Source: Enterobacteria phage GiZh. Taken from it: 64,000 nucleotides of DNA. This document shows positions 1 to 64,000 of this stretch, one piece after another. Positions within the stretch are counted from its first letter, which is position 1. Each line of letters opens with the position of its first letter. The DNA lies in sequence record NC_054903.1; one strand, given 5' to 3'. Under the pieces are notes generated by a model, which ran no database searches, was not told the DNA's origin, and saw only the letters and a program-made list of their open reading frames with translations. The position numbers were made by a program, and so were the translations under genes.

Positions 1-2933
1 GTCCAAACGAAGAAGTTATGGTATTTGGTGCGAATAACGGAACAACCCAAACAATTGAGCTTCAGCTTCCAACTAATATTTCTGTTGGTGATACTGTTAA
101 AATTTCCATGAATTACATGAGAAAAGGACAAACAGTTAAAATCAAAGCTGCCGGTGAAGATAAAATTGCTTCTTCAGTTCAATTACTGCAATTCCCAAAA
201 CGCTCAGAATATCCGCCTGAAGCTGAATGGGTTACAGTCCAAGAATTAGTTTTTAACGGTGAAACTAATTATGTTCCAGTTTTGCAACTTGCTTACATAG
301 AAGATTCTGATGGAAAATATTGGGTTGTACAGCAAAACGTTCCAACCGTAGAAAGAGTAGACTCTTTAAATGATTCTACTAGAGCAAGATTAGGCGTAAT
401 TGCTTTAGCTACACAAGCTCAAGCTAATGTCGATTTAGAAAATTCTCCACAAAAAGAATTAGCAATTACTCCAGAAACATTAGCTAACCGTACTGCTACT
501 GAAACTCGTAGAGGTATTGCAAGAATAGCAACTACTGCTCAAGTGAATCAGAACACCACATTCTCTTTTGCTGATGATATTATCATCACTCCTAAAAAGC
601 TGAATGAAAGAACTGCTACAGAAACTCGCAGAGGTGTCGCAGAAATTGCTACGCAGCAAGAAACTAATACAGGTACTGATGATACTACAATCATTACTCC
701 TAAAAAGCTTCAAGCTCGTCAAGGTTCTGAATCATTATCTGGTATTGTAACTTTTGTATCTACTGCAGGAGCTACTCCAGCTTCTAGTCGTGAATTAAAT
801 GGTACAAATGTTTATAATAAAAACACTAATAATTTAGTTGTTTCGCCTAAAGCTCTGGATCAGTATAAAGCTACTCCAACACAACAAGGTGCAGTAATTT
901 TAGCAGTTGAAAGTGAAGTAATTGCTGGAAAAAGTCAAGAAGGATGGGCAAATGCTGTTGTAACGCCAGAAACGTTACATAAAAAGACATCAACTGATGG
1001 AAGAATTGGTTTAATTGAAATTGCTACACAAAGTGAAGTTAATACAGGAACTGATTATACTCGTGCAGTCACTCCTAAAACTTTAAATGACCGTAAAGCA
1101 ACTGAAAGTTTAAGTGGTATAGCTGAAATTGCTACACAAGTTGAATTCGACGCAGGCGTCGACGATACTCGTATCTCTACACCATTAAAAATTAAAACTA
1201 GATTTAATAGTACTGATCGTACTTCTGTTGTTGCTCTATCTGGATTAGTTGAATCAGGAACTCTCTGGGACCATTATACCCTTAATATTCTTGAAGCAAA
1301 TGAGACGCAACGTGGTACACTTCGTGTAGCTACACAAGTTGAAGCTGCTGCAGGAACATTAGATAATGTTTTAATAACTCCTAAAAAGCTTTTAGGTACT
1401 AAATCTACCGAATCGCAAGAAGGTGTTATTAAAGTTGCAACTCAAGCTGAAACCGTAGCTGGAACATCAGCAAATACTGCTGTATCTCCAAAAAATTTAA
1501 AATGGATTGTGCAGAGTGAACCTACCTGGGCAGCTACTACTGCAATAAGAGGTTTTGTTAAAACTTCATCTGGTTCAATTACATTCGTTGGTAATGATAC
1601 AGTCGGTTCTACCCAAGATTTAGAACTGTATGAGAAAAATAGCTATGCGGTATCACCGTATGAATTAAACCGTGTATTAGCAAATTATTTGCCATTAAAA
1701 GCAAAAGCTGCTGATACAAATTTATTGGATGGTCTAGATTCATCTCAGTTCATTCGTAGGGATATCGCACAGACGGTTAATGGTTCACTAACCTTAACAC
1801 AACAAACGAATCTGAGTGCCCCTCTTGTATCATCTAGTACTGCTACGTTTGGTGGTTCAGTTTCGGCAAATAGTACATTAACTATTTCTAATACTGGAAC
1901 GGTAACTCGTCTGATTTTTGAGAAAGGACCTCAAACTGGAACTAACCCAGCGCAGACGATGACTATTAGAGTTTGGGGAAATCAGTTTGGTGGCGGATCA
2001 GATACAACACGTTCTACTGTATTTGAAGTTGGTGATGAAACATCTAATCACTTTTATTCTCAACGTAATAAAGCTGGTAATATTACGTTTAGCATTAATG
2101 GTACTGTGATGCCAATAAATGTTAACGCTTCCGGTTCATTGAATGCGAATGGCGTAGCAACATTTGGTAGTTCAGTTACAGCCAATGGTGAATTCATTAG
2201 CAAGTCTGCAAATGCTTTCAGAGCAATAAACGGTGATTATGGATTCTTTATCAGGAATGATGGCGGCAGCACATATTTTATGCTTACTGCATCGGGTGAT
2301 CAGACTGGCGGATTTAATGGATTACGTCCTTTAGCTATTAATAATGCATCTGGTCAAGTAACTATTGGTGAAAGCTTAATCATTGCCAAAGGTGCTACTA
2401 TAAATTCAGGTGGTTTAACTGTTAACTCGAGAATTCGTTCTCAGGGCACTAAAACTTCTGACTTATATACCCGTGCGCCAACATCTGATACTGTAGGATT
2501 CTGGTCAATCGATATTAATGATTCAGCTACTTATAACCAATTCCCGGGTTATTTTAAAATGGTTGAAAAAACTAATGAAGTGACTGGACTTCCATACTTA
2601 GAACGTGGCGAAGAAGTTAAATCTCCTGGTACATTGACTCAGTTTGGTAACACACTTGATTCGCTTTACCAAGATTGGATTACTTATCCAACGACTCCAG
2701 AAGCACGTACCACTCGCTGGACACGTACATGGCAGAAAACCAAAAATTCTTGGTCGAGTTTTGTTCAGGTATTTGATGGAGGTAACCCTCCTCAGCCGTC
2801 TGATATCGGTGCTTTGCCATCTGATAATGCTACAATGGGGAATCTTACTATTCGTGATTTCTTACGAATTGGTAATGTTCGCATTATTCCTGACCCAGTG
2901 AATAAATCTGTTAAATTTGAATGGATTGAATAA
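1..2933 (+). CDS. 34: long tail fibre proximal subunit gp34, C-terminal ~970 aa (5' end upstream of window)
   Basis: ORF 18..2933 stays open back to window start; repeated ~40-aa motifs (TPKKL..ATQ..); sits directly upstream of 35-36-37-38-t as in T4. Confidence 0.85.
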   Translation, partial: PNEEVMVFGANNGTTQTIELQLPTNISVGDTVKISMNYMRKGQTVKIKAAGEDKIASSVQLLQFPKRSEYPPEAEWVTVQELVFNGETNYVPVLQLAYIEDSDGKYWVVQQNVPTVERVDSLNDSTRARLGVIALATQAQANVDLENSPQKELAITPETLANRTATETRRGIARIATTAQVNQNTTFSFADDIIITPKKLNERTATETRRGVAEIATQQETNTGTDDTTIITPKKLQARQGSESLSGIVTFVSTAGATPASSRELNGTNVYNKNTNNLVVSPKALDQYKATPTQQGAVILAVESEVIAGKSQEGWANAVVTPETLHKKTSTDGRIGLIEIATQSEVNTGTDYTRAVTPKTLNDRKATESLSGIAEIATQVEFDAGVDDTRISTPLKIKTRFNSTDRTSVVALSGLVESGTLWDHYTLNILEANETQRGTLRVATQVEAAAGTLDNVLITPKKLLGTKSTESQEGVIKVATQAETVAGTSANTAVSPKNLKWIVQSEPTWAATTAIRGFVKTSSGSITFVGNDTVGSTQDLELYEKNSYAVSPYELNRVLANYLPLKAKAADTNLLDGLDSSQFIRRDIAQTVNGSLTLTQQTNLSAPLVSSSTATFGGSVSANSTLTISNTGTVTRLIFEKGPQTGTNPAQTMTIRVWGNQFGGGSDTTRSTVFEVGDETSNHFYSQRNKAGNITFSINGTVMPINVNASGSLNANGVATFGSSVTANGEFISKSANAFRAINGDYGFFIRNDGGSTYFMLTASGDQTGGFNGLRPLAINNASGQVTIGESLIIAKGATINSGGLTVNSRIRSQGTKTSDLYTRAPTSDTVGFWSIDINDSATYNQFPGYFKMVEKTNEVTGLPYLERGEEVKSPGTLTQFGNTLDSLYQDWITYPTTPEARTTRWTRTWQKTKNSWSSFVQVFDGGNPPQPSDIGALPSDNATMGNLTIRDFLRIGNVRIIPDPVNKSVKFEWIE

Positions 2934-2941
2934 GAGGTATT

Positions 2942-4057
2942 ATGGAAAAATTTATGGCAGAGTTTGGACAAGGATATGTCCAAACGCCATTTTTATCGGA
3001 AAGCAATTCAGTAAGATATAAAATAAGCATAGCGGGTTCTTGCCCGCTTTCTACAGCAGGACCATATGTTAAATTTCAGGATAATCCTGTAGGAAGTCAA
3101 ACATTTAGCGCAGGTCTTCATTTAAGAGTTTTTGATCCTTCTACAGGAGCATTAGTTGATAGTAAGTCATATGCTTTTTCGACTTCAAATGATACTACAT
3201 CAGCTGCTTTTGTTAGTTTCATGAATTCTTTGACAAATAATAGAATTGTTGCTATATTAACTAGTGGAAAGGTTAATTTTCCTCCTGAAGTAGTATCTTG
3301 GTTAAGAACCGCAGGAACGTCTGCTTTTCCATCTGACTCTATATTGTCAAGATTCGACGTATCATATGCTGCTTTTTATACTTCTTCTAAAAGAGCTATC
3401 GCATTAGAGCATGTTAAATTAAGTAATAGAAAAAGCACAGATGATTATCAAACTATTTTAGATGTTGTATTTGACAGTTTAGAAGATGTCGGAGCTACCG
3501 GGTTTCCAAGAAGAACGTATGAAAGCGTTGAGCAATTCATGTCAGCGGTTGGTGGAACTAATAACGAAATTGCGCGTTTACCGACTTCATCCGCGATAAG
3601 TAAACTATCTGACTACAATTTAATTCCTGGTGATGTTCTTTATCTTAAAGCACAGCTATACGCCGATGCTGATTTACTTGCTCTTGGAACTACAAATATA
3701 TCTATCCGTTTTTATAATGCATCTAATGGATATATTTCCTCGACACAAGCTGAATTTACTGGGCAAGCTGGGTCATGGGAATTAAAGGAAGATTATGTAG
3801 TTGTTCCAGAAAACGCAGTAGGATTTACGATATACGCACAGAGAACTGCTCAAGCGGGACAAGGCGGTATGCGAAATTTAAGCTTTTCTGAAGTATCAAG
3901 AAATGGCGGCATTTCAAAACCTGCTGAATTTGGCGTCAATGGTATTCGTGTTAATTATATCTGTGAATCTGCTTCACCTCCGGATATAATGGTACTTCCT
4001 ACGCAAGCATCGTCTAAAACTGGTAAAGTGTTTGGGCAAGAATTTAGAGAAGTATAA
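2942..4057 (+). CDS. 35: long tail fibre hinge connector gp35
   Basis: 371 aa (T4 gp35 ~372 aa); position between 34 and 36. Confidence 0.85.
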   Translation: MEKFMAEFGQGYVQTPFLSESNSVRYKISIAGSCPLSTAGPYVKFQDNPVGSQTFSAGLHLRVFDPSTGALVDSKSYAFSTSNDTTSAAFVSFMNSLTNNRIVAILTSGKVNFPPEVVSWLRTAGTSAFPSDSILSRFDVSYAAFYTSSKRAIALEHVKLSNRKSTDDYQTILDVVFDSLEDVGATGFPRRTYESVEQFMSAVGGTNNEIARLPTSSAISKLSDYNLIPGDVLYLKAQLYADADLLALGTTNISIRFYNASNGYISSTQAEFTGQAGSWELKEDYVVVPENAVGFTIYAQRTAQAGQGGMRNLSFSEVSRNGGISKPAEFGVNGIRVNYICESASPPDIMVLPTQASSKTGKVFGQEFREV

Positions 4058-4062
4058 ATTGA

Positions 4063-4089
4063 GGGAGCCTTCGGGTTCCCTTTTTCTTT
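4063..4089 (+). terminator. hairpin (GGGAGCC-UUCG-GGUUCCC) plus T-run after gene 35
   Basis: stem-loop with UUCG tetraloop followed by tttttcttt. Confidence 0.5.
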
Positions 4090-4096
4090 ATAAATA
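4089..4096 (+). promoter_or_regulatory. T4-type late promoter TATAAATA upstream of gene 36
   Basis: exact TATAAATA ~24 nt upstream of ATG at 4120. Confidence 0.5.
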
Positions 4097-4119
4097 CTAT
4101 TAAAATAAAGGGGCATACA

Positions 4120-4785
4120 ATGGCTGATTTAAAAGTAGGTTCAACAACTGGAGGCTCTGTCATTTGGCATCAAGGAAATTTTCCATTGAATCCAGCCGGT
4201 GACGATGTACTCTATAAATCATTTAAAATATATTCAGAATATAACAAACCACAGGCTGCTGATAACGATTTCGTTTCTAAAGCTAATGGTGGTACTTATG
4301 CATCAAAGGTAACATTTAACGGTGGAGTTCAAGTTCCGTATGCTGTAAACAACACAAACCTATGCGGTGTTTATCCAGGTAACGGTGATAATGCTACTTT
4401 TGCTGTAGCAAATATCGATATTGTTTCGTGGAATGGTATTGGTTTTAAATCATCACAAGGTTCAGCAGCTCGAACTGTTGTAATTAATGCACGTAATGGT
4501 GATATTAGTACAAAAGGCGTTGTGTCGGCAGCAGGTCAAGTAAGAAGTGATGCGGCTGCTCCTATAGCAGCGAATGACCTTACTAGAAAGGACTATGTTG
4601 ATGGAGCAATAAATACTGTTACGGCAAATGCAAACTCTAGGGTGCTACGGTCTGGTGACACCATGATAGGTAATTTAACAGCGCCAAACTTTTTCTCGCA
4701 GAATCCTGCATCTCAACCTTCACACGTTCCACGATTTGACCAAATCGTAATTAAGGATTCTGTTCAAGATTTCGGCTATTATTAA
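4120..4785 (+). CDS. 36: long tail fibre distal subunit gp36
   Basis: 221 aa, same as T4 gp36; synteny. Confidence 0.85.
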
Positions 4786-4793
4786 GAGGACTT

Positions 4794-7700
4794 ATGGCTA
4801 CTTTAAAACAAATACAATTTAAAAGAAGCAAAACCGCAGGTGCACGTCCTGCTGCTTCAGTATTAGCCGAAGGTGAATTGGCTATAAACTTAAAAGATAG
4901 AACAATTTTTACTAAAGATGATTCAGGAAATATCATCGATTTAAGCATTTCTGCTGGTGGTAATATCAGTGGTAATATTACTCAAACTGGTGATTATACA
5001 CAGACTGGAAAATTTAATTTAATTGGTCCGCAAATTGTAGAAAGCGGTGGATATATTGAGTTTAATTATCGTACTACTGGAAGTGGGGCTTGGTCCGGTC
5101 AACATACTGCGAAAGCTCCAATTTTTGTAGATTTAAGCTCAGCTACTTCCACATCTGAATATAATCCTATAATTAAACAGCGCTTTAAAGATGGAACTTT
5201 TTCATTAGGTACTTTAGTTTCTGAAGGTTCGTTGAAGATTCATTATATCAATGAATCTGGCGATTCGAAATATTGGACGTTTCGACGTGACGGCGGATTT
5301 ACTGTTGACGGTGGAGGTTTAGGAGTATCAGGAGGTAGTATAACTACATCTGGAAATATTGCAGCTCTCGGAAATATTACTTCGCCTCAGATTAATACTA
5401 AAAATATTATTTTAGATACAAAAGCATTTGGACAATACGATTCGCAGTCATTAGTTCAATATGTTTATCCTGGAACCGGTGAAGAAAACGGTATAAACTA
5501 TCTTCGTAAAGTTCGAGCTAAATCAGGCGGAACTATTTACCATGAAATCGCTTCAGCTCAAACCGGTAAAAATGATGAAATTTCTTGGTGGACCGGAAAT
5601 ACACTTACTACTAAATTAATGGGTCTTCGTAATGATGGCGCAATGGTATTACGTCGTTCACTTGCTATTGGCACAATTACCACTGACGAAAATACTAACA
5701 ACTATGGTTCTCCTACTCCAATGGGAGAAAGATATATTGCTTTGGGCGATGCTGCCACTGGTTTAAAATACATTAAGCAGGGCGTTTATGATTTAGTAGG
5801 TAATTGGAATTCTGTTGCGTCTATTACTCCTGATAGTTTCCGTAGTACTCGTAAAGCGATATTTGGACGTTCAGAAGACCAAGGCGGAACCTGGACAATG
5901 CCTGGAACGAACGCTGCCTTTTTATCAGTTCAAACACAGGCTGATGAAAACACTGCTGGAGACGGCCAGACGCATATTGGCTATAACTCAGGCGGAAAAA
6001 TGAACCACTATTTCCGTGGTAAAGGCAAAACTAATATTAATACTCAGGAAGGTATGGAAGTTAATCCGGGTATTTTGAAATTGGTAACTGGCTCTAATAA
6101 TGTAATGTTTTATGCTGATGGCGGTATTACATCTGTTAAGCAGCTTTCAATATATAATGGCATATATTTAGCAGCTAATAATTCTACTGCTGGGCTAACA
6201 TTCGCTCCAACTACTACAATTGATGGCACTAAGCAAATTTTGTGGGAAGGCGGTACTCGTGCTGGTCAGAATAAAAGCTATGTAACTGTTAAAGCATGGG
6301 GTAATTCATTTAACGCATCTGGCGATCGTAATCGTGAAACGGTTTTTGAAGTAGCTGATGGACAAGGATATTATTTTTATTCACAGCGTGTGGCTCCAAG
6401 TGGCTCTGAAACTACTGGGCCTGTTGTAACCCAGTTCAATGGACAAGTTAATGCTAGAGGAAGTATTATTACTGACGGAAGTTTTAAAGTTAATGGATTA
6501 AGCACTTTAGTCGGTAATGTTACCATGTCTAATGGTTTGTTTGTCCAAGGTGGTTCTTCTATTACTGGACAAGTAAAAATTGGTGGAACTGCTGATGCAT
6601 TAAGAATTTGGAATGCCGAATACGGTGCTATTTTCCGTCGCTCAGAAACAGCATTACATATTATCCCGACTCCTAAAGATGCCGGTGAAAGTGGTGGAAT
6701 AAGTAATCTCCGCCCACTTAGTATTAGTCTTAATAATGGTATGGTACAAATGCGCCATTCTGTTACGTTAGGCGATGATGGCGCTGGCGGTAATATGATT
6801 ACTGTGGACAACGATACCAAACTTGTTGTTGTTACTAGTCATAGTCGTATTTCTCCTAATTACCGTATGCAGGTAGGACAAGCAGCTTATATTGATGCTG
6901 AATGTACTGACACCGTTCGCCCGGCTGGCGCAGGGTCTTTTGCTTCACAAAATAATGAAAACGTTCGTGCTCCGTTCTATATGAATATTAATCGCACAGA
7001 TACAAGTACTTACGTTCCTATTTTAAAACAACGTTATGTTCAAGGAAATAGCTGTTATTCTTTAGGTACTTTAATAAATGGCGGTAACTTCAGAGTTCAT
7101 TATCATGAAGGTGGAGACGGAAGTTCAACAGGCGCAATTATAAAAGATTTAGGCTGGGAATTTACACGTTCTGGTGATTTTATATCTCCTAAGCGCATTT
7201 CTGCTGGGGGTTCAGTTTATTTAGGTACAGACGGTAACATTACTGGTGGTTCTGGTAATTTTGCCAACTTAAATAGTACAATTGAATCACTTAAAACTGA
7301 TATTGTTTCAAGTTATCCTATTGGAGCTCCGATTCCTTGGCCTACTGATACACCTCCTGAAGGTTATGCCATAATGGAAGGTCAAACATTTGATGTTGGC
7401 TTGTATCCTAAGTTAGCTGCGGTGTATCCTTCCGGCTCTCTGCCTGATATGCGCGGGCAAACTATCAAGGGTAAACCATCTGGGCGTGCTGTATTAAGTA
7501 CAGAAGCAGACGGTGTTAAGTCACATAGTCATAGTGCAAGTGCATCAAGCACGGATTTGGGTACTAAGACCACATCAAGCTTTGACTATGGTACTAAGAC
7601 GACAAGTAGTTTCGACTATGGTACTAAGACCAGTAATAATACTGGTGCTCATACGCATAGTTTGAGCGGTTCCACAAACACCGCCGGTGCGCACAGCCAC

Positions 7701-8015
7701 ACAAGCGCTCTTTATGCGGGAAGTAACAACTCTCCTGGTACTGGTTCTATAAGAGGATCCGCCGGTGGTGGTAATACGCTTGGAACTTCTTCTTCTGGGG
7801 CACATTCGCACTCTATATCTGGTACTGCTGCAAGCGCAGGCGCTCACGCGCATACTGTTGGTATTGGTGCTCATACCCATACTGTAGGTATCGGTGCTCA
7901 TACCCACACGGTAGCAATTGGCTCGCATGGTCATACTATCACTGTAAATAGTACAGGTAATACAGAAAACACGGTTAAAAACATTGCTTTTAACTATATT
8001 GTTCGTTTAGCATAA
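4794..8015 (+). CDS. 37: long tail fibre distal subunit / receptor-recognising gp37 (T4-type, His-box tip)
   Basis: 1073 aa; C-terminal HxH repeats ([16 protein letters not shown]...) typical of T4-type gp37 needle tip; synteny. Confidence 0.9.
7560..7640 (+). repeat. tandem 30-bp coding repeat (~2.7 copies) in gp37 tip region, encoding [10 protein letters not shown] units
   Basis: ggtactaagacNacaNcaagNtttgactat repeated head to tail. Confidence 0.8.
7845..7935 (+). repeat. tandem ~30-bp coding repeat encoding AHTHTVGIG His-box units in gp37
   Basis: ggtgctcatacccaYacNgtaggtatc repeated. Confidence 0.75.
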
Positions 8016-8042
8016 GGAGAGGGGCTTCGGCCCCTTCTAAAT
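8014..8042 (+). promoter_or_regulatory. gene 38 translation initiation region: SD (AGGAG) separated from AUG by a GGGGC-UUCG-GCCCC hairpin
   Basis: SD at 8014-8018 is ~24 nt from ATG 8043 with a stable hairpin in between; T4 gene 38 is known for a structured split RBS. Confidence 0.5.
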
Positions 8043-8594
8043 ATGAAAATCTATCATTATTATTTTGACACTAAAGAATTTTACAAAGAAGAAAATTACA
8101 AACCTGTTAAAGGTCTCGGTCTTCCTGCTCATTCAACAATTAAAAAACCTTTAGAACCTAAAGAAGGATACGCAGTTGTATTTGATGAACGTATTCAGGA
8201 TTGGATTTATGAAGAAGACCATCGCGGTAAACGGGCTTGGACTTTTAATAAAGAAGAAATCTTAATAACTGACATAGGAAGCCCGGTTGGTATAACTTTT
8301 GATGAACCCGGCGAATTTGATATATGGACTGATGATGGTTGGAAAGAAGACGAAACATATAAACGCGTTTTAATTCGCAATAGAAAAATTGAAGAATTAT
8401 ACAAAGAATTCCAAGTTTTAAATAATATGATTGAAGCTTCTGTCGCGAATAAAAAGGAAAAATTCTATTATAAAAACCTTAAGCGGTTCTTTGCTCTTTT
8501 AGAAAAGCATGAGCATTTAGGTGGTGAATTTCCTAAATGGCCTGAAAAAGAACAGAAGCCTTGGTATAAGCGTTTATTCAAGCATTACGTATAA
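8043..8594 (+). CDS. 38: tail fibre assembly chaperone gp38 (T4-type)
   Basis: 183 aa, same as T4 gp38; sequence recognised; follows gene 37. Confidence 0.85.
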   Translation: MKIYHYYFDTKEFYKEENYKPVKGLGLPAHSTIKKPLEPKEGYAVVFDERIQDWIYEEDHRGKRAWTFNKEEILITDIGSPVGITFDEPGEFDIWTDDGWKEDETYKRVLIRNRKIEELYKEFQVLNNMIEASVANKKEKFYYKNLKRFFALLEKHEHLGGEFPKWPEKEQKPWYKRLFKHYV

Positions 8595-8597
8595 ATA
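8590..8597 (+). promoter_or_regulatory. T4-type late promoter TATAAATA upstream of holin gene t
   Basis: exact TATAAATA overlapping gene 38 stop, 18 nt before ATG 8615; SD AAGGAGG. Confidence 0.5.
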
Positions 8598-8614
8598 TCT
8601 TAAAAGGAGGGTCT

Positions 8615-9271
8615 ATGGCAGCACCTAGAATATCATTTTCGCCCTCTGATATTCTATTTGGTGTTCTAGATCGCTTGTTCAAAGATAACGCTACCGGGAA
8701 AGTTCTTGCTTCCCGGGTAGCTGTCGTAATTCTTTTATTTATGATGGCGATTGTTTGGTATAGGGGAGATAGTTTCTTTGAGTACTATAAGCAATCAAAG
8801 TATGAAACATACAGTGAAATTATTGAAAAGGAAAGAAATGCACGCTTTGAATCTGTCGCCCTGGAACAACTCCAGATAGTTCATATATCATCTGAGGCAG
8901 ACTTTAGTGCGGTGTATTCTTTCCGCCCTAAAAACTTAAACTATTTTGTTGATATTATAGCATACGAAGGAAGATTACCTTCAACAATAACTGAAAAATC
9001 ACTTGGAGGATATCCTGTTGATAAAACTATGGATGAATATACAGTTCATTTAAATGGACGTCATTATTATTCTGACTCAAAATTTGCTTTTTTACCAACT
9101 AAAAAGCCTACTCCCGAAATAAACTACATGTACAGTTGTCCATATTTTAATTTGGATAATATCTATGCTGGAACGATAACCATGTACTGGTATAGAAATG
9201 ATCATATAAGTAATGACCGCCTTGAATCAATATGTGCTCAGGCGGCCAGAATATTAGGAAGGGCTAAATAA
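8615..9271 (+). CDS. t: holin T
   Basis: 218 aa, same as T4 holin; sequence recognised (MAAPRISFSPSDILFG..). Confidence 0.9.
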   Translation: MAAPRISFSPSDILFGVLDRLFKDNATGKVLASRVAVVILLFMMAIVWYRGDSFFEYYKQSKYETYSEIIEKERNARFESVALEQLQIVHISSEADFSAVYSFRPKNLNYFVDIIAYEGRLPSTITEKSLGGYPVDKTMDEYTVHLNGRHYYSDSKFAFLPTKKPTPEINYMYSCPYFNLDNIYAGTITMYWYRNDHISNDRLESICAQAARILGRAK

Positions 9272-9544
9272 TTATTTGTTCGTATACATCTCTAGATATC
9301 GATATACACCCTCAAAACCCTCGTTGAATTCGTCGATGAGGGTTTTCTTATCTTCTTGGGTTAATTCAGAAACAATTTTACGGAATGAATTTTGATTTAA
9401 CTTTCTACCTTCATGCGTTACTCCAATCTCATTCAGAAATGCAATAAAATTAGCACGATTTTCAACAATATCTTCTCTGGAAAATTTAATCAAAATAGAC
9501 GCAACAGTAATAATTTCACGAACTGTATCAATGTTTTTATTCAT
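9272..9544 (-). CDS. asiA: anti-sigma70 factor AsiA
   Basis: 90 aa; sequence recognised (MNKNIDTVREIITVASILIKF..). Confidence 0.9.
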   Translation of the reverse strand: MNKNIDTVREIITVASILIKFSREDIVENRANFIAFLNEIGVTHEGRKLNQNSFRKIVSELTQEDKKTLIDEFNEGFEGVYRYLEMYTNK

Positions 9545-9556
9545 TAACTATACCAC

Positions 9557-9709
9557 TCAATTAGTTGACTTTGTTATAATATCATCAGACGTTTGATTTG
9601 TAAACTGGTCTGTATTATTTTCTTCAAAAATTTTTTCTACGAATTCTTTGAACGACTCACGTTCCTGAGCTACATTATGCTCGATTACTTTTTCAAGATT
9701 ATGACTCAT
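9557..9709 (-). CDS. small acidic ORF (50 aa), hypothetical
   Basis: ATG overlaps arn stop (ATGA coupling); below ORF-track size cut-off. Confidence 0.3.
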   Translation of the reverse strand: MSHNLEKVIEHNVAQERESFKEFVEKIFEENNTDQFTNQTSDDIITKSTN

Positions 9710-9984
9710 TCGAAATAATCTTCAATTTCATAATCATGGACATAAATCATTATAGTTTTTAATACATCATCGATACTTTTTCCTGGAGCTGGAATTACGT
9801 AAAAATATCCTGCTTTTGAGAGGTCTTTATAAGTTCCAATCAAGAAATCATTATTCTCAAGATGCAGTTCTTCAACTAATTCATTGACAATTGAATGGTA
9901 TAAATTTGGTAGAAACTTATATAGCTTTTCTAGAATATCAATTTTGATTGTGTATTGAACCACGGACTGAGAATCAATAATCAT
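9706..9984 (-). CDS. arn: Arn-like anti-restriction protein
   Basis: 92 aa, acidic; position next to asiA as in T4. Confidence 0.7.
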   Translation of the reverse strand: MIIDSQSVVQYTIKIDILEKLYKFLPNLYHSIVNELVEELHLENNDFLIGTYKDLSKAGYFYVIPAPGKSIDDVLKTIMIYVHDYEIEDYFE

Positions 9985-10067
9985 AGACCTTCCCCTTATG
10001 TTTCTGTTTGCGATTAGATTCTTTAAACGCTTTCTTCTTATCCTTATGAACAGAAGCTTTATTAAAA

Positions 10068-10286
10068 TTATGTTTTGCGACTAAATTGTTCATAGTGCTG
10101 AATTACCTCTCTCAAACATTTGCATGTGAATGAAAACTTTTTAGCTACACCACATTCAAATATATGTTCTCTTAAATCACGTGTATCGGTATATCCCATC
10201 TCAACAATAAAATGCCGTATTAGATTTTTATCTTTATCATTGAGAGAATTAAAATAATCAGATTTTGAATTAATTTCCCTGGCCAA
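10068..10286 (-). CDS. hypothetical protein (72 aa)
   Basis: ORF in asiA-motA early cluster. Confidence 0.4.
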   Translation of the reverse strand: MAREINSKSDYFNSLNDKDKNLIRHFIVEMGYTDTRDLREHIFECGVAKKFSFTCKCLREVIQHYEQFSRKT

Positions 10287-10566
10287 ATTGAATCACCTTC
10301 AGTTGACGTTTTAGTTCTTTTATCATCTCTTCGTTCATCGCAATATAAAGATCGCGTAAAGCAGGCTTTAGCATTCCATTTATTGGGGAACTAAATGGAC
10401 ATACATAATCTTTTCCTACGAGCTTTTTAGTGAATTCCATATTACAGAACTGAAATGCCGGTTCATTGGCATAAATTCCCCATTTGGTTGACATCATTTT
10501 ATTGGCATATTCCAATGCCTGGATTTGATTCATAATTCCATCAATTTGAAACTTTTTAATATTCAT
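10270..10566 (-). CDS. hypothetical protein (98 aa)
   Basis: ORF; tight packing. Confidence 0.5.
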   Translation of the reverse strand: MNIKKFQIDGIMNQIQALEYANKMMSTKWGIYANEPAFQFCNMEFTKKLVGKDYVCPFSSPINGMLKPALRDLYIAMNEEMIKELKRQLKVIQFGQGN

Positions 10567-11027
10567 TAGTAAAGGTCCTCAGAGTAAAGTTCTTTTTCAC
10601 TACCACCGCGTTCAATACGTACTTGTCCAGCGTAAGTTGCAATAATCATTGCTTCTTCACGTGTCCAATAATTACTATATTGGTCAATAAACCCTTGGTC
10701 ATCATCACAAACTTGTTGAGTAACTAATTGAGGTTTAACTACATCTAAAACTGCTGCCATATCTTTAGAATAATGACGAGCACCCGGAATAACAAGAATT
10801 CGTCCATCTTTTAATTTAAAACGGTTGGCTGCGCAAACAATCCGTCGTTGGTACTTTTGGTTTTCATCCCAGTATGCAGACTGCCAACAGATTTCCGGAA
10901 CTTCTGCAAGAATATCTTCTTCTGTGCATTTATAACCATGTGCTTTAAACTTTTGAACAAGACTTTCTGGAGTCTCACGAGATAAAGGAATATTCAACAT
11001 TTTTAAACGATTAATAAATGGGTTCAT
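10566..11027 (-). CDS. hypothetical protein (153 aa)
   Basis: ORF; ATGA coupling with neighbours. Confidence 0.55.
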
Positions 11028-11353
11028 TTAAACCATCCTTTAATACGCTGCCACAAAGTTTTCTGTTGAGCTTTGTTAACACCAATTGAGCGAATAACTG
11101 GTTGAGATTCCTGGAATTCTTTATAATCGGCAAGGTAAATTTCGTAAGCTGCATCCGTAAATGAACTTATCGCTGCCATAAAATTATTGCGAATACCTAC
11201 TGGAGCATCTTTACTTTCACGAATAATCATGTATTTACCAGTCTTAATCTTTACAATAGTTCCAAGATAAGCTCCATGGTACCAAATATCCCAGCCCTCT
11301 TGAGTAGGTTCTGCGCAACGACGAAGTTCATTGACAATTTCTAACTTGTTCAT
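11024..11353 (-). CDS. hypothetical protein (109 aa)
   Basis: ORF upstream of motA-distal cluster. Confidence 0.55.
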
Positions 11354-11363
11354 TATTTATTCC

Positions 11364-11999
11364 TCACAGTTCAGATGCTACAGTGATTACAGCTTCAATG
11401 TTTTCTACTGAGCGTTTAATGTCAAGATACACATTACCGTTTTTAGCGATTTTACATGACATTCCGATATCAGTAAATTTCTGAATATGATGTTCCATCA
11501 TTTTGTATCCAAAAATTCGCATGTTTCCATTGTTGTTAATTTCAAAATTACGAATTCCGTGAGTGCGTTTTTCTAAAATAGCGAGATAGTTACTGCGATA
11601 AGTTTCGACCTTTTTAAGAACAAATCCATTTTCATCTAAAAGTTTTAACATGAGGTCTTTATCTTCTTCCATATCAGAAGTAATCTCACGAGCTTTACGA
11701 GTTGCTCGTTTTTTCAGCAGTTCCGGAGCATTTTCCTGCGCGTATAAAGTTGCTGCGTTTGAAATAATATCCTGAGCTTCACCTGTAATGATTAATCCAT
11801 CACCAGATTTCTCCACCAGGCCTTTTTTAATCAATACCCCAATATTACTATTAACTACTGCGTTACCTAAATCTGGATGCACCTCACGAACTTCTGCAGC
11901 TGTAATGAAATCTTTCTTAGCAATGGTAATTAAAATCGCAGCAGTTTTTTCATTCAGAACATCGTTAGAAGCTTTGATGATGTAAGTTACTTTAGACAT
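11364..11999 (-). CDS. motA: middle-transcription activator MotA
   Basis: 211 aa; sequence recognised. Confidence 0.9.
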   Translation of the reverse strand: MSKVTYIIKASNDVLNEKTAAILITIAKKDFITAAEVREVHPDLGNAVVNSNIGVLIKKGLVEKSGDGLIITGEAQDIISNAATLYAQENAPELLKKRATRKAREITSDMEEDKDLMLKLLDENGFVLKKVETYRSNYLAILEKRTHGIRNFEINNNGNMRIFGYKMMEHHIQKFTDIGMSCKIAKNGNVYLDIKRSVENIEAVITVASEL

Positions 12000-12035
12000 T
12001 TTCTAATCTCCGTAATTCTGTATCAGTAGTTGATA

Positions 12036-12092
12036 GTTGTATAGTACCACAGTATGCTTTGGTTGTAAACCGTTTTGTGAAAAAATTTTAAA
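12036..12092 (-). promoter_or_regulatory. early (sigma70-type) promoter with A/T-rich UP region, -35 GTTTAC and TGG-TACTAT -10 region, upstream of motA
   Basis: GTTTAC at 12065-12070 (- strand), TACTAT about 18 nt downstream, GGAG SD before ATG 11999; same cassette recurs elsewhere. Confidence 0.6.
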
Positions 12093-12120
12093 ATAAAAAA
12101 GGGAGAGCCTCGGCTCTCCC
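12090..12120 (-). terminator. rho-independent terminator (GGGAGAGCC-GAGG-CUCUCCC + U-run)
   Basis: perfect hairpin followed on - strand by ttttttatttt. Confidence 0.65.
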
Positions 12121-12125
12121 TAAAA

Positions 12126-12275
12126 TTACTGCATGACAGTTATCACAGTCATGATAACACGTTGAATTCCGAACGCAAGAAGACCTCCTGCTATGGCTGG
12201 AACAACGCCTAAACCCGCCAGTAAAATGCTACCAGATACTAATGCAGCGCTTGTAATACCAATGAATGGACTCAT
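12126..12275 (-). CDS. small hydrophobic membrane peptide (49 aa)
   Basis: ATG overlaps gene 52 stop (ATGA); below ORF-track cut-off. Confidence 0.4.
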   Translation of the reverse strand: MSPFIGITSAALVSGSILLAGLGVVPAIAGGLLAFGIQRVIMTVITVMQ

Positions 12276-13600
12276 TTGATTTCCTCTAAATCTTTGGTGT
12301 ATTCGGTAACTACATCAGTAGTTTTCCAATATTCGTTTTCTTCTTTTTTAGCTTTAGCTTCTTCAGCAAGTTTCTTTGCTTCATCGGAAGTCATATGAAA
12401 AATATTCATTCCAACTAGTTTATCAACATAAGAAGAATACATATCGATTTTCGAAAGTTCTTCGGTCAGTTCTTTACGAGTTTTACCCTGTACAACAATT
12501 TCACCTGAAATTACTTTCTTAATGAAATGTGCCTTGGCAAAGGCTAAACGAAAAGCTGACTCAGTTTCTTTGATTTTGTTATCAATTCGTTTTTGGACAT
12601 AAGTTTTACGAACTTCAACAAAGTCTTTAATTAAATCGACTACGTTATCGTAAACTTGTAGTTTTCCTTTCTCATTAATAACCGTAATATTCTGAGAACG
12701 ACGCTCAATCAACCCAAAGTCTTTCATAATTTTTGCATGGCGTTCTTCTTCATTATCGCTCAAAGAATATTCTTTACGGAATTTAACTTTAAAGCCAAAA
12801 CCATGCTCACCACAAGCATCATCCCATGTAATGAAGCCTTTATCTTCAAGTGGGTCTAAGATTTTACTCACATAAGTTTCACGATCATACTTATACGGAA
12901 TCTCAGTGATATGCATTTGAGTTCGTGAAGTAAACTTATATGTTCCACGAATTTCATATTGCCCATCAATTTCAACGACTTCACCACGAAATTCTGGGAA
13001 TTCTACCTTCGGTTTAGTTACTTTCTTTCCTTGAAGAGCTTGCAGTACAGCTTTCTTAACAGAAGAAACACTATGAGGAAGAATGTAAGTTGCATAACCA
13101 GTTGCAATACCGGAAACGCCATTAAGAAGAACAGTAGGAATAATAGGCAAATAGAAAGCAGGCGGAATGTGTTCTTTATCTTGATGTACCGGAGCATATT
13201 CAGTATCTTTATATACGTTATAGAAATTTTTACTTACACGAGCAAAAATATAACGACTTGCTGCTGCTTTTTGGACGGTACGAGAACCAAAGTTTCCTTG
13301 ACCATCTAACAGAGGAAAATTATTATTCCAAGTGTTAGCCATCAAAGCACCTGCGTCTTGCGCAGAGTTTTCACCATGATGATATCCAAGGTCCGCTACA
13401 CCACCTGCAATAGAAGCGAGTTTGTGAAATTTATCTTTATTTCCTCGTGCCAAATCAAGAGCTCGAGCAATAACAAATCGTTGAACTGGCTTAAATCCGT
13501 CAATCATGTTTGGGATAGCACGATTTTCAACCGTGTACATAGCATAAGCCAATGCTTCATTATCAATGATACTTTTTAAATCGCGATTATTCAGTTGCAT
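12272..13600 (-). CDS. 52: DNA topoisomerase II medium subunit gp52
   Basis: 442 aa, same as T4 gp52; type II topoisomerase A-subunit-like sequence. Confidence 0.9.
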   Translation of the reverse strand: MQLNNRDLKSIIDNEALAYAMYTVENRAIPNMIDGFKPVQRFVIARALDLARGNKDKFHKLASIAGGVADLGYHHGENSAQDAGALMANTWNNNFPLLDGQGNFGSRTVQKAAASRYIFARVSKNFYNVYKDTEYAPVHQDKEHIPPAFYLPIIPTVLLNGVSGIATGYATYILPHSVSSVKKAVLQALQGKKVTKPKVEFPEFRGEVVEIDGQYEIRGTYKFTSRTQMHITEIPYKYDRETYVSKILDPLEDKGFITWDDACGEHGFGFKVKFRKEYSLSDNEEERHAKIMKDFGLIERRSQNITVINEKGKLQVYDNVVDLIKDFVEVRKTYVQKRIDNKIKETESAFRLAFAKAHFIKKVISGEIVVQGKTRKELTEELSKIDMYSSYVDKLVGMNIFHMTSDEAKKLAEEAKAKKEENEYWKTTDVVTEYTKDLEEIK

Positions 13601-13604
13601 AAAT

Positions 13605-13745
13605 TTACCATACTAGTGAATGTAGTGCCATAATAACATCAGAAATGAAAAGCACGACTTGAATTAATCCGAACATTACTCCATAATATAGTGCTACTAA
13701 TAAAGTAGCAAGGGCTAATGAATAGCCCAAGATTTTCTTAATCAT
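13605..13745 (-). CDS. small hydrophobic peptide (46 aa)
   Basis: ATG/stop coupling with neighbours; resembles T4 small membrane ORFs (ac/52.1 region). Confidence 0.3.
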   Translation of the reverse strand: MIKKILGYSLALATLLVALYYGVMFGLIQVVLFISDVIMALHSLVW

Positions 13746-13896
13746 TAGTAGATAACAACACAAATGTTAAATATGCACACATACCCTGGGCTAAAGCTTG
13801 TGAAAACACACTGCTAGCATCGATACAGATAGTTAAAACACATGCTACTATCCAACAAATAAATGAAATAACTCCTAATAATTTTGCGATATTCAT
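13738..13896 (-). CDS. small hydrophobic Cys-containing peptide (52 aa)
   Basis: RBS GAGGA upstream; membrane-like. Confidence 0.35.
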   Translation of the reverse strand: MNIAKLLGVISFICWIVACVLTICIDASSVFSQALAQGMCAYLTFVLLSTND

Positions 13897-13983
13897 ATTT
13901 TCCTCACTGGCGTCCGAAGACGCCTTTAGTTTTAAGATTGTTACGATAAAACTGCATCACATGTTCGTTGTGGAAATTACTCA

Positions 13984-14427
13984 TTAATATGCCTGCAAAA
14001 CGAATTTAAAGTTATCAGCCAACATACGGTTCATTTCTTCAAGTGTTTGATACTCAGAATGATGATTACGAGTAAACGCCAAAGCTAACTGACCTTTACC
14101 AAATCCTGTCGTCAGAGGTTTCATCTTAGAAGCAGGCAGATAAAATACTGTGTATGGAACATTGTTATTTGCAATAGTACGCGCAAGTTGAGACCGGCGT
14201 TGACGAATATGACTTAGAACTGCGCTGAATCCTTGCTTAGAACGCTGATTACCCACATAAAATCGTGCGGATACGCATGAACCATCGAATTCATTTACTA
14301 AAAAGTAAAATCCAGGTTTAGATAAAATATCTTTATGCGGAGTTCCCAAAAACCACTCACCGCCCTTGATTGTACCAATAACAGTAGCGCCTGCGTTGTT
14401 CAGATCAGTAACAGCCATATATTTCAT
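13984..14427 (-). CDS. ndd: nucleoid disruption protein Ndd
   Basis: sequence recognised from [19 protein letters not shown]..; RBS GAGGAAA; ORF-track start 14475 probably too long. Confidence 0.8.
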
Positions 14428-14487
14428 TTTAATTTCCTCTAAATTATTTTCTACTCCAAGGCCGCATGAATACATACGGCCGATAAA

Positions 14488-14703
14488 TTAATCGTCGCAG
14501 TCGACGCTCAATTCCCAAAACTCTTCTACAGTATAAGTTTCAGTATCATTTTCAATACAGAAACGTTCATTACTATTATTTGCTAAAGTAGCATTAACTG
14601 TCGGTTTCTCGCTAGTGCTCTTAAGAGGTGAAATACGAATTAACTGATCACCATTATCTAAACAGAAAATTTCACCAACTTTTACATCTTTAAAACTTTT
14701 CAT
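14488..14703 (-). CDS. hypothetical protein (71 aa)
   Basis: ORF. Confidence 0.5.
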   Translation of the reverse strand: MKSFKDVKVGEIFCLDNGDQLIRISPLKSTSEKPTVNATLANNSNERFCIENDTETYTVEEFWELSVDCDD

Positions 14704-14818
14704 AATTCACCTCAAGGAGTATAAAATCCAAATGCAGTTGTTGACCATCCCATCCAATATGGGAAATTTGCACCAATGTAAAACATGAGAATATAAAACC
14801 AACCACTCAGCAAATTCA

Positions 14819-15037
14819 TCATTTTACACCATTCCAAATTGTTTCAACCACAGATTTTAAACCATTTTGATGAATATCCATTCCGACTACCGCCATCAAA
14901 TAGATTCCAACTACAACTGAACCTAAGGCAAAAATCAGCATGAAAATGAATAAAGCCGGAAAAATATTATCGAAAAACCATTCAATAAATGTAAAAGCAC
15001 TACGTTTACGCTTCATATTTTCCTCACATAAATCCAA
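14819..15037 (-). CDS. hypothetical membrane protein (72 aa)
   Basis: hydrophobic segment. Confidence 0.45.
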   Translation of the reverse strand: MDLCEENMKRKRSAFTFIEWFFDNIFPALFIFMLIFALGSVVVGIYLMAVVGMDIHQNGLKSVVETIWNGVK

Positions 15038-15137
15038 AATAAGCGTTTAATACATCAATCATTAAAACGATTGGGAATATACTCAAAACTACTAGTATTA
15101 TAACTACATTCCATATAGCTTTAATAATCTTTTTCAT
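15024..15137 (-). CDS. small membrane peptide (37 aa)
   Basis: ATG with GGAGGAA RBS just downstream of an early-promoter cassette; ORF-track 69-aa version would overlap the promoter. Confidence 0.3.
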   Translation of the reverse strand: MKKIIKAIWNVVIILVVLSIFPIVLMIDVLNAYFGFM

Positions 15138-15159
15138 TTTCTGTTCCTCCGTAGTTGAT

Positions 15160-15215
15160 AGGGTAATAGTACCACGGAAGAACAGTCTTGTAAACAACTT
15201 TTTAAAAATATTCGT
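15160..15215 (-). promoter_or_regulatory. early promoter cassette (GTTTAC ... TACTAT)
   Basis: repeat of the motA-type promoter sequence. Confidence 0.5.
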
Positions 15216-15379
15216 AATAAATGTGAATACCAACTACTACCGCTGAAACCTGTGCAACCCACCACGCACAAGCAATAAGTACAGAATTCAAAATTTTCAT
15301 AATAACCTCATCACAAAAGTAAATGTTAAACAAATTACTGGAATACTAATTAACCAAACAAAACACCACCATAATGAAC

Positions 15380-15643
15380 TCATAGCTCAATCTCAGCGAT
15401 TTTCATTTCATTACTATTAATAGCCTCTTTAAGACTATCTGAAAGAATTACATTCCAGTGGTCATTCATATGACCATTAACTAAGCGTGTAATTTCTTCA
15501 GGAGTTGAAAAATAAGGCTGATCAGACTCCCAATGCGATAATCCTAAGCGAGTATAAATCATGCCTTCATCATCGCTCGAATATTCAACTGACACAAACT
15601 CATCAGTTATTTTATGCTTAGCATAATAAAATTTAAATTTCAT
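15380..15643 (-). CDS. hypothetical protein (87 aa)
   Basis: start set at ATG with GGAGAG RBS downstream of promoter cassette. Confidence 0.5.
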   Translation of the reverse strand: MKFKFYYAKHKITDEFVSVEYSSDDEGMIYTRLGLSHWESDQPYFSTPEEITRLVNGHMNDHWNVILSDSLKEAINSNEMKIAEIEL

Positions 15644-15669
15644 TTTACTCTCCAAATCCGTATCAGTTG

Positions 15670-15725
15670 ATAGTTGTATAGTACCACGGTCCTTGTGGTA
15701 TGTAAACCGTTTTGTGAAAATTTTT
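15670..15725 (-). promoter_or_regulatory. early promoter cassette (GTTTAC ... TACTAT)
   Basis: near-identical to the motA promoter region. Confidence 0.5.
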
Positions 15726-16281
15726 AAATGGAAAGATACCATCCGTTGTAGTTGCTTTTTCTTACAACCTTACGAAGGTCTTCTCTGTCACCGATGAACT
15801 TCGGAGTGTACTGGATGACACCTGGATGAATTTCTTTAGTGTTGAATATAATTATACAGTCGGCGACTTGATGATTTAGAATGGGCCCTAGATTTATTCC
15901 AGAACCATATGGATACTCTCCGCTGCATCCTGTTGTTACCGAAATCCAACGTGAGTCAGTTTGATGTGTCTTAACTTCTACACGAAGCCCACAGTATTTT
16001 GGATGCGCCAATACATCCCATGCGTATGTATACGGGTCATTAACATCCTCTTGGCCTTTATTAACATACCCGCTTAGCCAATCTGCTACAAAAAATTCTG
16101 CGTACACAGCGATACGGCATCTTTCGATAACTTCTGCCTTATCCTGATTTGGATTTTGTTTTAAAGAGTATCTTGCTGTATCAGCAATTTTGACCTTCAT
16201 TTCACTAGTCAAGTCACTGTTCGATAGGGTAAATGTCGGAATCTGAAATAGTCTCTGTAAACCCGGATTCGTTTTCTGCAT
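15724..16281 (-). CDS. denB: endonuclease IV DenB
   Basis: 185 aa, same as T4 DenB; position next to rIIB. Confidence 0.8.
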   Translation of the reverse strand: MQKTNPGLQRLFQIPTFTLSNSDLTSEMKVKIADTARYSLKQNPNQDKAEVIERCRIAVYAEFFVADWLSGYVNKGQEDVNDPYTYAWDVLAHPKYCGLRVEVKTHQTDSRWISVTTGCSGEYPYGSGINLGPILNHQVADCIIIFNTKEIHPGVIQYTPKFIGDREDLRKVVRKSNYNGWYLSI

Positions 16282-16344
16282 TAAACTTTCCTTTTACGTC
16301 GGAATCACTGATATTCATACAATAAATCATAGTTTCCCTTAAAA

Positions 16345-16366
16345 CAAAAGGGCCGAAGCCCCTTAT
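16345..16366 (-). terminator. hairpin (GGGGCUUCGGCCC) + U-run
   Basis: stem-loop with UUCG loop and ttttgtttt. Confidence 0.5.
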
Positions 16367-16367
16367 T

Positions 16368-16562
16368 TTATTTGAATTGTGCAATTCTTTTTTCTAAACA
16401 CTCTGCGTAAGATTTCATTGAGATGAACTGTGAAAGTAGAAGTTCTTGCTCAACTGCACTAACTGTTAGAAACTTTGTGCTTTCTAAAAATTTGCTCAGT
16501 GCATTAATTTTGAGCATTAATTGATCGTATTCTTCTTTTACTCGTGCTTGATAACCTAACAT
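16368..16562 (-). CDS. hypothetical protein (64 aa)
   Basis: ORF between rIIB and denB. Confidence 0.5.
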   Translation of the reverse strand: MLGYQARVKEEYDQLMLKINALSKFLESTKFLTVSAVEQELLLSQFISMKSYAECLEKRIAQFK

Positions 16563-16590
16563 AATTTTCCTTAGTTAAGGGCCAAAGCCC

Positions 16591-17529
16591 TTATTTAAAT
16601 TGTTCAGTAACGTCTTCAACTACTTCGTATTGGCAGGTACGCATTTTAGCATCGTTGTAATCAATCGGAATTGATACTACATCACGTGGATGTACTTTAA
16701 CTTTTACAACTCGGCTGGTTGAACTGCCAAAGTGACGAATATAAGATTTAGAACACACATGCAGACCACGAGAACAAGTTTGTGTATCATCGTCATTCAC
16801 ACGAGTACGCGGCATTTTAACTACTTTACCAGGACTGTTATCAAAGGTGTTTGAGTGACAGTCAAAGTAGTTGTCACGAACTACTTTCCAAGCATAGAAG
16901 TAACCATCTTCTGTAATTTCAATATCGTTTGCTACCAAGAAATCAAAGAGTCGAGATACCGCTTTCTGGCTTGGGTTTTCCAGCAGATTTTCCAAGAACG
17001 GAAAATAAAATTCAAAGTTTTCACCTTTTTCCATCGAATCGAGAATACGATCAACTAAACCAGACCGTAATTCGATATTTTGATAGAACAAGCTTCCGCC
17101 TTCAATTCGAACATCGCCGGAAATATATTTTTCAACAGCGCGACGAACATTAATTTTTTGTGCCGCTTCTTCCAACTTATCTGCTACAAGCAGATTAAGA
17201 ATTTCCTGGAAGTTTGAATGAGTATTAGGAGTTGCGTTATAAGTTACACCGTCAACAGTAATTGAAATGAATTTTTTAGATGCATTCCAAATAATGTCAG
17301 ATTTAGCAACTGGAGCAATAACTGCATCGCTATTAACTTTAATTGTAATATCACCGCTAATAGTAACTTTAGAGCGTTTAGCTTCTTCAGCATTTTTCAA
17401 AACACGACGAATTGTGTCAACCGATACACCTTGCCAATCAGCCAATTCCTGTTGGGTGTAATTACCACTTGAATACAGCTTAACAATTTCAGCTTGTTCG
17501 TTTTTGGTCAGGCATTTAATATTGTACAT
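16591..17529 (-). CDS. rIIB: rIIB (membrane-associated rapid-lysis / Rex-exclusion protein)
   Basis: 312 aa, same as T4 rIIB; directly downstream of rIIA. Confidence 0.9.
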   Translation of the reverse strand: MYNIKCLTKNEQAEIVKLYSSGNYTQQELADWQGVSVDTIRRVLKNAEEAKRSKVTISGDITIKVNSDAVIAPVAKSDIIWNASKKFISITVDGVTYNATPNTHSNFQEILNLLVADKLEEAAQKINVRRAVEKYISGDVRIEGGSLFYQNIELRSGLVDRILDSMEKGENFEFYFPFLENLLENPSQKAVSRLFDFLVANDIEITEDGYFYAWKVVRDNYFDCHSNTFDNSPGKVVKMPRTRVNDDDTQTCSRGLHVCSKSYIRHFGSSTSRVVKVKVHPRDVVSIPIDYNDAKMRTCQYEVVEDVTEQFK

Positions 17530-17540
17530 AATTTTCCTTA

Positions 17541-19718
17541 TTAGGCCGCAAGGGCCTTCATAGTTTTAGCGATTTGGGAAACTTCATCATCACTTAAAGA
17601 GTTGCGATAACCGATGAAGTCGGAAACAATACGGAATTTCTTGGTAAACTCAGCAACCATTTTATCACTATTTTTTGAAGCATTACGTGATAATTCATCA
17701 AAGAGATTAGTTACTGTCCAGATATCATGACCGATGGTATCTTTTCCACCATTGAAATACACACCGCGTAATGAACTAACCATATTACCAAGTCGTGTAT
17801 ATTCTTCAGAAACTTCATCTGTACTGAAGTACTTCATCATAAAATCTAGTTCAGGATACTTGATAATTTTATCAATATATCGTTGAGCTGAACTTGAATA
17901 ACCTACATACTTATCATAATCTACATCATCAAAAGCATCTACATATAAATCACGCAAAGCTTCAAAAATACATTGGCACTGACCGAGTTCTTTTACCTTT
18001 TTCTGTAAAAGCGGACGAATAACATAAAATTCATTAATGCCAATAAGATTAGCCATACGAATCAAAATATTCATAGATGGATGACAAAGTGATGTAGTAC
18101 CATCCATAGAGAAAATATCAGAACGATGCATATACGCTACATAACCAGTAATTTCATCTGCTTCTGACGTAAGTGTAAATAATTCCTCTTTTTCCCAACG
18201 CCCATCTTTAATTTCAAACTTAAATGCTGTAGCAGCTTTAGGACGAGGAGCTTTACTTTTAACTACCTTTGGAATATAGCTTTTAACTAAAGCTTCAATT
18301 TCTGACAAATAATGAATGTTAACTTCATCACTTTCAAACATTGCCATAATATCAGGTAGTAAATCAATCTGCGATTCTACTTCCGGATTAATAAACAGAA
18401 GACGCTCATTGTGATGAATATTTAAAGTGTTATTAAATTCACTATCATCTAGCGCATGTGCTAATCCACGGACAATATTAACACGATTTTTAATATTATC
18501 AATAACGATATTAATTTTTGTTGTATTAATACCAAACAGACGATAACTTGACGCAACGGCTGATGTTTCATGACTTTGCTTAATGCGCTTCAGTCGAGGG
18601 TCAAGATTTACTTCATACACAACTCCTGCATTACATAACTTACTGTCAGGTTCAAACATGCTCTGCATTTTCTTATATGACAGATTTTTAGTCGTGAATT
18701 TGACTGAATTACTAATCATATAATCTCGAGCAGAATACCCCATCTTCATCAATTCACGATATGTGTGACGAGGAGATGTAGATTCTTTAAATCGTTTTAC
18801 ATCTTCATTAAATGCTTTCTCACTAAGCTCTTTAACTCGTTCAATGATATTTTTACGAGTGCGATCATCTAGTGAAAGAGCCTCGCGAGATGGAGCAATA
18901 TCAAGTGAACCCATTGGAAACTTAATGTAATTCACTTCATTGCGAATGCTTAGCCAGTTACGGTCTCTAATAACACCATCGATAGGATAAACAATACCGC
19001 CATAGATAGCATATAATCCACCACGATCAGGCCAGTATCTTTCTGGATTTACACCATAATAATCATCAAAATCAGGAAAATAATCAATTTCGCGGTCAAG
19101 ACCATTAATGATAGCCAAATCTTTGAACGGTCGCATGATATAAGAAACTTCATAAGCAAAGTTTCTAAAGTCTTTTTCTTCAACTGGAACTACGATTTCA
19201 ATACCAGTTTTATCATCTGGACCCATTTCTTTTACGAATGTAGGTTTAATCTGTGGGCCATCACCATCCATGTAAGCTACATAACCACGAATTTCACCTT
19301 TATGATACGAAGTAATACTAAACGTATCAGTATAACTAAACGGAGATTTAGAACCTAAACCAAATCCGCCAATAAAGTCATTAGATTCAGCCTTAGATGA
19401 ACTGAAGTATGAATTATACAGCCCAGGAGAATTATCATCACCCTGAATATCAAAATCACTCATACCCGGACCAAAATCTCGACAAACAAATCGTGGATCT
19501 AATCGTCCTGGAACTTGAATGATAAATTTTTCAGGATTTCCATTAAGTGCATGAGCATCAATCATGTTAGTAATCAATTCACGGACTACTGCGCGAATCT
19601 TGTTTGTATACAAATCAGATGACAGAATTTTAAATACTTTAGGATTTGCTGCGATGCTAAATGCTTTTGATTTAGAACCATTGCCAAGAATTGTTTCTTT
19701 TTCAGTGGTGATAATCAT
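17541..19718 (-). CDS. rIIA: rIIA
   Basis: 725 aa, same as T4 rIIA; GHKL-ATPase-like N-terminus. Confidence 0.9.
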
Positions 19719-19728
19719 AATTTCCTCA

Positions 19729-20001
19729 TTAATTCATATTACGTTTAATAACTTCAGCAACTTCTAGTAGTTCATCTTTAGTTGCGGTGTCGGATTGAAT
19801 TTTATCTCTAATATCTTTAAAGCGGTTTTTAAATTCTTCGGCTTCTCCCATATCGAAAAAGCGTTGAATGATTCTATATTCTCGATGAACTGCTTTATCA
19901 AAAAGTTCTAAATTTACTCTATATGATTTCATTTCAATATCCTCATTTGCCCAATTAATTATACCACATCCTTGTGTAAAGTAAACTACTGGCTCATCCA
20001 T
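19729..20001 (-). CDS. hypothetical protein (90 aa), rIIA.1-like
   Basis: ORF between gene 39 and rIIA. Confidence 0.55.
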
Positions 20002-21806
20002 TCTTTACGAAGGTCAGCATTATCTCCCATGAGCATTTCAAAAAGCTCTTTCCAATTCTCAGGAAGTTTAACAACATCATATACTGGATTTTGAATCATC
20101 TCACGATATTCAGATTTTTCCAAAGAGCCAAGTCCCTTAATATAACGGATGCTATGTTTAGGTAGAGCATCTTTGGCACTCTCATATTCAGCGACTGTAT
20201 AAAACCATTCTTGTTTTTTACCGACCTGAGCGATGATTACAGGAGTTTTGACAAAGCGAATTCGTCCTTGCTCAAACAATTCTGGCCAATTACTAAAAAA
20301 TCCGAGCAGAGAAGGATAAATGCTTCCTAGACCATCATGGTCAGCATCAGTCATAATAGCAATATTGCGATAATTCAAGTTTTCAGCTTTTTCACCAAGA
20401 ACTAGACCAGTGATTGCGCAAATATCAAATAGTTCTTTGTTTTTAAGCATATCGGCATATGACATACCCCAGCTATTAAGAACTTTACCGCGCAATGGAT
20501 AACCACCATGAAGTTCTTTATCGCGAACATCAATAAGATATCCGATAGCTGAATCACCCTCAGTCAAGAACAATGTAGTGTCAGCATCTTTACCGCAAAG
20601 ATTCGCTTTAATATGTTTATGAACCTTAGCTTTAGAAGCCTTTTTAGCTGCTTTAGTTTCTGCTGCTTTTTCTGCCGCCAATTTACGAGCCAAAGCAGCT
20701 TCAATAATCGGCATCAGAATTGCTTCATTATTTAGAATAGCGCGTGAAATCTTTTTAGCGTCAAGTTGAATATGACTACGAATTTCGCCAAATGGAGAAG
20801 TCAAACGCTCTTTAGTTTGAGAATCAAATCGCATGTTTTTCATATCACGAACAAACATAACGATAGTCAAACATTCTTTAACGCGTGCTTTAGTTACATC
20901 AATTTTGAACTTACGTTTGATTTGTGGAATAAGGTCTTCACAAATATCATCCATAACACAGTCAATGTGATGGCCACCATTCTTAGTATGAATGTTATTG
21001 ACGTATGTTAATTGACGAAAACCATCCGGTGAACGACCAACCGCAATAGAACAATTTTCTTGTTCTTGAACGATAGCATGTTCATCATATTGGCGTGCGT
21101 ATTTCTTAAAATTACCCTGAACCTTTTTACCATTAAAGGTAAATTGAATATCAGGATAAACAACAGCAAGTGTTTGGAGACGATCTAGTGTAATGTCAAG
21201 ATAAACTTGGGACAGCTCATTAGTTTCAAATGACATAAAATCAGGAATGAAAGTAACACGGGTTCCTTTCCATTTTCCAGGAATATCTTCCCATGATTTA
21301 TTTTCCATGCCGTTTGAACAACGAACTACAATATTATTTTGACCATCACCAGTTTCACCGACAAACATCACAGAAAAAATGTTTGTCAAACTAGAACCAA
21401 CACCATTCATACCACCGGTGACGCGTTCTTTATCATCACCGAAGTTACCACCTGCTTTTGGAATAGTCCACGCAGCAACAGGACCAGGAATTTCTTCACC
21501 GGTAGGTGTTTTAACCATCGCCTGTGGAATACCACGACCGTTATCTTCAACTGTTACTTGATTATTTTTAATAGTAACATTAATTTTATTCGCGAATTTA
21601 AACTTAGTACGAATACCTTCATCTACTGAGTTATCGATAATTTCATCAATAAGCTTAACAAGACCAGGTACATACTGAACACTTTCCCATTTACCAAACA
21701 GAAAGCGCTCATGCATTTCATTAGCTGAAGAGCCAATGTACATGCCGCTACGCTTTTTGATATGTTCAATATCGCTCAGAATTTTAATTTCATTCTTAAT
21801 CATCAC
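19986..21806 (-). CDS. 39: DNA topoisomerase II large (ATPase, GyrB-like) subunit, uninterrupted 39/60 form
   Basis: 606 aa single ORF; GHKL ATPase and TOPRIM-like motifs; T4 splits this into 39 + 60 with a translational bypass. Confidence 0.9.
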   Translation of the reverse strand: MMIKNEIKILSDIEHIKKRSGMYIGSSANEMHERFLFGKWESVQYVPGLVKLIDEIIDNSVDEGIRTKFKFANKINVTIKNNQVTVEDNGRGIPQAMVKTPTGEEIPGPVAAWTIPKAGGNFGDDKERVTGGMNGVGSSLTNIFSVMFVGETGDGQNNIVVRCSNGMENKSWEDIPGKWKGTRVTFIPDFMSFETNELSQVYLDITLDRLQTLAVVYPDIQFTFNGKKVQGNFKKYARQYDEHAIVQEQENCSIAVGRSPDGFRQLTYVNNIHTKNGGHHIDCVMDDICEDLIPQIKRKFKIDVTKARVKECLTIVMFVRDMKNMRFDSQTKERLTSPFGEIRSHIQLDAKKISRAILNNEAILMPIIEAALARKLAAEKAAETKAAKKASKAKVHKHIKANLCGKDADTTLFLTEGDSAIGYLIDVRDKELHGGYPLRGKVLNSWGMSYADMLKNKELFDICAITGLVLGEKAENLNYRNIAIMTDADHDGLGSIYPSLLGFFSNWPELFEQGRIRFVKTPVIIAQVGKKQEWFYTVAEYESAKDALPKHSIRYIKGLGSLEKSEYREMIQNPVYDVVKLPENWKELFEMLMGDNADLRKEWMSQ

Positions 21807-21830
21807 TTATCCTCGTTTGGTTTCGGGAAT

Positions 21831-21858
21831 ATTATACTCCGGTAATCATAAAGCTAAA
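21831..21858 (-). promoter_or_regulatory. putative MotA-dependent middle promoter (AGCTTTA box, 12-nt spacer, TATAAT) upstream of gene 39
   Basis: - strand reads ttAGCTTTA-N12-TATAAT; same arrangement recurs at 54435..54459. Confidence 0.4.
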
Positions 21859-21872
21859 GGCCCGAAGGCCTT

Positions 21873-22142
21873 TTATTTAAAACGAATAGTTGAATCCTTA
21901 AAGAACAGCCCAGAACATACTGTTCCTTCTACTTTCTGCCCGGTAGGTCCAATAGCACGAAATCCAGTATGTTGGAAATCATTTTCAGAACAACCGAACC
22001 AGTTATATCCAGTGATTTCAATATTAGTAAAACCGCTTGAAGATAAAACTTTGGTTGCATTATCAGCATCAGTACATCCTACTAAAGACACTGTTAATAC
22101 TAATGCTGCAATAGAACGATTAATATATTTCATAATTTTCAC
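21873..22142 (-). CDS. small lipoprotein (89 aa)
   Basis: signal peptide ending in lipobox LVGC. Confidence 0.6.
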   Translation of the reverse strand: MKIMKYINRSIAALVLTVSLVGCTDADNATKVLSSSGFTNIEITGYNWFGCSENDFQHTGFRAIGPTGQKVEGTVCSGLFFKDSTIRFK

Positions 22143-22510
22143 TTAAATTTAATGGCTTGAAGAAGACTAATAATTCTCAAGCGACTTCTTTCATCTTTAA
22201 CTGTAAAAGAAAGAGGGTCACCAGATTTCATAGTAATAGTACATTCAAAATCAAAATCTTCGGAAACTTCTTTGAAGAAGTCAAATTCTTCATCATAAAT
22301 TAGAACATTACTCTGACAACTATGAAGAATTTTTCCATCATTTCCAGATGCTGTACTAATCATTGTAACATTATGACCTTTCATATCTTCAATGATAAAT
22401 TCACTAGTCAATATTACAGCATTAATAGAACTATTCCTATTACTAGCAGAAAGTAGATATTTCTGTTCTTCACCTTCACGAATGCAATATTTCTTACCGA
22501 TTTTAAACAT
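22139..22510 (-). CDS. hypothetical protein (123 aa)
   Basis: ORF, ATGA coupling. Confidence 0.55.
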   Translation of the reverse strand: MFKIGKKYCIREGEEQKYLLSASNRNSSINAVILTSEFIIEDMKGHNVTMISTASGNDGKILHSCQSNVLIYDEEFDFFKEVSEDFDFECTITMKSGDPLSFTVKDERSRLRIISLLQAIKFK

Positions 22511-22512
22511 AA

Positions 22513-22689
22513 TTATCCTTTAAGTAAGTCGTAAAATCCGCCATTCACATGCTTAGGAGCAGAAGGCCGACGAGTAGACAAACGATGACATTTAGGGCAA
22601 ACATCATTTTCTCGTTCAGAAATCTTTTTAATTTTTTCATATTCATGCCCGCAATCTTCGGATTGGCATTTATAATCATACATTGGCAT
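22513..22689 (-). CDS. small zinc-ribbon protein (58 aa; CxxC...CxxC)
   Basis: MPMYDYKCQSEDCGHEY...CPKCH; below ORF-track cut-off. Confidence 0.45.
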   Translation of the reverse strand: MPMYDYKCQSEDCGHEYEKIKKISERENDVCPKCHRLSTRRPSAPKHVNGGFYDLLKG

Positions 22690-22691
22690 AA

Positions 22692-23117
22692 TTATTCCTT
22701 AAAGTGTGCTTTCAGCATTTGATACAAGGACCATGCCTGTTCATTATTTTCAATAGTAACTTTCATGACAGGAAATTCTGTGAAATCTTCTATTTGTTCT
22801 TGCTCTTTCTCTTCCTGCTCTTGCTCTTCAGCTGCCTGATATGGATTTTCCACTTCATCAAAGAACTCGGCTTCGTTAGTAGAGAGCCAGATAAAGTTTT
22901 CGTCAAGGATATCACCATGTGTTGCATATCCAATTGTGCCAGTAAATGACATAATTTTAGTAGGACGACCAAGATGGTCAACATCTAAAATTTTAAAAGG
23001 ATGCATACCTAAACGGCGTGCATAGATTCCGTTATCAGTATGATCTTTAATAAAATTTTCTTGAGCTTGTTTATTTTTAAATTGATACCATTTATTAACT
23101 TCAAATCTAATAGCCAT
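22692..23117 (-). CDS. goF: hypothetical acidic protein (141 aa), goF-like by position and size
   Basis: 141 aa ORF adjacent to cef; acidic [11 protein letters not shown] stretch. Confidence 0.4.
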
Positions 23118-23332
23118 TAATAAATTTCCTTCCAGTAAGTTGTGCCATCTTCAGTAATTTCACGAAATACACCGTAAATTGGTTGTTTATCACCAACCTT
23201 TTCATACACATAAACCGAAGTCAAGTGAGTAAACTTAACGGTATGTTCCTTTTGAACCACTACCAAATCTGGATCAAATAATACATCTTCAAATTCGTCA
23301 TTAGTGCAATTCTGAACAATTTTACGTTTCAT
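23117..23332 (-). CDS. cef: Cef-like protein (tRNA processing modifier)
   Basis: 71 aa, same length as T4 Cef; position. Confidence 0.55.
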
Positions 23333-23345
23333 TACAATTTCCTCA

Positions 23346-23615
23346 TTAATTAAACATTGGAGCGATACGTTTCAGAAGAGTAGCAGCACCTTTAGCGAAT
23401 TTTACATCATGAAAAACAGTTTCTTCTTCTGTAACAACTCGAACTTTAATATTTTCACAATCCCAATTTTTACGAACAATCTTCAAAAGCTGCAGTAAAT
23501 CTTTACATTCAGCAATATCGATAACACATCCACGAGAATCTTCCATTATCGCACGATAACCGTAAGCCATACCATAATCATTAAAAGATTGCTCGATGAT
23601 AATTAAGTTTTCCAT
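23346..23615 (-). CDS. hypothetical protein (89 aa)
   Basis: start chosen at ATG with GGAGAA RBS downstream of promoter cassette. Confidence 0.5.
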   Translation of the reverse strand: MENLIIIEQSFNDYGMAYGYRAIMEDSRGCVIDIAECKDLLQLLKIVRKNWDCENIKVRVVTEEETVFHDVKFAKGAATLLKRIAPMFN

Positions 23616-23633
23616 TTTATTCTCCAAGTTTTT

Positions 23634-23700
23634 CTGTATCAGTAGTTGATATTGATATAGTACCATAATCAACTACTGATGTATATAGTTTTATGAAAAA
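23634..23700 (-). promoter_or_regulatory. early promoter cassette variant with A/T-run UP element
   Basis: shares the conserved leader CAACTATCAACTACTGATACAG. Confidence 0.45.
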
Positions 23701-23725
23701 AAAAAAATTTAAACTTTATGCAAAT

Positions 23726-24145
23726 TTATGCTAAAGCTGCTTCGCACCATTTTTTAATTTGGAATTCAGGAACTACCATGAACTGGCCTGCAAAAACAAT
23801 ATTGTAGAGCTTGACACCATCTTCTACCCAACGGTCCGAAATAAAACCAGCGACTTGATTCGTTGTCCATGGAGTTCCATCTGTTGCCGCCGCAATTGTG
23901 AATTTATGGTCTTTTACAACTAAAACTGAAGAACAAAGTTTCCATTTAAATGCGCGTTCTTCTGGCTCAATGAACTGACTTGAGACATAACCAATGTTAC
24001 CATCAGCGTCACGAACTTTAACCTCGTTACGACCAAAAACTGGATCACTTACAGAAAGAACTTCAACCAGCTTTCCTGCAACTTTAGAACGAGAAGCAAC
24101 GGATACATATACGTAATCACCAGTAGAGAGATTTACAATATTCAT
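23726..24145 (-). CDS. paralog-family protein A (139 aa; C-terminal DRWVEDGVKLYNIVF motif)
   Basis: shares N- and C-terminal similarity with the next ORF. Confidence 0.6.
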   Translation of the reverse strand: MNIVNLSTGDYVYVSVASRSKVAGKLVEVLSVSDPVFGRNEVKVRDADGNIGYVSSQFIEPEERAFKWKLCSSVLVVKDHKFTIAAATDGTPWTTNQVAGFISDRWVEDGVKLYNIVFAGQFMVVPEFQIKKWCEAALA

Positions 24146-24154
24146 AATAATTCC

Positions 24155-24628
24155 TTAAGCTTTACGAGGAGAAGCATAACGAGTGATTTCAGATTCTTCA
24201 ACAACCCGGAAGTCACCTAAGAATACGATATTGTAGAGCTTTTCACCATCTTCAACCCATTGGTCTGTGATGAAGCCACACATCCTATCAGTTTTACTTG
24301 GACCAGCGAAATCATCAATATAATCGAATTCTTCATCAGTTACAAATTCAACGCCTTTACACAACGCCCATTTAAATTGTGTATTAGACTCAGTGGATTC
24401 AACTTCTTCAACAGAAGCAAAATGAGAGCTAACACGAGTTTCCAGAAATTTAGGACTTACGTAAGCGTACTGAGTTTCAGTTTTTCCAGAACTAGGAATG
24501 ATTCGAACTTTAACTTCTTTAACACGACCAGTACCATTAGTACGAAGTCCTACCACTTCAACTAGACGACCTGCAGCTTTAGAACGAGATGCAGACGATA
24601 CACGCTTAATTTCACCGATAGTAATCAT
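24155..24628 (-). CDS. paralog-family protein B (157 aa)
   Basis: start set at ATG 24628 (ORF-track 24673 lacks RBS); SASRSKAAGRLVEV and DQWVEDGEKLYNIVF motifs. Confidence 0.6.
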   Translation of the reverse strand: MITIGEIKRVSSASRSKAAGRLVEVVGLRTNGTGRVKEVKVRIIPSSGKTETQYAYVSPKFLETRVSSHFASVEEVESTESNTQFKWALCKGVEFVTDEEFDYIDDFAGPSKTDRMCGFITDQWVEDGEKLYNIVFLGDFRVVEESEITRYASPRKA

Positions 24629-24700
24629 AATTTTTCTCTCTTTGTTGTTAAGATTTATACTCCGCAGGACCATTATACTCTGGTCCCAAGAGTTTGTAAA

Positions 24701-25138
24701 CTAGCTTACACGAACATTAATCACTGCGCTGCGAGGAACTACAGAGTACTCTCCAGCATGAACTACGTTCAGAAGTTCAACACCATCTTCAATCCACTGA
24801 TCAGTCACCCATCCACCCACAGGATTCGCGAATGGACGACGAATATAAACTGCCTTACACAGCAGATCAGTTGGATCTTCAGGTTTTTCAATTTCTGTCA
24901 ATAGACTAAAATCTTTTTCATAAATAATAAGCGGTGATACCATTCCATAATAGTTTCTAATTTCAATATACATCATACCGATAAGAATTCCGCTATTAAC
25001 ACTAATAACAGTAAAAGGATATCCGCCAGTTAAACCAAGAAGTTCACAAAACTTATTATGAGCTGTATTAGACAGTACCGAAAAATTCTTAATTTCATCA
25101 AATTTTTTCAATTGATAAACAGCATTATTTTTAATCAT
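24701..25138 (-). CDS. paralog-family protein C (145 aa; shares only the C-terminal motif)
   Basis: C-terminal TDQWIEDGVELLNVVHAG. Confidence 0.55.
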   Translation of the reverse strand: MIKNNAVYQLKKFDEIKNFSVLSNTAHNKFCELLGLTGGYPFTVISVNSGILIGMMYIEIRNYYGMVSPLIIYEKDFSLLTEIEKPEDPTDLLCKAVYIRRPFANPVGGWVTDQWIEDGVELLNVVHAGEYSVVPRSAVINVRVS

Positions 25139-25148
25139 AATTTTCTCT

Positions 25149-25652
25149 TTAATCTAAGGTAATAAAGCCTTTTAATTCGGCATGGGATTTACGGAACATT
25201 ACTTGGTGCCCGCCAATGATAACTTGATCATCTGGAACTTCGTATACAGCAAGATAAAATCCTTTAGAAGATAATTCTTCACGCTCTTCTCGTGTGAACC
25301 ATCTCATCATATCATATTCACTAGCAAAAGCAAAATGATAAAGAGCTATAAACCATCCGGGAATATAATGATCTACGCCTACATATTCTTCTTTCTCAAA
25401 GTTAGTATTAATTGCTATATTAGCATTTTTAACTAATAATTTGTCTTCGTGTGGAAGAGGAATTCTTTTATTATCATTACTATGATGCATAAAATTAGGT
25501 CTGTCATAACCTACGTGTAATAACCACTCTTCGCTCCATGAATCTATTATACTCCTGTATGGCGTTATTTGAACACAAAGATCTCGACGTATTGTTATAG
25601 CATCTTCATAATTAAGAATACTAAACGATGATTCAACACGATAAATTTTCAT
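25149..25652 (-). CDS. hypothetical protein (167 aa)
   Basis: start at ATG with GAGGA RBS downstream of promoter cassette. Confidence 0.55.
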   Translation of the reverse strand: MKIYRVESSFSILNYEDAITIRRDLCVQITPYRSIIDSWSEEWLLHVGYDRPNFMHHSNDNKRIPLPHEDKLLVKNANIAINTNFEKEEYVGVDHYIPGWFIALYHFAFASEYDMMRWFTREEREELSSKGFYLAVYEVPDDQVIIGGHQVMFRKSHAELKGFITLD

Positions 25653-25669
25653 TTTATTATCCTCAGTAG

Positions 25670-25725
25670 CTATGGTGTTATAGTACCACAACTAACCGAG
25701 GAAGTAAACAACTTTTTATCGTTTT
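25670..25725 (-). promoter_or_regulatory. early promoter cassette
   Basis: GTTTAC ... GGTACTAT arrangement. Confidence 0.45.
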
Positions 25726-26399
25726 GTTGGAAGAGATAGAGGATCGCAATCTTCCTCTGATGGAGCATCTTCAAGACCCATAGCATATCGCAAAGCATAC
25801 TTCATCATCAGGATGTCTTTCGCACAGTCATGAATAGAATCATGTGCAACGAATCCATCTAAAGTTCCCTTTGGAAGAGGACATGTGGTCATATCACGAA
25901 CAAGCAAAAGTGCTTCAATTCTAGTACGAATATCACGTTGATTCCAGAATTTACATGGTTCTAACTTAAATGTGTCAAGTTCATTCTCGGAAACGCCGTT
26001 AAGACGCTGAATATCGCGAATGAGATCGACTAAAATTGGAAAATCAAACGACATTCCACGGCACCAGCCTTGAGATTTCCAAGGATCGATGTTATGTGCA
26101 TTGATGTAATCATTAAATTTTGCAATACCATCGATAGTGCTTACATCTTCATCTGATGGCGCAATATTTTTTCGAGCTTCAGGAGATTGATTCTTCCACC
26201 ATTCGATAGTGCTTTTAGTAAAAAGACGATGTCCTTTTTGGCTTTTTAAATCAAATTTGATTTTAATGCCACGTGAAACTAATTCATCAAATGTTTCAAC
26301 GACTTCTGGGTTAGGGTCAAAAGCAATTACAGCCAAATCAATAACAGCTGCTTTTTCACCGCTTCCCATTGTTTCAAAATCTATAATAAAATCAAACAT
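25716..26399 (-). CDS. dexA: exonuclease A DexA (DnaQ-like 3'-5' exonuclease)
   Basis: 227 aa, same as T4 DexA; DEDD-type motifs (FDFETMG). Confidence 0.85.
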   Translation of the reverse strand: MFDFIIDFETMGSGEKAAVIDLAVIAFDPNPEVVETFDELVSRGIKIKFDLKSQKGHRLFTKSTIEWWKNQSPEARKNIAPSDEDVSTIDGIAKFNDYINAHNIDPWKSQGWCRGMSFDFPILVDLIRDIQRLNGVSENELDTFKLEPCKFWNQRDIRTRIEALLLVRDMTTCPLPKGTLDGFVAHDSIHDCAKDILMMKYALRYAMGLEDAPSEEDCDPLSLPTKR

Positions 26400-26656
26400 T
26401 AAATTTTCCTCGCTAAATCACGAATTTGACCTACAGTATAGTCTTGAATATAAACTTTATTAATAGGCTCATCAATAAATTTTGCCATAGATTCAATGTC
26501 TTTTTGTATCTCTTCAAGACTGTATACTATCTTTAAAGCTTTTTCGCGAATAGTAACATTATCAGGTCCTGAATTTTCTTGAATGACAGCTTTAACATTT
26601 GCCATAAGAGATTTAAACTGGTACCAACTTAATTCAATCATTAATAATCGCCTCAT
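26399..26656 (-). CDS. small paralog 1 (85 aa)
   Basis: first of three tandem similar ~85-aa ORFs. Confidence 0.5.
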   Translation of the reverse strand: MRRLLMIELSWYQFKSLMANVKAVIQENSGPDNVTIREKALKIVYSLEEIQKDIESMAKFIDEPINKVYIQDYTVGQIRDLARKI

Positions 26657-26894
26657 AAAGATAGCTAATTTCGCCTAAAACGTAATCATTGATTGTAACA
26701 GTTTTCACTTCACCACAAAAGAATTCTAACGCAATTAAATCTCGTTCAATTTCTTCTAATTGAAGCATCAACTTACTAGATTCAATTTTTACAGTTTCAC
26801 GATTTTTACCATGAGCAATTTCATAAATTTCGCTAACTTTATCCTGAAGAAGATAAAACTGGTCTTTAGTTATTTCCACGAATAGCTTCCTCAA
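26634..26894 (-). CDS. small paralog 2 (86 aa)
   Basis: clear similarity to paralog 1 (MRRL/MRKL, LEEIQKDI/LEEIERDL). Confidence 0.5.
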   Translation of the reverse strand: MRKLFVEITKDQFYLLQDKVSEIYEIAHGKNRETVKIESSKLMLQLEEIERDLIALEFFCGEVKTVTINDYVLGEISYLYEAIIND

Positions 26895-27126
26895 ATTTAA
26901 TTAGTAATTTACAGACACTTTCATCTAGTGTAATTACCGTATCTGTATTACTGTGATATGATTGTTTTTCAATTCGTTTAATTGCTAATATAGTATCACT
27001 TATAAGATAAAGCTTATGAAGGAGCTCAGCTCCTGTTACCATAACATCGAGATTATCTTGCTTATTAGTATGCTTCCTTATACCATCTATTAGACGATTT
27101 AAATATTTTGAATTGATGTTAATCAT
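26866..27126 (-). CDS. small paralog 3 (86 aa, divergent)
   Basis: same size and position, weaker similarity. Confidence 0.45.
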   Translation of the reverse strand: MININSKYLNRLIDGIRKHTNKQDNLDVMVTGAELLHKLYLISDTILAIKRIEKQSYHSNTDTVITLDESVCKLLIKFEEAIRGNN

Positions 27127-27132
27127 ATAGCC

Positions 27133-28452
27133 TCACACATAAAACACATCATAACGACCACGTGTTACACCAACATAAAGAAGTTGTTGAGCTAATTCAG
27201 CATCTGCATAATGAATACAAGGCGTATAAATGAAAGCACGGTCTACAGACATACCCTGTGCTTTATGGAATGTTGATGCAGGAAGTGCTTTCACTTTACT
27301 AAACTGTGATTTAGCATCCCAAAAATCACTCCATGGAGCTTTTCCGCCTTTGTTCCAATTTTTATAAGTTTCTGCTGTTTTACCTAAAAATAGGTTAAAC
27401 TTATACAATTCTTCATCAGATGAAATTATTTTAATCTTTTCACGATAATATTCATCATCGCCGTAAGTTTCTACTGTTAAATCCCAATGACGAATTAAGT
27501 ATTCTCCTGGAACACCACGAGCTTTAACAAACGTTGATGTATACTCTGCTTCTATAATACGAACTAATTGTCCGTTATTAAAAATAATTTCTGACACAGG
27601 CTTTCCATCAATTTTATATGTTTTAATTAATGGTTCCTGCATTACAATAATTTCACCGACAATAAAATCTTTATCAGTTTCAAAAATCTTTTTACGAATA
27701 ATGCTATTTAACTTGTCAACAGATTTATTCGTAAATGCCATTACGCGATTTTCAAACAAATCATCTAGTGATTTGACGATTGAAAAATAATTTACCATAA
27801 AATCGCGTAAAGCGGTATCACCAGTAAATCCACGTACTCCATGCCCGTCAACAACTTTATCATAAATCCACTTACCGTTGCGAACATCAGTAGCTACATC
27901 AATAATAGGAGCATTACTGCGTTTAACTTCAGTGAGTTCACACTGATAAAAATCTTTATGTGTAAAGAATGGACTGATATAAGCAGTGTTTTCTCCTGGG
28001 TCAACAGGTCTAATTTGCTTATTATCACCTATTCCAATTATAGTACACCACGGCGGGATAGTTGAAAGCAGAATTTTAAATAGCTTTCTATCATACATTG
28101 ACACTTCATCGCAGATTAATACTCTGCATTTAGCTAAATCTGGTACTTCCTTCTGCTCAAAGAGGACATTTTCTTCATATGTTACCGGGTTAATTTTGAG
28201 AATACTGTGAATAGTACTCGCTTCTTTCCCTGATAGTTTTGAAAGAATCTTTTTAGCTGCATGAGTAGGAGCTGCTAAAATAATGCCAGTTTCGCCCGTA
28301 GATATTAAGGCTTCAATGATGAACTTAGTAAGAGTAGTCTTACCAGTACCAGCAGGTCCATTAATAGTTACATGATGTTTCTTTTCTTTAATAGCCCTCA
28401 TAACGATGTTAAAGGCATTTTTCTGGCCTTCTGTCAAATCATCAAATGTCAT
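27133..28452 (-). CDS. dda: Dda DNA helicase (SF1B)
   Basis: 439 aa, same as T4 Dda; Walker A GPAGTGKTT. Confidence 0.9.
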   Translation of the reverse strand: MTFDDLTEGQKNAFNIVMRAIKEKKHHVTINGPAGTGKTTLTKFIIEALISTGETGIILAAPTHAAKKILSKLSGKEASTIHSILKINPVTYEENVLFEQKEVPDLAKCRVLICDEVSMYDRKLFKILLSTIPPWCTIIGIGDNKQIRPVDPGENTAYISPFFTHKDFYQCELTEVKRSNAPIIDVATDVRNGKWIYDKVVDGHGVRGFTGDTALRDFMVNYFSIVKSLDDLFENRVMAFTNKSVDKLNSIIRKKIFETDKDFIVGEIIVMQEPLIKTYKIDGKPVSEIIFNNGQLVRIIEAEYTSTFVKARGVPGEYLIRHWDLTVETYGDDEYYREKIKIISSDEELYKFNLFLGKTAETYKNWNKGGKAPWSDFWDAKSQFSKVKALPASTFHKAQGMSVDRAFIYTPCIHYADAELAQQLLYVGVTRGRYDVFYV

Positions 28453-28760
28453 CGGAAAGTCCCTGCAATTGGAATACTAACAATACGCCCAGTATCTAGA
28501 ATTCGTTGATATAATCTTTGTGTATCTACATCAGGCTTAACATGTTTAACTTCTATTTTATTAAACCAAAACTTACGTGGAGTCTCAACTAATCTTGGAA
28601 TTCCTTTACCTAAAGCTAGTTTATATTGGTCTTTGAGAGTAGTAAAAACTCTATCAGCAATCTCTCTTTCAAAAAACACAGCAGGACGATGTTCATCAAG
28701 TGGAACTGGCGCCGTAAATCCGTCTTTGTCTCGGTAAACTATCGCATATACATAAACCAT
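28449..28760 (-). CDS. hypothetical protein (103 aa)
   Basis: ORF, ATGA coupling with dda. Confidence 0.55.
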   Translation of the reverse strand: MVYVYAIVYRDKDGFTAPVPLDEHRPAVFFEREIADRVFTTLKDQYKLALGKGIPRLVETPRKFWFNKIEVKHVKPDVDTQRLYQRILDTGRIVSIPIAGTFR

Positions 28761-28761
28761 A

Positions 28762-29508
28762 TTATCCTCGGATAAGTTTAAAAATTGAACAATTTAGCGG
28801 GTATCCTCTTTTCAGTTTAAGTTTATCAATAAAAGACAAGTTTTGATACCGCTCTACACCTTGAATAATTTTATCACACATATCATATTGCATTTCTGCT
28901 TCTGACAACTTTTTCACAATTTTCCAATCCGAGCCTTTAAGAAGAACGTTCAGTTTAACAACTTCAGCGCCTTCTGCTATGCGAGAACCATCAATACGAG
29001 CTTTAAGTGCTATAATCCTTAGCTTAATGTCAGAGGTCTGTTTTGATTTAGAAAGCTGAGAAATATGTTCAATTCGATTTTCACGCTTTTTCTGTATAGC
29101 TTTAATTTGATTATAAGTCTTTTTGATTTTAGCCCATTTCTTTTCATCTAAATTTAGTTTATGAACTTTTTTCGCAGATGAACGACCAATTCGCAAAGCA
29201 AATAAATCCCGTTTTTCAATCAACTCTTCTAAAGTATAATCAGAACGAAATGTATTATACTTTTTCTTTACTGCAATAACATTCCCTTTAATGTATCCAA
29301 TGTTATTATCAAAACGTTCTAATGATAATTTCTCTCCTTCAATACGATTATCAAAAGGTTCTCCCGAGTAAGCACAAACTTTTTGATCTAAAATGTTCTT
29401 AATGTAATTGAAGTCTAAGTTAAAATCTTTAGAACGTCTTTTTGCAGATGCCTGAGTATGCTCTAAACGACGTTTAATTTTACGAATTTGGTTATTAGAC
29501 AGCTTCAT
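28762..29508 (-). CDS. srd: basic protein (248 aa), Srd-like by position
   Basis: Lys/Arg-rich; located between dda and modA/modB. Confidence 0.4.
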   Translation of the reverse strand: MKLSNNQIRKIKRRLEHTQASAKRRSKDFNLDFNYIKNILDQKVCAYSGEPFDNRIEGEKLSLERFDNNIGYIKGNVIAVKKKYNTFRSDYTLEELIEKRDLFALRIGRSSAKKVHKLNLDEKKWAKIKKTYNQIKAIQKKRENRIEHISQLSKSKQTSDIKLRIIALKARIDGSRIAEGAEVVKLNVLLKGSDWKIVKKLSEAEMQYDMCDKIIQGVERYQNLSFIDKLKLKRGYPLNCSIFKLIRG

Positions 29509-29631
29509 ATTTTTCTCACATCTTACGGACGGTTAACTACTTATACTATAACATTTTTACTTTAACTTGTAAACAACTTTATGTAAAAATGCTTTAAAAA
29601 TTTCATGGTATAATGAATCTAAGTCCTTCCA

Positions 29632-30234
29632 TTATAGATTAAATCCTTCAAAATCAAGAGTATAGATAGTGTATGTTGAATACTTTTTGTACTCATATCT
29701 ATCTGCAATTCTAAATACACTTCCAGCTGGTATCATTACTTCTTGTTCATCTGAAACTAATTCCATATTACGATAACGATGGCTATCCGGAAACTTAAAG
29801 TTTGGATTGTATTCTTTACAGCGTAGAGCTTTTATAGCATACTCCTGGAAATTGAATACCATAGGAGCTTTGAATTCAAAAATAACTTGTGTGTTATACT
29901 CTAAACCGGAAGCAAAATGTAGAGCTATATTTTTATCATATGAAGCTGATACGACTTTATCAAATGTAATAATATCAATTCCTTGATTTAATACTTGCTT
30001 AGTCTCAGCTGGAACACCTCTCCAAAGAGGTTTATCGTTTGGAACCAAACGAGATTTGATTATTTCATTTAACCAAGTATGGTCATCTGGTTTATTAGTA
30101 ATACAATGAATTAAAAGTTCAATTTCAGATAAATTAAACCCTTCAGAAAGTAATTCTTCACGAATAGAAGCACGCACCGATGCATCCATTGATTTTATTT
30201 TAAAATCTTTTAGTTGCATTACTGAGTATTTCAT
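29632..30234 (-). CDS. modA: ADP-ribosyltransferase ModA-like
   Basis: 200 aa; adjacent paralogous 207-aa gene; R...S...E pattern. Confidence 0.6.
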   Translation of the reverse strand: MKYSVMQLKDFKIKSMDASVRASIREELLSEGFNLSEIELLIHCITNKPDDHTWLNEIIKSRLVPNDKPLWRGVPAETKQVLNQGIDIITFDKVVSASYDKNIALHFASGLEYNTQVIFEFKAPMVFNFQEYAIKALRCKEYNPNFKFPDSHRYRNMELVSDEQEVMIPAGSVFRIADRYEYKKYSTYTIYTLDFEGFNL

Positions 30235-30854
30235 TCAACTACCTCAATATCATAAACTTTAAATGTTCCAAATGAATCGTGTAATTTTTCTTTTGAAATA
30301 GAAGTTATTCTATACTTTCCAATTGGAATCATCCATTCTTGTTCATGTACAATCATCATTAAGTTATCAGTTCTTTCTGAATCTAACCCATCAGTATCTT
30401 CATACGTGTACTTAAACTCAGTATTAGGAGAAGAAAGTATAATATCGCTGATATGGTCAGAATAATTAAAAGCTTTATCAGTTTTTAAGCGAAGTACTAT
30501 TTCAGTGAAATATTCATCATAAGAAAAAGAACACGCTGTATGCAAACTAGTAGTAAATGAATCTACCCTGTTCGTTGAAAACACTTCTCCAACTTGCAAA
30601 TCTTTAATAAGTTCTTTTGTCGATTTTGATATACCACGATATAATTGATAAGGCGATTTAGTTAAATGCTTTTTAATGATTTTATTCAACTGTCTGTGAA
30701 GAGCTTCATTCTTTTTGGCTTCCATACATTGCCAAAGAACAGACTGCTCAAAGTCAGTAAATTTTTCACAGACTTTTTTATACATATCATATTGAAAATC
30801 AACGCTTTCAGCTTTTATAGATAACTGTTCAACATCTACAGGATTAATAATCAT
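30231..30854 (-). CDS. modB: ADP-ribosyltransferase ModB-like
   Basis: 207 aa; tandem with modA. Confidence 0.6.
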   Translation of the reverse strand: MIINPVDVEQLSIKAESVDFQYDMYKKVCEKFTDFEQSVLWQCMEAKKNEALHRQLNKIIKKHLTKSPYQLYRGISKSTKELIKDLQVGEVFSTNRVDSFTTSLHTACSFSYDEYFTEIVLRLKTDKAFNYSDHISDIILSSPNTEFKYTYEDTDGLDSERTDNLMMIVHEQEWMIPIGKYRITSISKEKLHDSFGTFKVYDIEVVE

Positions 30855-30921
30855 GATAGCCTCCGTATACTTCAGAAGCTATCATATCATCGTTAGAAAG
30901 GAAAGTAAACAACTTTTTGAA

Positions 30922-31104
30922 TTATTTTGCCCAGGGAGCCCAAGGCGGAGGGTCAAGATGGTATGAAGCTAGTTCTTCTAGAAGAGCATCTGGGGCTTCA
31001 ATTCCATAATTCTGTAATACTATACGGTACTCTTTCTTATAATCACTAGAATCATTCTGGTTATTCGTAGAATGATTATCTTCTAACATCTCAAATAAAT
31101 CCAT
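30922..31104 (-). CDS. hypothetical protein (60 aa)
   Basis: ORF. Confidence 0.4.
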   Translation of the reverse strand: MDLFEMLEDNHSTNNQNDSSDYKKEYRIVLQNYGIEAPDALLEELASYHLDPPPWAPWAK

Positions 31105-31112
31105 ATTAATTC

Positions 31113-31583
31113 CTAGCGATAAAAACCAAAGTGACGATTAGCTTCAATGATCTTTCTTTCTTCTTCGGACATTCTCCAGCGTAGTCCAACATCAAAATGA
31201 GCCCAGACCATCCTAACAAATGCATTTATATCTTTAATATCTTCAATAATGAATGTTTTACTTTTAGAAGGTTGACTCGCTAATTTAACTTTATCGTCTT
31301 CAAACATGTCAAAAAGACCATATTCATGAGCTCTTTTATAGCCTTTAATAGTTAAAGCTTCAGAAGAAGAAAATGGTGAATCTGTATTCTGCAAAATATC
31401 TTCAGTATGCTTTATAATTAGAATAACATTTTCTGGATATTTTCTTTCTTTTATATCTTTAATTAAAATATCCGGATTTTCTGCTAAAGGAATAATTAAC
31501 GAGCATTTTTTATCAAGTGTATTTACTGATTTACCTTCTTTAGACATAAATTCTATTGAATATAATTTTGCTACTTCAATCAT
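31113..31583 (-). CDS. hypothetical protein (156 aa)
   Basis: ORF. Confidence 0.55.
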
Positions 31584-31740
31584 GTGATTTCCTTTTGCCT
31601 ACTAATGGACCGTCAGGAATTTTGTTTTCCTGAATGTATTTCTCATTTTCTTCCATCATTTTACTACCGATTTTAAGAAGCAAATCCATTGCTTCATTTG
31701 CTTTAGCCTTTGCCTCTTCTAACGTCATATCTTTGGTCAT
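31576..31740 (-). CDS. small hypothetical protein (54 aa)
   Basis: ORF overlapping neighbours by a few nt; below ORF-track cut-off. Confidence 0.35.
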
Positions 31741-31940
31741 GATTTATCACCATAGATGTCTCTCATCAATTTAAGCGCTGAGCGTTCTAATTTCTTTTCT
31801 TTCTCAGCACTAATCATTGATTTCATCCATTCTTCTGACTCGTTCTGTATTTCTTTATTTGCCTGTTCAACCCAACCATCATCAATATACATTGAGTTTG
31901 GTCTATTGAACCATTCAAGCATTTTCTTCAGAACTTTCAT
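31737..31940 (-). CDS. hypothetical protein (67 aa)
   Basis: ORF. Confidence 0.45.
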
Positions 31941-32400
31941 TTGTTTTACCTAAAACAATAGTAGGAGCATCGTCAAATTCATGAATTTTTAGCAATTTTG
32001 GATTTAAATTATTCCATACATAATAAATAAAGTATGATAAAGCATCTTCACTCGCAATTATAAATTTATTTCCTTCATTTATTTTCCAGTCATATACTGA
32101 ATCGTACGAATAAAAAGATAAAGGATTACCATTATATTGTTCTGCGCTAACATTAATGTATTCGGATTTAGTAAATGCTTCAATTGCTCTAAACGGACTA
32201 TTTGGCACAGTTTCAATAATTCCGATCTTTTTAAGTTTTATTTCAACATCTTCTGGAACTGGCATTGAAACGAAATTTTCTACGAGATACATAGGGTTAC
32301 AATAACCCTTATCAATCACTACGGCTACAGTAATTGGAACATCTTTAGCAAACGACATGCTATTACTGCTAATATACATTTCAAACAAAATCGCTTCCAT
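31915..32400 (-). CDS. mrh: hypothetical protein (161 aa), Mrh-like by size and position
   Basis: start at ATG with GAGGAAAA RBS gives 161 aa. Confidence 0.4.
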
Positions 32401-32408
32401 AATTTTCC

Positions 32409-32750
32409 TCAATCACAAGATGTAGATGAACAACTAGAATCACAAGAACTTCCACATGAATCACCTGCCCATACATGAACAGGAACATTGGTGTCATATG
32501 AATCAGAACTAGACTGTGTATTCTGTGCATTAGATGATGTAGTAGGTACTGACCAGCGCCAAGGATTTTTATAATATTCTTGGGCTTCTTCATAAGTCAT
32601 AGTAACTGCTTCTACTGTTCCATCTCCCATATAAACATATTCAACTACAGTTAAAGGAAGATAGTCATTTGAAATAGGAACTACACCTTCTCCCGGAGTT
32701 GTAGAGAAAAAATCTGTAAAGAAATTTTTAAACCAATTAAAGATAAACAT
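32409..32750 (-). CDS. hypothetical protein with Cys/Ser-rich C-terminal tail (113 aa)
   Basis: C-terminus [18 protein letters not shown]. Confidence 0.55.
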
Positions 32751-32962
32751 TACAAAAAGCCTCTTTGAAATTCGACTCTTTGAAATCCACCCCAGTCAGT
32801 ATATCGCATTTCAGCATTGAACTCGACTGAACCATCTGCATGCATCATGAATGAATGCGTGACGACATCACAATCCCAGCTTTTCATACCCCATTTATCA
32901 GAGATAGCTTTATCAAGAACCTTCTGAAGGTCTTCATTTGGTTTAATCCAACGATTTAACAT
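32750..32962 (-). CDS. hypothetical protein (70 aa)
   Basis: ORF. Confidence 0.5.
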   Translation of the reverse strand: MLNRWIKPNEDLQKVLDKAISDKWGMKSWDCDVVTHSFMMHADGSVEFNAEMRYTDWGGFQRVEFQRGFL

Positions 32963-33060
32963 AGTGTTCTCCTCTATAAGATATTTTTATTATACCACAC
33001 TCATTTTGACATGTAAACCATAAAATGAAAAAAGGAATCCCGAAGGATTCCTTAAATTAT

Positions 33061-33318
33061 TTAACCACCTACACCAGGTGTAGGTGTAACAGTCCAAAGA
33101 CCTTCATTAGCAGTGATCCATTCAGTACGCTGATTTTCTTCATATACTGTAGAATATGCTGCTTTTTCAGAAGGGAATGTCTGATAATGAGCACCAGAAA
33201 TTTTGTGAACATCAGAATAAAGAGGGAAAGCTACAGAAATTTCTTTACCCTGAATTGTACCACCATCAACTGCTTGGTCAAATGTTTTGATATTAACATA
33301 ACCGCGAGTACTAGCCAT
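33061..33318 (-). CDS. soc: small outer capsid protein Soc
   Basis: sequence recognised (MASTRGYVNIKTF...AFPLYSDVHKISGAHYQTF); 85 aa vs 80 in T4. Confidence 0.85.
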   Translation of the reverse strand: MASTRGYVNIKTFDQAVDGGTIQGKEISVAFPLYSDVHKISGAHYQTFPSEKAAYSTVYEENQRTEWITANEGLWTVTPTPGVGG

Positions 33319-33334
33319 GTAATTCTCCTTTTAT

Positions 33335-33544
33335 TTAAATTACATGATTATTTATAATAAATTCTCGCGGAACGTTAAAATACCCGATTTTAGTTAATAT
33401 AACAACATCGCCGTTAATAATTACCGGAGAATAATCTTCTGGAGCATTAAATTTCCAATGGGCTCTAATATTATATCCATCAGAACCAAATGCTCGCGTA
33501 GCTGGTCTCCCAGCTTTTTGCCATGCGTAGAAATCAAATTTCAT
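33335..33544 (-). CDS. hypothetical protein (69 aa)
   Basis: ORF between soc and 56. Confidence 0.5.
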   Translation of the reverse strand: MKFDFYAWQKAGRPATRAFGSDGYNIRAHWKFNAPEDYSPVIINGDVVILTKIGYFNVPREFIINNHVI

Positions 33545-33735
33545 TTTGAATGCTCTATAATTAATTTTAAAGCTTCTTCACTGACAAAAATTTCGTCAGG
33601 ACCTTCTATAACTTCAACCATACGAAGTTGATTAGTTAAGAGCTCACATACGAGCTCCTTGTTATAATCTTTAAATAGCTGGTCAATACGTTTCTTATGG
33701 GCTTTCTTGAGCTGACGCTTATTTAAACGAGCCAT
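33541..33735 (-). CDS. hypothetical protein (64 aa)
   Basis: ORF. Confidence 0.5.
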   Translation of the reverse strand: MARLNKRQLKKAHKKRIDQLFKDYNKELVCELLTNQLRMVEVIEGPDEIFVSEEALKLIIEHSK

Positions 33736-34253
33736 TAATAACCTCGGTCTTGACGAGCGAAGTTTTCAGCATTTTTCAGATAATAAAGTTTAAATATTTC
33801 TTCAGCTGACATTCCAAGAGCAATGAATTTATTCATGAAAAAGTGAAATTGATCAATCAGTTCAAATTTAATTTCAAGCTGATCTTCAGGAGATAAATCT
33901 TGAATTTTCTTGGATTGCATTTCAGAATAACGTTTCTTCCAAGGTTTCCATACAGCAGAAGCTTCTTTTTCGCCATTACTCATACCACCGAGAGAAGTAT
34001 ATAGCTCGCGAGTTTCGTCTGCGATATAATCGTCTTGGTTTCGCAACCAAGCAAGAACTTCTCCCGCAGTTTCAAGTGAATCAGGATGACGATTTGTTTC
34101 TGGTTTATCATTAGCCAAACGAATCTGTAAATGCCGCTGCATGTCAAGCATAACCTGCAGTGGGTCAATATTGTGCATAATATTCTCAGCATATGCACGA
34201 TTTGCTTTATCAACACCTTCGATCAAATGAGCACATTCATTAAAGTAAGCCAT
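33735..34253 (-). CDS. 56: dCTPase/dUTPase gp56 (MazG-like)
   Basis: 171 aa from ATG 34253 with RBS (ORF-track N-terminal extension not used); same length as T4 gp56. Confidence 0.8.
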   Translation of the reverse strand: MAYFNECAHLIEGVDKANRAYAENIMHNIDPLQVMLDMQRHLQIRLANDKPETNRHPDSLETAGEVLAWLRNQDDYIADETRELYTSLGGMSNGEKEASAVWKPWKKRYSEMQSKKIQDLSPEDQLEIKFELIDQFHFFMNKFIALGMSAEEIFKLYYLKNAENFARQDRGY

Positions 34254-34324
34254 TATTTTTCCTTTCAATTCATGGGTTAGTAGATTAATTATACAATAAA
34301 TATATAAAGCAATAAGGAGGACAT

Positions 34325-34525
34325 ATGGTACAAAAATTAATGGCACTTGTTAATGCCATCAAAGGTAATAAGAAACGTATAGCTTTTACTATTTCTGCTA
34401 TGGTAGGAATTTTACTCTGGAACTTTATTTTATCACCAATTGCAATTGCACATGGTGTTAATATTCCAGTAGTTACTCTTGATACATTTGTAGATTTAGC
34501 ATTTGCTTTAGTTGGGTTAATTTAA
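34325..34525 (+). CDS. small two-helix membrane protein (66 aa), the only + strand ORF in the early region
   Basis: perfect SD AAGGAGG 5 nt before ATG; hydrophobic; stop overlaps gene 61 stop on opposite strand. Confidence 0.5.
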   Translation: MVQKLMALVNAIKGNKKRIAFTISAMVGILLWNFILSPIAIAHGVNIPVVTLDTFVDLAFALVGLI

Positions 34526-35550
34526 ATCTTAGCATATTTAGATAACCGCATTTTAGCCATCAACCCCTGGGCAATATTATTTTTCATATATTCCATAATT
34601 TGTTCAGGGGTTGCACCTTCCTTTCTAATCATATCATTAACATCTTTTGATTTCCAGGGAGATTTATCCCAAAACATAACCCTTTCTCCTGCATCAACTA
34701 ATTTAGTCATTCGCTTAATAGTGTCAGGATGACGAGGTTCATTATCTAAGACCCACACACGCCTATCTTTAAATGGAACAACTTCTAGGTCTAATTGACC
34801 ACCCGTAATAGCTATACCATTTTCAATAAAAAGTGAATCTATAGGTCCTTCTAAAACATATACATCACCATCTTTAACTCGTTCGACTCCATATATTTTT
34901 GTTGCCTCAGGATAAGCTTTGATGGTGATATATTTTTGAGGAGCATCTTTCTTTAATGCACGTCCTTGAAAAGACTCAGCTTTTCCATTAGCATTATAAA
35001 TTGGAATAACAAGACGAGGCTCAGAAATTTCCTTTTTGTATGTTCCCGGTGCTATGCTATTAACTAATTTAGGCCATTCAGTTGTAAACCAAAGATATTT
35101 CCATTTATCCTTTGGAATACAACGAGCTTTTACATATTTTATAATTGCATGGTCTTCCGCCAGTTTATCTAATCGAACACATGACGGAAGAGATTTAATT
35201 ATTTTCTTCTCAGGTTGTTTAGGAAGTTCTTTAGGTTTTTCTACTGGACGACTTTTACCTTTTTCTTTTCTTATTTCAAAGATATACTCACGATATAAAT
35301 CAGGTTCAAACTCCTTTAAATATATTCCGATTGGTGCATGATAGTTACAGTTATAACAATGAATATTTCCTTCATTATTATCACCATAATACCATCCACG
35401 AGCTTTATTCTGGTCGGTTTTTGAATCTCCACAAACAGGACATCTAAACCGTAATTTAAAAGTTGAACTATTATTTACTTGTGTGAATTTAGGTAAATGA
35501 GCTAATGCACGGTATGCAAACTCATTATCAATCCAAGGTATTGATGACAT
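34522..35550 (-). CDS. 61: DNA primase gp61
   Basis: 342 aa, same as T4 gp61; N-terminal zinc ribbon CPVCGDSK...CYNC and TOPRIM region. Confidence 0.9.
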   Translation of the reverse strand: MSSIPWIDNEFAYRALAHLPKFTQVNNSSTFKLRFRCPVCGDSKTDQNKARGWYYGDNNEGNIHCYNCNYHAPIGIYLKEFEPDLYREYIFEIRKEKGKSRPVEKPKELPKQPEKKIIKSLPSCVRLDKLAEDHAIIKYVKARCIPKDKWKYLWFTTEWPKLVNSIAPGTYKKEISEPRLVIPIYNANGKAESFQGRALKKDAPQKYITIKAYPEATKIYGVERVKDGDVYVLEGPIDSLFIENGIAITGGQLDLEVVPFKDRRVWVLDNEPRHPDTIKRMTKLVDAGERVMFWDKSPWKSKDVNDMIRKEGATPEQIMEYMKNNIAQGLMAKMRLSKYAKI

Positions 35551-35713
35551 TTTTACTCTTCTTTTTCTTTAGATTCCTCTTTTTTTTAGGAATCTGTTCA
35601 GGACCTTTATTTACTACAGCGCCTGATGTTGTTCCAGTAGAGATATTTTCAGGATTACCACCTGAATCTCCAGCTACCATATCTTCTTTAATAAATTCTT
35701 TATATGTTTTCAT
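35528..35713 (-). CDS. hypothetical basic protein (61 aa)
   Basis: ORF overlapping gene 61 start by 23 nt. Confidence 0.4.
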   Translation of the reverse strand: MKTYKEFIKEDMVAGDSGGNPENISTGTTSGAVVNKGPEQIPKKKRNLKKKKSKNVINTLD

Positions 35714-35760
35714 ATTAACCTCTATTCATAAAAGCATTAAAAATTTGGTCATCAATAGAT
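35711..35760. repeat. ~50-bp direct repeat copy 1 (3' end of 118-aa gene and downstream)
   Basis: about 48/51 identical to 36069..36118. Confidence 0.8.
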
Positions 35761-36071
35761 GGAATAGCAACCTTTTCGGCATCATTTAGCAAATCATTAA
35801 TTTCATCAGATAGCATAACACATGTGCCTTTATTTCCTGTAATTGTTACTGCGCAATTACGAACGTTTTCTTTATCAAATTTTAGGTTAATATTTTCGTA
35901 GTGAAAATCCTTTAATGCCGAATATATCTTTAAAATGAAATTGTCTTTTACTACAATAAACCCAACCTCACTATTAAAACGCGGTTCATGGAAACTGTAA
36001 TAAACCTTTTCATCTATAAAATCGTATGAAATTTTTTCCATTTTTAAATATGAAAATTCAGAACTATACAT
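35715..36071 (-). CDS. hypothetical protein (118 aa), one copy of a repeated domain
   Basis: homologous to C-terminal half of the neighbouring 210-aa protein; ends DDQIFNAFMNRG. Confidence 0.5.
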   Translation of the reverse strand: MYSSEFSYLKMEKISYDFIDEKVYYSFHEPRFNSEVGFIVVKDNFILKIYSALKDFHYENINLKFDKENVRNCAVTITGNKGTCVMLSDEINDLLNDAEKVAIPSIDDQIFNAFMNRG

Positions 36072-36118
36072 ATTAACCTTTATTCATAAAAGCATTAAAA
36101 ATTTGATCGTCAATAGAA
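36069..36118. repeat. ~50-bp direct repeat copy 2
   Basis: matches 35711..35760. Confidence 0.8.
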
Positions 36119-36705
36119 ACTTTTACTTTAGGCTGTTCTTCAAACGGTAATTCATATCCACATATTACAATTTTGTGATCGATACCAAAATACACAGAAG
36201 CAATATTATTAATATTATTTTCAGTGAAATCTAAATCAACATCAATATCTTTTTGACTAACGCTCAAAGGATAATTAATACGAATAATTCGATTATCTTT
36301 AACAAAGATTCCACCGACATACTCTGTGCTGCGTTTAAAGTTTACACGTTTCCTAAATGAAAAATATTCAGGTTCTTTATGCGCTCGACTCATAGGGCTT
36401 AAAGTGTATTCCGAATATGAAATATCAAATCCTACACCTTCAATATGAGCCAAAGTGTCATGATTAAACCAATTATAATCGTATGCCAAATCCATTAAAT
36501 TGTAATATGTGAAAGGCACCGGATTAACATCATATGTTGTACCTTTAAAATCTGCCCAGGCAACGATTTCGTTATCTTTAACAATTACAAAAATTGTGCC
36601 AATAAGATATCCACGGTTATTTTCATCAGGTGTTATATTATAACATTGTGCATCAGGAAATTTACCGTATTTAAACGGTGGATTTTTGTGCATATAATAA
36701 ATCAT
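36073..36705 (-). CDS. hypothetical protein (210 aa) with internal domain duplication; positional equivalent of T4 61.2
   Basis: two (F/I)VKDN-containing repeats; ends DDQIFNAFMNKG. Confidence 0.55.
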   Translation of the reverse strand: MIYYMHKNPPFKYGKFPDAQCYNITPDENNRGYLIGTIFVIVKDNEIVAWADFKGTTYDVNPVPFTYYNLMDLAYDYNWFNHDTLAHIEGVGFDISYSEYTLSPMSRAHKEPEYFSFRKRVNFKRSTEYVGGIFVKDNRIIRINYPLSVSQKDIDVDLDFTENNINNIASVYFGIDHKIVICGYELPFEEQPKVKVSIDDQIFNAFMNKG

Positions 36706-36706
36706 A

Positions 36707-37000
36707 TTATTCGCCTGTGATTTCGGTTACGATATTTTTGTTATTAAAGTTTTTATCGCAATACAGAACATAATTATACTGCATTACACCACCAGACTTA
36801 AGCTGTTTTTGTACTTCAGCTTTCATTTCAGGACGATCGCGCTCAACGATATTCATAATATCCGCTTCAATTTGAGTTTCAACTTCAGTCTGATCTGCAG
36901 TCATAGACCATTCACACAAATCTTTATCATAGCCTGCCATAGCAGGCTGAGCAGCACAAGAAGCCAAAGTAAAAATTGTAGCAAAAATAAATTTTTTCAT
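36707..37000 (-). CDS. sp: Spackle (Sp), periplasmic superinfection-exclusion / lysozyme-inhibitor protein
   Basis: 97 aa with signal peptide; same length and position as T4 sp. Confidence 0.8.
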   Translation of the reverse strand: MKKFIFATIFTLASCAAQPAMAGYDKDLCEWSMTADQTEVETQIEADIMNIVERDRPEMKAEVQKQLKSGGVMQYNYVLYCDKNFNNKNIVTEITGE

Positions 37001-37060
37001 GATAATCTCCTCAGTAGTTTATGTTTATATAGTATCTCAATTTCCAACAAAAGTAAACAG

Positions 37061-37318
37061 CTATTTTAAAACTTCTGCGTAATCACATGTTACAAACTGT
37101 TTCTCTAGCTTAACGATTTTACGAAAATGCCTTTTACACTGACGAATCTGCCTCTTCGTAGGACGTACAACAAACTTAATAAATTCCACTCGACCAAATG
37201 GAGGACTTTCTTCTGCTGGAATATCTAACACCAATTCCCATGTATCCGCAATAAGCGCTTTGAATTGCGTATTTTTCCTGACGTTATACGGAGTAGGTTT
37301 AAATAAAACAATATGCAT
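37061..37318 (-). CDS. hypothetical basic protein (85 aa), positional equivalent of T4 61.4
   Basis: immediately upstream of dmd. Confidence 0.5.
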   Translation of the reverse strand: MHIVLFKPTPYNVRKNTQFKALIADTWELVLDIPAEESPPFGRVEFIKFVVRPTKRQIRQCKRHFRKIVKLEKQFVTCDYAEVLK

Positions 37319-37319
37319 A

Positions 37320-37502
37320 TTATCCTCGGCAATCTACTTCACATACTTTCTTGTCATCAATGAAAGCTTTAACTAATGCTTTATTAACTTCAGCATATTG
37401 AGTAGTAGCCCATTGAACGTCATCTTTCATCATTGTGATTTCTTTAGTAAACATGCTTTCATTCTTAAACCACCCCATAAAAACTACCTTTACCAATTCC
37501 AT
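37320..37502 (-). CDS. dmd: Dmd, inhibitor of host RnlA/LsoA toxins
   Basis: 60 aa; sequence recognised. Confidence 0.85.
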   Translation of the reverse strand: MELVKVVFMGWFKNESMFTKEITMMKDDVQWATTQYAEVNKALVKAFIDDKKVCEVDCRG

Positions 37503-37560
37503 AACAATCTCCTCATTTAACCAACAAGACTACTATACCATAGTCTTGTCAGCTTGTAAA

Positions 37561-38988
37561 CTAAAATTTTAATTCATTTGCCAAAGCATCTAACTGAGCT
37601 CGAGCGGATTCGTTTCTTTGATAGCGATTCTGTTCAGCCTGAATCTGCTGTGAACCTGCTACTTCGTTCACTTCAGTTGGAGTAGAATCTTGTTCAATTT
37701 CTACCCATTTTTGATTTCCTTTTTGAACACCCATCAAAAACTTATTCCACTTATTCTTATCACCATATCGTGATTTGATTTGCTTAATAAGTTGTTGTTC
37801 AGCAGCTGCCAACTCCTCGGTTTCAATGACCGCAAGCATAAAATCGGCTGTCGCTGGAAGACCAGCAGATTCTGCGATATCACTCATGTTAACATCAGAA
37901 GAATCCCAAGCTTGTTTACCAACCTGTGCTGCAGTCCAAAGAACAGTTTCGGTTTCAACAGCAAGAGCACGCAATTCCTCTGCAATAGCTTTAACAGTTG
38001 TGTAACTATTTTCTGAATAAACTCTAATGCGGCAAGATTTACAAATACCTAGATAGTCGACAATAATGATTGTTGGAACAAAATTCTTTTTGAGCTTCAA
38101 TTCATTCAAGAGAGACCTGAATGTGTTAGCATCTGCTCCACCAGTAGGGTACTGTTTAACGATTAAACGACCAAGAGTAGATTTCTCACGCCATTTTTCC
38201 ATTTTTCCTTTATACTCAGCGTAAGAAATATGTCCATCATCAATATCGTCAAGAGAAACATCGAGCATGTTAGCATCAATACGTTTAGCACAGACTTCTT
38301 CTGCCATTTCCATGGAAATGTAAAGAACATTATGTCCGAGCTGTAAATAATCTGCTGCCAATGAACACAATCCTAATGACTTACCAACGTTAACGCCAGC
38401 CATTAAAACGTTCAGCGTTCCAGTTTCAGCTCCGCCTTTCGTAATTTTGTTTAGAATTCTGAGTTTAAATGGAACCTTACGAGCTTTATTCATATAAGAT
38501 AGCCAACGTGCTTCGTAGTCATCCATCCAATCATGACCAACGTAGCTATCAAATGAAATTGATAATGCTTGACGCATGATGTCAGGAATAGCACCAACAT
38601 CCGGCATTTTCTTATTTCGTTTTTCCGGAGGAAGCTCAGCATTAGTTTGAATTTCGATTATTTTAGACGTAGCATTAAACATCGCCCTTTGCTGAACATA
38701 TTTTTCTGTTTCTTTTACTAACCAGCTGTGGTCTTCTGGAGAATCGGCTAGTTTTGAAATAAGTGTTTTTACACCAGAATATTCCGTTTCAGTAAATGAA
38801 CTATTTTCTAATGCAACATTTAACGCATTAATAGATGGAACGCTATGATACTCATTAACATGAGATTTAATTAATTTGAATGTATTTTTAGCTGGACCAC
38901 TTTCAAAATATTCTGAATCCATATATGGCCAAACTTTTGAAAAATAAGCTTGATCAAATATGAGATGAGAAAGAATAATTTCTACCAC
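37561..38988 (-). CDS. 41: replicative DNA helicase gp41 (DnaB-like)
   Basis: 475 aa, same as T4 gp41; Walker A GVNVGKS. Confidence 0.9.
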   Translation of the reverse strand: MVEIILSHLIFDQAYFSKVWPYMDSEYFESGPAKNTFKLIKSHVNEYHSVPSINALNVALENSSFTETEYSGVKTLISKLADSPEDHSWLVKETEKYVQQRAMFNATSKIIEIQTNAELPPEKRNKKMPDVGAIPDIMRQALSISFDSYVGHDWMDDYEARWLSYMNKARKVPFKLRILNKITKGGAETGTLNVLMAGVNVGKSLGLCSLAADYLQLGHNVLYISMEMAEEVCAKRIDANMLDVSLDDIDDGHISYAEYKGKMEKWREKSTLGRLIVKQYPTGGADANTFRSLLNELKLKKNFVPTIIIVDYLGICKSCRIRVYSENSYTTVKAIAEELRALAVETETVLWTAAQVGKQAWDSSDVNMSDIAESAGLPATADFMLAVIETEELAAAEQQLIKQIKSRYGDKNKWNKFLMGVQKGNQKWVEIEQDSTPTEVNEVAGSQQIQAEQNRYQRNESARAQLDALANELKF

Positions 38989-38997
38989 ACTTACTCC

Positions 38998-39342
38998 TTA
39001 AAAGAATTTAAATTTTTTCTTTGACCTTTTATTAAATGCATCTTGTAGTTGCATTGTAATACATTTTTCTACATGAGGAGCTAACTCAGCTTTTCTTTCT
39101 TGGTCAAGAACAGCAAAGTCCATTACGACTTTTCCATCAACCCAATCTAATTTTGTCACATACACAATGTGTGTAGAACCGTCTTCTAGTTTAATGACAA
39201 TCTCCTGGATAACATTTTCCATGGCAGATTTAATTATCTTAAGAGATTCATTAAAAAGACGTTCTTTTCTTTCTTCTTCCCCCTCCGAAGAGGGGGATTC
39301 ATCGATAATTTCTAGATCTAAATCTAAATCATCTTTATTCAT
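38998..39342 (-). CDS. 40: gp40-like protein
   Basis: position between 41 and uvsX; ~114 aa from internal ATG. Confidence 0.5.
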   Translation of the reverse strand: MNKDDLDLDLEIIDESPSSEGEEERKERLFNESLKIIKSAMENVIQEIVIKLEDGSTHIVYVTKLDWVDGKVVMDFAVLDQERKAELAPHVEKCITMQLQDAFNKRSKKKFKFF

Positions 39343-40516
39343 TAAATTCTTCCATATCACTTAACTGCTCGAGGTCAGTTTCTAAATCAGCAGCTGATTT
39401 ACTTTTACTTTCTGGAGATTTAAATTTTTCAACCTTTGAGTTAATCAATTCATCAACTTCAGCTTCAACAATTTCATTACTATCAATAGCACCTAACTGA
39501 TAAGCACGTTTAATAGCATCTCGGAATGGTTGATGCTTAAATAAAGGACCCCAGAATGTGGTGCAGTTGGTATCTTTTGCACGCCAAGATTTTTCTTCGC
39601 GAATCATCTCACCGGTTTCTTCATCAAGAAATTCACGAGCATACCAACCATTTTTAGGTTTTACCACGAATCCTAATTCTAGAGCCATATCTAACAATCC
39701 AGAATAAGGATCGATACCGCCGTCAAATTTAACATCAATAAAGAATTTACTTTTTTCTTTAACGGTACGAGATTTTTCTACATTTAGAACAAATTGATAC
39801 CCCTGAAGATCAGAACCATCTTTAATCTGGCGTTTACCGATAATGAATACAGTATCAGCCGAATACATTACGCCTGTACCACCTGTCATCACGGTTTTAC
39901 TAAACATTTCAATTGTTTCAATTGTATGGTTAACCGCAACACATGGAATATTTTTAATGCTAAAATAAGGAGTAACAATACGGAATAATGACTTCAGTGA
40001 TTTAGCACGAGTCATATCTGCCACAGATTTTTCATTCAAGGCATCTTCCGTTTCTTTCTTAGAAGCCATATTACCGATTGAGTCGATGAATACAATAACC
40101 TTTTCACCACGCTCAATAGCTTCAAGCTGATTCACCATATCAATTTTCAGCTGTTCAACTGACTGGATTGGCGTATGAATTACTCGTTCCGGGTCAACTC
40201 CCATGGATCGCAAATAAGCTGGAGTAATACCAAATTCGCTATCATAGAATAGACAAACCGCGTCAGGATATTTGTTCAAATACGCCGCAACCATAGTCAA
40301 AGACATATTTGATTTAAAGTGTTTAGAAGGACCTGCAAAAATAGTTAAACCAGACTGCATGCCGCCATCAATCGCACCAGAAATAGCAATATTAAGCATT
40401 GGAATTTTTGTACGAATTACATCCTTTTCATTAAAGAATTTAGATGTAGTCAGTTCAGCAGTCATTTTAGAAGTGGAAGCTTTAATCAAACGGGATTTTA
40501 AATCTGCAATAGACAT
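39335..40516 (-). CDS. uvsX: UvsX recombinase (RecA-like)
   Basis: 393 aa; RecA-fold motifs; T4 UvsX ~391 aa. Confidence 0.9.
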   Translation of the reverse strand: MSIADLKSRLIKASTSKMTAELTTSKFFNEKDVIRTKIPMLNIAISGAIDGGMQSGLTIFAGPSKHFKSNMSLTMVAAYLNKYPDAVCLFYDSEFGITPAYLRSMGVDPERVIHTPIQSVEQLKIDMVNQLEAIERGEKVIVFIDSIGNMASKKETEDALNEKSVADMTRAKSLKSLFRIVTPYFSIKNIPCVAVNHTIETIEMFSKTVMTGGTGVMYSADTVFIIGKRQIKDGSDLQGYQFVLNVEKSRTVKEKSKFFIDVKFDGGIDPYSGLLDMALELGFVVKPKNGWYAREFLDEETGEMIREEKSWRAKDTNCTTFWGPLFKHQPFRDAIKRAYQLGAIDSNEIVEAEVDELINSKVEKFKSPESKSKSAADLETDLEQLSDMEEFNE

Positions 40517-40593
40517 TCATTTTTTCCATAGGCATCATTATATTTTCCTCACTGGTTAAAGATAGAGTAATTATAACACAATAAATTTAGGCA

Positions 40594-41442
40594 TTAATCA
40601 ACTGCTATTGGATGAATAGCATTAAACTTATGAAATGCTTCTGATTTTTCTTTACGCGAAACACACATGCGAAGAACCTTTAGTGGTTCATCTTCTTCAC
40701 CCAACGATTTTCGTTTTTCAATATTAGAAGTTTTCCAACGAGCTTGCTCTGGAAACTCTCTATTGATTTGCTCAAGCGCTCTATTATGTTTAGAATTACT
40801 GCGAATTGAACTGCACCCGCCAGGAGCTTGTGCTTTTCCAGATACAACCAGATATTTGAACAAGGCCAAATGCGGATAACCTTGATTAATTAAATTGAGA
40901 AATGCATACATATCTTCGCACAAATCAATTTTTCCATACCCAATTTGTTCTGTCGTAAGTTTTCCAAGGTCATACCATGTATTCGTGAATCCATATGAAT
41001 TTTCACGATAATTACCCCAAGATGAAGTAATTTTAAAAATAGGTAGACGAGCATGGCCATGATAATACCCACAATCCATGGCATCCTCAACATATTGAAT
41101 CAATTCATAGAACTGTTCACGAGTCAATTGATTGACTTTATCCACACAACGACGATCATCTCTTTTTCGCATTGAACTCATACGAATAGTAGTATCATCG
41201 TCAATCATCCAGATTCGTTGACCTGCATACATATCAGTAATTGCTTTACGAGTGCCGGCAATTCCGTTTACATCATCAGGAATAGTTACAATTTTAGCTC
41301 TAGACCCGTAAGCGTCATAATAAGCTTTTTCTTCGTGTTCACGCACTACAATATGGGGTTCATAATCAGTCGGAAACATATCAAGGGCAGAAACTGCCCC
41401 TACACGTTGATAGCTCGGAATTACGAATTGAATCATTTCCAC
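40594..41442 (-). CDS. putative DNA-hydroxymethylcytosine glycosyltransferase, GT-A type (not T4 beta-gt)
   Basis: 282 aa at the locus where T4 has beta-gt (351 aa); DDD (DxD-like) motif in IWMIDDDTTI; no resemblance to T4 beta-gt as I recall it. Confidence 0.4.
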   Translation of the reverse strand: MEMIQFVIPSYQRVGAVSALDMFPTDYEPHIVVREHEEKAYYDAYGSRAKIVTIPDDVNGIAGTRKAITDMYAGQRIWMIDDDTTIRMSSMRKRDDRRCVDKVNQLTREQFYELIQYVEDAMDCGYYHGHARLPIFKITSSWGNYRENSYGFTNTWYDLGKLTTEQIGYGKIDLCEDMYAFLNLINQGYPHLALFKYLVVSGKAQAPGGCSSIRSNSKHNRALEQINREFPEQARWKTSNIEKRKSLGEEDEPLKVLRMCVSRKEKSEAFHKFNAIHPIAVD

Positions 41443-42173
41443 TCACCGTTATAATCTTTTTTCACAATATGAGTTTCGCCAGTATTCCACCAATGATCAA
41501 CCAAGTAAAAATGACGAGAATATACATGAAGACTTCCAACATTCCATATAATAGAACCTGCTTTATACTGACGAGTTGAATCGCCTGCATTCAAATCAGA
41601 TACTAATTTATCTAATACGTATTTTTGCCATGCATAATCATTACGGAATCCGAAGACCACGTCATTTGAGCGCATGCTTACTACTGCATTGACTTTCTTA
41701 TCACGAATCAGGTACTGTACTGTATTAGTACACATGAAATCTGACATACCATCTTTATTGTAGTCAAATTGCATGGATGGACGAGTATAAATCATGATAC
41801 CACGTCGAGAATCAGGATTTTGACCAAGTTCAGCTAAACACATATCATACTGGGCATAGTTATCTTCTGACCAAATAGCCCAACCATAATTCGAGTTAAT
41901 TTCGCCTTTAGAAGATGCTACCTGCTGCCAAATCTTTGGTGTTTCACCTGGAATATCTTTAACAAACAAGCTCTTAGATTTATACCATTCAAGTTCACGC
42001 TGAATGTATTCATCATTAAGAGCGCCAAAAATAAACGGTTCATCTGCTACAAATGATGCGCCAATAATTTCAATAGTTTTAACACCAGTTTTATCAACTA
42101 CGAAATCTTTTTCCTTTAATGCAAGCCCCAAATGAAGACGGATTTCTTCAACTGTCATAGAGTCACTAATCAT
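41433..42173 (-). CDS. 42: dCMP hydroxymethylase gp42
   Basis: 246 aa, same as T4 gp42; thymidylate-synthase-like fold motifs. Confidence 0.85.
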   Translation of the reverse strand: MISDSMTVEEIRLHLGLALKEKDFVVDKTGVKTIEIIGASFVADEPFIFGALNDEYIQRELEWYKSKSLFVKDIPGETPKIWQQVASSKGEINSNYGWAIWSEDNYAQYDMCLAELGQNPDSRRGIMIYTRPSMQFDYNKDGMSDFMCTNTVQYLIRDKKVNAVVSMRSNDVVFGFRNDYAWQKYVLDKLVSDLNAGDSTRQYKAGSIIWNVGSLHVYSRHFYLVDHWWNTGETHIVKKDYNGEWK

Positions 42174-42180
42174 TTAAACC

Positions 42181-42330
42181 TCAATTGATGCATTCATATT
42201 TAAATTGTAACAGTAATAAACCCCACCCTATGATAAGAGTTGGAATCATAGCAGGAACTGTTACGCTATAGTATATACTTATTATAACCATCAAGATTAA
42301 AAGCAACACTGTTATAATTTTGCTTTTCAT
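42181..42330 (-). CDS. small membrane peptide (49 aa)
   Basis: hydrophobic; ATG overlaps imm stop; below cut-off. Confidence 0.3.
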   Translation of the reverse strand: MKSKIITVLLLILMVIISIYYSVTVPAMIPTLIIGWGLLLLQFKYECIN

Positions 42331-42578
42331 TCTTTCTCTCTGATGATAATTACCTGATTTGGCTGTGCAGACTTTTTAGTTTCACTAGCAATTGACCAAA
42401 TAAATGTAATAAACCAACCAATAATTGACCAGTTAAACAGTAAAGACGTGAAAAAGATTCCTACTGTCGATTTTGACCCACGCATCAAGGCGATAAACCA
42501 TGGAAGCATGTATATAATAATAGCCAACACACCTGAAACTAAAACCATAAAAATTGAACCTGCTACTAAAGTTTCCAT
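42327..42578 (-). CDS. imm: immunity (superinfection exclusion) protein Imm
   Basis: 83 aa; sequence recognised; two TM helices. Confidence 0.85.
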   Translation of the reverse strand: METLVAGSIFMVLVSGVLAIIIYMLPWFIALMRGSKSTVGIFFTSLLFNWSIIGWFITFIWSIASETKKSAQPNQVIIIREKE

Positions 42579-42593
42579 GTTTTCCTCACTTAG

Positions 42594-42968
42594 TCAATTT
42601 TTTTTTACACATGAATTATAAGAATTCACTACATACTCCATCGGAGCATTTTTACCAGTACGCCATTGGTAATTATTAGCCCAATTAGCCCAAATTTCGG
42701 CGCAGTAGTTTTCAATTTTTTCTTCGCGTGTAATTACATCAGAATTACGATATGCTTGAGCAGATTCATCTGGACGAATAGCTTCGTCAAAATTCGCCTG
42801 CATTTGTTCTACTGTTTGCTTTGGAGCTTCTTTATAACACTTGACATTAGGATTATAAAATTTGCTTGAACAGTTTACAATTTTTCCTACACCAGACTGA
42901 TTTACTACCGGTCCTTGAGCTACACAACCAGTAAGACCTAATGCAATAACCAAAATAGCGATTTTCAT
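42594..42968 (-). CDS. lipoprotein (124 aa)
   Basis: signal peptide with lipobox LTGC. Confidence 0.55.
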   Translation of the reverse strand: MKIAILVIALGLTGCVAQGPVVNQSGVGKIVNCSSKFYNPNVKCYKEAPKQTVEQMQANFDEAIRPDESAQAYRNSDVITREEKIENYCAEIWANWANNYQWRTGKNAPMEYVVNSYNSCVKKN

Positions 42969-42978
42969 AATAATTTCC

Positions 42979-43215
42979 TCAAATGCAAGTAGTAATTACT
43001 CCAGTAGTGCTTATGCAGGTATTACCCATTTGCACACCTAAAGATCCATTTGTATTCACATGAAGATTATCATCAATTTTAACTGATATTTTACCATTAG
43101 TGTGAATAACGGTGCTAGATTCAATCACAGGTTGAGTATCATTTTCAACACTAACAAATGGAACTGCTGCTAATGCAACTAAACAAACTGCTAAGCATCC
43201 CATAACAATTTTCAT
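42979..43215 (-). CDS. secreted/envelope protein (78 aa)
   Basis: signal peptide; start at ATG with GGAGAA RBS. Confidence 0.5.
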   Translation of the reverse strand: MKIVMGCLAVCLVALAAVPFVSVENDTQPVIESSTVIHTNGKISVKIDDNLHVNTNGSLGVQMGNTCISTTGVITTCI

Positions 43216-43244
43216 TTTATTCTCCAAATCTGTATCAGTAGTTG

Positions 43245-43305
43245 ATAGTTGTATAGTACCATGGAAGAACAGTCTTGTAAACAGTTTTGTGAAAATTTTT
43301 TAGGG
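43245..43305 (-). promoter_or_regulatory. early promoter cassette
   Basis: GTTTAC at 43277-43282 (- strand) and GGTACTATAC; conserved leader. Confidence 0.55.
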
Positions 43306-43360
43306 AATTCTAAAGGTCCAGAATCATCTGTTTTTCATAAGTATAGATTTATATTACTTG

Positions 43361-43386
43361 TATGAAAAAGGGACCCGGAGGTCCCT
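43361..43386 (-). terminator. hairpin (GGGACC-UCCG-GGUCCC) + U-run after gene 43
   Basis: stem-loop followed by tttttcata on - strand. Confidence 0.55.
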
Positions 43387-43398
43387 AGATTTATTCTA

Positions 43399-46095
43399 TC
43401 AGCCAAACAGGAAGTCTAACGAAGCTTTTTCTTCATAGTCCATACCAGCCGATTCACACATGCCTGCAAGCGGTTTAACAAACGATTTTTGGAACAAAGT
43501 TGAGTAGTCAATCCAAGACAATACGTCAGAACGAATTTCTTTTGGAAGTTCTGTGCCCGACGGCCAAGCAATGCACTTGTCACCAAATGGATTTCCTTCA
43601 CGCAATGGAAGAACCATTACTTTATTTCCATCCAAAATTGGAGCTACACCTAAACCGTTAACAGCTCGACGATAAGTTAGCACACCACGAATATGGAACG
43701 GGCATTTAAATCCTGGCCAACCTTTATCATCATATTTCGCTATATCGTTCGCAGTTTTTACTTCAGCGATAACTTTATAGTCAAGTTGACGATATTCTTT
43801 CTCGAAGTTCTTGTAGTATTCTTGAACAGACTCTTCACCTTCCTGAAGAATACGACGAATACTTTCTTCGAGTGCTTCTTGCACTGCTTTTGGTGTTGAA
43901 CTCTGCTGAGTTTCCATACCCATGATTTTTAGATGCGGTTCAGCAAATCGCTTATCTTCCATATCATAAACGTTCAGAGCATAACGCTTTTTCGCTTTCC
44001 AAAATCCGCCAACGCCCTTTGAACCAAGTGGAGGGCAAGAAATAGCTTCACGGTCCATATGCATCAGATGCTCGCGGTTATTCATATAATCACATAACTC
44101 ACGATATGCAACATCAATCATAGGTTCCATCTTTTTCTTACCGAATTGATTCATGAATTCAACTAAATCGTTCTGCTCTTTGAATCGGTCAAGACCAACT
44201 TTTTCAATAACTTTATCTACACAAACATATACCGAATCAGTATCACCTGCTGCGATGAAATCTTCGCCATTAGTTCCACATACTTTATTCAGATACTCAT
44301 TAATTTTACGAGCAATCCACTGAATACCAACTTGACCAAAAATTGTGATAGCAGTAGCATTTCGCAAATCATAGTAACGGAAATGAATGTTACCAAGAGC
44401 ACCATAAAGACTATTAATAAGAATTTTACGGTTCAGCTGATTTGTGTTAGCAAGTGTAGCTGCTTTTTCACATTCTTCAATCAAACTATTGAGAACAGAT
44501 TCAGTATAATTCGATAGTTCATTTAAGAAATCATCACTGAACTTAACATATCGTTCAACTTCAGGTTTAGTTGAACAAGACCCTGCGCCTTTCATAATAA
44601 TCTTTTTAATAGCTTCGGCATTCATTTCTTCAGCGAACATTTTCTTTTTCCAATCTTTACGCTGGAAAAATACTTTAGCGATTTCCTTTGGAATGATACC
44701 TTCTTGATGCTTATCGTACATCCATCCATTCGGAGAACAAGAATATTCATCACTCGGTTTAGGAGCTGTTCCTGCGATATATTCATGAATTGGATGAACT
44801 TTAAACTGCCCACGAATAGTCTCAGGACTAATGTTAACCTGACGAATAATGCTCGGATACAGAGACGTCAAGTCAAAACTCATAATATATCGACGAGCAA
44901 TTGGTTTAGGTTCAAACACAAATGCACCCGGAAAACTCTGTTTAACATGCGAACCTTGTTGAGGAATAACCTTATGTTCACCTTTCAATGAGTTAAAAAT
45001 AATAGCATCCCAGGTTTTAATAGGACTCATTACACCAGAAAAAGGCATTTTAGCGTAATAAGACATACTTAAAACTAGATCGATAAACCCGCGGATTTTA
45101 TCAATTGCTTGAACTGATTCTACGTCAATGATGTTATAACTAATGTATCGTTGATGATTAGTCTCACGAAGTTTATTAATAGGACCGTCGTATGGTAATT
45201 TACCTTTTTTGGTTTCATGCTGAGCAACTGATTCCAAAGAGAATGACGGCAAATTAGTAAATGCGAATTTCTTATACAAATCTAAATAATCAAGAATAGA
45301 TACGCCATCAATAGAATAAATTTCTTTGCTACCGTACATATTTTGGATAAGTTTAGATTTTACTCGACCGATTGGAGAGAAGCGTTTCATACTACGTTCA
45401 CCGAGAACCATTTTAACGCGATTCATGATATACGGAACGTCAAATCCCTCAATATTCCAACCAGTAAAAATAGCAGGTCGTTTCTGTTCCCAAAGATTGA
45501 TATATTCCATGAGCATATCACGCTCGTTATCGAATGGCATATAAATTACTCGGTCAAGAATTTCTTGAGGAACTTCATCACCACCTTCACAGTCAAGCTT
45601 AGCAGCTAACTTTGCATCCCATTTTGATACTGAACCGTACATTGAATTCAAAAGGTCGAAAACATAAAAACGGTCATCAATTGAATCGTAATGAGTGATA
45701 GCATCAATTTCATATTCTGCTTTCATTGGGTCAGGAAATTTATCACCAGTAACCTCAATGTCACAGTTAGCTACACGAACAAATTTTCGGTCATAAACAA
45801 TTTCTGAACCATATGTATCACTGATATAAGCGAGTTTAAAATCGTTCATACCGAGAGCTTCGAGACCGATGTCTTCCATTCGCTTCATCCAGTCTCGAGC
45901 ATCTTTCATTGATGGAAATTTTTGAGGAGCGCAATTTTTACCATAGATGTCTTTGTATTTTGACTCTTCCTTACAATGTCTAAACATAGTTGGAAGATAT
46001 TCTACTTCACGAGTACGTTCCTTTCCGTTTTCATCAATATAACGTTCAACAATGTTATTTCCGACTGTTTCAATAGAGATATAAAATTCTTTCAT
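43399..46095 (-). CDS. 43: DNA polymerase gp43 (family B)
   Basis: 898 aa, same as T4 gp43; exonuclease and polymerase motifs. Confidence 0.95.
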   Translation of the reverse strand: MKEFYISIETVGNNIVERYIDENGKERTREVEYLPTMFRHCKEESKYKDIYGKNCAPQKFPSMKDARDWMKRMEDIGLEALGMNDFKLAYISDTYGSEIVYDRKFVRVANCDIEVTGDKFPDPMKAEYEIDAITHYDSIDDRFYVFDLLNSMYGSVSKWDAKLAAKLDCEGGDEVPQEILDRVIYMPFDNERDMLMEYINLWEQKRPAIFTGWNIEGFDVPYIMNRVKMVLGERSMKRFSPIGRVKSKLIQNMYGSKEIYSIDGVSILDYLDLYKKFAFTNLPSFSLESVAQHETKKGKLPYDGPINKLRETNHQRYISYNIIDVESVQAIDKIRGFIDLVLSMSYYAKMPFSGVMSPIKTWDAIIFNSLKGEHKVIPQQGSHVKQSFPGAFVFEPKPIARRYIMSFDLTSLYPSIIRQVNISPETIRGQFKVHPIHEYIAGTAPKPSDEYSCSPNGWMYDKHQEGIIPKEIAKVFFQRKDWKKKMFAEEMNAEAIKKIIMKGAGSCSTKPEVERYVKFSDDFLNELSNYTESVLNSLIEECEKAATLANTNQLNRKILINSLYGALGNIHFRYYDLRNATAITIFGQVGIQWIARKINEYLNKVCGTNGEDFIAAGDTDSVYVCVDKVIEKVGLDRFKEQNDLVEFMNQFGKKKMEPMIDVAYRELCDYMNNREHLMHMDREAISCPPLGSKGVGGFWKAKKRYALNVYDMEDKRFAEPHLKIMGMETQQSSTPKAVQEALEESIRRILQEGEESVQEYYKNFEKEYRQLDYKVIAEVKTANDIAKYDDKGWPGFKCPFHIRGVLTYRRAVNGLGVAPILDGNKVMVLPLREGNPFGDKCIAWPSGTELPKEIRSDVLSWIDYSTLFQKSFVKPLAGMCESAGMDYEEKASLDFLFG

Positions 46096-46135
46096 AGATA
46101 TTCCTTAGTTTATAGCCCGAGTTATTAGGCTCTTG
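46096..46135 (-). promoter_or_regulatory. gene 43 translational operator hairpin (GAGCC-UAAUAACUC-GGGCU) plus SD
   Basis: matches the T4 gp43 autoregulatory RNA hairpin with loop AAUAACUC followed by AAGGA and AUG. Confidence 0.65.
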
Positions 46136-46153
46136 ATATATTATACTCCAAAT

Positions 46154-46171
46154 AAGGGGCCGAAGCCCCTT
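46154..46171 (-). terminator. hairpin (GGGGCUUCGGCCCC) between the 73-aa ORF and gene 43
   Basis: perfect UUCG-loop stem; weak U-run; TATAAT follows on - strand. Confidence 0.4.
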
Positions 46172-46173
46172 GC

Positions 46174-46395
46174 TTAAATTAGTACTATTTGTCGGTGAAA
46201 AATTGTCATTCCATCTGCATTAATTGACTTAACGACTGCAGTAAAGTGTTTTTGTTCTGGGTGAATTAATTTTTGAAATTCTACCTGAAATTTTAGTTGA
46301 AGGTTTTCTGGTAAATCGAAAAGTGTTTCTGTTGCAGAAAGATTATATTTTTCTTTAAGAGACGCCATGTATTCTTGTGGAGTTATAGCAGTCAT
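46174..46395 (-). CDS. hypothetical protein (73 aa) between regA and gene 43
   Basis: ATG overlaps regA stop region; ORF-track 87-aa version overlaps regA. Confidence 0.45.
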   Translation of the reverse strand: MTAITPQEYMASLKEKYNLSATETLFDLPENLQLKFQVEFQKLIHPEQKHFTAVVKSINADGMTIFHRQIVLI

Positions 46396-46396
46396 A

Positions 46397-46765
46397 TTAA
46401 TTACCAATCGTATATTTAGGAACGAGTTTCCATTCATGTTTTTGTTTAAAAGAAATAACTCGGAAGTTATTAGTTAAATCTTTCATAAAAGTTCTTTGAC
46501 CAGGAACGATTTCAATCAGCCCCCAATCTTCTAACAACCATGCAATCGAATCACGACGAACTTCATCTTCTTCTGTCATTTCAACTTGACGACCATCCAT
46601 ACGAAGCATTTCTTTAAAATGAACGATATAGTATAGTCCTTTTTTCTGAAGAATATGACAGGACTGATACAGAACTTTATCTTTATTATTAGCAATTCCC
46701 ATACGAGTCAAAGTTTCTTTTACTTTCAGAAAATCTTCAGGTTTTTTAAGAGTAATTTCAATCAT
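46397..46765 (-). CDS. regA: translational repressor RegA
   Basis: 122 aa; sequence recognised. Confidence 0.85.
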   Translation of the reverse strand: MIEITLKKPEDFLKVKETLTRMGIANNKDKVLYQSCHILQKKGLYYIVHFKEMLRMDGRQVEMTEEDEVRRDSIAWLLEDWGLIEIVPGQRTFMKDLTNNFRVISFKQKHEWKLVPKYTIGN

Positions 46766-46766
46766 T

Positions 46767-47330
46767 TTACCATTCCAATGCTAGTTTTTTGAGTTGTTTC
46801 TGTTCTTTTACGTTCTTAGTCACTTCTTTCAAAAAATCATCCGTGACTAAACCTTTTAGTTCTTTTAATACTAAAGGAAGTTTTCCATTTTTAGTAAGAA
46901 TTGATTTATAGTTAATTGCATCATTTGTATTAACTTGATACCGCTTAGCAATTAACTTAATAATCAATACTTCGGTGGAATCTTCAACTAGTTTTGCCCA
47001 TTTACCATATCTTTTACCACGAGGAACTGCAGCCATTAGATAATTAAAATGAGCTTCATCACTTAAGCCTGATCCAATTAAATTCATAGCATATACAGCT
47101 GGCATGCACTCTGGAAATTGTGATAATGCATTTTCAACCATGAATTTTGAATAATCTTTTTGAGCAATAGAGCATTTAGTTTTATTATTAATAGCTCCAA
47201 TTATTTCAAAAAACTCATTTTCAGCTTTTTCTTTAAAAGAATCAGCAGCGGATTGGACAGCTGTCCAATCTTTTGAATACCAAGCAACTTGATGCTCGTT
47301 TAATTGAATATCATCTTCAAATAAGCTCAT
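46767..47330 (-). CDS. 62: clamp loader small subunit gp62
   Basis: 187 aa, same as T4 gp62. Confidence 0.85.
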
Positions 47331-47331
47331 A

Positions 47332-48291
47332 TCACTTCCACTGCATTTCGCATGCTAATTGAATGAAAAGATATGCTAAATGTAATTCCGTATTAGCCGC
47401 AATTCCATGATACTGGTTATTTTCACCAACAATTTCATACATACGAATAATACTTTGCGGAGTTACGCGTGTATAGATTTCTTCGGCAAGTTTACCAACG
47501 AACCACGAATAATCAGCCGCATATTTTGGTGCTAAAGCTCTGAGTTGTTTAACATCTTTATTTTTGAGAGACTCAAGAACATCATCAATAGCACCACGAT
47601 CGTTAGTAACCAGTGATAAAATACCAGCATCCAAAACACCTTTAGACGAATAACTATCGAGCTCGCCAATAGTTTTACGAAAATCAGGAAAATTCTTTTT
47701 AACCAAAGCTGCTACAACTTTCATATCAGCTATAGCAATTCCTTCATGCTTACAGATTTCAGTCAATCGACGAATCATCTGCTTCATCATTTCAATTTTA
47801 TCTTCATCGGTTGGTTGACCGAACGTAATAACTCGGCAGCGTGACTGAAGTGGTTTAATAATACCATCAATATTGTTAGCAGTAATAATAATACTACAGT
47901 TTGAACTATAAGCTTCCATAAAGGAACGAAGATGTCGCTGAGACTCTGCTAACCCTGAACGGTCAAATTCATCAATAACGATTACTTTTTGACGACCATC
48001 AAATGAAGCTGCACTAGCAAAATTAGTTAAAGGACCACGAACGAAATCAATTTTACAATCTGACCCATTCACAAACATCATATCAGCATTTACATCATGA
48101 CACAATGCTTTTGCTACAGTTGTTTTACCTGTTCCTGGAGAAGGAGAATGAAGAATAATATGTGGAATCTTACCTTTACTTGTAATAGATTTAAAGGTTT
48201 CTTTATCAAAGGCGGGAAGAATACATTCATCGATAGTAGATGGACGATATTTCTGTTCAAGAATGTGTTCTTTTTCATTTACAGTAATCAT
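47332..48291 (-). CDS. 44: clamp loader ATPase gp44
   Basis: 319 aa from ATG with GAGGAAA RBS; Walker A GTGKTT. Confidence 0.85.
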
Positions 48292-48322
48292 AATTTCCTC
48301 ATTCAAGTTTTAGTGTAAATTA

Positions 48323-48342
48323 TAAAGGGCCGAAGCCCTCTA
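48323..48342 (-). terminator. hairpin (GAGGGCUUCGGCCCUU) after gene 45
   Basis: UUCG-loop hairpin immediately after gene 45 stop. Confidence 0.4.
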
Positions 48343-49029
48343 TTAAAAATCGTGGGTAGAATCAGCTTCAAGAGCTACTACATAATTCGCATGTTCACCT
48401 TCAAATTTAGCAGCACCTTGTTTACCTTTTGCCCAGAGCAGAAGTTTATAATTTCCTGGTTGCATTTTCATATTTGCCATATTGATAATGAAATTAAATG
48501 TATTTTCACCATCATAATCACCAAGAGTCAAAGAATATTTAACACGAGTCAAAGCAGAATCTTCTACTTTATTAAAACCGTTAATTACGATTTTACCTTC
48601 TTTTACCGTGATAGCAATTGTATCAATTTGCAGACCACGAGATACACGCAACAGTTGTTGAAGGTCTTCAGCTTTAATTTCAGTAACAACAGATGCTACC
48701 GGGAATGGAATTGGTTTATTAGGAGCAACTACTGTACTCGGATCGGCTGCTGGCCAAAAAATTGTTGAACGAGCATCAGCAATTTTAATATTTCCATCTT
48801 CTGACTGGGAAATTTCTGCATCATCATTAACTAGAGACAGAATACCAAGAAAACCGTTCAAATCGTAAATCGCTACATCAAAATCAATAGTGTCAGAAAT
48901 ATTTGCTTCTGCATAAGTTGTACCATTAACTGCGCGAGTCATAATAAATTGACCTGATTTAAGCATAATGCCAGAGTTAATAGTAGCGAAATTTTTCAAA
49001 ATATTCAGTGTGTCTTTAGATAATTTCAT
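48343..49029 (-). CDS. 45: sliding clamp gp45
   Basis: 228 aa, same as T4 gp45. Confidence 0.9.
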   Translation of the reverse strand: MKLSKDTLNILKNFATINSGIMLKSGQFIMTRAVNGTTYAEANISDTIDFDVAIYDLNGFLGILSLVNDDAEISQSEDGNIKIADARSTIFWPAADPSTVVAPNKPIPFPVASVVTEIKAEDLQQLLRVSRGLQIDTIAITVKEGKIVINGFNKVEDSALTRVKYSLTLGDYDGENTFNFIINMANMKMQPGNYKLLLWAKGKQGAAKFEGEHANYVVALEADSTHDF

Positions 49030-49913
49030 TTCAATTTCCTATTTACATAATAGTTAGACCAGGACCGTACAGCACCCTGATAAGATTCGTCGTTAAACCC
49101 ATTAGCTACTGCAATTTTACGAAATTTATTATAACTTGGTTTTCCGTAAGCATGCCATAAAGATTTTAATTCATCTTCATGTTCAATCCAAGTTCCTCTA
49201 GCTTTAGATTTTCTAAATTTTGATTTGAATTCCGGTAAATTATTTCTAACAGTTGCTTGAATTGAAGCTCTCTGTCTTCTTTCAGCATTATTCCATAATT
49301 CTTTTTGAGATTTAGAAATTTTTGATCTTACACTTTCTGAATTCATTATATCACTAAACTTTTTAGCATAACTACAATCAAGATATTTCAATTTCATCTT
49401 ATTTGAGAGTTTAAGCTTTTTCTCATCGGTCCAGTGATTCTTCATTGAATTAGATATTTTGTATTTTACTTCAGAACTATGTTTGTAACCTTTACGAATA
49501 CCGACATACTCAGGCGTAATTTCAGATTGCGAAAGCTTTACAATTTTTCCAGTTAAAACATTTTTATATGTTCCATATCCTTTAGCACCAATTAAAGTAT
49601 TTTCATCTGCGTATGCTTTATTAAAATATTTTATATTACTCTTTGCTTTAACTTTTAATTGAAAAAATCTCTCCAATTTTCTTGGATCTAATATAGTTTC
49701 AGCTAAAATTTTGACGGTATATTTAGTGGTTTTAATAAGTTCAAAATATTCATCGCTATAACTCGATGACACGCTTCCAGTATAAATCTTTCCAGCTGAA
49801 TCAATTATATTTGTTCCATCGAAAATTGCGTTAATTTTTGAACCTATATAATAACACGGAAAAATATTTTTAGCTTCCCGCTCTGGAAAGCTAATAAGAT
49901 ATACTAAATTCAT
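49026..49913 (-). mobile_element. putative Seg-like GIY-YIG homing endonuclease gene (295 aa)
   Basis: N-terminal VYLIS...YYIGS (GIY-YIG-like) and repeated basic K/S-rich C-terminal motifs; T4 has no large gene here. Confidence 0.45.
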
Positions 49914-50299
49914 TTATTAAACTCGGCCACAATTGTTTCCGCAACAATTTGTGCAGCAACAATCAGACGTTCATCTGCATTACCGCAATAATCATCTTCA
50001 AGGCGTTCACCACATGAAGTCATAATAAATTTAGCACCGGCGTTTAGGGATTCTGTAGTATGTTTGCGCATTAGTTCAATCCATTTATTACTTACTTCAC
50101 GATCGATAGCTTCATAATACGCATGACGAGCAGGTGCAGATTTAATTTTGTTCTGAATAACTTCCATTGCGTTATCAGAAAGAGACAAAACCCATGCGCG
50201 ACGAATTTTATTTTGGTTTTGTGGATTTGATTCAGAACGCACGTGTTTTGGCTGAATATCTTTTACATCAACAGTATAATTCACAGTAATTTTAGTCAT
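49910..50299 (-). CDS. rpbA: RNA polymerase-binding protein RpbA
   Basis: 129 aa, same as T4 RpbA; position upstream of 45. Confidence 0.7.
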
Positions 50300-50308
50300 A
50301 ATACACCT

Positions 50309-50497
50309 TTAGTCATAATAATCAGTAACAGTCCAAGCTTCATTTCTATTGGACATTATTTTTGTATATTCTGCTTTAAATGCATTCCTAAGCATAGATT
50401 CAGTAACTATATGCTCTTCATTAGAAAAATTATTTCTCAGAATATATCGTTTTATTTCAGGAAAAGTTAATAAATGCTGTCCAGTTGAATATTCCAT
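50309..50497 (-). CDS. hypothetical protein (62 aa)
   Basis: ORF. Confidence 0.45.
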   Translation of the reverse strand: MEYSTGQHLLTFPEIKRYILRNNFSNEEHIVTESMLRNAFKAEYTKIMSNRNEAWTVTDYYD

Positions 50498-50552
50498 GTT
50501 TTTCCTCCATAGAGATTATACTCTAATAAATTAAAGCATAATCTCTTATAAA

Positions 50553-52235
50553 TTAAACCATTACAGTAAATCGACCAACTTTCTTCATTTGAAGATGCTG
50601 ACCATATTCTTGCGGGTCATGGTCTTTATGCGAAATTATAAAAACATTAGTGTTTTTCATTGAATTTATAATATTAGCTACACCTTTAATACCTTCGGCA
50701 TCAAATGACCCATCAAACACTTCATCGAGTATTAACGTACTAATACTAACACCAGATACAATAGAAGCAATATCACGCCAAGTAAATAAAAGAGCAATAT
50801 CAATTCGTGCTTTTTCACCTTCACTAAATGAAGCATAACTAAAATCTTCACGACCACGGGATTTAATTGTCTCATTAAATTCTTCATCTAATGTAAACAC
50901 ATAATCCGCTTCCATTATTTTAAGATAATGGTTAATCTGCTTATTAAATAATGGAATGTACTTTTTAATAATAGCACCTTTAATACCAGAATCTTTGAGC
51001 ATATCAGTCAAAATTCCTCGGTGGTATTTTTCCATTACTAAATTAGTTTTTGTCTTAACAATTTTATCAAGTTCTTCTTGAAGCAGTGCTATTTCATCAG
51101 CATGGTCAATAAACTCAGAAGATGCTTTTTCTATAGCTGCTTTAACTTTTTTAGCTTTATCTACCGTCGTGATTAGAGATTGCTTTTTATTGCGAATATC
51201 ATTTGCCAACGACTGCTGGGTTTTAATATTATCTCGGTATTCATCAACAAGAACTTTTAAATTATCACGGTGCGTTGAAAGCTGTTCAAACGAATGCGTA
51301 CATTCAGAAACTTTATCTTTAATTTTAGAAACAACTTTATCGCCGGAACTTAATTGTGACAAACAGGTTGGACATAATCCACCTTCGTGATACATATTAA
51401 TGACTTTATTATACGAGTCAATTTTTGATTTAATTAAAACTGCTTCTTGACCGATTTTATTAAATGCATCAGTCGGGTCTTCATCTAAAACAATATTAAC
51501 TAATCTTTCGTTAGCTTCTTCTATTTCCGATTTTAACGTTCTAGCTTCTTTTGCCAAATCATCATACATATTTTGCAGACGAGTAAGGTTGTCACCAGAC
51601 AATTTTTTCTGGCGTTCAACATTATCATTATATATTTTAATTTGTTGGATAATACTATCTTTTTTAACATCAAGCACTTGGTTTTGTGAATTTAATTCAC
51701 GTATTAGTGCTTTATTAAGCTTATCCATTTCAGCTAATGTTCCTACCTCAAGCAGGTCTTCCACAAGCTTTCTTCGTGCAGGGGTCGACAAACCCATGAA
51801 AGGGGTATACCCTGCTGTACCAAGGACAACAATCTGCTTGAAACTGGCATATGACATTCCGATAAGCTGTTCAAATTCTGCTTGGAAATCTTTACTGCTG
51901 GCAGATTCATTAAGACGTGTACCGTTAACGGTGATTTCGAAAACGTTCGGTTTTTGTCCTCTTTTGATATAGTACTTTTTCTCATCATATTCCATCCACA
52001 ATTCAACTAAAAGTTCTTTCTTATTTGTGCTGTTTATTAATTGACCTTTCTTTACATCACGAAATGGCTTGCCAAAAAGCCCAAATGTGATGGCTTCTAA
52101 CATAGTAGACTTACCACCGCCATTTCGTCCAGTAATAAGAGTTTTTTGAACCTTATCTAATTGAATGTCAATAGGATTTCCACCTACTGACATTATATTT
52201 TGATACCTAACTCGGTTTAGTTTAAAATTCTTCAC
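50553..52235 (-). CDS. 46: recombination endonuclease subunit gp46 (Rad50/SbcC-like)
   Basis: 560 aa, same as T4 gp46; Walker A GRNGGGKST, coiled coil, CPTC zinc hook. Confidence 0.9.
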   Translation of the reverse strand: MKNFKLNRVRYQNIMSVGGNPIDIQLDKVQKTLITGRNGGGKSTMLEAITFGLFGKPFRDVKKGQLINSTNKKELLVELWMEYDEKKYYIKRGQKPNVFEITVNGTRLNESASSKDFQAEFEQLIGMSYASFKQIVVLGTAGYTPFMGLSTPARRKLVEDLLEVGTLAEMDKLNKALIRELNSQNQVLDVKKDSIIQQIKIYNDNVERQKKLSGDNLTRLQNMYDDLAKEARTLKSEIEEANERLVNIVLDEDPTDAFNKIGQEAVLIKSKIDSYNKVINMYHEGGLCPTCLSQLSSGDKVVSKIKDKVSECTHSFEQLSTHRDNLKVLVDEYRDNIKTQQSLANDIRNKKQSLITTVDKAKKVKAAIEKASSEFIDHADEIALLQEELDKIVKTKTNLVMEKYHRGILTDMLKDSGIKGAIIKKYIPLFNKQINHYLKIMEADYVFTLDEEFNETIKSRGREDFSYASFSEGEKARIDIALLFTWRDIASIVSGVSISTLILDEVFDGSFDAEGIKGVANIINSMKNTNVFIISHKDHDPQEYGQHLQMKKVGRFTVMV

Positions 52236-52495
52236 AAAAGATTCCTTTTAATGTATCTTTTAGACCATTCTATCATATCATCATAATCTAAAAAGTATTC
52301 ATCAAATTCAGCCATGCAAACAACACCTTGTGCTGTTTTTGATGTAATATAAATTATTCCAACATATCTAGAATCTTCTTCGGTATAATCAATATTTGCT
52401 ATGAATTCATCATTAATGTCAAATGTCGAAAACTTCACAGTATGCATCCTTAATACAAGATACAGCCATATCTCGTAATGATTTAGGTGTGTCAT
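52232..52495 (-). CDS. hypothetical protein (87 aa)
   Basis: ORF between 47 and 46. Confidence 0.5.
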   Translation of the reverse strand: MTHLNHYEIWLYLVLRMHTVKFSTFDINDEFIANIDYTEEDSRYVGIIYITSKTAQGVVCMAEFDEYFLDYDDMIEWSKRYIKRNLL

Positions 52496-52682
52496 TATCT
52501 AAAATGTTGAAGTTAAAAGATACAGCCCAGTCAGTGCAGACTGTAACCTTTTTAATACAATTATCTTCAACCTCTAGCGGTTCAAACCAATATTCAATAA
52601 TTTCTTTATGTCCAATATCATCTTTTACTTCGCATTCAAAATGCTGACTCATCATAACATTTTTAAATTCATCAAAAGTCAT
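52419..52682 (-). CDS. hypothetical protein (87 aa or shorter)
   Basis: ORF; overlaps previous, true start uncertain. Confidence 0.4.
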   Translation of the reverse strand: MTFDEFKNVMMSQHFECEVKDDIGHKEIIEYWFEPLEVEDNCIKKVTVCTDWAVSFNFNILDNDTPKSLRDMAVSCIKDAYCEVFDI

Positions 52683-53698
52683 TGTGTTGCCTCTACATAT
52701 AGCTGATTTGCATATTGAATAAGTGCTTCGCGATCAGAATCAGTGATGTCTGGAATTGCATTAATGTATTCTTCCATCAATGTCTGAAGAGATTGAACTT
52801 CAACTTCTTCACTGTCATCTGACTCAACAGAGTTATCAATCTTTGACACAACTCGTAATGAATGCACAACTTTTTCTAGTTCAGATTCGAACTTCGTTAG
52901 ATTTTTGTCTACTTCAGTTACTATAACACGTACTGATAGATTTGTAAAATCTTTATAGTCAATTTTTCCTTTAAATGGATAATGAATTCTACGATGCCAT
53001 GTAGTATTGTTTGGAATAAATTCCATTCGTTCTGTTTCTGTATCAAACATCCAGAACCCGCGAGGGTCATTCTCGTCACCTGCAGTTAGTGTCCATGGTG
53101 TCCCAATATATCTGACGTTAGCAGCCTCAGAAATAGTATGGAAGTGACCAGACCACACTTCCTTATAAGTCTTAAGGAAATCAGGTTCAAGACCGTGAGA
53201 TTTCATTCCTTTATAAAAATAAAATCCGTTCAGTTCCCAGTGACCAACACAAAAAGAAGCAGAAGAAGTTTTTATGTGCTCGAGAATTTCACCAGTATTT
53301 TCTTCACACATCCAAGGAATTAAATCAATTAAACATCCGTCAAAATCTACTGTAGTAGGCTTATCATATACTTTAACATTAGGATATTTAGCCAAAAGCT
53401 CAGTAGAGGCATTTGGATGCATTACATTTTTGTAGTGGAGATCGTGATTTCCTACAATAGTATGTAATGTGATTCCAGCATCATCAAGCATTTGAACTAT
53501 TTCACGAGCAAACTCCATAGTTTTATGCGTGATTGCTTTTCGCACATCAAAAATATCACCGTATTGAATCCAGGTAGTAATTCCATTTTTCTTAGAATAT
53601 TCTATCGCTTGTTTAATTCCATCAATTTGAATACCGCGAATCCACTCATCATCAGCTTTAACGCCTAAATGCCAATCACCCAAGTTTAGTATTTTCAT
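52679..53698 (-). CDS. 47: recombination endonuclease subunit gp47 (Mre11/SbcD-like)
   Basis: 339 aa; sequence recognised (MKILNLGDWHLG..). Confidence 0.9.
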   Translation of the reverse strand: MKILNLGDWHLGVKADDEWIRGIQIDGIKQAIEYSKKNGITTWIQYGDIFDVRKAITHKTMEFAREIVQMLDDAGITLHTIVGNHDLHYKNVMHPNASTELLAKYPNVKVYDKPTTVDFDGCLIDLIPWMCEENTGEILEHIKTSSASFCVGHWELNGFYFYKGMKSHGLEPDFLKTYKEVWSGHFHTISEAANVRYIGTPWTLTAGDENDPRGFWMFDTETERMEFIPNNTTWHRRIHYPFKGKIDYKDFTNLSVRVIVTEVDKNLTKFESELEKVVHSLRVVSKIDNSVESDDSEEVEVQSLQTLMEEYINAIPDITDSDREALIQYANQLYVEATQ

Positions 53699-54299
53699 GG
53701 TGTCTTTTCCATCCTAATTTAGCTGCTTTTGAAACCAGTTCTTTAATTTTTCCTTTTGTCCATTCAGGACCAGGAGGTTCATGACATAACATTTGCTTAA
53801 CTCCGTTATTATACCATTTTTTACCTTTATTATGTGATGAAGCTTTAAATTTATTTGACCTTCCTTTTACATAACCTTCTGGAATATAAGGTAAAAATGC
53901 AGATTTTCCTGTTAATGGATCATGTGAATGTATATTTCCTTTACAATTATGAGAACCATATAATGGATGATTTTTTCCTTTAATATCTCTTCCAAATGAA
54001 CCTTTTGGAGCAGCATATGACATATTAAAGAATAATGGATTTTTAACTGCATCATGCAATCGTTGATAATATAACTCGCATTTAATAGCTTCTTCACGCG
54101 TATCAAATTCAGCTAAAATGCATGAATCAAATAAGTGAGGATTATCTGAAAGCTCTTTATTATAAATTTTCTTATACTTTTTAGATAAAACTGAACCATG
54201 ATATCCAGCTAAATGCCTATCTAAAGACGTAGATCCAATATAAAAAGGAGGAAGTTTATCTCCACTATATATTGTTAAATAAGTTATATATTTTTTCAT
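53676..54299 (-). mobile_element. Seg-like GIY-YIG homing endonuclease gene (207 aa)
   Basis: YITYLTIYSG...FYIGSTS...R...E...N pattern; C-terminal KKWYNNG motif; overlaps gene 47 start by 23 nt. Confidence 0.6.
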
Positions 54300-54434
54300 A
54301 TATCAAGAACCGTCATTGAAATGCAAAATAAAATTATTGAAATAAATCCATCTGGCGTGCTAAAGAACCCAATCCAACATGCTCTAGCAAATAGATAAAA
54401 TGCAAGAAAAAGTATCACATATCCAAGAAATATC

Positions 54435-54459
54435 ATTATATCAAACTCCGTATAAAGCT
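54435..54459 (-). promoter_or_regulatory. putative MotA-dependent middle promoter (AGCTTTA-N12-TATAAT)
   Basis: same box, spacing and -10 as the gene 39 upstream element. Confidence 0.4.
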
Positions 54460-54461
54460 AA

Positions 54462-54479
54462 AGGGCCGAAGCCCTTTAT
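54462..54479 (-). terminator. hairpin (AAGGGCUUCGGCCCUU) at the 3' end of a-gt
   Basis: UUCG-loop hairpin overlapping the a-gt stop codon. Confidence 0.4.
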
Positions 54480-55678
54480 TTTGTAATAATGTCAAACTGT
54501 TCTTTAAAGCAGAAGCTTGAATCTTGGTGCTGATACAAAAATTCATATGCTTTTTCTCGCTCACGGTCATAAAGAGCTCGGTCAGATGACAGTTCTTTAA
54601 TACGTTCAAATGTTGATTCCATATCATTTTCATCAAACCAAATGATACCGCTATCATGCGAGGTCAAAGGAGTATTATCAACACGGAATTTTAAATTTTC
54701 GCCAGTAGATTTCCAAAATACCGGAATTGTTCCACATGCACCAAGCTCGAGATGAGTATATTCTAAAGAGCGCTGTAGATATTTTTTATCCAACTTACTC
54801 AACTGATAACCAAAACCGGATTTACTCATACGTTCAAGCATTTCGCTATTTACATAACGGTCAAGAATTTGCGTTGGCAAATTAGGAGCAATTTTAATTT
54901 GGTCTACTTGATGAAGACGATAATACTCGTATGGAATTCCTTTTTCTTTAATAGGAATGAACGCTGGAGAACGTTCCAGACCTTCCATAATAGTACTTAG
55001 TCCTGCAGGTTTAAGATGTTTTTCATGAAAATCAAACATCTGATAAAAACCTTTCCATGTAGTCGTACGACCAATCCAACGGTTGATATTCATGTTAATT
55101 TCAGAAACATCTTTCCAGTAGGTTGATCGAACCTTCGCAATATCCATAGGAGGCTGAAAGTTATATACTGTCGGTGCTTCTTCAATATCATCAAACAGAG
55201 AAACAGTTTCTGGATACCACTCTTTCATCAGAACTTTATTAAAATCACCATTATCAGAATGGCTAAAAATAACATCAGCTCGACGAACAGTTTCTTCTAA
55301 TCCCAAATTTCGACGCAAAGAAAGAGAAGAATGGTCATGCTGATAAACTACAACACGAACAGAAGGTTTAATGTTATCAATAATTTTTTTATAGTTATTA
55401 ATAGTGTCTTCTTCAACCGAAGTAGCAGGAACTGAATTGATAATTAGAATATCACAATCATTTACCAGCTTAAGTGTTTTATCGTATTCTTTTGCCAATA
55501 AAACCGGAATTGAAAATGATTTATAATCATGCGCGCAATTACGAGTAAATGATTTATCTTTAGCATAAACCAAAGTTACTTCATGACCATTTTTAATAAA
55601 CCAATCACGTTGCTCGAGTGAGAATTTTGTTACACCACAACCTTCAAGACCTCGAGCCATAAAAATACATACTTTCAT
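54476..55678 (-). CDS. a-gt: DNA alpha-glucosyltransferase
   Basis: 400 aa; near-identical to T4 alpha-gt as recalled. Confidence 0.9.
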   Translation of the reverse strand: MKVCIFMARGLEGCGVTKFSLEQRDWFIKNGHEVTLVYAKDKSFTRNCAHDYKSFSIPVLLAKEYDKTLKLVNDCDILIINSVPATSVEEDTINNYKKIIDNIKPSVRVVVYQHDHSSLSLRRNLGLEETVRRADVIFSHSDNGDFNKVLMKEWYPETVSLFDDIEEAPTVYNFQPPMDIAKVRSTYWKDVSEINMNINRWIGRTTTWKGFYQMFDFHEKHLKPAGLSTIMEGLERSPAFIPIKEKGIPYEYYRLHQVDQIKIAPNLPTQILDRYVNSEMLERMSKSGFGYQLSKLDKKYLQRSLEYTHLELGACGTIPVFWKSTGENLKFRVDNTPLTSHDSGIIWFDENDMESTFERIKELSSDRALYDREREKAYEFLYQHQDSSFCFKEQFDIITK

Positions 55679-55921
55679 TTAATATCCTCATTGTTTTGGT
55701 TTATTTTACCAAAAATTTATAAAGCAATATAGGAGCCGAAGCTCCTATCCGCATAATACACCGTATAGAGGCTCATTAGAGCTTCTAAATTTTATACGCT
55801 TATATGTTATAGTTCCTTCTGCTTTAGCTTTATCATGAGACTCTTTAAAGCGTCTCATCATTTCCTCTTTAGAGGAACGAATTTTATTATAATCTATTTC
55901 AGAAGTCTGGGTGTTCATCTT

Positions 55922-56128
55922 TCATAGTTGCCACCATTTTTTGACTTGATAGGAATCAACCCACACTTTCATATTAGGGTCTGCTCTTACAATAGGAGGA
56001 TTAACTTCTTTAATTGAACTATCATGGTATTCTTTTTCAGAAATTTTCACACAAAGATGACCATTCAAAGATTCAGTAAATCCTGCATTAATTTTAAGAC
56101 GCTTGAATTTTACGTGTGTAAGCATCAA
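55922..56128 (-). CDS. hypothetical protein (68 aa)
   Basis: ORF. Confidence 0.45.
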   Translation of the reverse strand: MMLTHVKFKRLKINAGFTESLNGHLCVKISEKEYHDSSIKEVNPPIVRADPNMKVWVDSYQVKKWWQL

Positions 56129-56411
56129 TCATATCCTCAATTTGCGATCTAGTAGTCTTCCAAAGAATACTGATGAGTTCATCGTTATATGGCTGTTTTA
56201 GAATATCCCGACTTTTCTTGATAGCATATTCGTATTGAGCAAAATTATTATTTTCAGCTGCGATCTGAGCGTGCTTATAAAGACGATTCAGTTCACGTTT
56301 GTTTTTAGACAATAACTTATTTGCTTTTCTTTCTGCTTCAAGACGGTTCTTTTCTTCAATAGAAGAAATAAGCTTTTCCACTTCATCATTAATTTCGGGT
56401 TTATCAGTCAT
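56094..56411 (-). CDS. hypothetical protein (105 aa)
   Basis: ORF. Confidence 0.5.
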   Translation of the reverse strand: MTDKPEINDEVEKLISSIEEKNRLEAERKANKLLSKNKRELNRLYKHAQIAAENNNFAQYEYAIKKSRDILKQPYNDELISILWKTTRSQIEDMIDAYTRKIQAS

Positions 56412-56412
56412 A

Positions 56413-56631
56413 TTATTTCTCTAATATAAAATAAAAATCATCATCTGTTAAATGATACCTGTAATTTAATTCTACACCATTAGATTTAAAAGCGGTATCA
56501 TACGGATTTTCTGGATCAATATCAATGTCAAGAGCTAAAACTTCCCTGAGATACATTTTAAGCAAATAGGGAATAGCTTCAACTTCAGGTATTTCTTCCA
56601 AGAATCCGGAGAGGTTAATCGTTAGCCTCAT
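56413..56631 (-). CDS. hypothetical protein (72 aa)
   Basis: ORF. Confidence 0.5.
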
Positions 56632-57172
56632 ATAAAAAATCCAAACTAGGAGAATCGTCTACAACACTTTTCTTTTCAGCCCCCGGTGTTCTATAGGTTG
56701 ATTCTTCGTAATGCGTCATTTTATCGTAGATGTCTTGAATAAAAGTTTCATCTACTAACGCAACCATATCGTCGTCACGACTGTCATAGACATTGTGAAC
56801 GAAGTAACTATATTTCTTTGCAACTTCCTTACGTTCTTTTTTAATACGCTGGACGAATGCATTAAAACAAGCTTGAGTTATATACGCATGTGGGTTTTTA
56901 TATTTCGTTTCATCAAAATTATGAAGCCCCTTAATAGAAGCTTCTATACCATCTGCAATCATTTCTTGTTTCCAAGACTGGGTGTATCCTGAAAAGTTGA
57001 AACGTTTAGATAAGCCTTCTGCAATAAGCATAATGGCTAATCCGATAGTATCATTCTGACGAACTACTTTATTTGGGTCTTTATTATTTGCTAATTCTGT
57101 TTTCCAATCAATAATAGCTTGTAAAAGCTCTTTATTGTTTACGTAATTATATTTAGGCTTAGTTTCTGACAT
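56615..57172 (-). CDS. 55: late-transcription sigma factor gp55
   Basis: 185 aa from ATG with AAGAGGTGA RBS; sequence recognised. Confidence 0.9.
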
Positions 57173-57250
57173 TTTCACCTCTTAGCTCAATTCATAGATC
57201 TATTATATCATAATATTTGAAGATCTATCTTAAAGCATAGAGGATATCAG

Positions 57251-57520
57251 TTATCTAAGTAAACAGTATGCTTGGAATACTTTCTCCATCATCTTTTTAA
57301 ATTCATGAATATCTATATAATGACTAGTTAGATCAGCATGATATAAAAAGTCTAAAAACTTTTCATGTGTACTAACATATTCACTTTCATTTAATTCAGA
57401 AACATGGCTTTCCCAATATCCAACACCAGTCTTATTTGGGAAAAATGAAATTTTCATGTATTGGTCAACATAGAAAATGCCATAATTTTCAATAGTAATA
57501 GAAATATTAATAAATTTCAT
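57251..57520 (-). CDS. hypothetical protein (89 aa)
   Basis: ORF. Confidence 0.5.
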   Translation of the reverse strand: MKFINISITIENYGIFYVDQYMKISFFPNKTGVGYWESHVSELNESEYVSTHEKFLDFLYHADLTSHYIDIHEFKKMMEKVFQAYCLLR

Positions 57521-57732
57521 ACATTCATCAACTTAGCCGCTCCAAGAGCTGCATCTAGTGAATCAAATTGGTCAACATATTCAATCAATTCGCCGTAATT
57601 GGCATATAACCACCATTGGCTAAATTCATACTCAAGGATGAATCCATTTCCTTCAATTTGAGTTAAACCATTGCCGTTTGTATTTACTTCATATCCGGCA
57701 AGACGCAAATCGTTAATAAGAGCTTCGTTCAT
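57517..57732 (-). CDS. hypothetical protein (71 aa)
   Basis: ORF. Confidence 0.5.
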   Translation of the reverse strand: MNEALINDLRLAGYEVNTNGNGLTQIEGNGFILEYEFSQWWLYANYGELIEYVDQFDSLDAALGAAKLMNV

Positions 57733-57734
57733 AA

Positions 57735-58061
57735 TTATACCTTAGTAATTTTCAGGTCTGCAAATTTTTTCTTGCGTTGATTTTTCATGCGACGAATAGT
57801 TTTATCGGAAATTTCATGCTTTTGATAAGCTTTAGATTCTACACCAAAAGCTTTAACATCAAATTCTGACAAGATATATTGAACCAACAATTCACGGACA
57901 GTATTGCGTCCAATCTTCTGATCATTCTGTTTCATCATTTGATGAAGCTCTTTTTCCCATTTATCCAAAATTTGAGGAGTTACAATATCGCCTTTTTCTA
58001 GCAAAGAAACTACTTTATCATATGCGTAAGAATTGATGGCGTTTTTAATTTGAATAGTCAT
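57735..58061 (-). CDS. hypothetical protein (108 aa)
   Basis: ORF. Confidence 0.5.
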   Translation of the reverse strand: MTIQIKNAINSYAYDKVVSLLEKGDIVTPQILDKWEKELHQMMKQNDQKIGRNTVRELLVQYILSEFDVKAFGVESKAYQKHEISDKTIRRMKNQRKKKFADLKITKV

Positions 58062-58100
58062 ACATTATCCTCAATTGCATTAAAATTTTATTATCCAAAA

Positions 58101-58125
58101 AGGGCCGAAGCCCTTAGCTAAACTT
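58101..58125 (-). terminator. hairpin (AAGGGCUUCGGCCCUUU)
   Basis: UUCG-loop hairpin, U-run on - strand. Confidence 0.45.
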
Positions 58126-58314
58126 TTTGGCACCCTTCCAGCCTTCGTACATCATTGCGGCTGATATTAATATTGCTCCTGAGCAACTTGAATATTTGTG
58201 ATTCCAAAACCAGTTTAGAAAAACTTCATCATCAATACCTTGGGCTATCATATTTTCAAAGAACTGACGACGAGATTCGGCAATTCGTTGTGATAATTTA
58301 GATTCAGGATTCAT
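58114..58314 (-). CDS. hypothetical protein (66 aa)
   Basis: ORF. Confidence 0.45.
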   Translation of the reverse strand: MNPESKLSQRIAESRRQFFENMIAQGIDDEVFLNWFWNHKYSSCSGAILISAAMMYEGWKGAKKFS

Positions 58315-58446
58315 TTAAATTTTCCAGTTACCATTTTCATCAATAAATTTAATCCAGTCATTTACTGACCACTTAGTTGTATCGCCTTTTGGAGTAACAT
58401 TTAAAGTATATAGCCCTTGCTTAAAAAGCATTCGTTTGATATTCAT
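58315..58446 (-). CDS. small hypothetical protein (43 aa)
   Basis: ATG with GAGGAAAA RBS; ORF-track 71-aa version overlaps upstream gene. Confidence 0.3.
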   Translation of the reverse strand: MNIKRMLFKQGLYTLNVTPKGDTTKWSVNDWIKFIDENGNWKI

Positions 58447-58453
58447 ATTTTCC

Positions 58454-58747
58454 TCAGCTGTAACGATAACACTCGTTTGATTTACGTTTAGCAACTCGTT
58501 GAGAAGTATTATAATCAAAATCATCGTCAATGTAAACTGATTTTTTCAACTTTCTTACTTCACCACGTAATTGGCGATTTAGCTCATCTTTAACTTCTGA
58601 ATCAATACCTTTCATTCTACGCCATTTATCTGAGCGAAAAATGTTTTCAACCATATCTTTATGACTTACCCCATCAGGAGCTTTACGCTTTCCGAAATAG
58701 TCATAATCACGAACTTTCAAGTCTTTACGACGATACGTTTTACCCAT
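58454..58747 (-). CDS. hypothetical basic protein (97 aa)
   Basis: ORF, Lys/Arg-rich. Confidence 0.45.
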   Translation of the reverse strand: MGKTYRRKDLKVRDYDYFGKRKAPDGVSHKDMVENIFRSDKWRRMKGIDSEVKDELNRQLRGEVRKLKKSVYIDDDFDYNTSQRVAKRKSNECYRYS

Positions 58748-58922
58748 GGAGTTTAATTTCCTTAGCAACTGAACTAAATACAGCACGATCACAAATCATG
58801 TGTTTATGTAACTTGAGTATAATATAGCAAACTTCAAAACTATTTACATGAGTAACACGAACAGCATTACCATTAATGAGATAATACTGTCCCTTTTTAA
58901 TTTCTTTATCAACCACAACCAT
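58740..58922 (-). CDS. hypothetical protein (60 aa)
   Basis: ORF downstream of promoter cassette at 58945..59005. Confidence 0.4.
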   Translation of the reverse strand: MVVVDKEIKKGQYYLINGNAVRVTHVNSFEVCYIILKLHKHMICDRAVFSSVAKEIKLHG

Positions 58923-58944
58923 ATCAATTCCTCAAAGGTAATTC

Positions 58945-59005
58945 ATGTGTTAATAATACCACAGTTTGAGCTCGTTGTAAACAACTTTGTGAAAATTATT
59001 TTAGG
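58945..59005 (-). promoter_or_regulatory. early promoter cassette (GTTTAC ... TGGTATTA)
   Basis: shares the UP/-35 block of the other cassettes. Confidence 0.4.
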
Positions 59006-59080
59006 GAATGATAAGAAGGGAACGATAGCTTAGAATGGTAATATACAGAATGTAAGAAAGAAAGGCCCAGAGGGCCCGTC

Positions 59081-59389
59081 TTAGTCTTCTATGATATCTC
59101 TATCATATCCAAGTGAAATGAGAGTTTCTTTGAAGTGTTTAATGTTCTTTTGTCTAGAATCATTAATGAAAATGACTGGATAACGAATGTTAAGAGATGT
59201 GAATCCAGCGCGTTTAGCAAGAGATACAATCAGCGGACGATCATACTCAATCTTACCATTATTTGTAAGAACTTTATAGAAAGTAAAAGGAGCATTGAGC
59301 TCCTTTAGAAGTTTTGTAACTGATTGACATCCAGGACAACGACCTACTTCATCTGGAATTCCATAAACTTCAATCTTATTTTGTTTCAC
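59081..59389 (-). CDS. nrdH: glutaredoxin-like protein NrdH
   Basis: 102 aa; CPGC redox motif; next to nrdG/nrdD. Confidence 0.7.
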   Translation of the reverse strand: MKQNKIEVYGIPDEVGRCPGCQSVTKLLKELNAPFTFYKVLTNNGKIEYDRPLIVSLAKRAGFTSLNIRYPVIFINDSRQKNIKHFKETLISLGYDRDIIED

Positions 59390-59391
59390 AA

Positions 59392-59604
59392 CTATTCCTT
59401 ACTAAGAGCAGCATTCAGCTTGTTAGTAATTTTATCCAGACGCTTATTGAACTCACTAGAAGATAAGCCCTTTTCTGGAGAAATTAAACTAATAACGAAA
59501 AATACAACAATAAAAGGAATAAGGAAAATAGCTCCAACTGCCATGAACAAAAAGAATGTTACAGTTGTAAGAAAATCAGCTAAACCTTTACGAAATTTAT
59601 ACAT
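59392..59604 (-). CDS. small membrane protein (70 aa)
   Basis: one TM segment. Confidence 0.5.
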   Translation of the reverse strand: MYKFRKGLADFLTTVTFFLFMAVGAIFLIPFIVVFFVISLISPEKGLSSSEFNKRLDKITNKLNAALSKE

Positions 59605-59719
59605 ATTTTACCCTTAATTGATTAACCAAGCATTGATAAGCACTAAACTATACTGTGAATAAAATTCTGGACCAAAATGAAAAATCATATCATTTATAGT
59701 ATCCATAATATAATTCAAT

Positions 59720-60190
59720 TTAATCATGTTTCCACACCCCATCGGTATTTGACCAAAGTCGCTGATTATCTGATCCTCGCCACAGCTTTTTGGTCGGAAG
59801 ATTTTTCTCATACTTCCCATCAATAATAACATCAACATATTTAAGCATTTCTAGTTGTTTAATATCTTCAAACTTATATCCTGTCCACAACCAAATGCTT
59901 TTACTGGGATAAAGATTTTTTACTGTTTGAACGATGCAATGAATAACATCTCGGTTATCAGGATAGAGAGGGTCTCCTCCAGTTATAGTTAATCCTTCTA
60001 TATAATCATTATTCAAACATTCAATTAATTGCTCTAGTGTTTCACCAGTGAATGGAATACCATTTCTAGCATTCCATGTTGATTTATTATAACACCCTTC
60101 ACATTTATGCAAACAACCTGTAACGAAAAGAACGACCCTGCAACCAGGGCCATTCACAAAATCACAGGGATAAAATCTATCGTAATTCAT
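59720..60190 (-). CDS. nrdG: anaerobic ribonucleotide reductase activase NrdG (radical SAM)
   Basis: 156 aa; CxxxCxxC cluster (GCLHKCEGCYN). Confidence 0.85.
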   Translation of the reverse strand: MNYDRFYPCDFVNGPGCRVVLFVTGCLHKCEGCYNKSTWNARNGIPFTGETLEQLIECLNNDYIEGLTITGGDPLYPDNRDVIHCIVQTVKNLYPSKSIWLWTGYKFEDIKQLEMLKYVDVIIDGKYEKNLPTKKLWRGSDNQRLWSNTDGVWKHD

Positions 60191-62004
60191 TGGTGTTTAA
60201 CCCTATGCATGATTTCTTTATTTTTACCGAGATTAAATCCGCGCTCGTTCGGATTTCCCAAATAACCACATGTTCTTCTTATGGTATTCATCTTTTTAGG
60301 ATCAGTTTCTCCACAAATAGAACAAACAAATCCGTTTTCAGTAGGAGTCATTTCATGGGTACTTCCACATGTAAAACATTTATCTACTGGCATATTAACA
60401 CCAAAATAATCTAAATGTTGTGCAGCATAATCCCATACGGCCTCAAGACCTTTTAAGTTATTTTTCATATCAGGAAGTTCAACATAAGAAATGTGACCAC
60501 CTGTCGCAATGAAATGATATGGCGCTTCACGAGAAATCTTTTCAAACGGAGTAATATTTTCTTCTACTGAAACATGGAAACTGTTAGTGTACCAGCCTTT
60601 ATCAGTAACATCTTTTACACTTCCATATTTTTCTGTATCAAGTTTACAGAAGCGATAACAAAGGTTTTCAGCAGGAGTCGAATATAAACTAAAAGCAAAT
60701 CCAGTTCTTTCAGTCCACTGTTTAAGATGAGCATTCATTTTAGTTAAAATTTCTCGTCCAATATCACGACCGACAAGAATATTCAATTCGTGAATACCAA
60801 TGTATCCTAAAGACACTGAACTTCTACCGTTTTTAAATAACTCAATTATGTCGTCATCAGGTTTAAGACGAACCCCGAATGCACCTTCTTGGTAAAGAAT
60901 AGGAGCAACAGTAGCTTTAACTCCTTTTAAGGAACTAATTCTACACATCAAAGCTTCAAAACACAGATCCATTCGTTCATTGAATAATTCAACAAATTTC
61001 TGTTCATTGAACTGTGTTCCAATATAAGAATCTAACGCGATGCGAGGAAGATTCAGTGTTACAACACCAAGATTATTACGTCCATCAAGAATTTCATTAC
61101 CAGTCGAATCTTTCCATACGCTCAAGAAACTACGGCAGCCCATTGGAGAAACCGGAACTGAAGAACCAGTAATAGCTTTATTATTCTTAGCTGAAATAAT
61201 ATCAGGATACATTCTTTTGCTTGCACATTCTAGAGCAAGCTGTTTAATATCATAGTTCGGATCGTCTTTATAAAGATTAACACCTTCTTCAACGAACATA
61301 ACAAGCTTAGGGAAAATAGGAGTTATCCCATCACGACCGAGACCTTTAATACGATTTTTCAGAATTGCTTTCTGAATCATTCGTTCAGTCCAGTCAGTTC
61401 CTGTACCAAATGTAATTGTTACAAAAGGTGTTTGTCCGTTTGAACTAAAGAGAGTATTTACTTCATATTCATAAGCTTGGAATGCATCGTATACGTCTTT
61501 TTCTGTTTTAGATTGAGCATAATTCAACGCATCAGCGATTTGCCATTTTTCTGCATCCTCAATATGTTTTGCATAGGTGCGTTTAACATAAGGAGAAAGT
61601 ACTTTATCTACATTCGCAAAAGTCGTTCCGCCATATTGATGGGAAGCAACTTGCGCAGTAATTTGTGCCATAATTGCAGTAGCAACGCCAATTGATTTAG
61701 GAGTTTCAATCTGTGCATTACCAAGCTTAAATCCGTTCTCAAGCATTCCTTTTAAATCTACTAAACAGCAATTAGTAAATGGAAGAGCAGGGGAATAATC
61801 AATATCATGGAAATGAATAATTCCGCTTTCATGCGCTTTCATAATAAAAGACGGGACCATATTTTTGGCAATGTGTTTAGACACAATACCAGCCATAAGG
61901 TCCCGTTGAGTTGGAAAAACACGAGAATCTTTATTAGCATTCTCGTTTAAAAGGTCTTTATTAGTTTTATGAATCAATCCTTCAATTTCTTTTTCAATTG
62001 TCAT
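60187..62004 (-). CDS. nrdD: anaerobic ribonucleotide reductase NrdD, uninterrupted
   Basis: 605 aa contiguous ORF; glycyl-radical C-terminus (RTCGYLG); C-terminal Zn site CFTCG...CSICG. Confidence 0.9.
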   Translation of the reverse strand: MTIEKEIEGLIHKTNKDLLNENANKDSRVFPTQRDLMAGIVSKHIAKNMVPSFIMKAHESGIIHFHDIDYSPALPFTNCCLVDLKGMLENGFKLGNAQIETPKSIGVATAIMAQITAQVASHQYGGTTFANVDKVLSPYVKRTYAKHIEDAEKWQIADALNYAQSKTEKDVYDAFQAYEYEVNTLFSSNGQTPFVTITFGTGTDWTERMIQKAILKNRIKGLGRDGITPIFPKLVMFVEEGVNLYKDDPNYDIKQLALECASKRMYPDIISAKNNKAITGSSVPVSPMGCRSFLSVWKDSTGNEILDGRNNLGVVTLNLPRIALDSYIGTQFNEQKFVELFNERMDLCFEALMCRISSLKGVKATVAPILYQEGAFGVRLKPDDDIIELFKNGRSSVSLGYIGIHELNILVGRDIGREILTKMNAHLKQWTERTGFAFSLYSTPAENLCYRFCKLDTEKYGSVKDVTDKGWYTNSFHVSVEENITPFEKISREAPYHFIATGGHISYVELPDMKNNLKGLEAVWDYAAQHLDYFGVNMPVDKCFTCGSTHEMTPTENGFVCSICGETDPKKMNTIRRTCGYLGNPNERGFNLGKNKEIMHRVKHQ

Positions 62005-62474
62005 TTTAAACTCTTTCTAAGCTGCTTCTTAAATGAAGCTATTAATTGTGTTTTAGTGTCAGATTCATTATATTCAAATCCTCTTTGAAGCATCTCAGCC
62101 ATCATTTCCTCTTTTCCTAAACGAGAAAATTCCTTTGATTTATCTCCAACGAAGTTAGGGTGAATATTATTTTGGGTGTAATCGGATTTTAAATAAGTAA
62201 GTAAATTTTCTAGCCATTCAAGATAATCAACGCCTTGTCCCTTTAAGCCAGAACGATTAAATTTATGCTTCATTTGACCTTCCGCAGCATTGCAGAGATT
62301 ACAGAGCAATCCACGTACCTTTCCTGCTTTTGGTCCATTTAATTCATGGTCATGGTCAAGGTGATTAGCTTGAACATCAGGATTTAGTTCTCGTTGGCAA
62401 ATTAAGCATTTACCGTTTTGTGCATTATAAAATTTTTGTTTTTCTTCTTTATATAATTTGCCAGTCAATAACAT
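62001..62474 (-). CDS. 49: endonuclease VII gp49 (Holliday junction resolvase)
   Basis: 157 aa; Zn-binding CLICQ...CNLCN and HLDHDH motif. Confidence 0.85.
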   Translation of the reverse strand: MLLTGKLYKEEKQKFYNAQNGKCLICQRELNPDVQANHLDHDHELNGPKAGKVRGLLCNLCNAAEGQMKHKFNRSGLKGQGVDYLEWLENLLTYLKSDYTQNNIHPNFVGDKSKEFSRLGKEEMMAEMLQRGFEYNESDTKTQLIASFKKQLRKSLK

Positions 62475-62523
62475 AATAAAACCCTTACCTTAAATAGATA
62501 AGGGTATTTATTATTTTCAAGTA

Positions 62524-62988
62524 TTAAAACGCTCGGTCAGAAAAAGAAATTTGAGTTTCAAGCCATTCAATATATTCTGCCGCGGCTTGCATTAAATTTC
62601 CTTCATAATCATCAATATCTTTTTTCAACGCCGATTTAGATAATGCATATGAAATTCGTTCACCCTGAAATCCAGCTTTAGGTTTATGAAGAACTTGATC
62701 AATTCGTTCTACAACTTCTTCAATTTCGCCATTTTCTGCGGATTCAGTATTCCACAAGCACCAATACGTAATTGGCTTATCATAGATGTTAATAATCTTT
62801 CCATCAGAAAGTTCAATTTCAATAATTCCAGTATCAGGTTCTATATCATCTTCGCATTCTTTTGCAAGTTCACGAACTTTAAAGACAGTACCTGCACTAA
62901 GTTCCGGCCAGTAATTACACAGCCCTTTATCAGCACGATTAATTCTAAACCACTTATCTACTGCAATCATGTCCCATCTCCATATCAA
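62524..62988 (-). CDS. hypothetical protein (154 aa)
   Basis: ORF between 49 and nrdC. Confidence 0.5.
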   Translation of the reverse strand: MIWRWDMIAVDKWFRINRADKGLCNYWPELSAGTVFKVRELAKECEDDIEPDTGIIEIELSDGKIINIYDKPITYWCLWNTESAENGEIEEVVERIDQVLHKPKAGFQGERISYALSKSALKKDIDDYEGNLMQAAAEYIEWLETQISFSDRAF

Positions 62989-63093
62989 TTAAGTCATTTA
63001 TTGTTGGTTCATTATATACTGTTTCTTCATCAGTGTAAACCGGTTCTTCCGGCTCTGGCTCTACAGTTTCCCATCTAGCCGCCCACCAAGGTT

Positions 63094-63414
63094 TTATAGC
63101 GTAATCCATTCTCGTACTGTCTGAGTTACTACACGTTCATGGGGCTCGACTAGTTCAACAGTCGGAACTGCATAATACCAGTCAGAATGATAAGAACCTG
63201 ACCGAGATTCATTTACAGCCACATGTACATTATGTTTTGGACTAAAGTAAACACACTGACGATATTGACATTTACCATCTTGCACCCAGTCTTCTATTTC
63301 GACAGGTTTAAGATAATCGGAAAAATCGAAATCATAGTTTTCCGAAAATGCATCATGGTCTTCAATGATTTCGCTCAGAACTGCATCAACATCTAATTTA
63401 TTTTCAATAGTCAT
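63094..63414 (-). CDS. hypothetical acidic protein (106 aa)
   Basis: ORF. Confidence 0.5.
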   Translation of the reverse strand: MTIENKLDVDAVLSEIIEDHDAFSENYDFDFSDYLKPVEIEDWVQDGKCQYRQCVYFSPKHNVHVAVNESRSGSYHSDWYYAVPTVELVEPHERVVTQTVREWITL

Positions 63415-63415
63415 T

Positions 63416-63595
63416 TTTCACCAATTAATTTCGCAATTTATTAAGTTCTTCATCATCAATCCAGGATTCTAGTCCTGATGGCAGGGCACATTCAATTTCC
63501 CAAAGAAGTTCTTCAATTTTCTGAAGACGTTCTAGTTCTTCGGCTGGAATAGCAACCATTGACGGAGCTCGTGATACATTAATATCGTAAATCAT
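63416..63595 (-). CDS. small hypothetical protein (59 aa)
   Basis: below ORF-track cut-off. Confidence 0.3.
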
Positions 63596-63597
63596 AT

Positions 63598-63813
63598 TTA
63601 CCCCAATTTAACCATACAATCGCCGTATTTCCACTTAGAAATAGACTTTTCACCATTAGAATAATAAACTTCGAGTTTAGCACGATTATTTTTAATTTGA
63701 ATAACCTTTGCTGTCATCAAAGTTCCATACCCATAATAAACTGCAACTTCATCACCTACATATACCGCGCTTCCACGATAATCATGGATATAATCAGTTC
63801 CTTCGAGCATCAT
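63598..63813 (-). CDS. hypothetical protein (71 aa)
   Basis: ORF. Confidence 0.5.
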   Translation of the reverse strand: MMLEGTDYIHDYRGSAVYVGDEVAVYYGYGTLMTAKVIQIKNNRAKLEVYYSNGEKSISKWKYGDCMVKLG

Positions 63814-64000
63814 TTAAAGTATTCTCGCAGTTGGTCAAATCCACCAATATGACTTCCATCAGGAGCAAATACCTGAGGCATTGTCAAGCCGATTTGAGTA
63901 TCACGACCTAGTTTAGTCAGAAGCTCAGCGATTTTCTCATCATCAAAAACACCTTTTTCCGGCATAATGTTGATAAATTCAAACGGCTGTTTCTTCACAG
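63810..64000 (-). CDS. nrdC: thioredoxin/glutaredoxin NrdC, 3' part (start lies beyond window end)
   Basis: C-terminal 62 aa recognised (..PQVFAPDGSHIGGFDQLREYFK); ORF continues to window edge. Confidence 0.8.
   Translation of the reverse strand, partial: VKKQPFEFINIMPEKGVFDDEKIAELLTKLGRDTQIGLTMPQVFAPDGSHIGGFDQLREYFK

Follow-up and report, generated by a model that had tools for sequence, protein, structure and literature searches.

A predicted SegG-related GIY-YIG homing endonuclease gene between rpbA and gene 45 of Enterobacteria phage GiZh

The window, i.e., the whole stretch of DNA analysed, covers 64,000 nt of Enterobacteria phage GiZh (NC_054903.1). Between rpbA and the essential sliding-clamp gene 45, it contains an ORF of 295 codons, which had been claimed in an earlier note made from the letters alone and is borne out by the ORF listing (Table 1). 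At a GC content of 34.9%, 295 open codons would arise by chance with a probability of about 7e-11. The GC content of the ORF itself is 29.1%, compared with 33% to 37% in the adjoining genes, and identical copies (100%) are found in vB_Eco_CP, SHBML-50-1 and further phages. This ORF is intact and encodes a free-standing homing endonuclease of the GIY-YIG type, related to T4 SegG and with cleavage activity predicted from the sequence; as such, it belongs to an ordinary type of selfish phage gene. The ATGA overlap with gene 45 described in the earlier note is present at 49029-49026. Another ATGA, at the rpbA junction, had been missed.

Table 1. Features of the rpbA–45 region of the window.
Feature	Position	Strand	Basis or remark
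Endonuclease ORF, 295 aa, ATG start	49026..49913	minus	ORF listing
ATGA overlap, rpbA stop (TGA)/endonuclease start (ATG)	49910..49913	minus	sequence
ATGA overlap, endonuclease stop (TGA)/gene 45 start (ATG)	49026..49029	minus	sequence
N-terminal GIY-YIG catalytic domain, aa 1 to ~101; Y5, Y22-I23-G24, K26, Y44, S47, E81, N98	49611..49913	minus	
Three basic helical repeats, aa 146-207, degenerate and NUMOD3-like, predicted to bind DNA	49293..49478	minus	self-comparison, Pfam in relatives, I-TevI profile matches
Three-helix HTH-like C-terminal domain, aa 241-295, found only in the rpbA–45 clade	49029..49193	minus	
10-bp hairpin, ORF codons 7-15, then A/T-rich run	49870..49894	minus	terminator-like scan
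Candidate embedded gene 45 middle promoter, MotA-box-like TGCTTAC-N12-TATAAT, 123 nt upstream of ATG	49128..49152	minus	pattern scan
Gene 45 Shine-Dalgarno AGGAAA, inside the last endonuclease codons (N-R-K)	49035..49040	minus	kept in the copies of three genera and in endonuclease-free T4
Middle-promoter-like element upstream of 45.2, TGCTTTAATTTATTAGAGTATAATCT, identical in T4	50513..50538	minus	pattern scan
Recoded patch, gene 45 nt 7-33, candidate immune version of target site	48997..49023	minus	carrier/non-carrier comparison

The GIY-YIG-like N-terminus noticed earlier is found with both of its elements, V4-Y5-L6 and Y22-I23-G24. Y5, Y22, G24 and N98 do not vary among 80 relatives, of which at least 90% keep E81. 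The domain harbours no invariant Arg in these relatives, in which K26, Y44 and S47 are invariant instead. No equivalent of the canonical catalytic Arg (R27 of I-TevI) is identifiable, and the active T4 SegG shows the same pattern. Likewise, Y5 and Y22 are separated by 17 residues, versus 10-11 in the canonical arrangement, and SegG displays the same long spacing. E81 and N98 represent the counterparts of the metal-binding Glu (E75) and the conserved Asn (N90) of I-TevI; they are placed, as expected, in a helix covering residues 77-87 and in the loop following it, and they align with the E and N motifs of SegG, SegA and SegE.

The Seg-like interpretation put forward in the earlier note is supported by this homology and by domain searches, which did return a nuclease fold. 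Two GIY-YIG structures, 9u75 and 1ycz, match the ORF product, and the three-stranded sheet and flanking helices characteristic of the GIY-YIG alpha/beta core fold are found in it. In BFVD, 33 structures match at E <= 0.001, mostly phage proteins, with names referring to homing endonuclease, GIY-YIG or NUMOD and including 'SegG homing endonuclease' and 'Gp32.1'. Foldseek gave no match against the PDB, and the single GNAT match obtained by phmmer against PDB sequences was spurious. At the level of protein families, the product matches PHROG 655 'homing endonuclease' (E 4e-33) and the SegG family phrog_7504 (E 5e-18). A direct Pfam scan yielded sub-threshold noise only, plus NUMOD3 (PF07460) at E 0.11 (12.9 bits for a cut-off of 20.4), and the GIY-YIG model PF01541 had no match even at E <= 10. 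As T4 SegG likewise has no match in Pfam, this negative scan is uninformative, and the PF01541 model leaves this branch uncovered. Weak matches to PF19835 (SegE_GIY-YIG) were found in 3 of the 80 relatives.

With regard to the remainder of the protein, the three K/S-rich repeats that had been claimed for its C-terminal half were located at residues 146-161 (SSEVKYKISNSMKNHW), 164-177 (EKKLKLSNKMKLKY) and 192-207 (SESVRSKISKSQKELW). Pairs of repeats score 37-38, compared with a maximum of 27.5 +/- 3.9 in shuffled sequences, and each pair taken alone is borderline because shuffles reach up to 41. The repeats, modelled as helices, coincide with the region in which 59 of the 80 relatives match Pfam NUMOD3 (best 1.7e-17). 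Furthermore, the family profile matches the DNA-binding domain of I-TevI (1i3j, E 0.0013), and hhalign of this profile with I-TevI aligned the NUMOD3 region (I-TevI residues 168-198) and gave no alignment for the catalytic domain. Among the PDB profile matches, only 1i3j is meaningful; the top ones, RecA concatemers, are artefacts, because weak matches repeat along the concatemer. NUMOD3 is thus supported at the family level, and the K/S-rich repeats are predicted to be degenerate NUMOD3 motifs. The DNA-binding part would then consist of a short beta-strand region, followed by these three helices and by the small HTH-like domain.

The closest characterised protein is T4 SegG (gene 32.1). Residues 1-102 of the ORF product are 40% identical to its catalytic domain (BLASTP, 103 aa, E 1e-16), and SegG residues 1-100 match the family profile with a score of 132 bits. 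Both proteins harbour the same invariant set (Y5, Y22-I-G-S-K26, Y44, S47, E and F-N98), and SegG also matches phrog_7504. Both genes are free-standing, co-oriented with their neighbours and located directly upstream of an essential replication gene. They differ in locus, 59–32 for SegG and rpbA–45 here, and in product length, 210 and 295 residues, respectively, with no detectable similarity beyond about residue 102, which implies a different DNA target. In addition, cleavage has been experimentally demonstrated for SegG, whereas that by the GiZh protein is predicted. SegG also cuts far from its own gene (PMC2988022), whereas the candidate target described below adjoins the insertion point.

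I-TevI, the td intron endonuclease, is the structural archetype of GIY-YIG homing endonucleases, but it is intron-encoded. Its catalytic domain, with the canonical R27 and a GIY-to-YIG spacing of 10-11 residues, has no sequence-level similarity to the ORF product, in which residues 27-53 form a beta-hairpin insert common to SegG. SegA, SegD, SegE, SegF and I-TevII show a weak resemblance at the profile level, in the Y-x-G-S, E and N motifs and in NUMOD3-like repeats; they occupy other loci and are far more distant (5-18 bits versus 132 for SegG). The Seg endonucleases have in common an intronless-homing lifestyle (PMC2988022). GIY-YIG endonuclease genes have also been reported inside 'fractured' split-intein genes (Dassa et al. 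2009, PMC2677866). Two such relatives, P0005 and P0009, which come from T4-like metagenomic phages and separate the two parts of a uvsX gene with a split intein, are 28-30% identical overall to the ORF product (about 40% for P0005 in its best local alignment). In contrast to these systems, the GiZh gene lies between intact genes, with neither intein nor gene fracture. The family thus appears mobile, with relatives at T4 32–59 (SegG) and inside split uvsX genes.

The gene occupies the rpbA–45 slot in 23 of 502 Tequatrovirus records, counting those with flanks at least 95% identical. T4, T2, T6 and RB32 lack it and have a spacer of 55 nt instead. The statement in the earlier note that T4 carries small ORFs (45.1/45.2) in this slot proved mistaken: T4 possesses no ORF between rpbA and 45, and its gene 45.2 is located upstream of rpbA. 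The same slot is used in Mosigvirus (about 10 records) and Gaprivervirus (3 of 34 records), where the copies are 54% to 61% identical. The distribution is therefore sporadic and confined to a single slot in these genera. Intact copies are under purifying selection (dN/dS 0.08-0.26), which is strongest on the N-terminal domain (0.04-0.17), and independent +1 frameshifts are present in EC121, ESh24 and JM17. An exhaustive HMMER search recovered 265 homologous proteins, compared with only 5 for a word-indexed search.

Expression of the gene appears to be linked to that of rpbA. Little or no Shine-Dalgarno sequence is seen upstream of the endonuclease start, whose use probably relies on ribosomes that have just terminated at the rpbA stop codon; these would sustain a low level of synthesis via the ATGA overlap. 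The gene would have no promoter of its own and is probably co-transcribed with 45.2 and rpbA, the likely source of this transcript being the middle-promoter-like element upstream of 45.2. No exact late promoter TATAAATA occurs in or near the ORF (four one-mismatch sites only), and a generic sigma-70 scan performed no better than on shuffles. The hairpin near the start of the ORF was considered as a terminator or translational regulator but not retained as such: its 101-nt surroundings fold at a z of only -1.9, and the Mosigvirus copy shows no such stem near its start.

At the other end, the translational coupling to gene 45 proposed in the earlier note may exist, but gene 45 keeps its own Shine-Dalgarno. 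Insertion of the endonuclease gene entails the loss of the middle-promoter-like element of the T4 spacer, TGCTTTA-N12-TAAAAT, and the MotA-box-like element in the 3' end of the endonuclease may now drive gene 45 in its stead. Copies from all three genera, Tequatrovirus, Mosigvirus and Gaprivervirus, have this element in the same place, but it overlaps conserved codons, and its conservation may therefore reflect the protein. If the embedded promoter drives gene 45, loss of the endonuclease gene would be costly. Intronless homing has been described, as have cassettes that lack a promoter and seg genes that harbour promoters (PMC2988022). SegG is such a cassette, with embedded promoters serving the downstream gene (PMC2988022); a similar arrangement may exist here.

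The 5' end of gene 45 may carry a further mark of the element. In the comparison of the window with T4, 13 of the 30 differences fall within the first 36 nt of gene 45 (P 3e-12), and substitutions cluster in the same way in Mosigvirus (P 1e-14) and in Gaprivervirus. Junction codons excepted, this patch contains the sole fixed differences between carriers and non-carriers from about 640 nt upstream to 817 nt downstream. The changes include TCT to AGY codon-class switches at Ser4, which keep the amino acid, while residues 8-10 of gp45 are TAL in T4 and LNI in the window. In non-carriers, this stretch is conserved across genera: T4 and JS09, which belong to different genera, do not differ in the first 22 nt of gene 45, and in each of the three genera the non-carriers share TCTAAAGA(T/C)ACTA. 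The stretch is otherwise the best-conserved part of gene 45 between genera (4 differences per 30 nt versus a mean of about 7). The window contains no T4-type target elsewhere within 3 mismatches. On the rpbA side, the boundaries in the 3' end of the gene vary, as seen between the window and N2.

The substitution cluster at gene 45 nt 7-33 thus probably marks the recognition or cleavage site. During mixed infection with a related phage lacking the gene, the endonuclease would cut the DNA of that phage, most likely in or beside the first ~35 nt of gene 45, around TCTAAAGA(T/C)ACTA. Recombinational repair templated by the carrier genome would then transfer the endonuclease gene, together with its flanks, to the genome that was cut, and the recoded nt 7-33 would protect carriers from their own enzyme. 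We consider this explanation as a whole, a bipartite SegG-branch endonuclease with rpbA-linked expression that homes via the 5' end of gene 45, to be fairly probable.

It is rather unlikely, but deserves consideration, that an active SegG-like enzyme cuts outside the 5' end of gene 45 and that the patch is a pre-existing allele or donor flank that hitch-hiked with it. In T4, the free-standing endonucleases that have been characterised often cleave hundreds of bp away from the genes encoding them, and SegG is one that cuts at a distance (PMC2988022); the site could therefore be elsewhere. Moreover, about 35 endonuclease-free records carry most or all of the patch together with the T4-type spacer (the full patch in LH2, a chimera in BGP and in slur03). 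Carriers are therefore not alone in having the patch, which could be a hitchhiking allele. Against this, the three genera are each independently and differently recoded over the same 30 nt, which is a stretch otherwise so well conserved, and no other fixed difference accompanies the gene over the interval compared.

That the endonuclease is decayed or domesticated, i.e., a non-cutting DNA-binding protein kept for the gene 45 signals or for a regulatory role, seems improbable. The missing catalytic Arg and Pfam GIY-YIG match, the Shine-Dalgarno and promoter-like element of gene 45 inside its 3' end, and the persistence of frameshifted copies in several phages would fit such a role, but the protein retains all family-invariant residues, the same set as in active SegG, its N-terminal domain is the part under strongest purifying selection, and its patchy distribution is what an active homing cycle typically produces. 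A non-homing nuclease, for instance one degrading host or competitor DNA or countering host defence and residing at this locus by chance, is very improbable, as the closest relatives are Seg-type homing endonucleases, and the sporadic single-slot distribution, the flank recoding and the predicted sequence-specific binding modules (NUMOD3 and HTH) all point to homing.

Returning to homing via gene 45, we tentatively propose, as one possible joint reading, that the target corresponds to the first ~11 codons of gene 45, beside the insertion point, in three Tevenvirinae genera. The middle promoter would have been displaced and replaced within the endonuclease coding sequence, making the element hard to delete, and the ~35 patch-only records would represent escape alleles or footprints of short-patch repair, reflecting an ongoing arms race at the N-terminus of gp45. 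Endonuclease insertion would explain both the local mosaic boundary and the polymorphism of gp45 residues 8-10 in an otherwise conserved replication protein. Natural alleles are at hand, namely T4-type, chimeric (BGP, slur03), recoded endonuclease-free (LH2) and carrier versions, and could serve to determine the specificity of this GIY-YIG enzyme, whose motifs are unusual (Lys for Arg, long spacing).

The understanding of how such elements work is unchanged by these data, but the catalogue of T-even homing endonucleases gains an uncharacterised member of the SegG branch and a new insertion site. Our literature search retrieved no paper linking a homing endonuclease to rpbA or to the rpbA–45 slot. 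Some GenBank and RefSeq records already carry the name "homing endonuclease", while most say 'hypothetical protein', and the whole SegG branch is missed by Pfam. Finally, the endonuclease set of the window differs from that of T4. In tblastn searches of the window, mobA, segA and segF, reported absent in the earlier note, gave no match, nor did I-TevII, mobB, mobC, segD or segE (the seg genes covered being segA, segD, segE and segF). The adjoining genes 39, soc, 56, uvsX, nrdG and 49 were all found, and, judged by these tblastn absences, the description of the set as re-shuffled relative to T4 is correct for the window.

The 295-codon reading frame lying between rpbA and the sliding-clamp gene 45 (ORF295) is predicted from its sequence to encode a free-standing homing endonuclease of the SegG branch of the GIY-YIG superfamily. 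In the ORF listing of the window, it is an ATG-initiated frame whose length would arise by chance with a probability of about 7e-11 (295 consecutive open codons at a window GC content of 34.9%), and its own GC content is 29.1%, compared with 33-37% for the neighbouring genes. The minus-strand order is 47, two small ORFs at the positions of T4 46.2 and 46.1, 46, 45.2, rpbA, ORF295, 45, 44, 62, regA and 43, all on the same strand. The ATGA overlap with gene 45 described in the earlier note is present, and a second one joins the ORF to rpbA. The small ORFs that the same note placed here in T4 are not at this position, where T4 has a 55-nt spacer and the locus is empty.

Pfam scanning yielded no significant match for ORF295 (NUMOD3 at E 0.11) and none for T4 SegG either, indicating that Pfam does not cover the SegG branch. 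With PHROGs, the protein matched phrog_655 'homing endonuclease' (E 4e-33), and its N-terminal 103 residues matched phrog_7504 (E 5e-18), to which T4 SegG belongs at E 1e-133. BLASTP against T4 SegG gave 40% identity across residues 1-102 (E 1e-16), with no alignment beyond residue 102. An exhaustive HMMER search using a small family profile retrieved 265 relatives. In an alignment of 80 sequences, Y5, Y22, G24, K26, Y44, S47 and N98 are invariant, and V4, P19, I23, S25, N28, E81 and F97 are at least 90% conserved. The corresponding profile scored 132 bits on SegG residues 1-100 and only 5-18 bits on SegA, SegD, SegE, SegF and I-TevII. The GIY-YIG-like N-terminus and the Seg-like assignment made from the sequence are thus both borne out. 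The AlphaFold2 model computed from the alignment has a mean pLDDT of 87.6 (about 95 for residues 1-100). Foldseek found no match to this model in the PDB, and 33 among viral models at E <= 0.001; the named ones are mostly phage proteins labelled homing endonuclease, GIY-YIG or NUMOD, including 'SegG homing endonuclease' and 'Gp32.1'. Unlike canonical GIY-YIG domains, ORF295 has a spacing of 17 residues between the GIY and YIG tyrosines, and unlike I-TevI it has no invariant Arg matching R27; SegG shares both traits. The family has instead an invariant Lys after YIGS, and a beta-hairpin insert bearing Y44 and S47. In Table 1 of PMC2988022, SegG appears as an active endonuclease that cuts gene 32.

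With regard to the C-terminal half, residues 141-240 are basic (K+R = 27%), and self-comparison recovered the three repeated motifs noticed earlier, at 146-161, 164-177 and 192-207. Their pair scores of 37-38, against a shuffled maximum of 27.5 +/- 3.9 (largest 41), make each pair borderline when taken alone. The motifs coincide with the region matching Pfam NUMOD3 in 59 of the 80 relatives (best E 1.7e-17), which supports the NUMOD3 assignment at the level of the family. They also coincide with a family-profile match to the I-TevI DNA-binding domain (1i3j, E 0.0013), and hhalign places the same region on I-TevI 168-198. A GIY-YIG N-terminal half followed by a NUMOD3-like C-terminal half gives the classical predicted bipartite architecture of catalytic domain, linker and modular DNA-binding elements.

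Features of the ORF295 region and of the second Seg-like gene in the window
Feature	Position	Strand	Remark
ORF295	49026..49913	-	295 aa
rpbA	49910..50299	-	flanking gene
Gene 45	48343..49029	-	flanking gene
ATGA overlap, rpbA TGA / ORF295 ATG	49913-49910	-	from sequence
ATGA overlap, ORF295 TGA / gene 45 ATG	49029-49026	-	from sequence
Middle-promoter-like element (MotA box and -10) upstream of 45.2	50538-50513	-	identical in T4
Promoter-like TGCTTAC-N12-TATAAT in ORF295	49152-49128	-	123 nt upstream of gene 45 ATG, conserved
10-bp GC-containing hairpin TTAGCTTTCC-AGAGC-GGGAAGCTAA, then AAATATTTTT	49870..49894	-	ORF295 codons 7-15
Second Seg-like ORF	53676..54299	-	207 aa, between alpha-gt (54476..55678) and gene 47

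The stretch 48343-50497 (2,155 nt) matches Escherichia phage vB_Eco_CP (OZ034683.1) at 100% identity. The ORF is already in public genomes. It is labelled 'homing endonuclease' in GenBank SholemSchwarzbard and F13076 and in RefSeq NC_031085.1, 'putative homing endonuclease' in PaulHMueller, 'putative DNA endonuclease' in VR26, and 'hypothetical protein' in most others; our literature search found no paper describing an rpbA/45 endonuclease. Among 502 Tequatrovirus records with rpbA-45 flanks at least 95% identical to the window (a few phages counted twice as GenBank and RefSeq copies), 23 carry it, and the remainder, with T4, T2, T6, RB32 and ime09, have the 55-nt spacer. The proposed synteny comparison placed homologues in exactly the same slot in Mosigvirus (57-61% identity, about 10 records, including AV114, FL31 and JM17) and Gaprivervirus (about 54%, VR26 and TH15, 3 of 34 records). 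Other loci also hold family members: SegG lies at 59/32 in T4, and in metagenomic T4-like phages relatives separate the two halves of a split-intein uvsX. Independent +1 insertions at nt 55, 247 and 473 in EC121, ESh24 and JM17, respectively, reflect either real decay or sequencing errors, and five of the ten Mosigvirus matches are split into two pieces. The ESh24 record, whose frame is broken by its single-base insertion, is flagged UNVERIFIED. Intact copies are under purifying selection (dN/dS 0.08 for the window versus N2, 0.19-0.26 between genera). Such a pattern is what one would expect of a mobile free-standing homing endonuclease gene that goes through invasion, decay and loss. In VR26 (comparison sequence L003, 1501-2388), the CDS is annotated from an internal start at 1756; the full ORF starts with GTG at 1501, overlapping the rpbA TGA as GTGA.

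The feature of most interest is that the essential clamp gene is recoded in its opening codons, a change replicated threefold. Between the window and T4, 13 of the 30 differences in gene 45 (687 nt) fall within the first 36 nt (binomial P 3e-12), whereas T2 and ime09 show none relative to T4 in the first 30. The same holds for Mosigvirus AV114 versus JS09 (13/24 in the first 36 nt, P 1e-14) and Gaprivervirus VR26 versus VR20 (8/16 in the first 30 nt). Four carriers were aligned with four T4-type non-carriers, from about 640 nt upstream to 817 nt downstream. The two sets have no base in common at 13 columns within gene 45 nt 7-33 and at four columns in the final two codons of rpbA, whose changes create the ATGA junction; no other column separates them in this way. 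The recoding differs by genus and includes Ser4 TCT->AGC or AGT, which changes the codon class without altering the amino acid. Non-carriers of all three genera have in common TCTAAAGA(T/C)ACTA at nt 10-22, and T4 and JS09 are identical over the first 22 nt despite 161/687 differences overall. We infer that the recognition or cleavage site would lie in this stretch, carriers holding an immune version, with the caveat that it is common for characterised free-standing T4 endonucleases to cleave at a long distance from their own genes (PMC2988022). The patch is present in every carrier checked (the window, N2 and 20 of the 23 tblastn hits, among the matches listed). At >=95% identity, the Tequatrovirus-type patch occurs in 58 records versus only 23 carriers: LH2 combines the full patch with a T4-type spacer, and BGP and slur03, also with this spacer, are chimeric (T4-type to nt 18, recoded at nt 19-33). 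The patch is therefore necessary for carriers and not exclusive to them; without the endonuclease, it could represent resistant alleles, short-patch repair products or ancestral alleles. The threefold recoding yields a target prediction that is concrete enough to test, for which natural alleles are already at hand. It is not wholly silent: at gp45 residues 8-10, T4 has T-A-L where the window has L-N-I (codons 9-11, 48997..49005); A9N is common to Tequatrovirus and Mosigvirus carriers.

The T4 spacer contains TGCTTTA-N12-TAAAAT, which fits the MotA-dependent middle-promoter consensus and which we take to be the gene 45 middle promoter; this element is gone after the ORF295 insertion. No promoter-like element precedes ORF295, and its Shine-Dalgarno is weak at best (none apparent in N2); its translation probably relies on the overlap of ATGA with the end of rpbA. 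Mosigvirus and Gaprivervirus copies carry TGCTTTA-N12-TATATT at the position of the embedded promoter-like element, despite about 40% protein divergence; since conserved codons coincide with the element, its conservation does not prove that it functions. A comparable arrangement is described for segG, which contains the middle and late promoters of gene 32 (PMC2988022). The conserved terminal N-R-K codons of ORF295 include the Shine-Dalgarno of gene 45 (AGGAAA), so that gene 45 does not have to rely on translational coupling. A terminator scan flagged the hairpin, but the 101-nt region around it folds with a z of only -1.9. N2, EC121 and ESh24 have the identical hairpin, and no such stem was seen at the start of the Mosigvirus copy; it could damp endonuclease expression.

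The 207-aa Seg-like ORF scores just below the Pfam GIY-YIG cut-off (E 3e-4, 21.4 bits) and matches the ORF295-family profile weakly (39.6 bits; GC 29.5%). Its phrog_10820 match (E 3e-94) is labelled 'HNH endonuclease', which conflicts with its GIY-YIG motifs. T4 has only the tiny 47.1 at this position. In agreement with the earlier note, tblastn of T4 proteins against the whole window (E < 1e-3) found no mobA, segF or segA, nor mobB, mobC, I-TevII or beta-gt. Their neighbours 39, soc, 56, uvsX, alpha-gt, 55, nrdG and 49 are present, mostly at 90-100% identity to T4 (gene 56 69%, nrdG 81%), so the endonuclease set differs from that of T4 at several loci and is indeed re-shuffled. Gene 56 is named as the SegF target (PMC2988022).

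Between 46 and 45.2, where the window and T4 have a short spacer only, RB32 (L010 1-243) and N2 (L012 1-243) have a mobB-like gene for an HNH endonuclease, on the opposite strand. At least two unrelated families of endonucleases therefore use the 46-45 neighbourhood, and N2 has both. In metagenomic T4-like phages, family proteins P0005 and P0009 lie between the halves of a fractured uvsX (L020 3032-5495, L021, L022, L023 3020-5516), the N-terminal half ending with an intein N-fragment (...IIPGG|CLAKNT...) and the C-terminal half starting with a C-fragment (...VVTHN|T...). This matches the 'fractured gene' arrangement of PMC2677866; the one mention of UvsX that a term search found in that paper presents it as a neighbouring ORF upstream and not as the host gene that is fractured. 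Directly after gene 45, VR20 (L018 1301-1601) has an annotated hypothetical protein of about 196 aa where MN01 and VR26 have the clamp-loader gene 44, and it may be another insertion, at the 45/44 junction.

Follow-up and report, generated by a model that had tools for sequence, protein, structure and literature searches.

RESULTS

The stretch of DNA that we analyzed (64,000 nucleotides of Enterobacteria phage GiZh, NC_054903.1, referred to here as the window) carries an open reading frame on the minus strand immediately upstream of the recombination gene 47 (Table 1). The protein, called Seg below, begins MKKYITYLTIYSGDKLPPFYIGSTS according to the ORF list and the sequence, matches PHROG 10820 with an E value of 2.6e-94, and has 170 homologues; this number, together with dN/dS values of 0.05 to 0.17, places the frame beyond chance. 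A preliminary description, made from the letters of the window, had reported the ORF, and we confirmed both the frame and its 23-nt overlap with the start of gene 47, which follows exactly from the coordinates. The same description had put the gene between gene 47 and a-gt. It does abut gene 47, but gene 47.1 intervenes on the other side, and the ORF is not directly beside a-gt. As stated there, T4 has only the small 47.1 ORF at this locus: in the T4 annotation, no Seg-type gene lies between a-gt and 47.

Table 1. Features at the 47.1/47 locus of the window
Feature	Position	Strand	Basis
ORF of 207 aa plus stop, probably a Seg-like free-standing homing endonuclease	53676..54299	-	ORF list and sequence, PHROG 10820, homologues, dN/dS
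23-nt overlap, Seg 3' end and gene 47 start	53676..53698	-	Sequence and T4 alignment
ATGA overlap, Seg start and gene 47.1 stop	54296..54299	-	Sequence, T4 annotation, alignment
Gene 47.1, 46 aa, predicted membrane protein	54296..54436	-	PHROG 6693 (E = 6.4e-31), T4 annotation
Gene 47, Mre11/SbcD-like recombination nuclease subunit	52679..53698	-	ORF list, annotation
Four synonymous changes in gene 47	53681..53690	-	T4 alignment, insert-free loci, collection junction counts
Basic C-terminal half of Seg, residues 101-207	53679..53999	-	Charge, secondary structure, paralogue comparison
GIY-YIG catalytic domain of Seg (by fold and profile), residues 1 to ~100	54000..54299	-	I5-T6-Y7, Y20-I21-G22, G-Y33-x-G35-S, E75, N92
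T4 middle-promoter-like motif, GCTT-N14-TATAAT	54435..54458	-	Regex match; also in T4
GC-rich hairpin with UUCG loop, after a-gt	54459..54478		Identical in T4

Alignment of T4 with the window showed a clean insertion of exactly 601 bp between 47.1 and 47, with gene 47.1 kept upstream of the insert. At the 5' end, the Seg start codon shares an ATGA with the stop codon of 47.1, and in T4 the equivalent ATGA is the start of gene 47, overlapping 47.1. At the 3' end, the TGA stop codon of Seg falls inside the Gly-Asp codons of gp47 (GGTGATTGG, read as G-D-W). Among the 28 closest homologues, 19 end in an xEN tail, which is expected from ATGAAAAT read in the +1 frame. Gene 47 is the gene abutted by the insert, and the target region likely lies there. 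The repeat ATGAAAA is probably not a target-site duplication, since the Met-Lys start of both ORFs accounts for it; it could plausibly serve as microhomology for precise deletion.

Inspection of the sequence near Seg showed neither a convincing sigma-70-type promoter nor a late-promoter box (TATAAATA). The nearest promoter for Seg and 47, and in part for 47.1, is probably the GCTT-N14-TATAAT motif, a pattern annotated as a middle promoter by similarity in phage SA20RB. The hairpin that follows a-gt carries a terminator annotation in some relatives. Because Seg is a promoter-less cassette with an ATGA start and a 23-nt overlap, it is transcribed with its neighbors and probably translated in series; the order of translation would be 47.1, Seg, and 47, possibly with coupling. 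In this respect Seg resembles segC, segF, and segG, which are promoter-less cassettes in a polycistronic unit (PMC2988022), and Edgell's review counts seven T4 seg and mob genes as promoter-less cassettes (PMC2988022).

The assignment of the N-terminal half to the GIY-YIG family rests on fold and profile evidence, the Pfam match being subthreshold. In the HMM search that the preliminary description had proposed, PF01541 reached 21.4 bits, short of its gathering score of 22.6 (E = 3.1e-4; model positions 2 to 74 of 78). Thirteen of 42 relatives matched PF01541 at an E value of ≤0.01, and the relative P0063 has a precomputed match to it. NCBIfam and PADLOC searches of the window protein gave no match. 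In sequence searches against the PDB, the single query returned spurious ribosomal-protein matches only and the 42-sequence profile returned none, so that a fold comparison was needed to find a solved relative. The AlphaFold model of the N-terminal domain (pLDDT 95 to 98) has the GIY-YIG alpha/beta fold, a three-stranded sheet flanked by helices, and the best three Foldseek matches in the PDB were all to the catalytic domain of I-TevI (probability, 0.97 to 1.00), with other GIY-YIG nucleases next. A viral structure library yielded 82 matches at an E value of ≤1e-3; among the 50 listed, those with names were GIY-YIG, Seg-like, NUMOD, or intron endonucleases, and none was an HNH enzyme. The earlier identification had been made contingent on a detectable GIY-YIG domain, and one was found by the Foldseek matches to I-TevI, by the viral-library matches, and by family-profile matches to SegE, SegG, and SegC.

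Alignment with I-TevI and T4 SegA to SegG placed the GIY equivalent at I5-T6-Y7, with Y7 paired with I-TevI Y6, and the YIG motif at Y20-I21-G22, paired with Y17-V18-G19. Both motif tyrosines are at least 90% conserved among the 42 relatives, and E75 and N92 are invariant; N92 pairs with I-TevI N90, and E75 pairs with the conserved Glu of SegA to SegE, at most one column from I-TevI E75. The Seg-type GYxGS motif is also present. The canonical Arg position after YIG (I-TevI R27) is occupied by R28 in the window protein, by K in most relatives, and by N in some, while R68 and K40 are nearly invariant in the same set; the T4 Seg proteins likewise have no Arg aligned at the canonical position (MAFFT alignment). 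Thus, of the hallmarks listed in the preliminary description, the domain, YIG, E75, and N92 stand, whereas the GIY motif is I5-T6-Y7 rather than T9-I10-Y11 and the supposedly conserved R (R28) is variable.

The C-terminal half has a net charge of +14 and eight His residues, in agreement with the basic tail noted earlier, and the secondary structure of the predicted model contains two β-hairpins and a terminal helix. A Pfam search of this half gave no match, including to NUMOD3. In paralogues, the equivalent position is occupied by NUMOD3 DNA-binding modules, and by analogy the C-terminal half of Seg presumably binds DNA and sets target specificity.

Scored against T4 proteins, the family profile gave 39.0 bits for SegE, 21.9 for SegG, 20.0 for SegC, 15.0 for SegB, and 13.0 each for SegD and SegA; PHROG 314, labeled "homing endonuclease," was matched with an E value of 1.7e-17. 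Like SegE and SegG, and SegA to SegG more broadly, the window gene is free-standing amid conserved phage genes and occurs patchily in close relatives, and its product combines an N-terminal GIY-YIG domain, with the G-Y-x-G-S motif and the conserved Glu and Asn, with a separate C-terminal part presumed to bind DNA. However, it is just 27 to 29% identical to SegG and SegE (BLASTP) and is therefore orthologous to none of the T4 seg genes. It also differs from SegE and SegG in four residues, KLPP, inserted between GIY and YIG, in a C-terminal region that does not match NUMOD3, and in a 3' end that overlaps a downstream essential gene, and it occupies a locus at which T4 has no endonuclease gene (T4 annotation; Table 1 of PMC2988022). 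The catalytic domain of I-TevI, the endonuclease of the T4 td intron (1LN0/1MK0), is 17 to 21% identical to that of Seg, with no match at the sequence level, even with the family profile. Unlike I-TevI, Seg is not intron encoded, and neither the zinc finger nor the helix-turn-helix of I-TevI was detected in it. Closer N-terminal domains (45 to 70% identity) were found in GIY-YIG endonucleases of T4-like and Rhizobium phages, e.g., Yersinia phage TG1 and Enterobacteria phage IME281, whose C-terminal halves, in contrast, are made of NUMOD3 repeats (PF07460). Those checked by position lie at other genome locations (near 4.4 to 5.0 kb in TG1, for example), which fits the idea that a swap of the C-terminal domain may redirect the enzyme to a new target.

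The gene was present in approximately 67 of roughly 540 Tequatrovirus-like records (~12%), and the remainder had precise empty sites; by junction counts in the phage collection, there were 67 occupied junctions versus ~462 precise empty ones. The preliminary description had suggested comparing this junction across T4-like genomes and had allowed for a gene conserved in all relatives; instead, both occupied and precise empty sites were found. The carriers span at least 10 separate RefSeq records. For several of them, the closest match to the flanking haplotype is an insert-free phage, and JK08 and L006 are identical across the adjacent 400 nt of a-gt. At least five other T4-like lineages have orthologues at this locus, and the 23-nt overlap is often shared as well. 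A homologue lies directly upstream of gp47-gp46 in L026, L033, L050, L068, L069, L071 (an Aeromonas phage), L072, and SEA1, and the overlap is identical in L068, L069, L071, and SEA1.

Seg is under purifying selection, with the dN/dS range given above within Tequatrovirus and a value of 0.09 against the Gelderlandvirus copy. Its nucleotide diversity (π = 0.010) is lower than that of gene 47 (0.021) and a-gt (0.030); this and the several flanking backgrounds of the insert are indirect population evidence for preferential inheritance. Identities of Seg and gp47 co-vary across genera (r = 0.86; 21 pairs), and the two Tequatrovirus haplogroups of Seg are separated by a dS of ~0.17, a value similar to that of the flanks; much of the history of Seg is thus vertical. 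The window and SEA1 are 80% identical in Seg and 73% in gp47, an edge that falls within this co-variation, and a recent cross-genus transfer is therefore unsupported. As orthologues occupy the same position in several genera, Seg represents an old resident lineage and no recent arrival. The patchiness inside each group may reflect a gene that is repeatedly acquired by homing and then lost again through precise deletion.

Four synonymous changes in gene 47, at nucleotides 9, 10, 15, and 18 (window positions 53690, 53689, 53684, and 53681), give the codons ATA CTA AAC TTG versus the T4-type ATT TTA AAT TTA, which was found in all eight insert-free Tequatrovirus loci. They were the sole insert-associated sites in the flanks (1,379 nt upstream and 1,268 nt downstream). 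The changes could reflect self-immunity or simple linkage, and tight linkage alone can explain them, since all lie within 18 nt of the insert and inside the Seg ORF. Pairwise clustering of the four substitutions was only marginal (P ~0.005 to 0.04 versus the closest insert-free loci), and for this reason we relied on the population association. In other genera the clustering test was uninformative, the flanks being too diverged and the KPV15-like locus frameshifted. Nine records matched the window-type gene 47 start only, without the Seg 3' end, and SHFML-26 (by alignment) and PBM-1 (by a full-length empty-junction match) have precise empty sites that retain the variant codons; we interpret such sites as putative footprints of Seg loss. 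Immunity through synonymous recoding is not a general rule, since two Gelderlandvirus-like phages, SEA1 (with insert) and L027 (insert free), are identical over approximately the first 88 nt of gene 47; we keep it as a minority reading. In the ERS-1 record, the insert is present, but the gene 47 codons are of the T4 type and Seg is frameshifted; this record is marked UNVERIFIED, and its flanking 47.1 region likewise contains an indel as well as mismatches, so that it carries no weight either way on immunity.

DISCUSSION

We consider it probable that the ORF is an intact free-standing GIY-YIG homing endonuclease gene of the T4 Seg type. T4 SegA to SegG have been shown to mediate intronless homing and marker exclusion and are the model for both. 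Our observations cover the ORF with its fold and family relationship, the geometry of the insertion, patchiness among relatives, purifying selection, and the conserved locus, and the Seg-like identity that the preliminary description had proposed is supported by the fold, the SegE profile match, and the patchiness; nuclease activity, the position of the target, homing, and translational coupling we infer from these. Such an enzyme would join a catalytic N-terminal domain of ~100 residues to a basic half that chooses the target, and its cassette would have taken over the ATGA used by T4 gene 47 and ended 23 nt within that gene. In a co-infection with a Seg-less relative, it would cut the DNA of that relative within or close to the 5' end of gene 47; the Seg-bearing genome would then serve as the template for double-strand break repair, which would copy the Seg gene in. 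A literature search found no cleavage or homing experiment on this Seg gene. The subthreshold Pfam score, the empty NCBIfam search, the failure of the family profile to match a PDB sequence, the variable R28, the similar depth of the Seg haplogroups and their flanks, the co-variation of Seg with gp47, and the SEA1/L027 identity are points against a reading of active homing.

A more specific arrangement, with a geometry like that of intron endonucleases, is a tentative possibility: this Seg lineage would bind the GDWH site of gene 47 and cut its own insertion point, with protection by recoded codons. The C-terminal domain would then sit on the conserved gene 47 sequence for nuclease motif I (GDWH), and the cut would fall a few tens of base pairs from the bound site, at the 47.1/47 junction. 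Characterized free-standing endonucleases cut hundreds of base pairs from their own genes. The GGTGATTGGCATTTAGG segment at the junction is a candidate docking stretch for the C-terminal hairpins and helix. Under such an arrangement, carriers would be doubly protected, by the insertion and by the four synonymous positions; alleles that are empty but retain the variant codons would be resistant "footprints"; and the overlap would couple translation of gene 47 to Seg, which would make imprecise loss hard. If this is true, the target of the endonuclease would be the gene encoding the very Mre11-like nuclease by which the breaks needed for homing are processed.

It is unlikely that Seg is instead a domesticated, essentially vertical nuclease or DNA-binding gene that has lost homing and is kept for a benefit, such as competitor exclusion, or because translation of gene 47 depends on it. 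The correlation with gp47, haplogroups as old as the flanking diversity, strong purifying selection, and the retention of locus and overlap from Escherichia phages to an Aeromonas phage are all consistent with domestication, and the overlap fixes the Seg stop and the last codons before the gene 47 ATG, so that imprecise loss would be expected to damage gene 47 expression. However, only ~12% of the Tequatrovirus-like records carry the gene, and because the sites elsewhere are perfectly clean and empty, it must be dispensable, with gene 47 working without it. The flanks of carriers and noncarriers are also intermixed, and the catalytic residues are kept, which would be unnecessary if the role were purely regulatory or structural.

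A decaying relic, with an open frame and an enzyme that is no longer active, is a reading that we consider highly improbable. The residue at the canonical Arg position varies in the family, the T4 genome has defective mobA and I-TevIII, and the ERS-1, ESh16, and KNP5 copies of Seg contain frameshifts or gaps; however, these damaged copies are all in UNVERIFIED records, with homopolymer indels or N runs, and look like sequencing artifacts. Nearly all 67 copies have an intact frame, the dN/dS values are low, and the conservation of Y7, Y20, E75, and N92 extends over 42 diverse relatives. An HNH-family endonuclease, named in the annotation strings of the NC_0549xx RefSeq records and PHROG 10820 only, is refuted by the fold comparison, with neither the HNH motif nor the beta-beta-alpha-metal fold present, no HNH match in the Pfam search or among the fold matches listed, and negligible profile scores for T4 Mob proteins, including MobB to MobE (≤7 bits, versus 13 to 39 for SegA to SegE and SegG).

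The "HNH endonuclease" label in RefSeq and PHROG 10820 should thus be corrected to GIY-YIG (Seg type). As a Seg-type endonuclease gene, the insert is probably a selfish mobile gene of a well-known kind, placed precisely in front of gene 47 in a T4-like phage; it is an ordinary example of its kind and does not overturn current understanding, but it adds a candidate Seg relative at a position that lacks an endonuclease gene in T4 and marks a recombination-prone boundary beside the essential nuclease genes 46 and 47. A natural series exists, from occupied sites through empty ones to empty ones with the variant codons, and the carriers include the BASEL phages Bas39, TadeuszReichstein, and PaulHMueller, which are isolated, have sequenced genomes, and are open to direct experiment.

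Identification of a putative Seg gene

The preliminary description had proposed a Seg-like homing endonuclease gene between gene 47 and a-gt, and the fold, family and insertion evidence shows this reading to be right in substance: the ORF, here called Seg, is an uncharacterised and putative member of the well-known Seg class, whose genes are free-standing and encode GIY-YIG homing endonucleases. Its coordinates were correct, as were the 23-nt overlap of its 3' end with the gene 47 start (from the ORF coordinates) and the presence of nothing but 47.1 at this place in T4 (NC_000866 and alignment). The insertion does lie near gene 47, but between 47.1 and 47, not adjoining a-gt; the order on the minus strand is a-gt, 47.1, Seg, 47, 46.2, 46.1, 46. 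The Seg ATG is that of the ATGA in which 47.1 terminates, and its TGA stop, 23 nt within gene 47, falls inside GGTGAT, the Gly-Asp codons of the gp47 G-D-W-H segment. In T4, 47.1 and 47 are joined directly by an ATGA overlap with nothing between. The window is a Tequatrovirus with ~98% identity to its closest database relatives and no identical one, and its alignment with T4 showed a single clean 601-bp insertion with an ATGAAAA heptamer at both edges and otherwise nearly identical flanks.

Features of the gene 47 region and its surroundings in the window
Feature	Position	Strand	Remark
Gene 45	48343-49029		neighbour of second ORF
Second GIY-YIG-like free-standing ORF, 295 aa	49026-49913	minus	between rpbA and gene 45
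rpbA	49910-50299		neighbour of second ORF
Gene 47	52679-53698	minus	contains Seg stop
Seg ORF, 207 aa	53676-54299	minus	
K109	53973-53975		Seg residue, interdomain linker
I106	53982-53984		Seg residue, interdomain linker
Gene 47.1, 46 aa	54296-54436	minus	ends in ATGA shared with Seg start
T4 middle-promoter-like motif, GCTT-N14-TATAAT	54435-54458		identical in T4; annotated middle promoter in phage SA20RB
a-gt	54476-55678	minus	neighbour

Sequence evidence for the family was thin by itself. Seg scored 21.4 bits (E = 3.1e-4) against the Pfam GIY-YIG domain PF01541, just below the gathering score of 22.6 bits; an NCBIfam search gave no match, and no PDB sequence was matched by Seg or by its 42-member family profile. 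PHROGs returned phrog_10820 (E = 2.6e-94), labelled "HNH endonuclease," and more weakly phrog_314, "homing endonuclease"; the HNH label is repeated in several RefSeq records. Thus, we tested the fold with an AlphaFold model made from a 42-sequence alignment, in which the N-terminal domain (residues 1 to 95) had pLDDT values of 95 to 98. The top Foldseek matches in the PDB were the I-TevI catalytic domain (1LN0 and 1MK0, probability 1.0), followed by the GIY-YIG domains of Slx1 and UvrC. Predicted viral structures gave 82 matches at E <= 1e-3, and the named entries among the 50 listed were GIY-YIG, Seg-like, NUMOD or intron endonucleases. As no HNH fold occurred among the PDB matches or the viral-structure matches listed, we rejected an HNH identity and consider that label wrong. 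The family profile scored 39 bits against T4 SegE, 22 against SegG, 20 against SegC and 13 to 15 against SegB, SegD and SegA, versus 7 bits or less against the T4 Mob (HNH) proteins; pairwise identity of Seg with SegG and SegE was just 27 to 29%. The proposed GIY-YIG domain is therefore borne out by the I-TevI-like fold and the family profile, with a sub-threshold Pfam score.

In a MAFFT alignment of Seg with I-TevI and SegA-G, Y7 (I-T-Y) is the "GIY" tyrosine and Y20-I21-G22 the "YIG." The Seg-specific G-Y-x-G-S motif (Y33, G35) is common to Seg and the T4 Seg proteins, whose conserved Glu is aligned with E75, while N92 is aligned with I-TevI N90. E75, N92, Y33 and G35 were invariant in the 42 relatives and Y7 and Y20-G22 almost so; R28, at the expected catalytic Arg position, is K or N in many of them. 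The C-terminal half (residues 101 to 207) is basic, as proposed, with a net charge of +14 and 8 His; it had no Pfam match and is predicted to form two beta-hairpins and a terminal helix. Many paralogues instead carry the same N-terminal domain fused to NUMOD3 DNA-binding repeats, the usual modular design of such enzymes. Where the window Seg has I106 and K109, both in the low-confidence linker joining the modelled domains, seven other copies from Tequatrovirus have N and Q, respectively.

Neither a convincing sigma-70-type promoter nor a late-promoter box was found in or just upstream of Seg. Because only the middle-promoter-like motif was present, Seg looks like a promoter-less cassette on an existing transcript, as described for T4 segC, segF and segG and several mob genes (PMC2988022). 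The ATGA overlap with 47.1 and the Seg stop 20 nt beyond the gene 47 ATG suggest serial translational coupling through 47.1, Seg and 47.

Distribution and history of Seg

A 2.2-kb query spanning the locus matched 595 phage records, with full coverage in only 67; Seg alone was found at at least 95% identity in 67 records. The 70-nt Seg/47 junction gave 67 full-length matches versus 462 for the 68-nt T4-type empty junction, and thus Seg is present in ~12% of Tequatrovirus-like records, the remainder having a precise empty site. The gene is not in all relatives compared at the 47/a-gt junction. Carriers include at least 10 separate RefSeq records, and all eight IMG/VR Tequatrovirus loci were empty. 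Dozens of GenBank genomes already contain Seg, annotated as hypothetical, as a "putative homing endonuclease" or, in error, as an "HNH endonuclease"; no paper on it was found in the literature searched.

With 50 to 80% identity, homologues are found directly upstream of gp47-gp46 in L026 (a QL01-like phage), locus L033, Klebsiella phage KPV15 (L050), Salmonella phage SEA1 (a Gelderlandvirus), Aeromonas phage L9-6 and three metagenomic contigs, and four of these non-window loci have the identical 23-nt overlap. Among the 28 closest homologues in the database, 19 end in an "xEN..." tail, the expected product of gene 47 ATGAAAAT read in the +1 frame. Seg and gp47 identities co-varied (r = 0.86; seven carriers, 21 pairs), and thus Seg has largely co-diverged with gene 47, with hops between genera not frequent. 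The Seg lineage is old and linked to the start of gene 47. In SEA1 (L074), a hairpin and an AT-rich spacer, and not 47.1, precede the Seg orthologue; the insert-free L027 has 47.1 there. Gene 47 is 100% identical between these two over the first ~88 nt and ~92% over the first 900 nt, which looks like a recent short exchange or unusually strong conservation beside the insertion point.

The Seg dN/dS was 0.05 to 0.17 within Tequatrovirus and 0.09 versus SEA1, values indicating that the protein is under selection. We rejected relic status on these values and because damaged copies are few (ERS-1, ESh16, KNP5), all of them from records flagged UNVERIFIED and showing indels in homopolymers or stretches of N. 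Among eight carriers, Seg had a nucleotide diversity of 0.010, versus 0.021 for gene 47, where it rises again inside the first 200 nt, and 0.030 for a-gt; the contrast was milder at four-fold sites (0.035 versus 0.051 and 0.109). Carrier and non-carrier flanking haplotypes were mixed together: in gene 47, PhiZZ23 and F26 are each closest to a locus lacking the insert, and JK08 and locus L006 do not differ in the 400 nt of a-gt next to it. Two Seg haplogroups differ by a dS of ~0.17, similar to the flanks. These patterns fit an old element that different backgrounds have repeatedly acquired, by placement or by recombination, but alone do not prove endonuclease-driven homing.

Silent changes at the gene 47 start

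Gene 47 starts with ATG AAA ATA CTA AAC TTG GGT in carriers and ATG AAA ATT TTA AAT TTA GGT in T4 and in all the Tequatrovirus loci examined that lack the insert; the T4 form also occurs in three loci with just ~72% gp47 identity. Of the 67 full-length matches to the occupied junction, 66 were 97 to 100% identical to the carrier form and so cannot have all four T4-type bases. The ERS-1 record (94.3% match, UNVERIFIED) aligned as an insert with T4-type codons. Nine records matched the window-type gene 47 start and not the Seg 3' end; of these, SHFML-26 (alignment) and PBM-1 (full-length empty-junction match) proved to have a precise empty site with carrier-type codons. In a scan of 10 carriers versus 7 non-carriers, which covered 1,379 nt on the upstream side and 1,268 nt on the downstream side, the four positions were the sole strongly insert-associated sites.

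One reading is that the four changes, located in the Seg ORF no more than 18 nt from the boundary, are simply part of the element and co-inherited with it; this needs no extra assumption. That they shield carriers from their own putative enzyme is a minority possibility, since co-inheritance is simpler, in Gelderlandvirus carrier SEA1 and non-carrier L027 do not differ at the gene 47 start, and the cleavage sites of free-standing endonucleases are usually hundreds to thousands of base pairs away from the endonuclease gene (Edgell review, PMC2988022). For the empty sites with carrier-type codons, the simplest explanation is that Seg was precisely lost and left a footprint; the flanking ATGAAAA repeats may have provided microhomology for this. 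The T4-type DNA of the first nine gene 47 codons, ATGAAAATTTTAAATTTAGGTGATTGG (window position 53672-53698), is identical in L014, L016 and L017, synonymous positions included, at ~72% gp47 identity, suggesting a DNA- or RNA-level constraint beyond the protein code, e.g., translation initiation or a protein-binding site.

The conserved overlap, the stop inside gp47 catalytic-motif codons, the naturally occurring set of alleles (occupied, empty and footprint) and the co-divergence with gp47 are of interest to homing-endonuclease specialists and leave the general picture of these enzymes unchanged.

Other endonuclease genes around genes 46 and 47

Genes 46 and 47 lie in a hot spot of variable endonuclease genes. 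In T4, segA, segF, mobA, mobB, mobC and I-TevII all map within the first 46 kb, around 46/47/a-gt, and mobB (an HNH homing endonuclease gene) separates a-gt from a-gt.2, where the window has a 66-nt spacer (55679-55744). None of T4 segA-F, mobA-E, I-TevI and I-TevII had a homologue in the 64-kb window (tblastn E < 1e-5). PhiZZ23 (L064) and F26 (L065) carry an 855-nt "homing endonuclease" gene between 46 and 46.1 (window ~52235), SHFML-26 (L056) an endonuclease gene beginning at the same place (only partly inside the retrieved stretch) and teqhad (L063) another beside gene 46 on the opposite strand (the sites in these loci correspond to window ~52235 and ~50550); the window has none of these.

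SegG was the sole T4 endonuclease with a tblastn match in the window, at the second ORF, which shows 40% identity to it over the N-terminal 100 aa (E = 1.8e-14). This ORF has ATGA-type 4-nt overlaps at both ends where T4 has just a 55-nt spacer, scored 22.9 bits with the Seg family profile and gave no significant match in Pfam or PADLOC. Only 23 phage records held it at at least 95% identity, mostly annotated hypothetical; Seg is both commoner and better annotated. Its C-terminal ~45 aa (window ~49026-49160), ELKSLWHAYGKPSYNKFRKIAVANGFNDESY, resemble an extra C-terminal extension in some Seg relatives (P0020, P0026 and P0028 compared), e.g., FDELFALWMECGKISPNKFRKIAVDKGFPDISY in P0020, which suggests a shuffled helix-turn-helix-like module common to these endonucleases.
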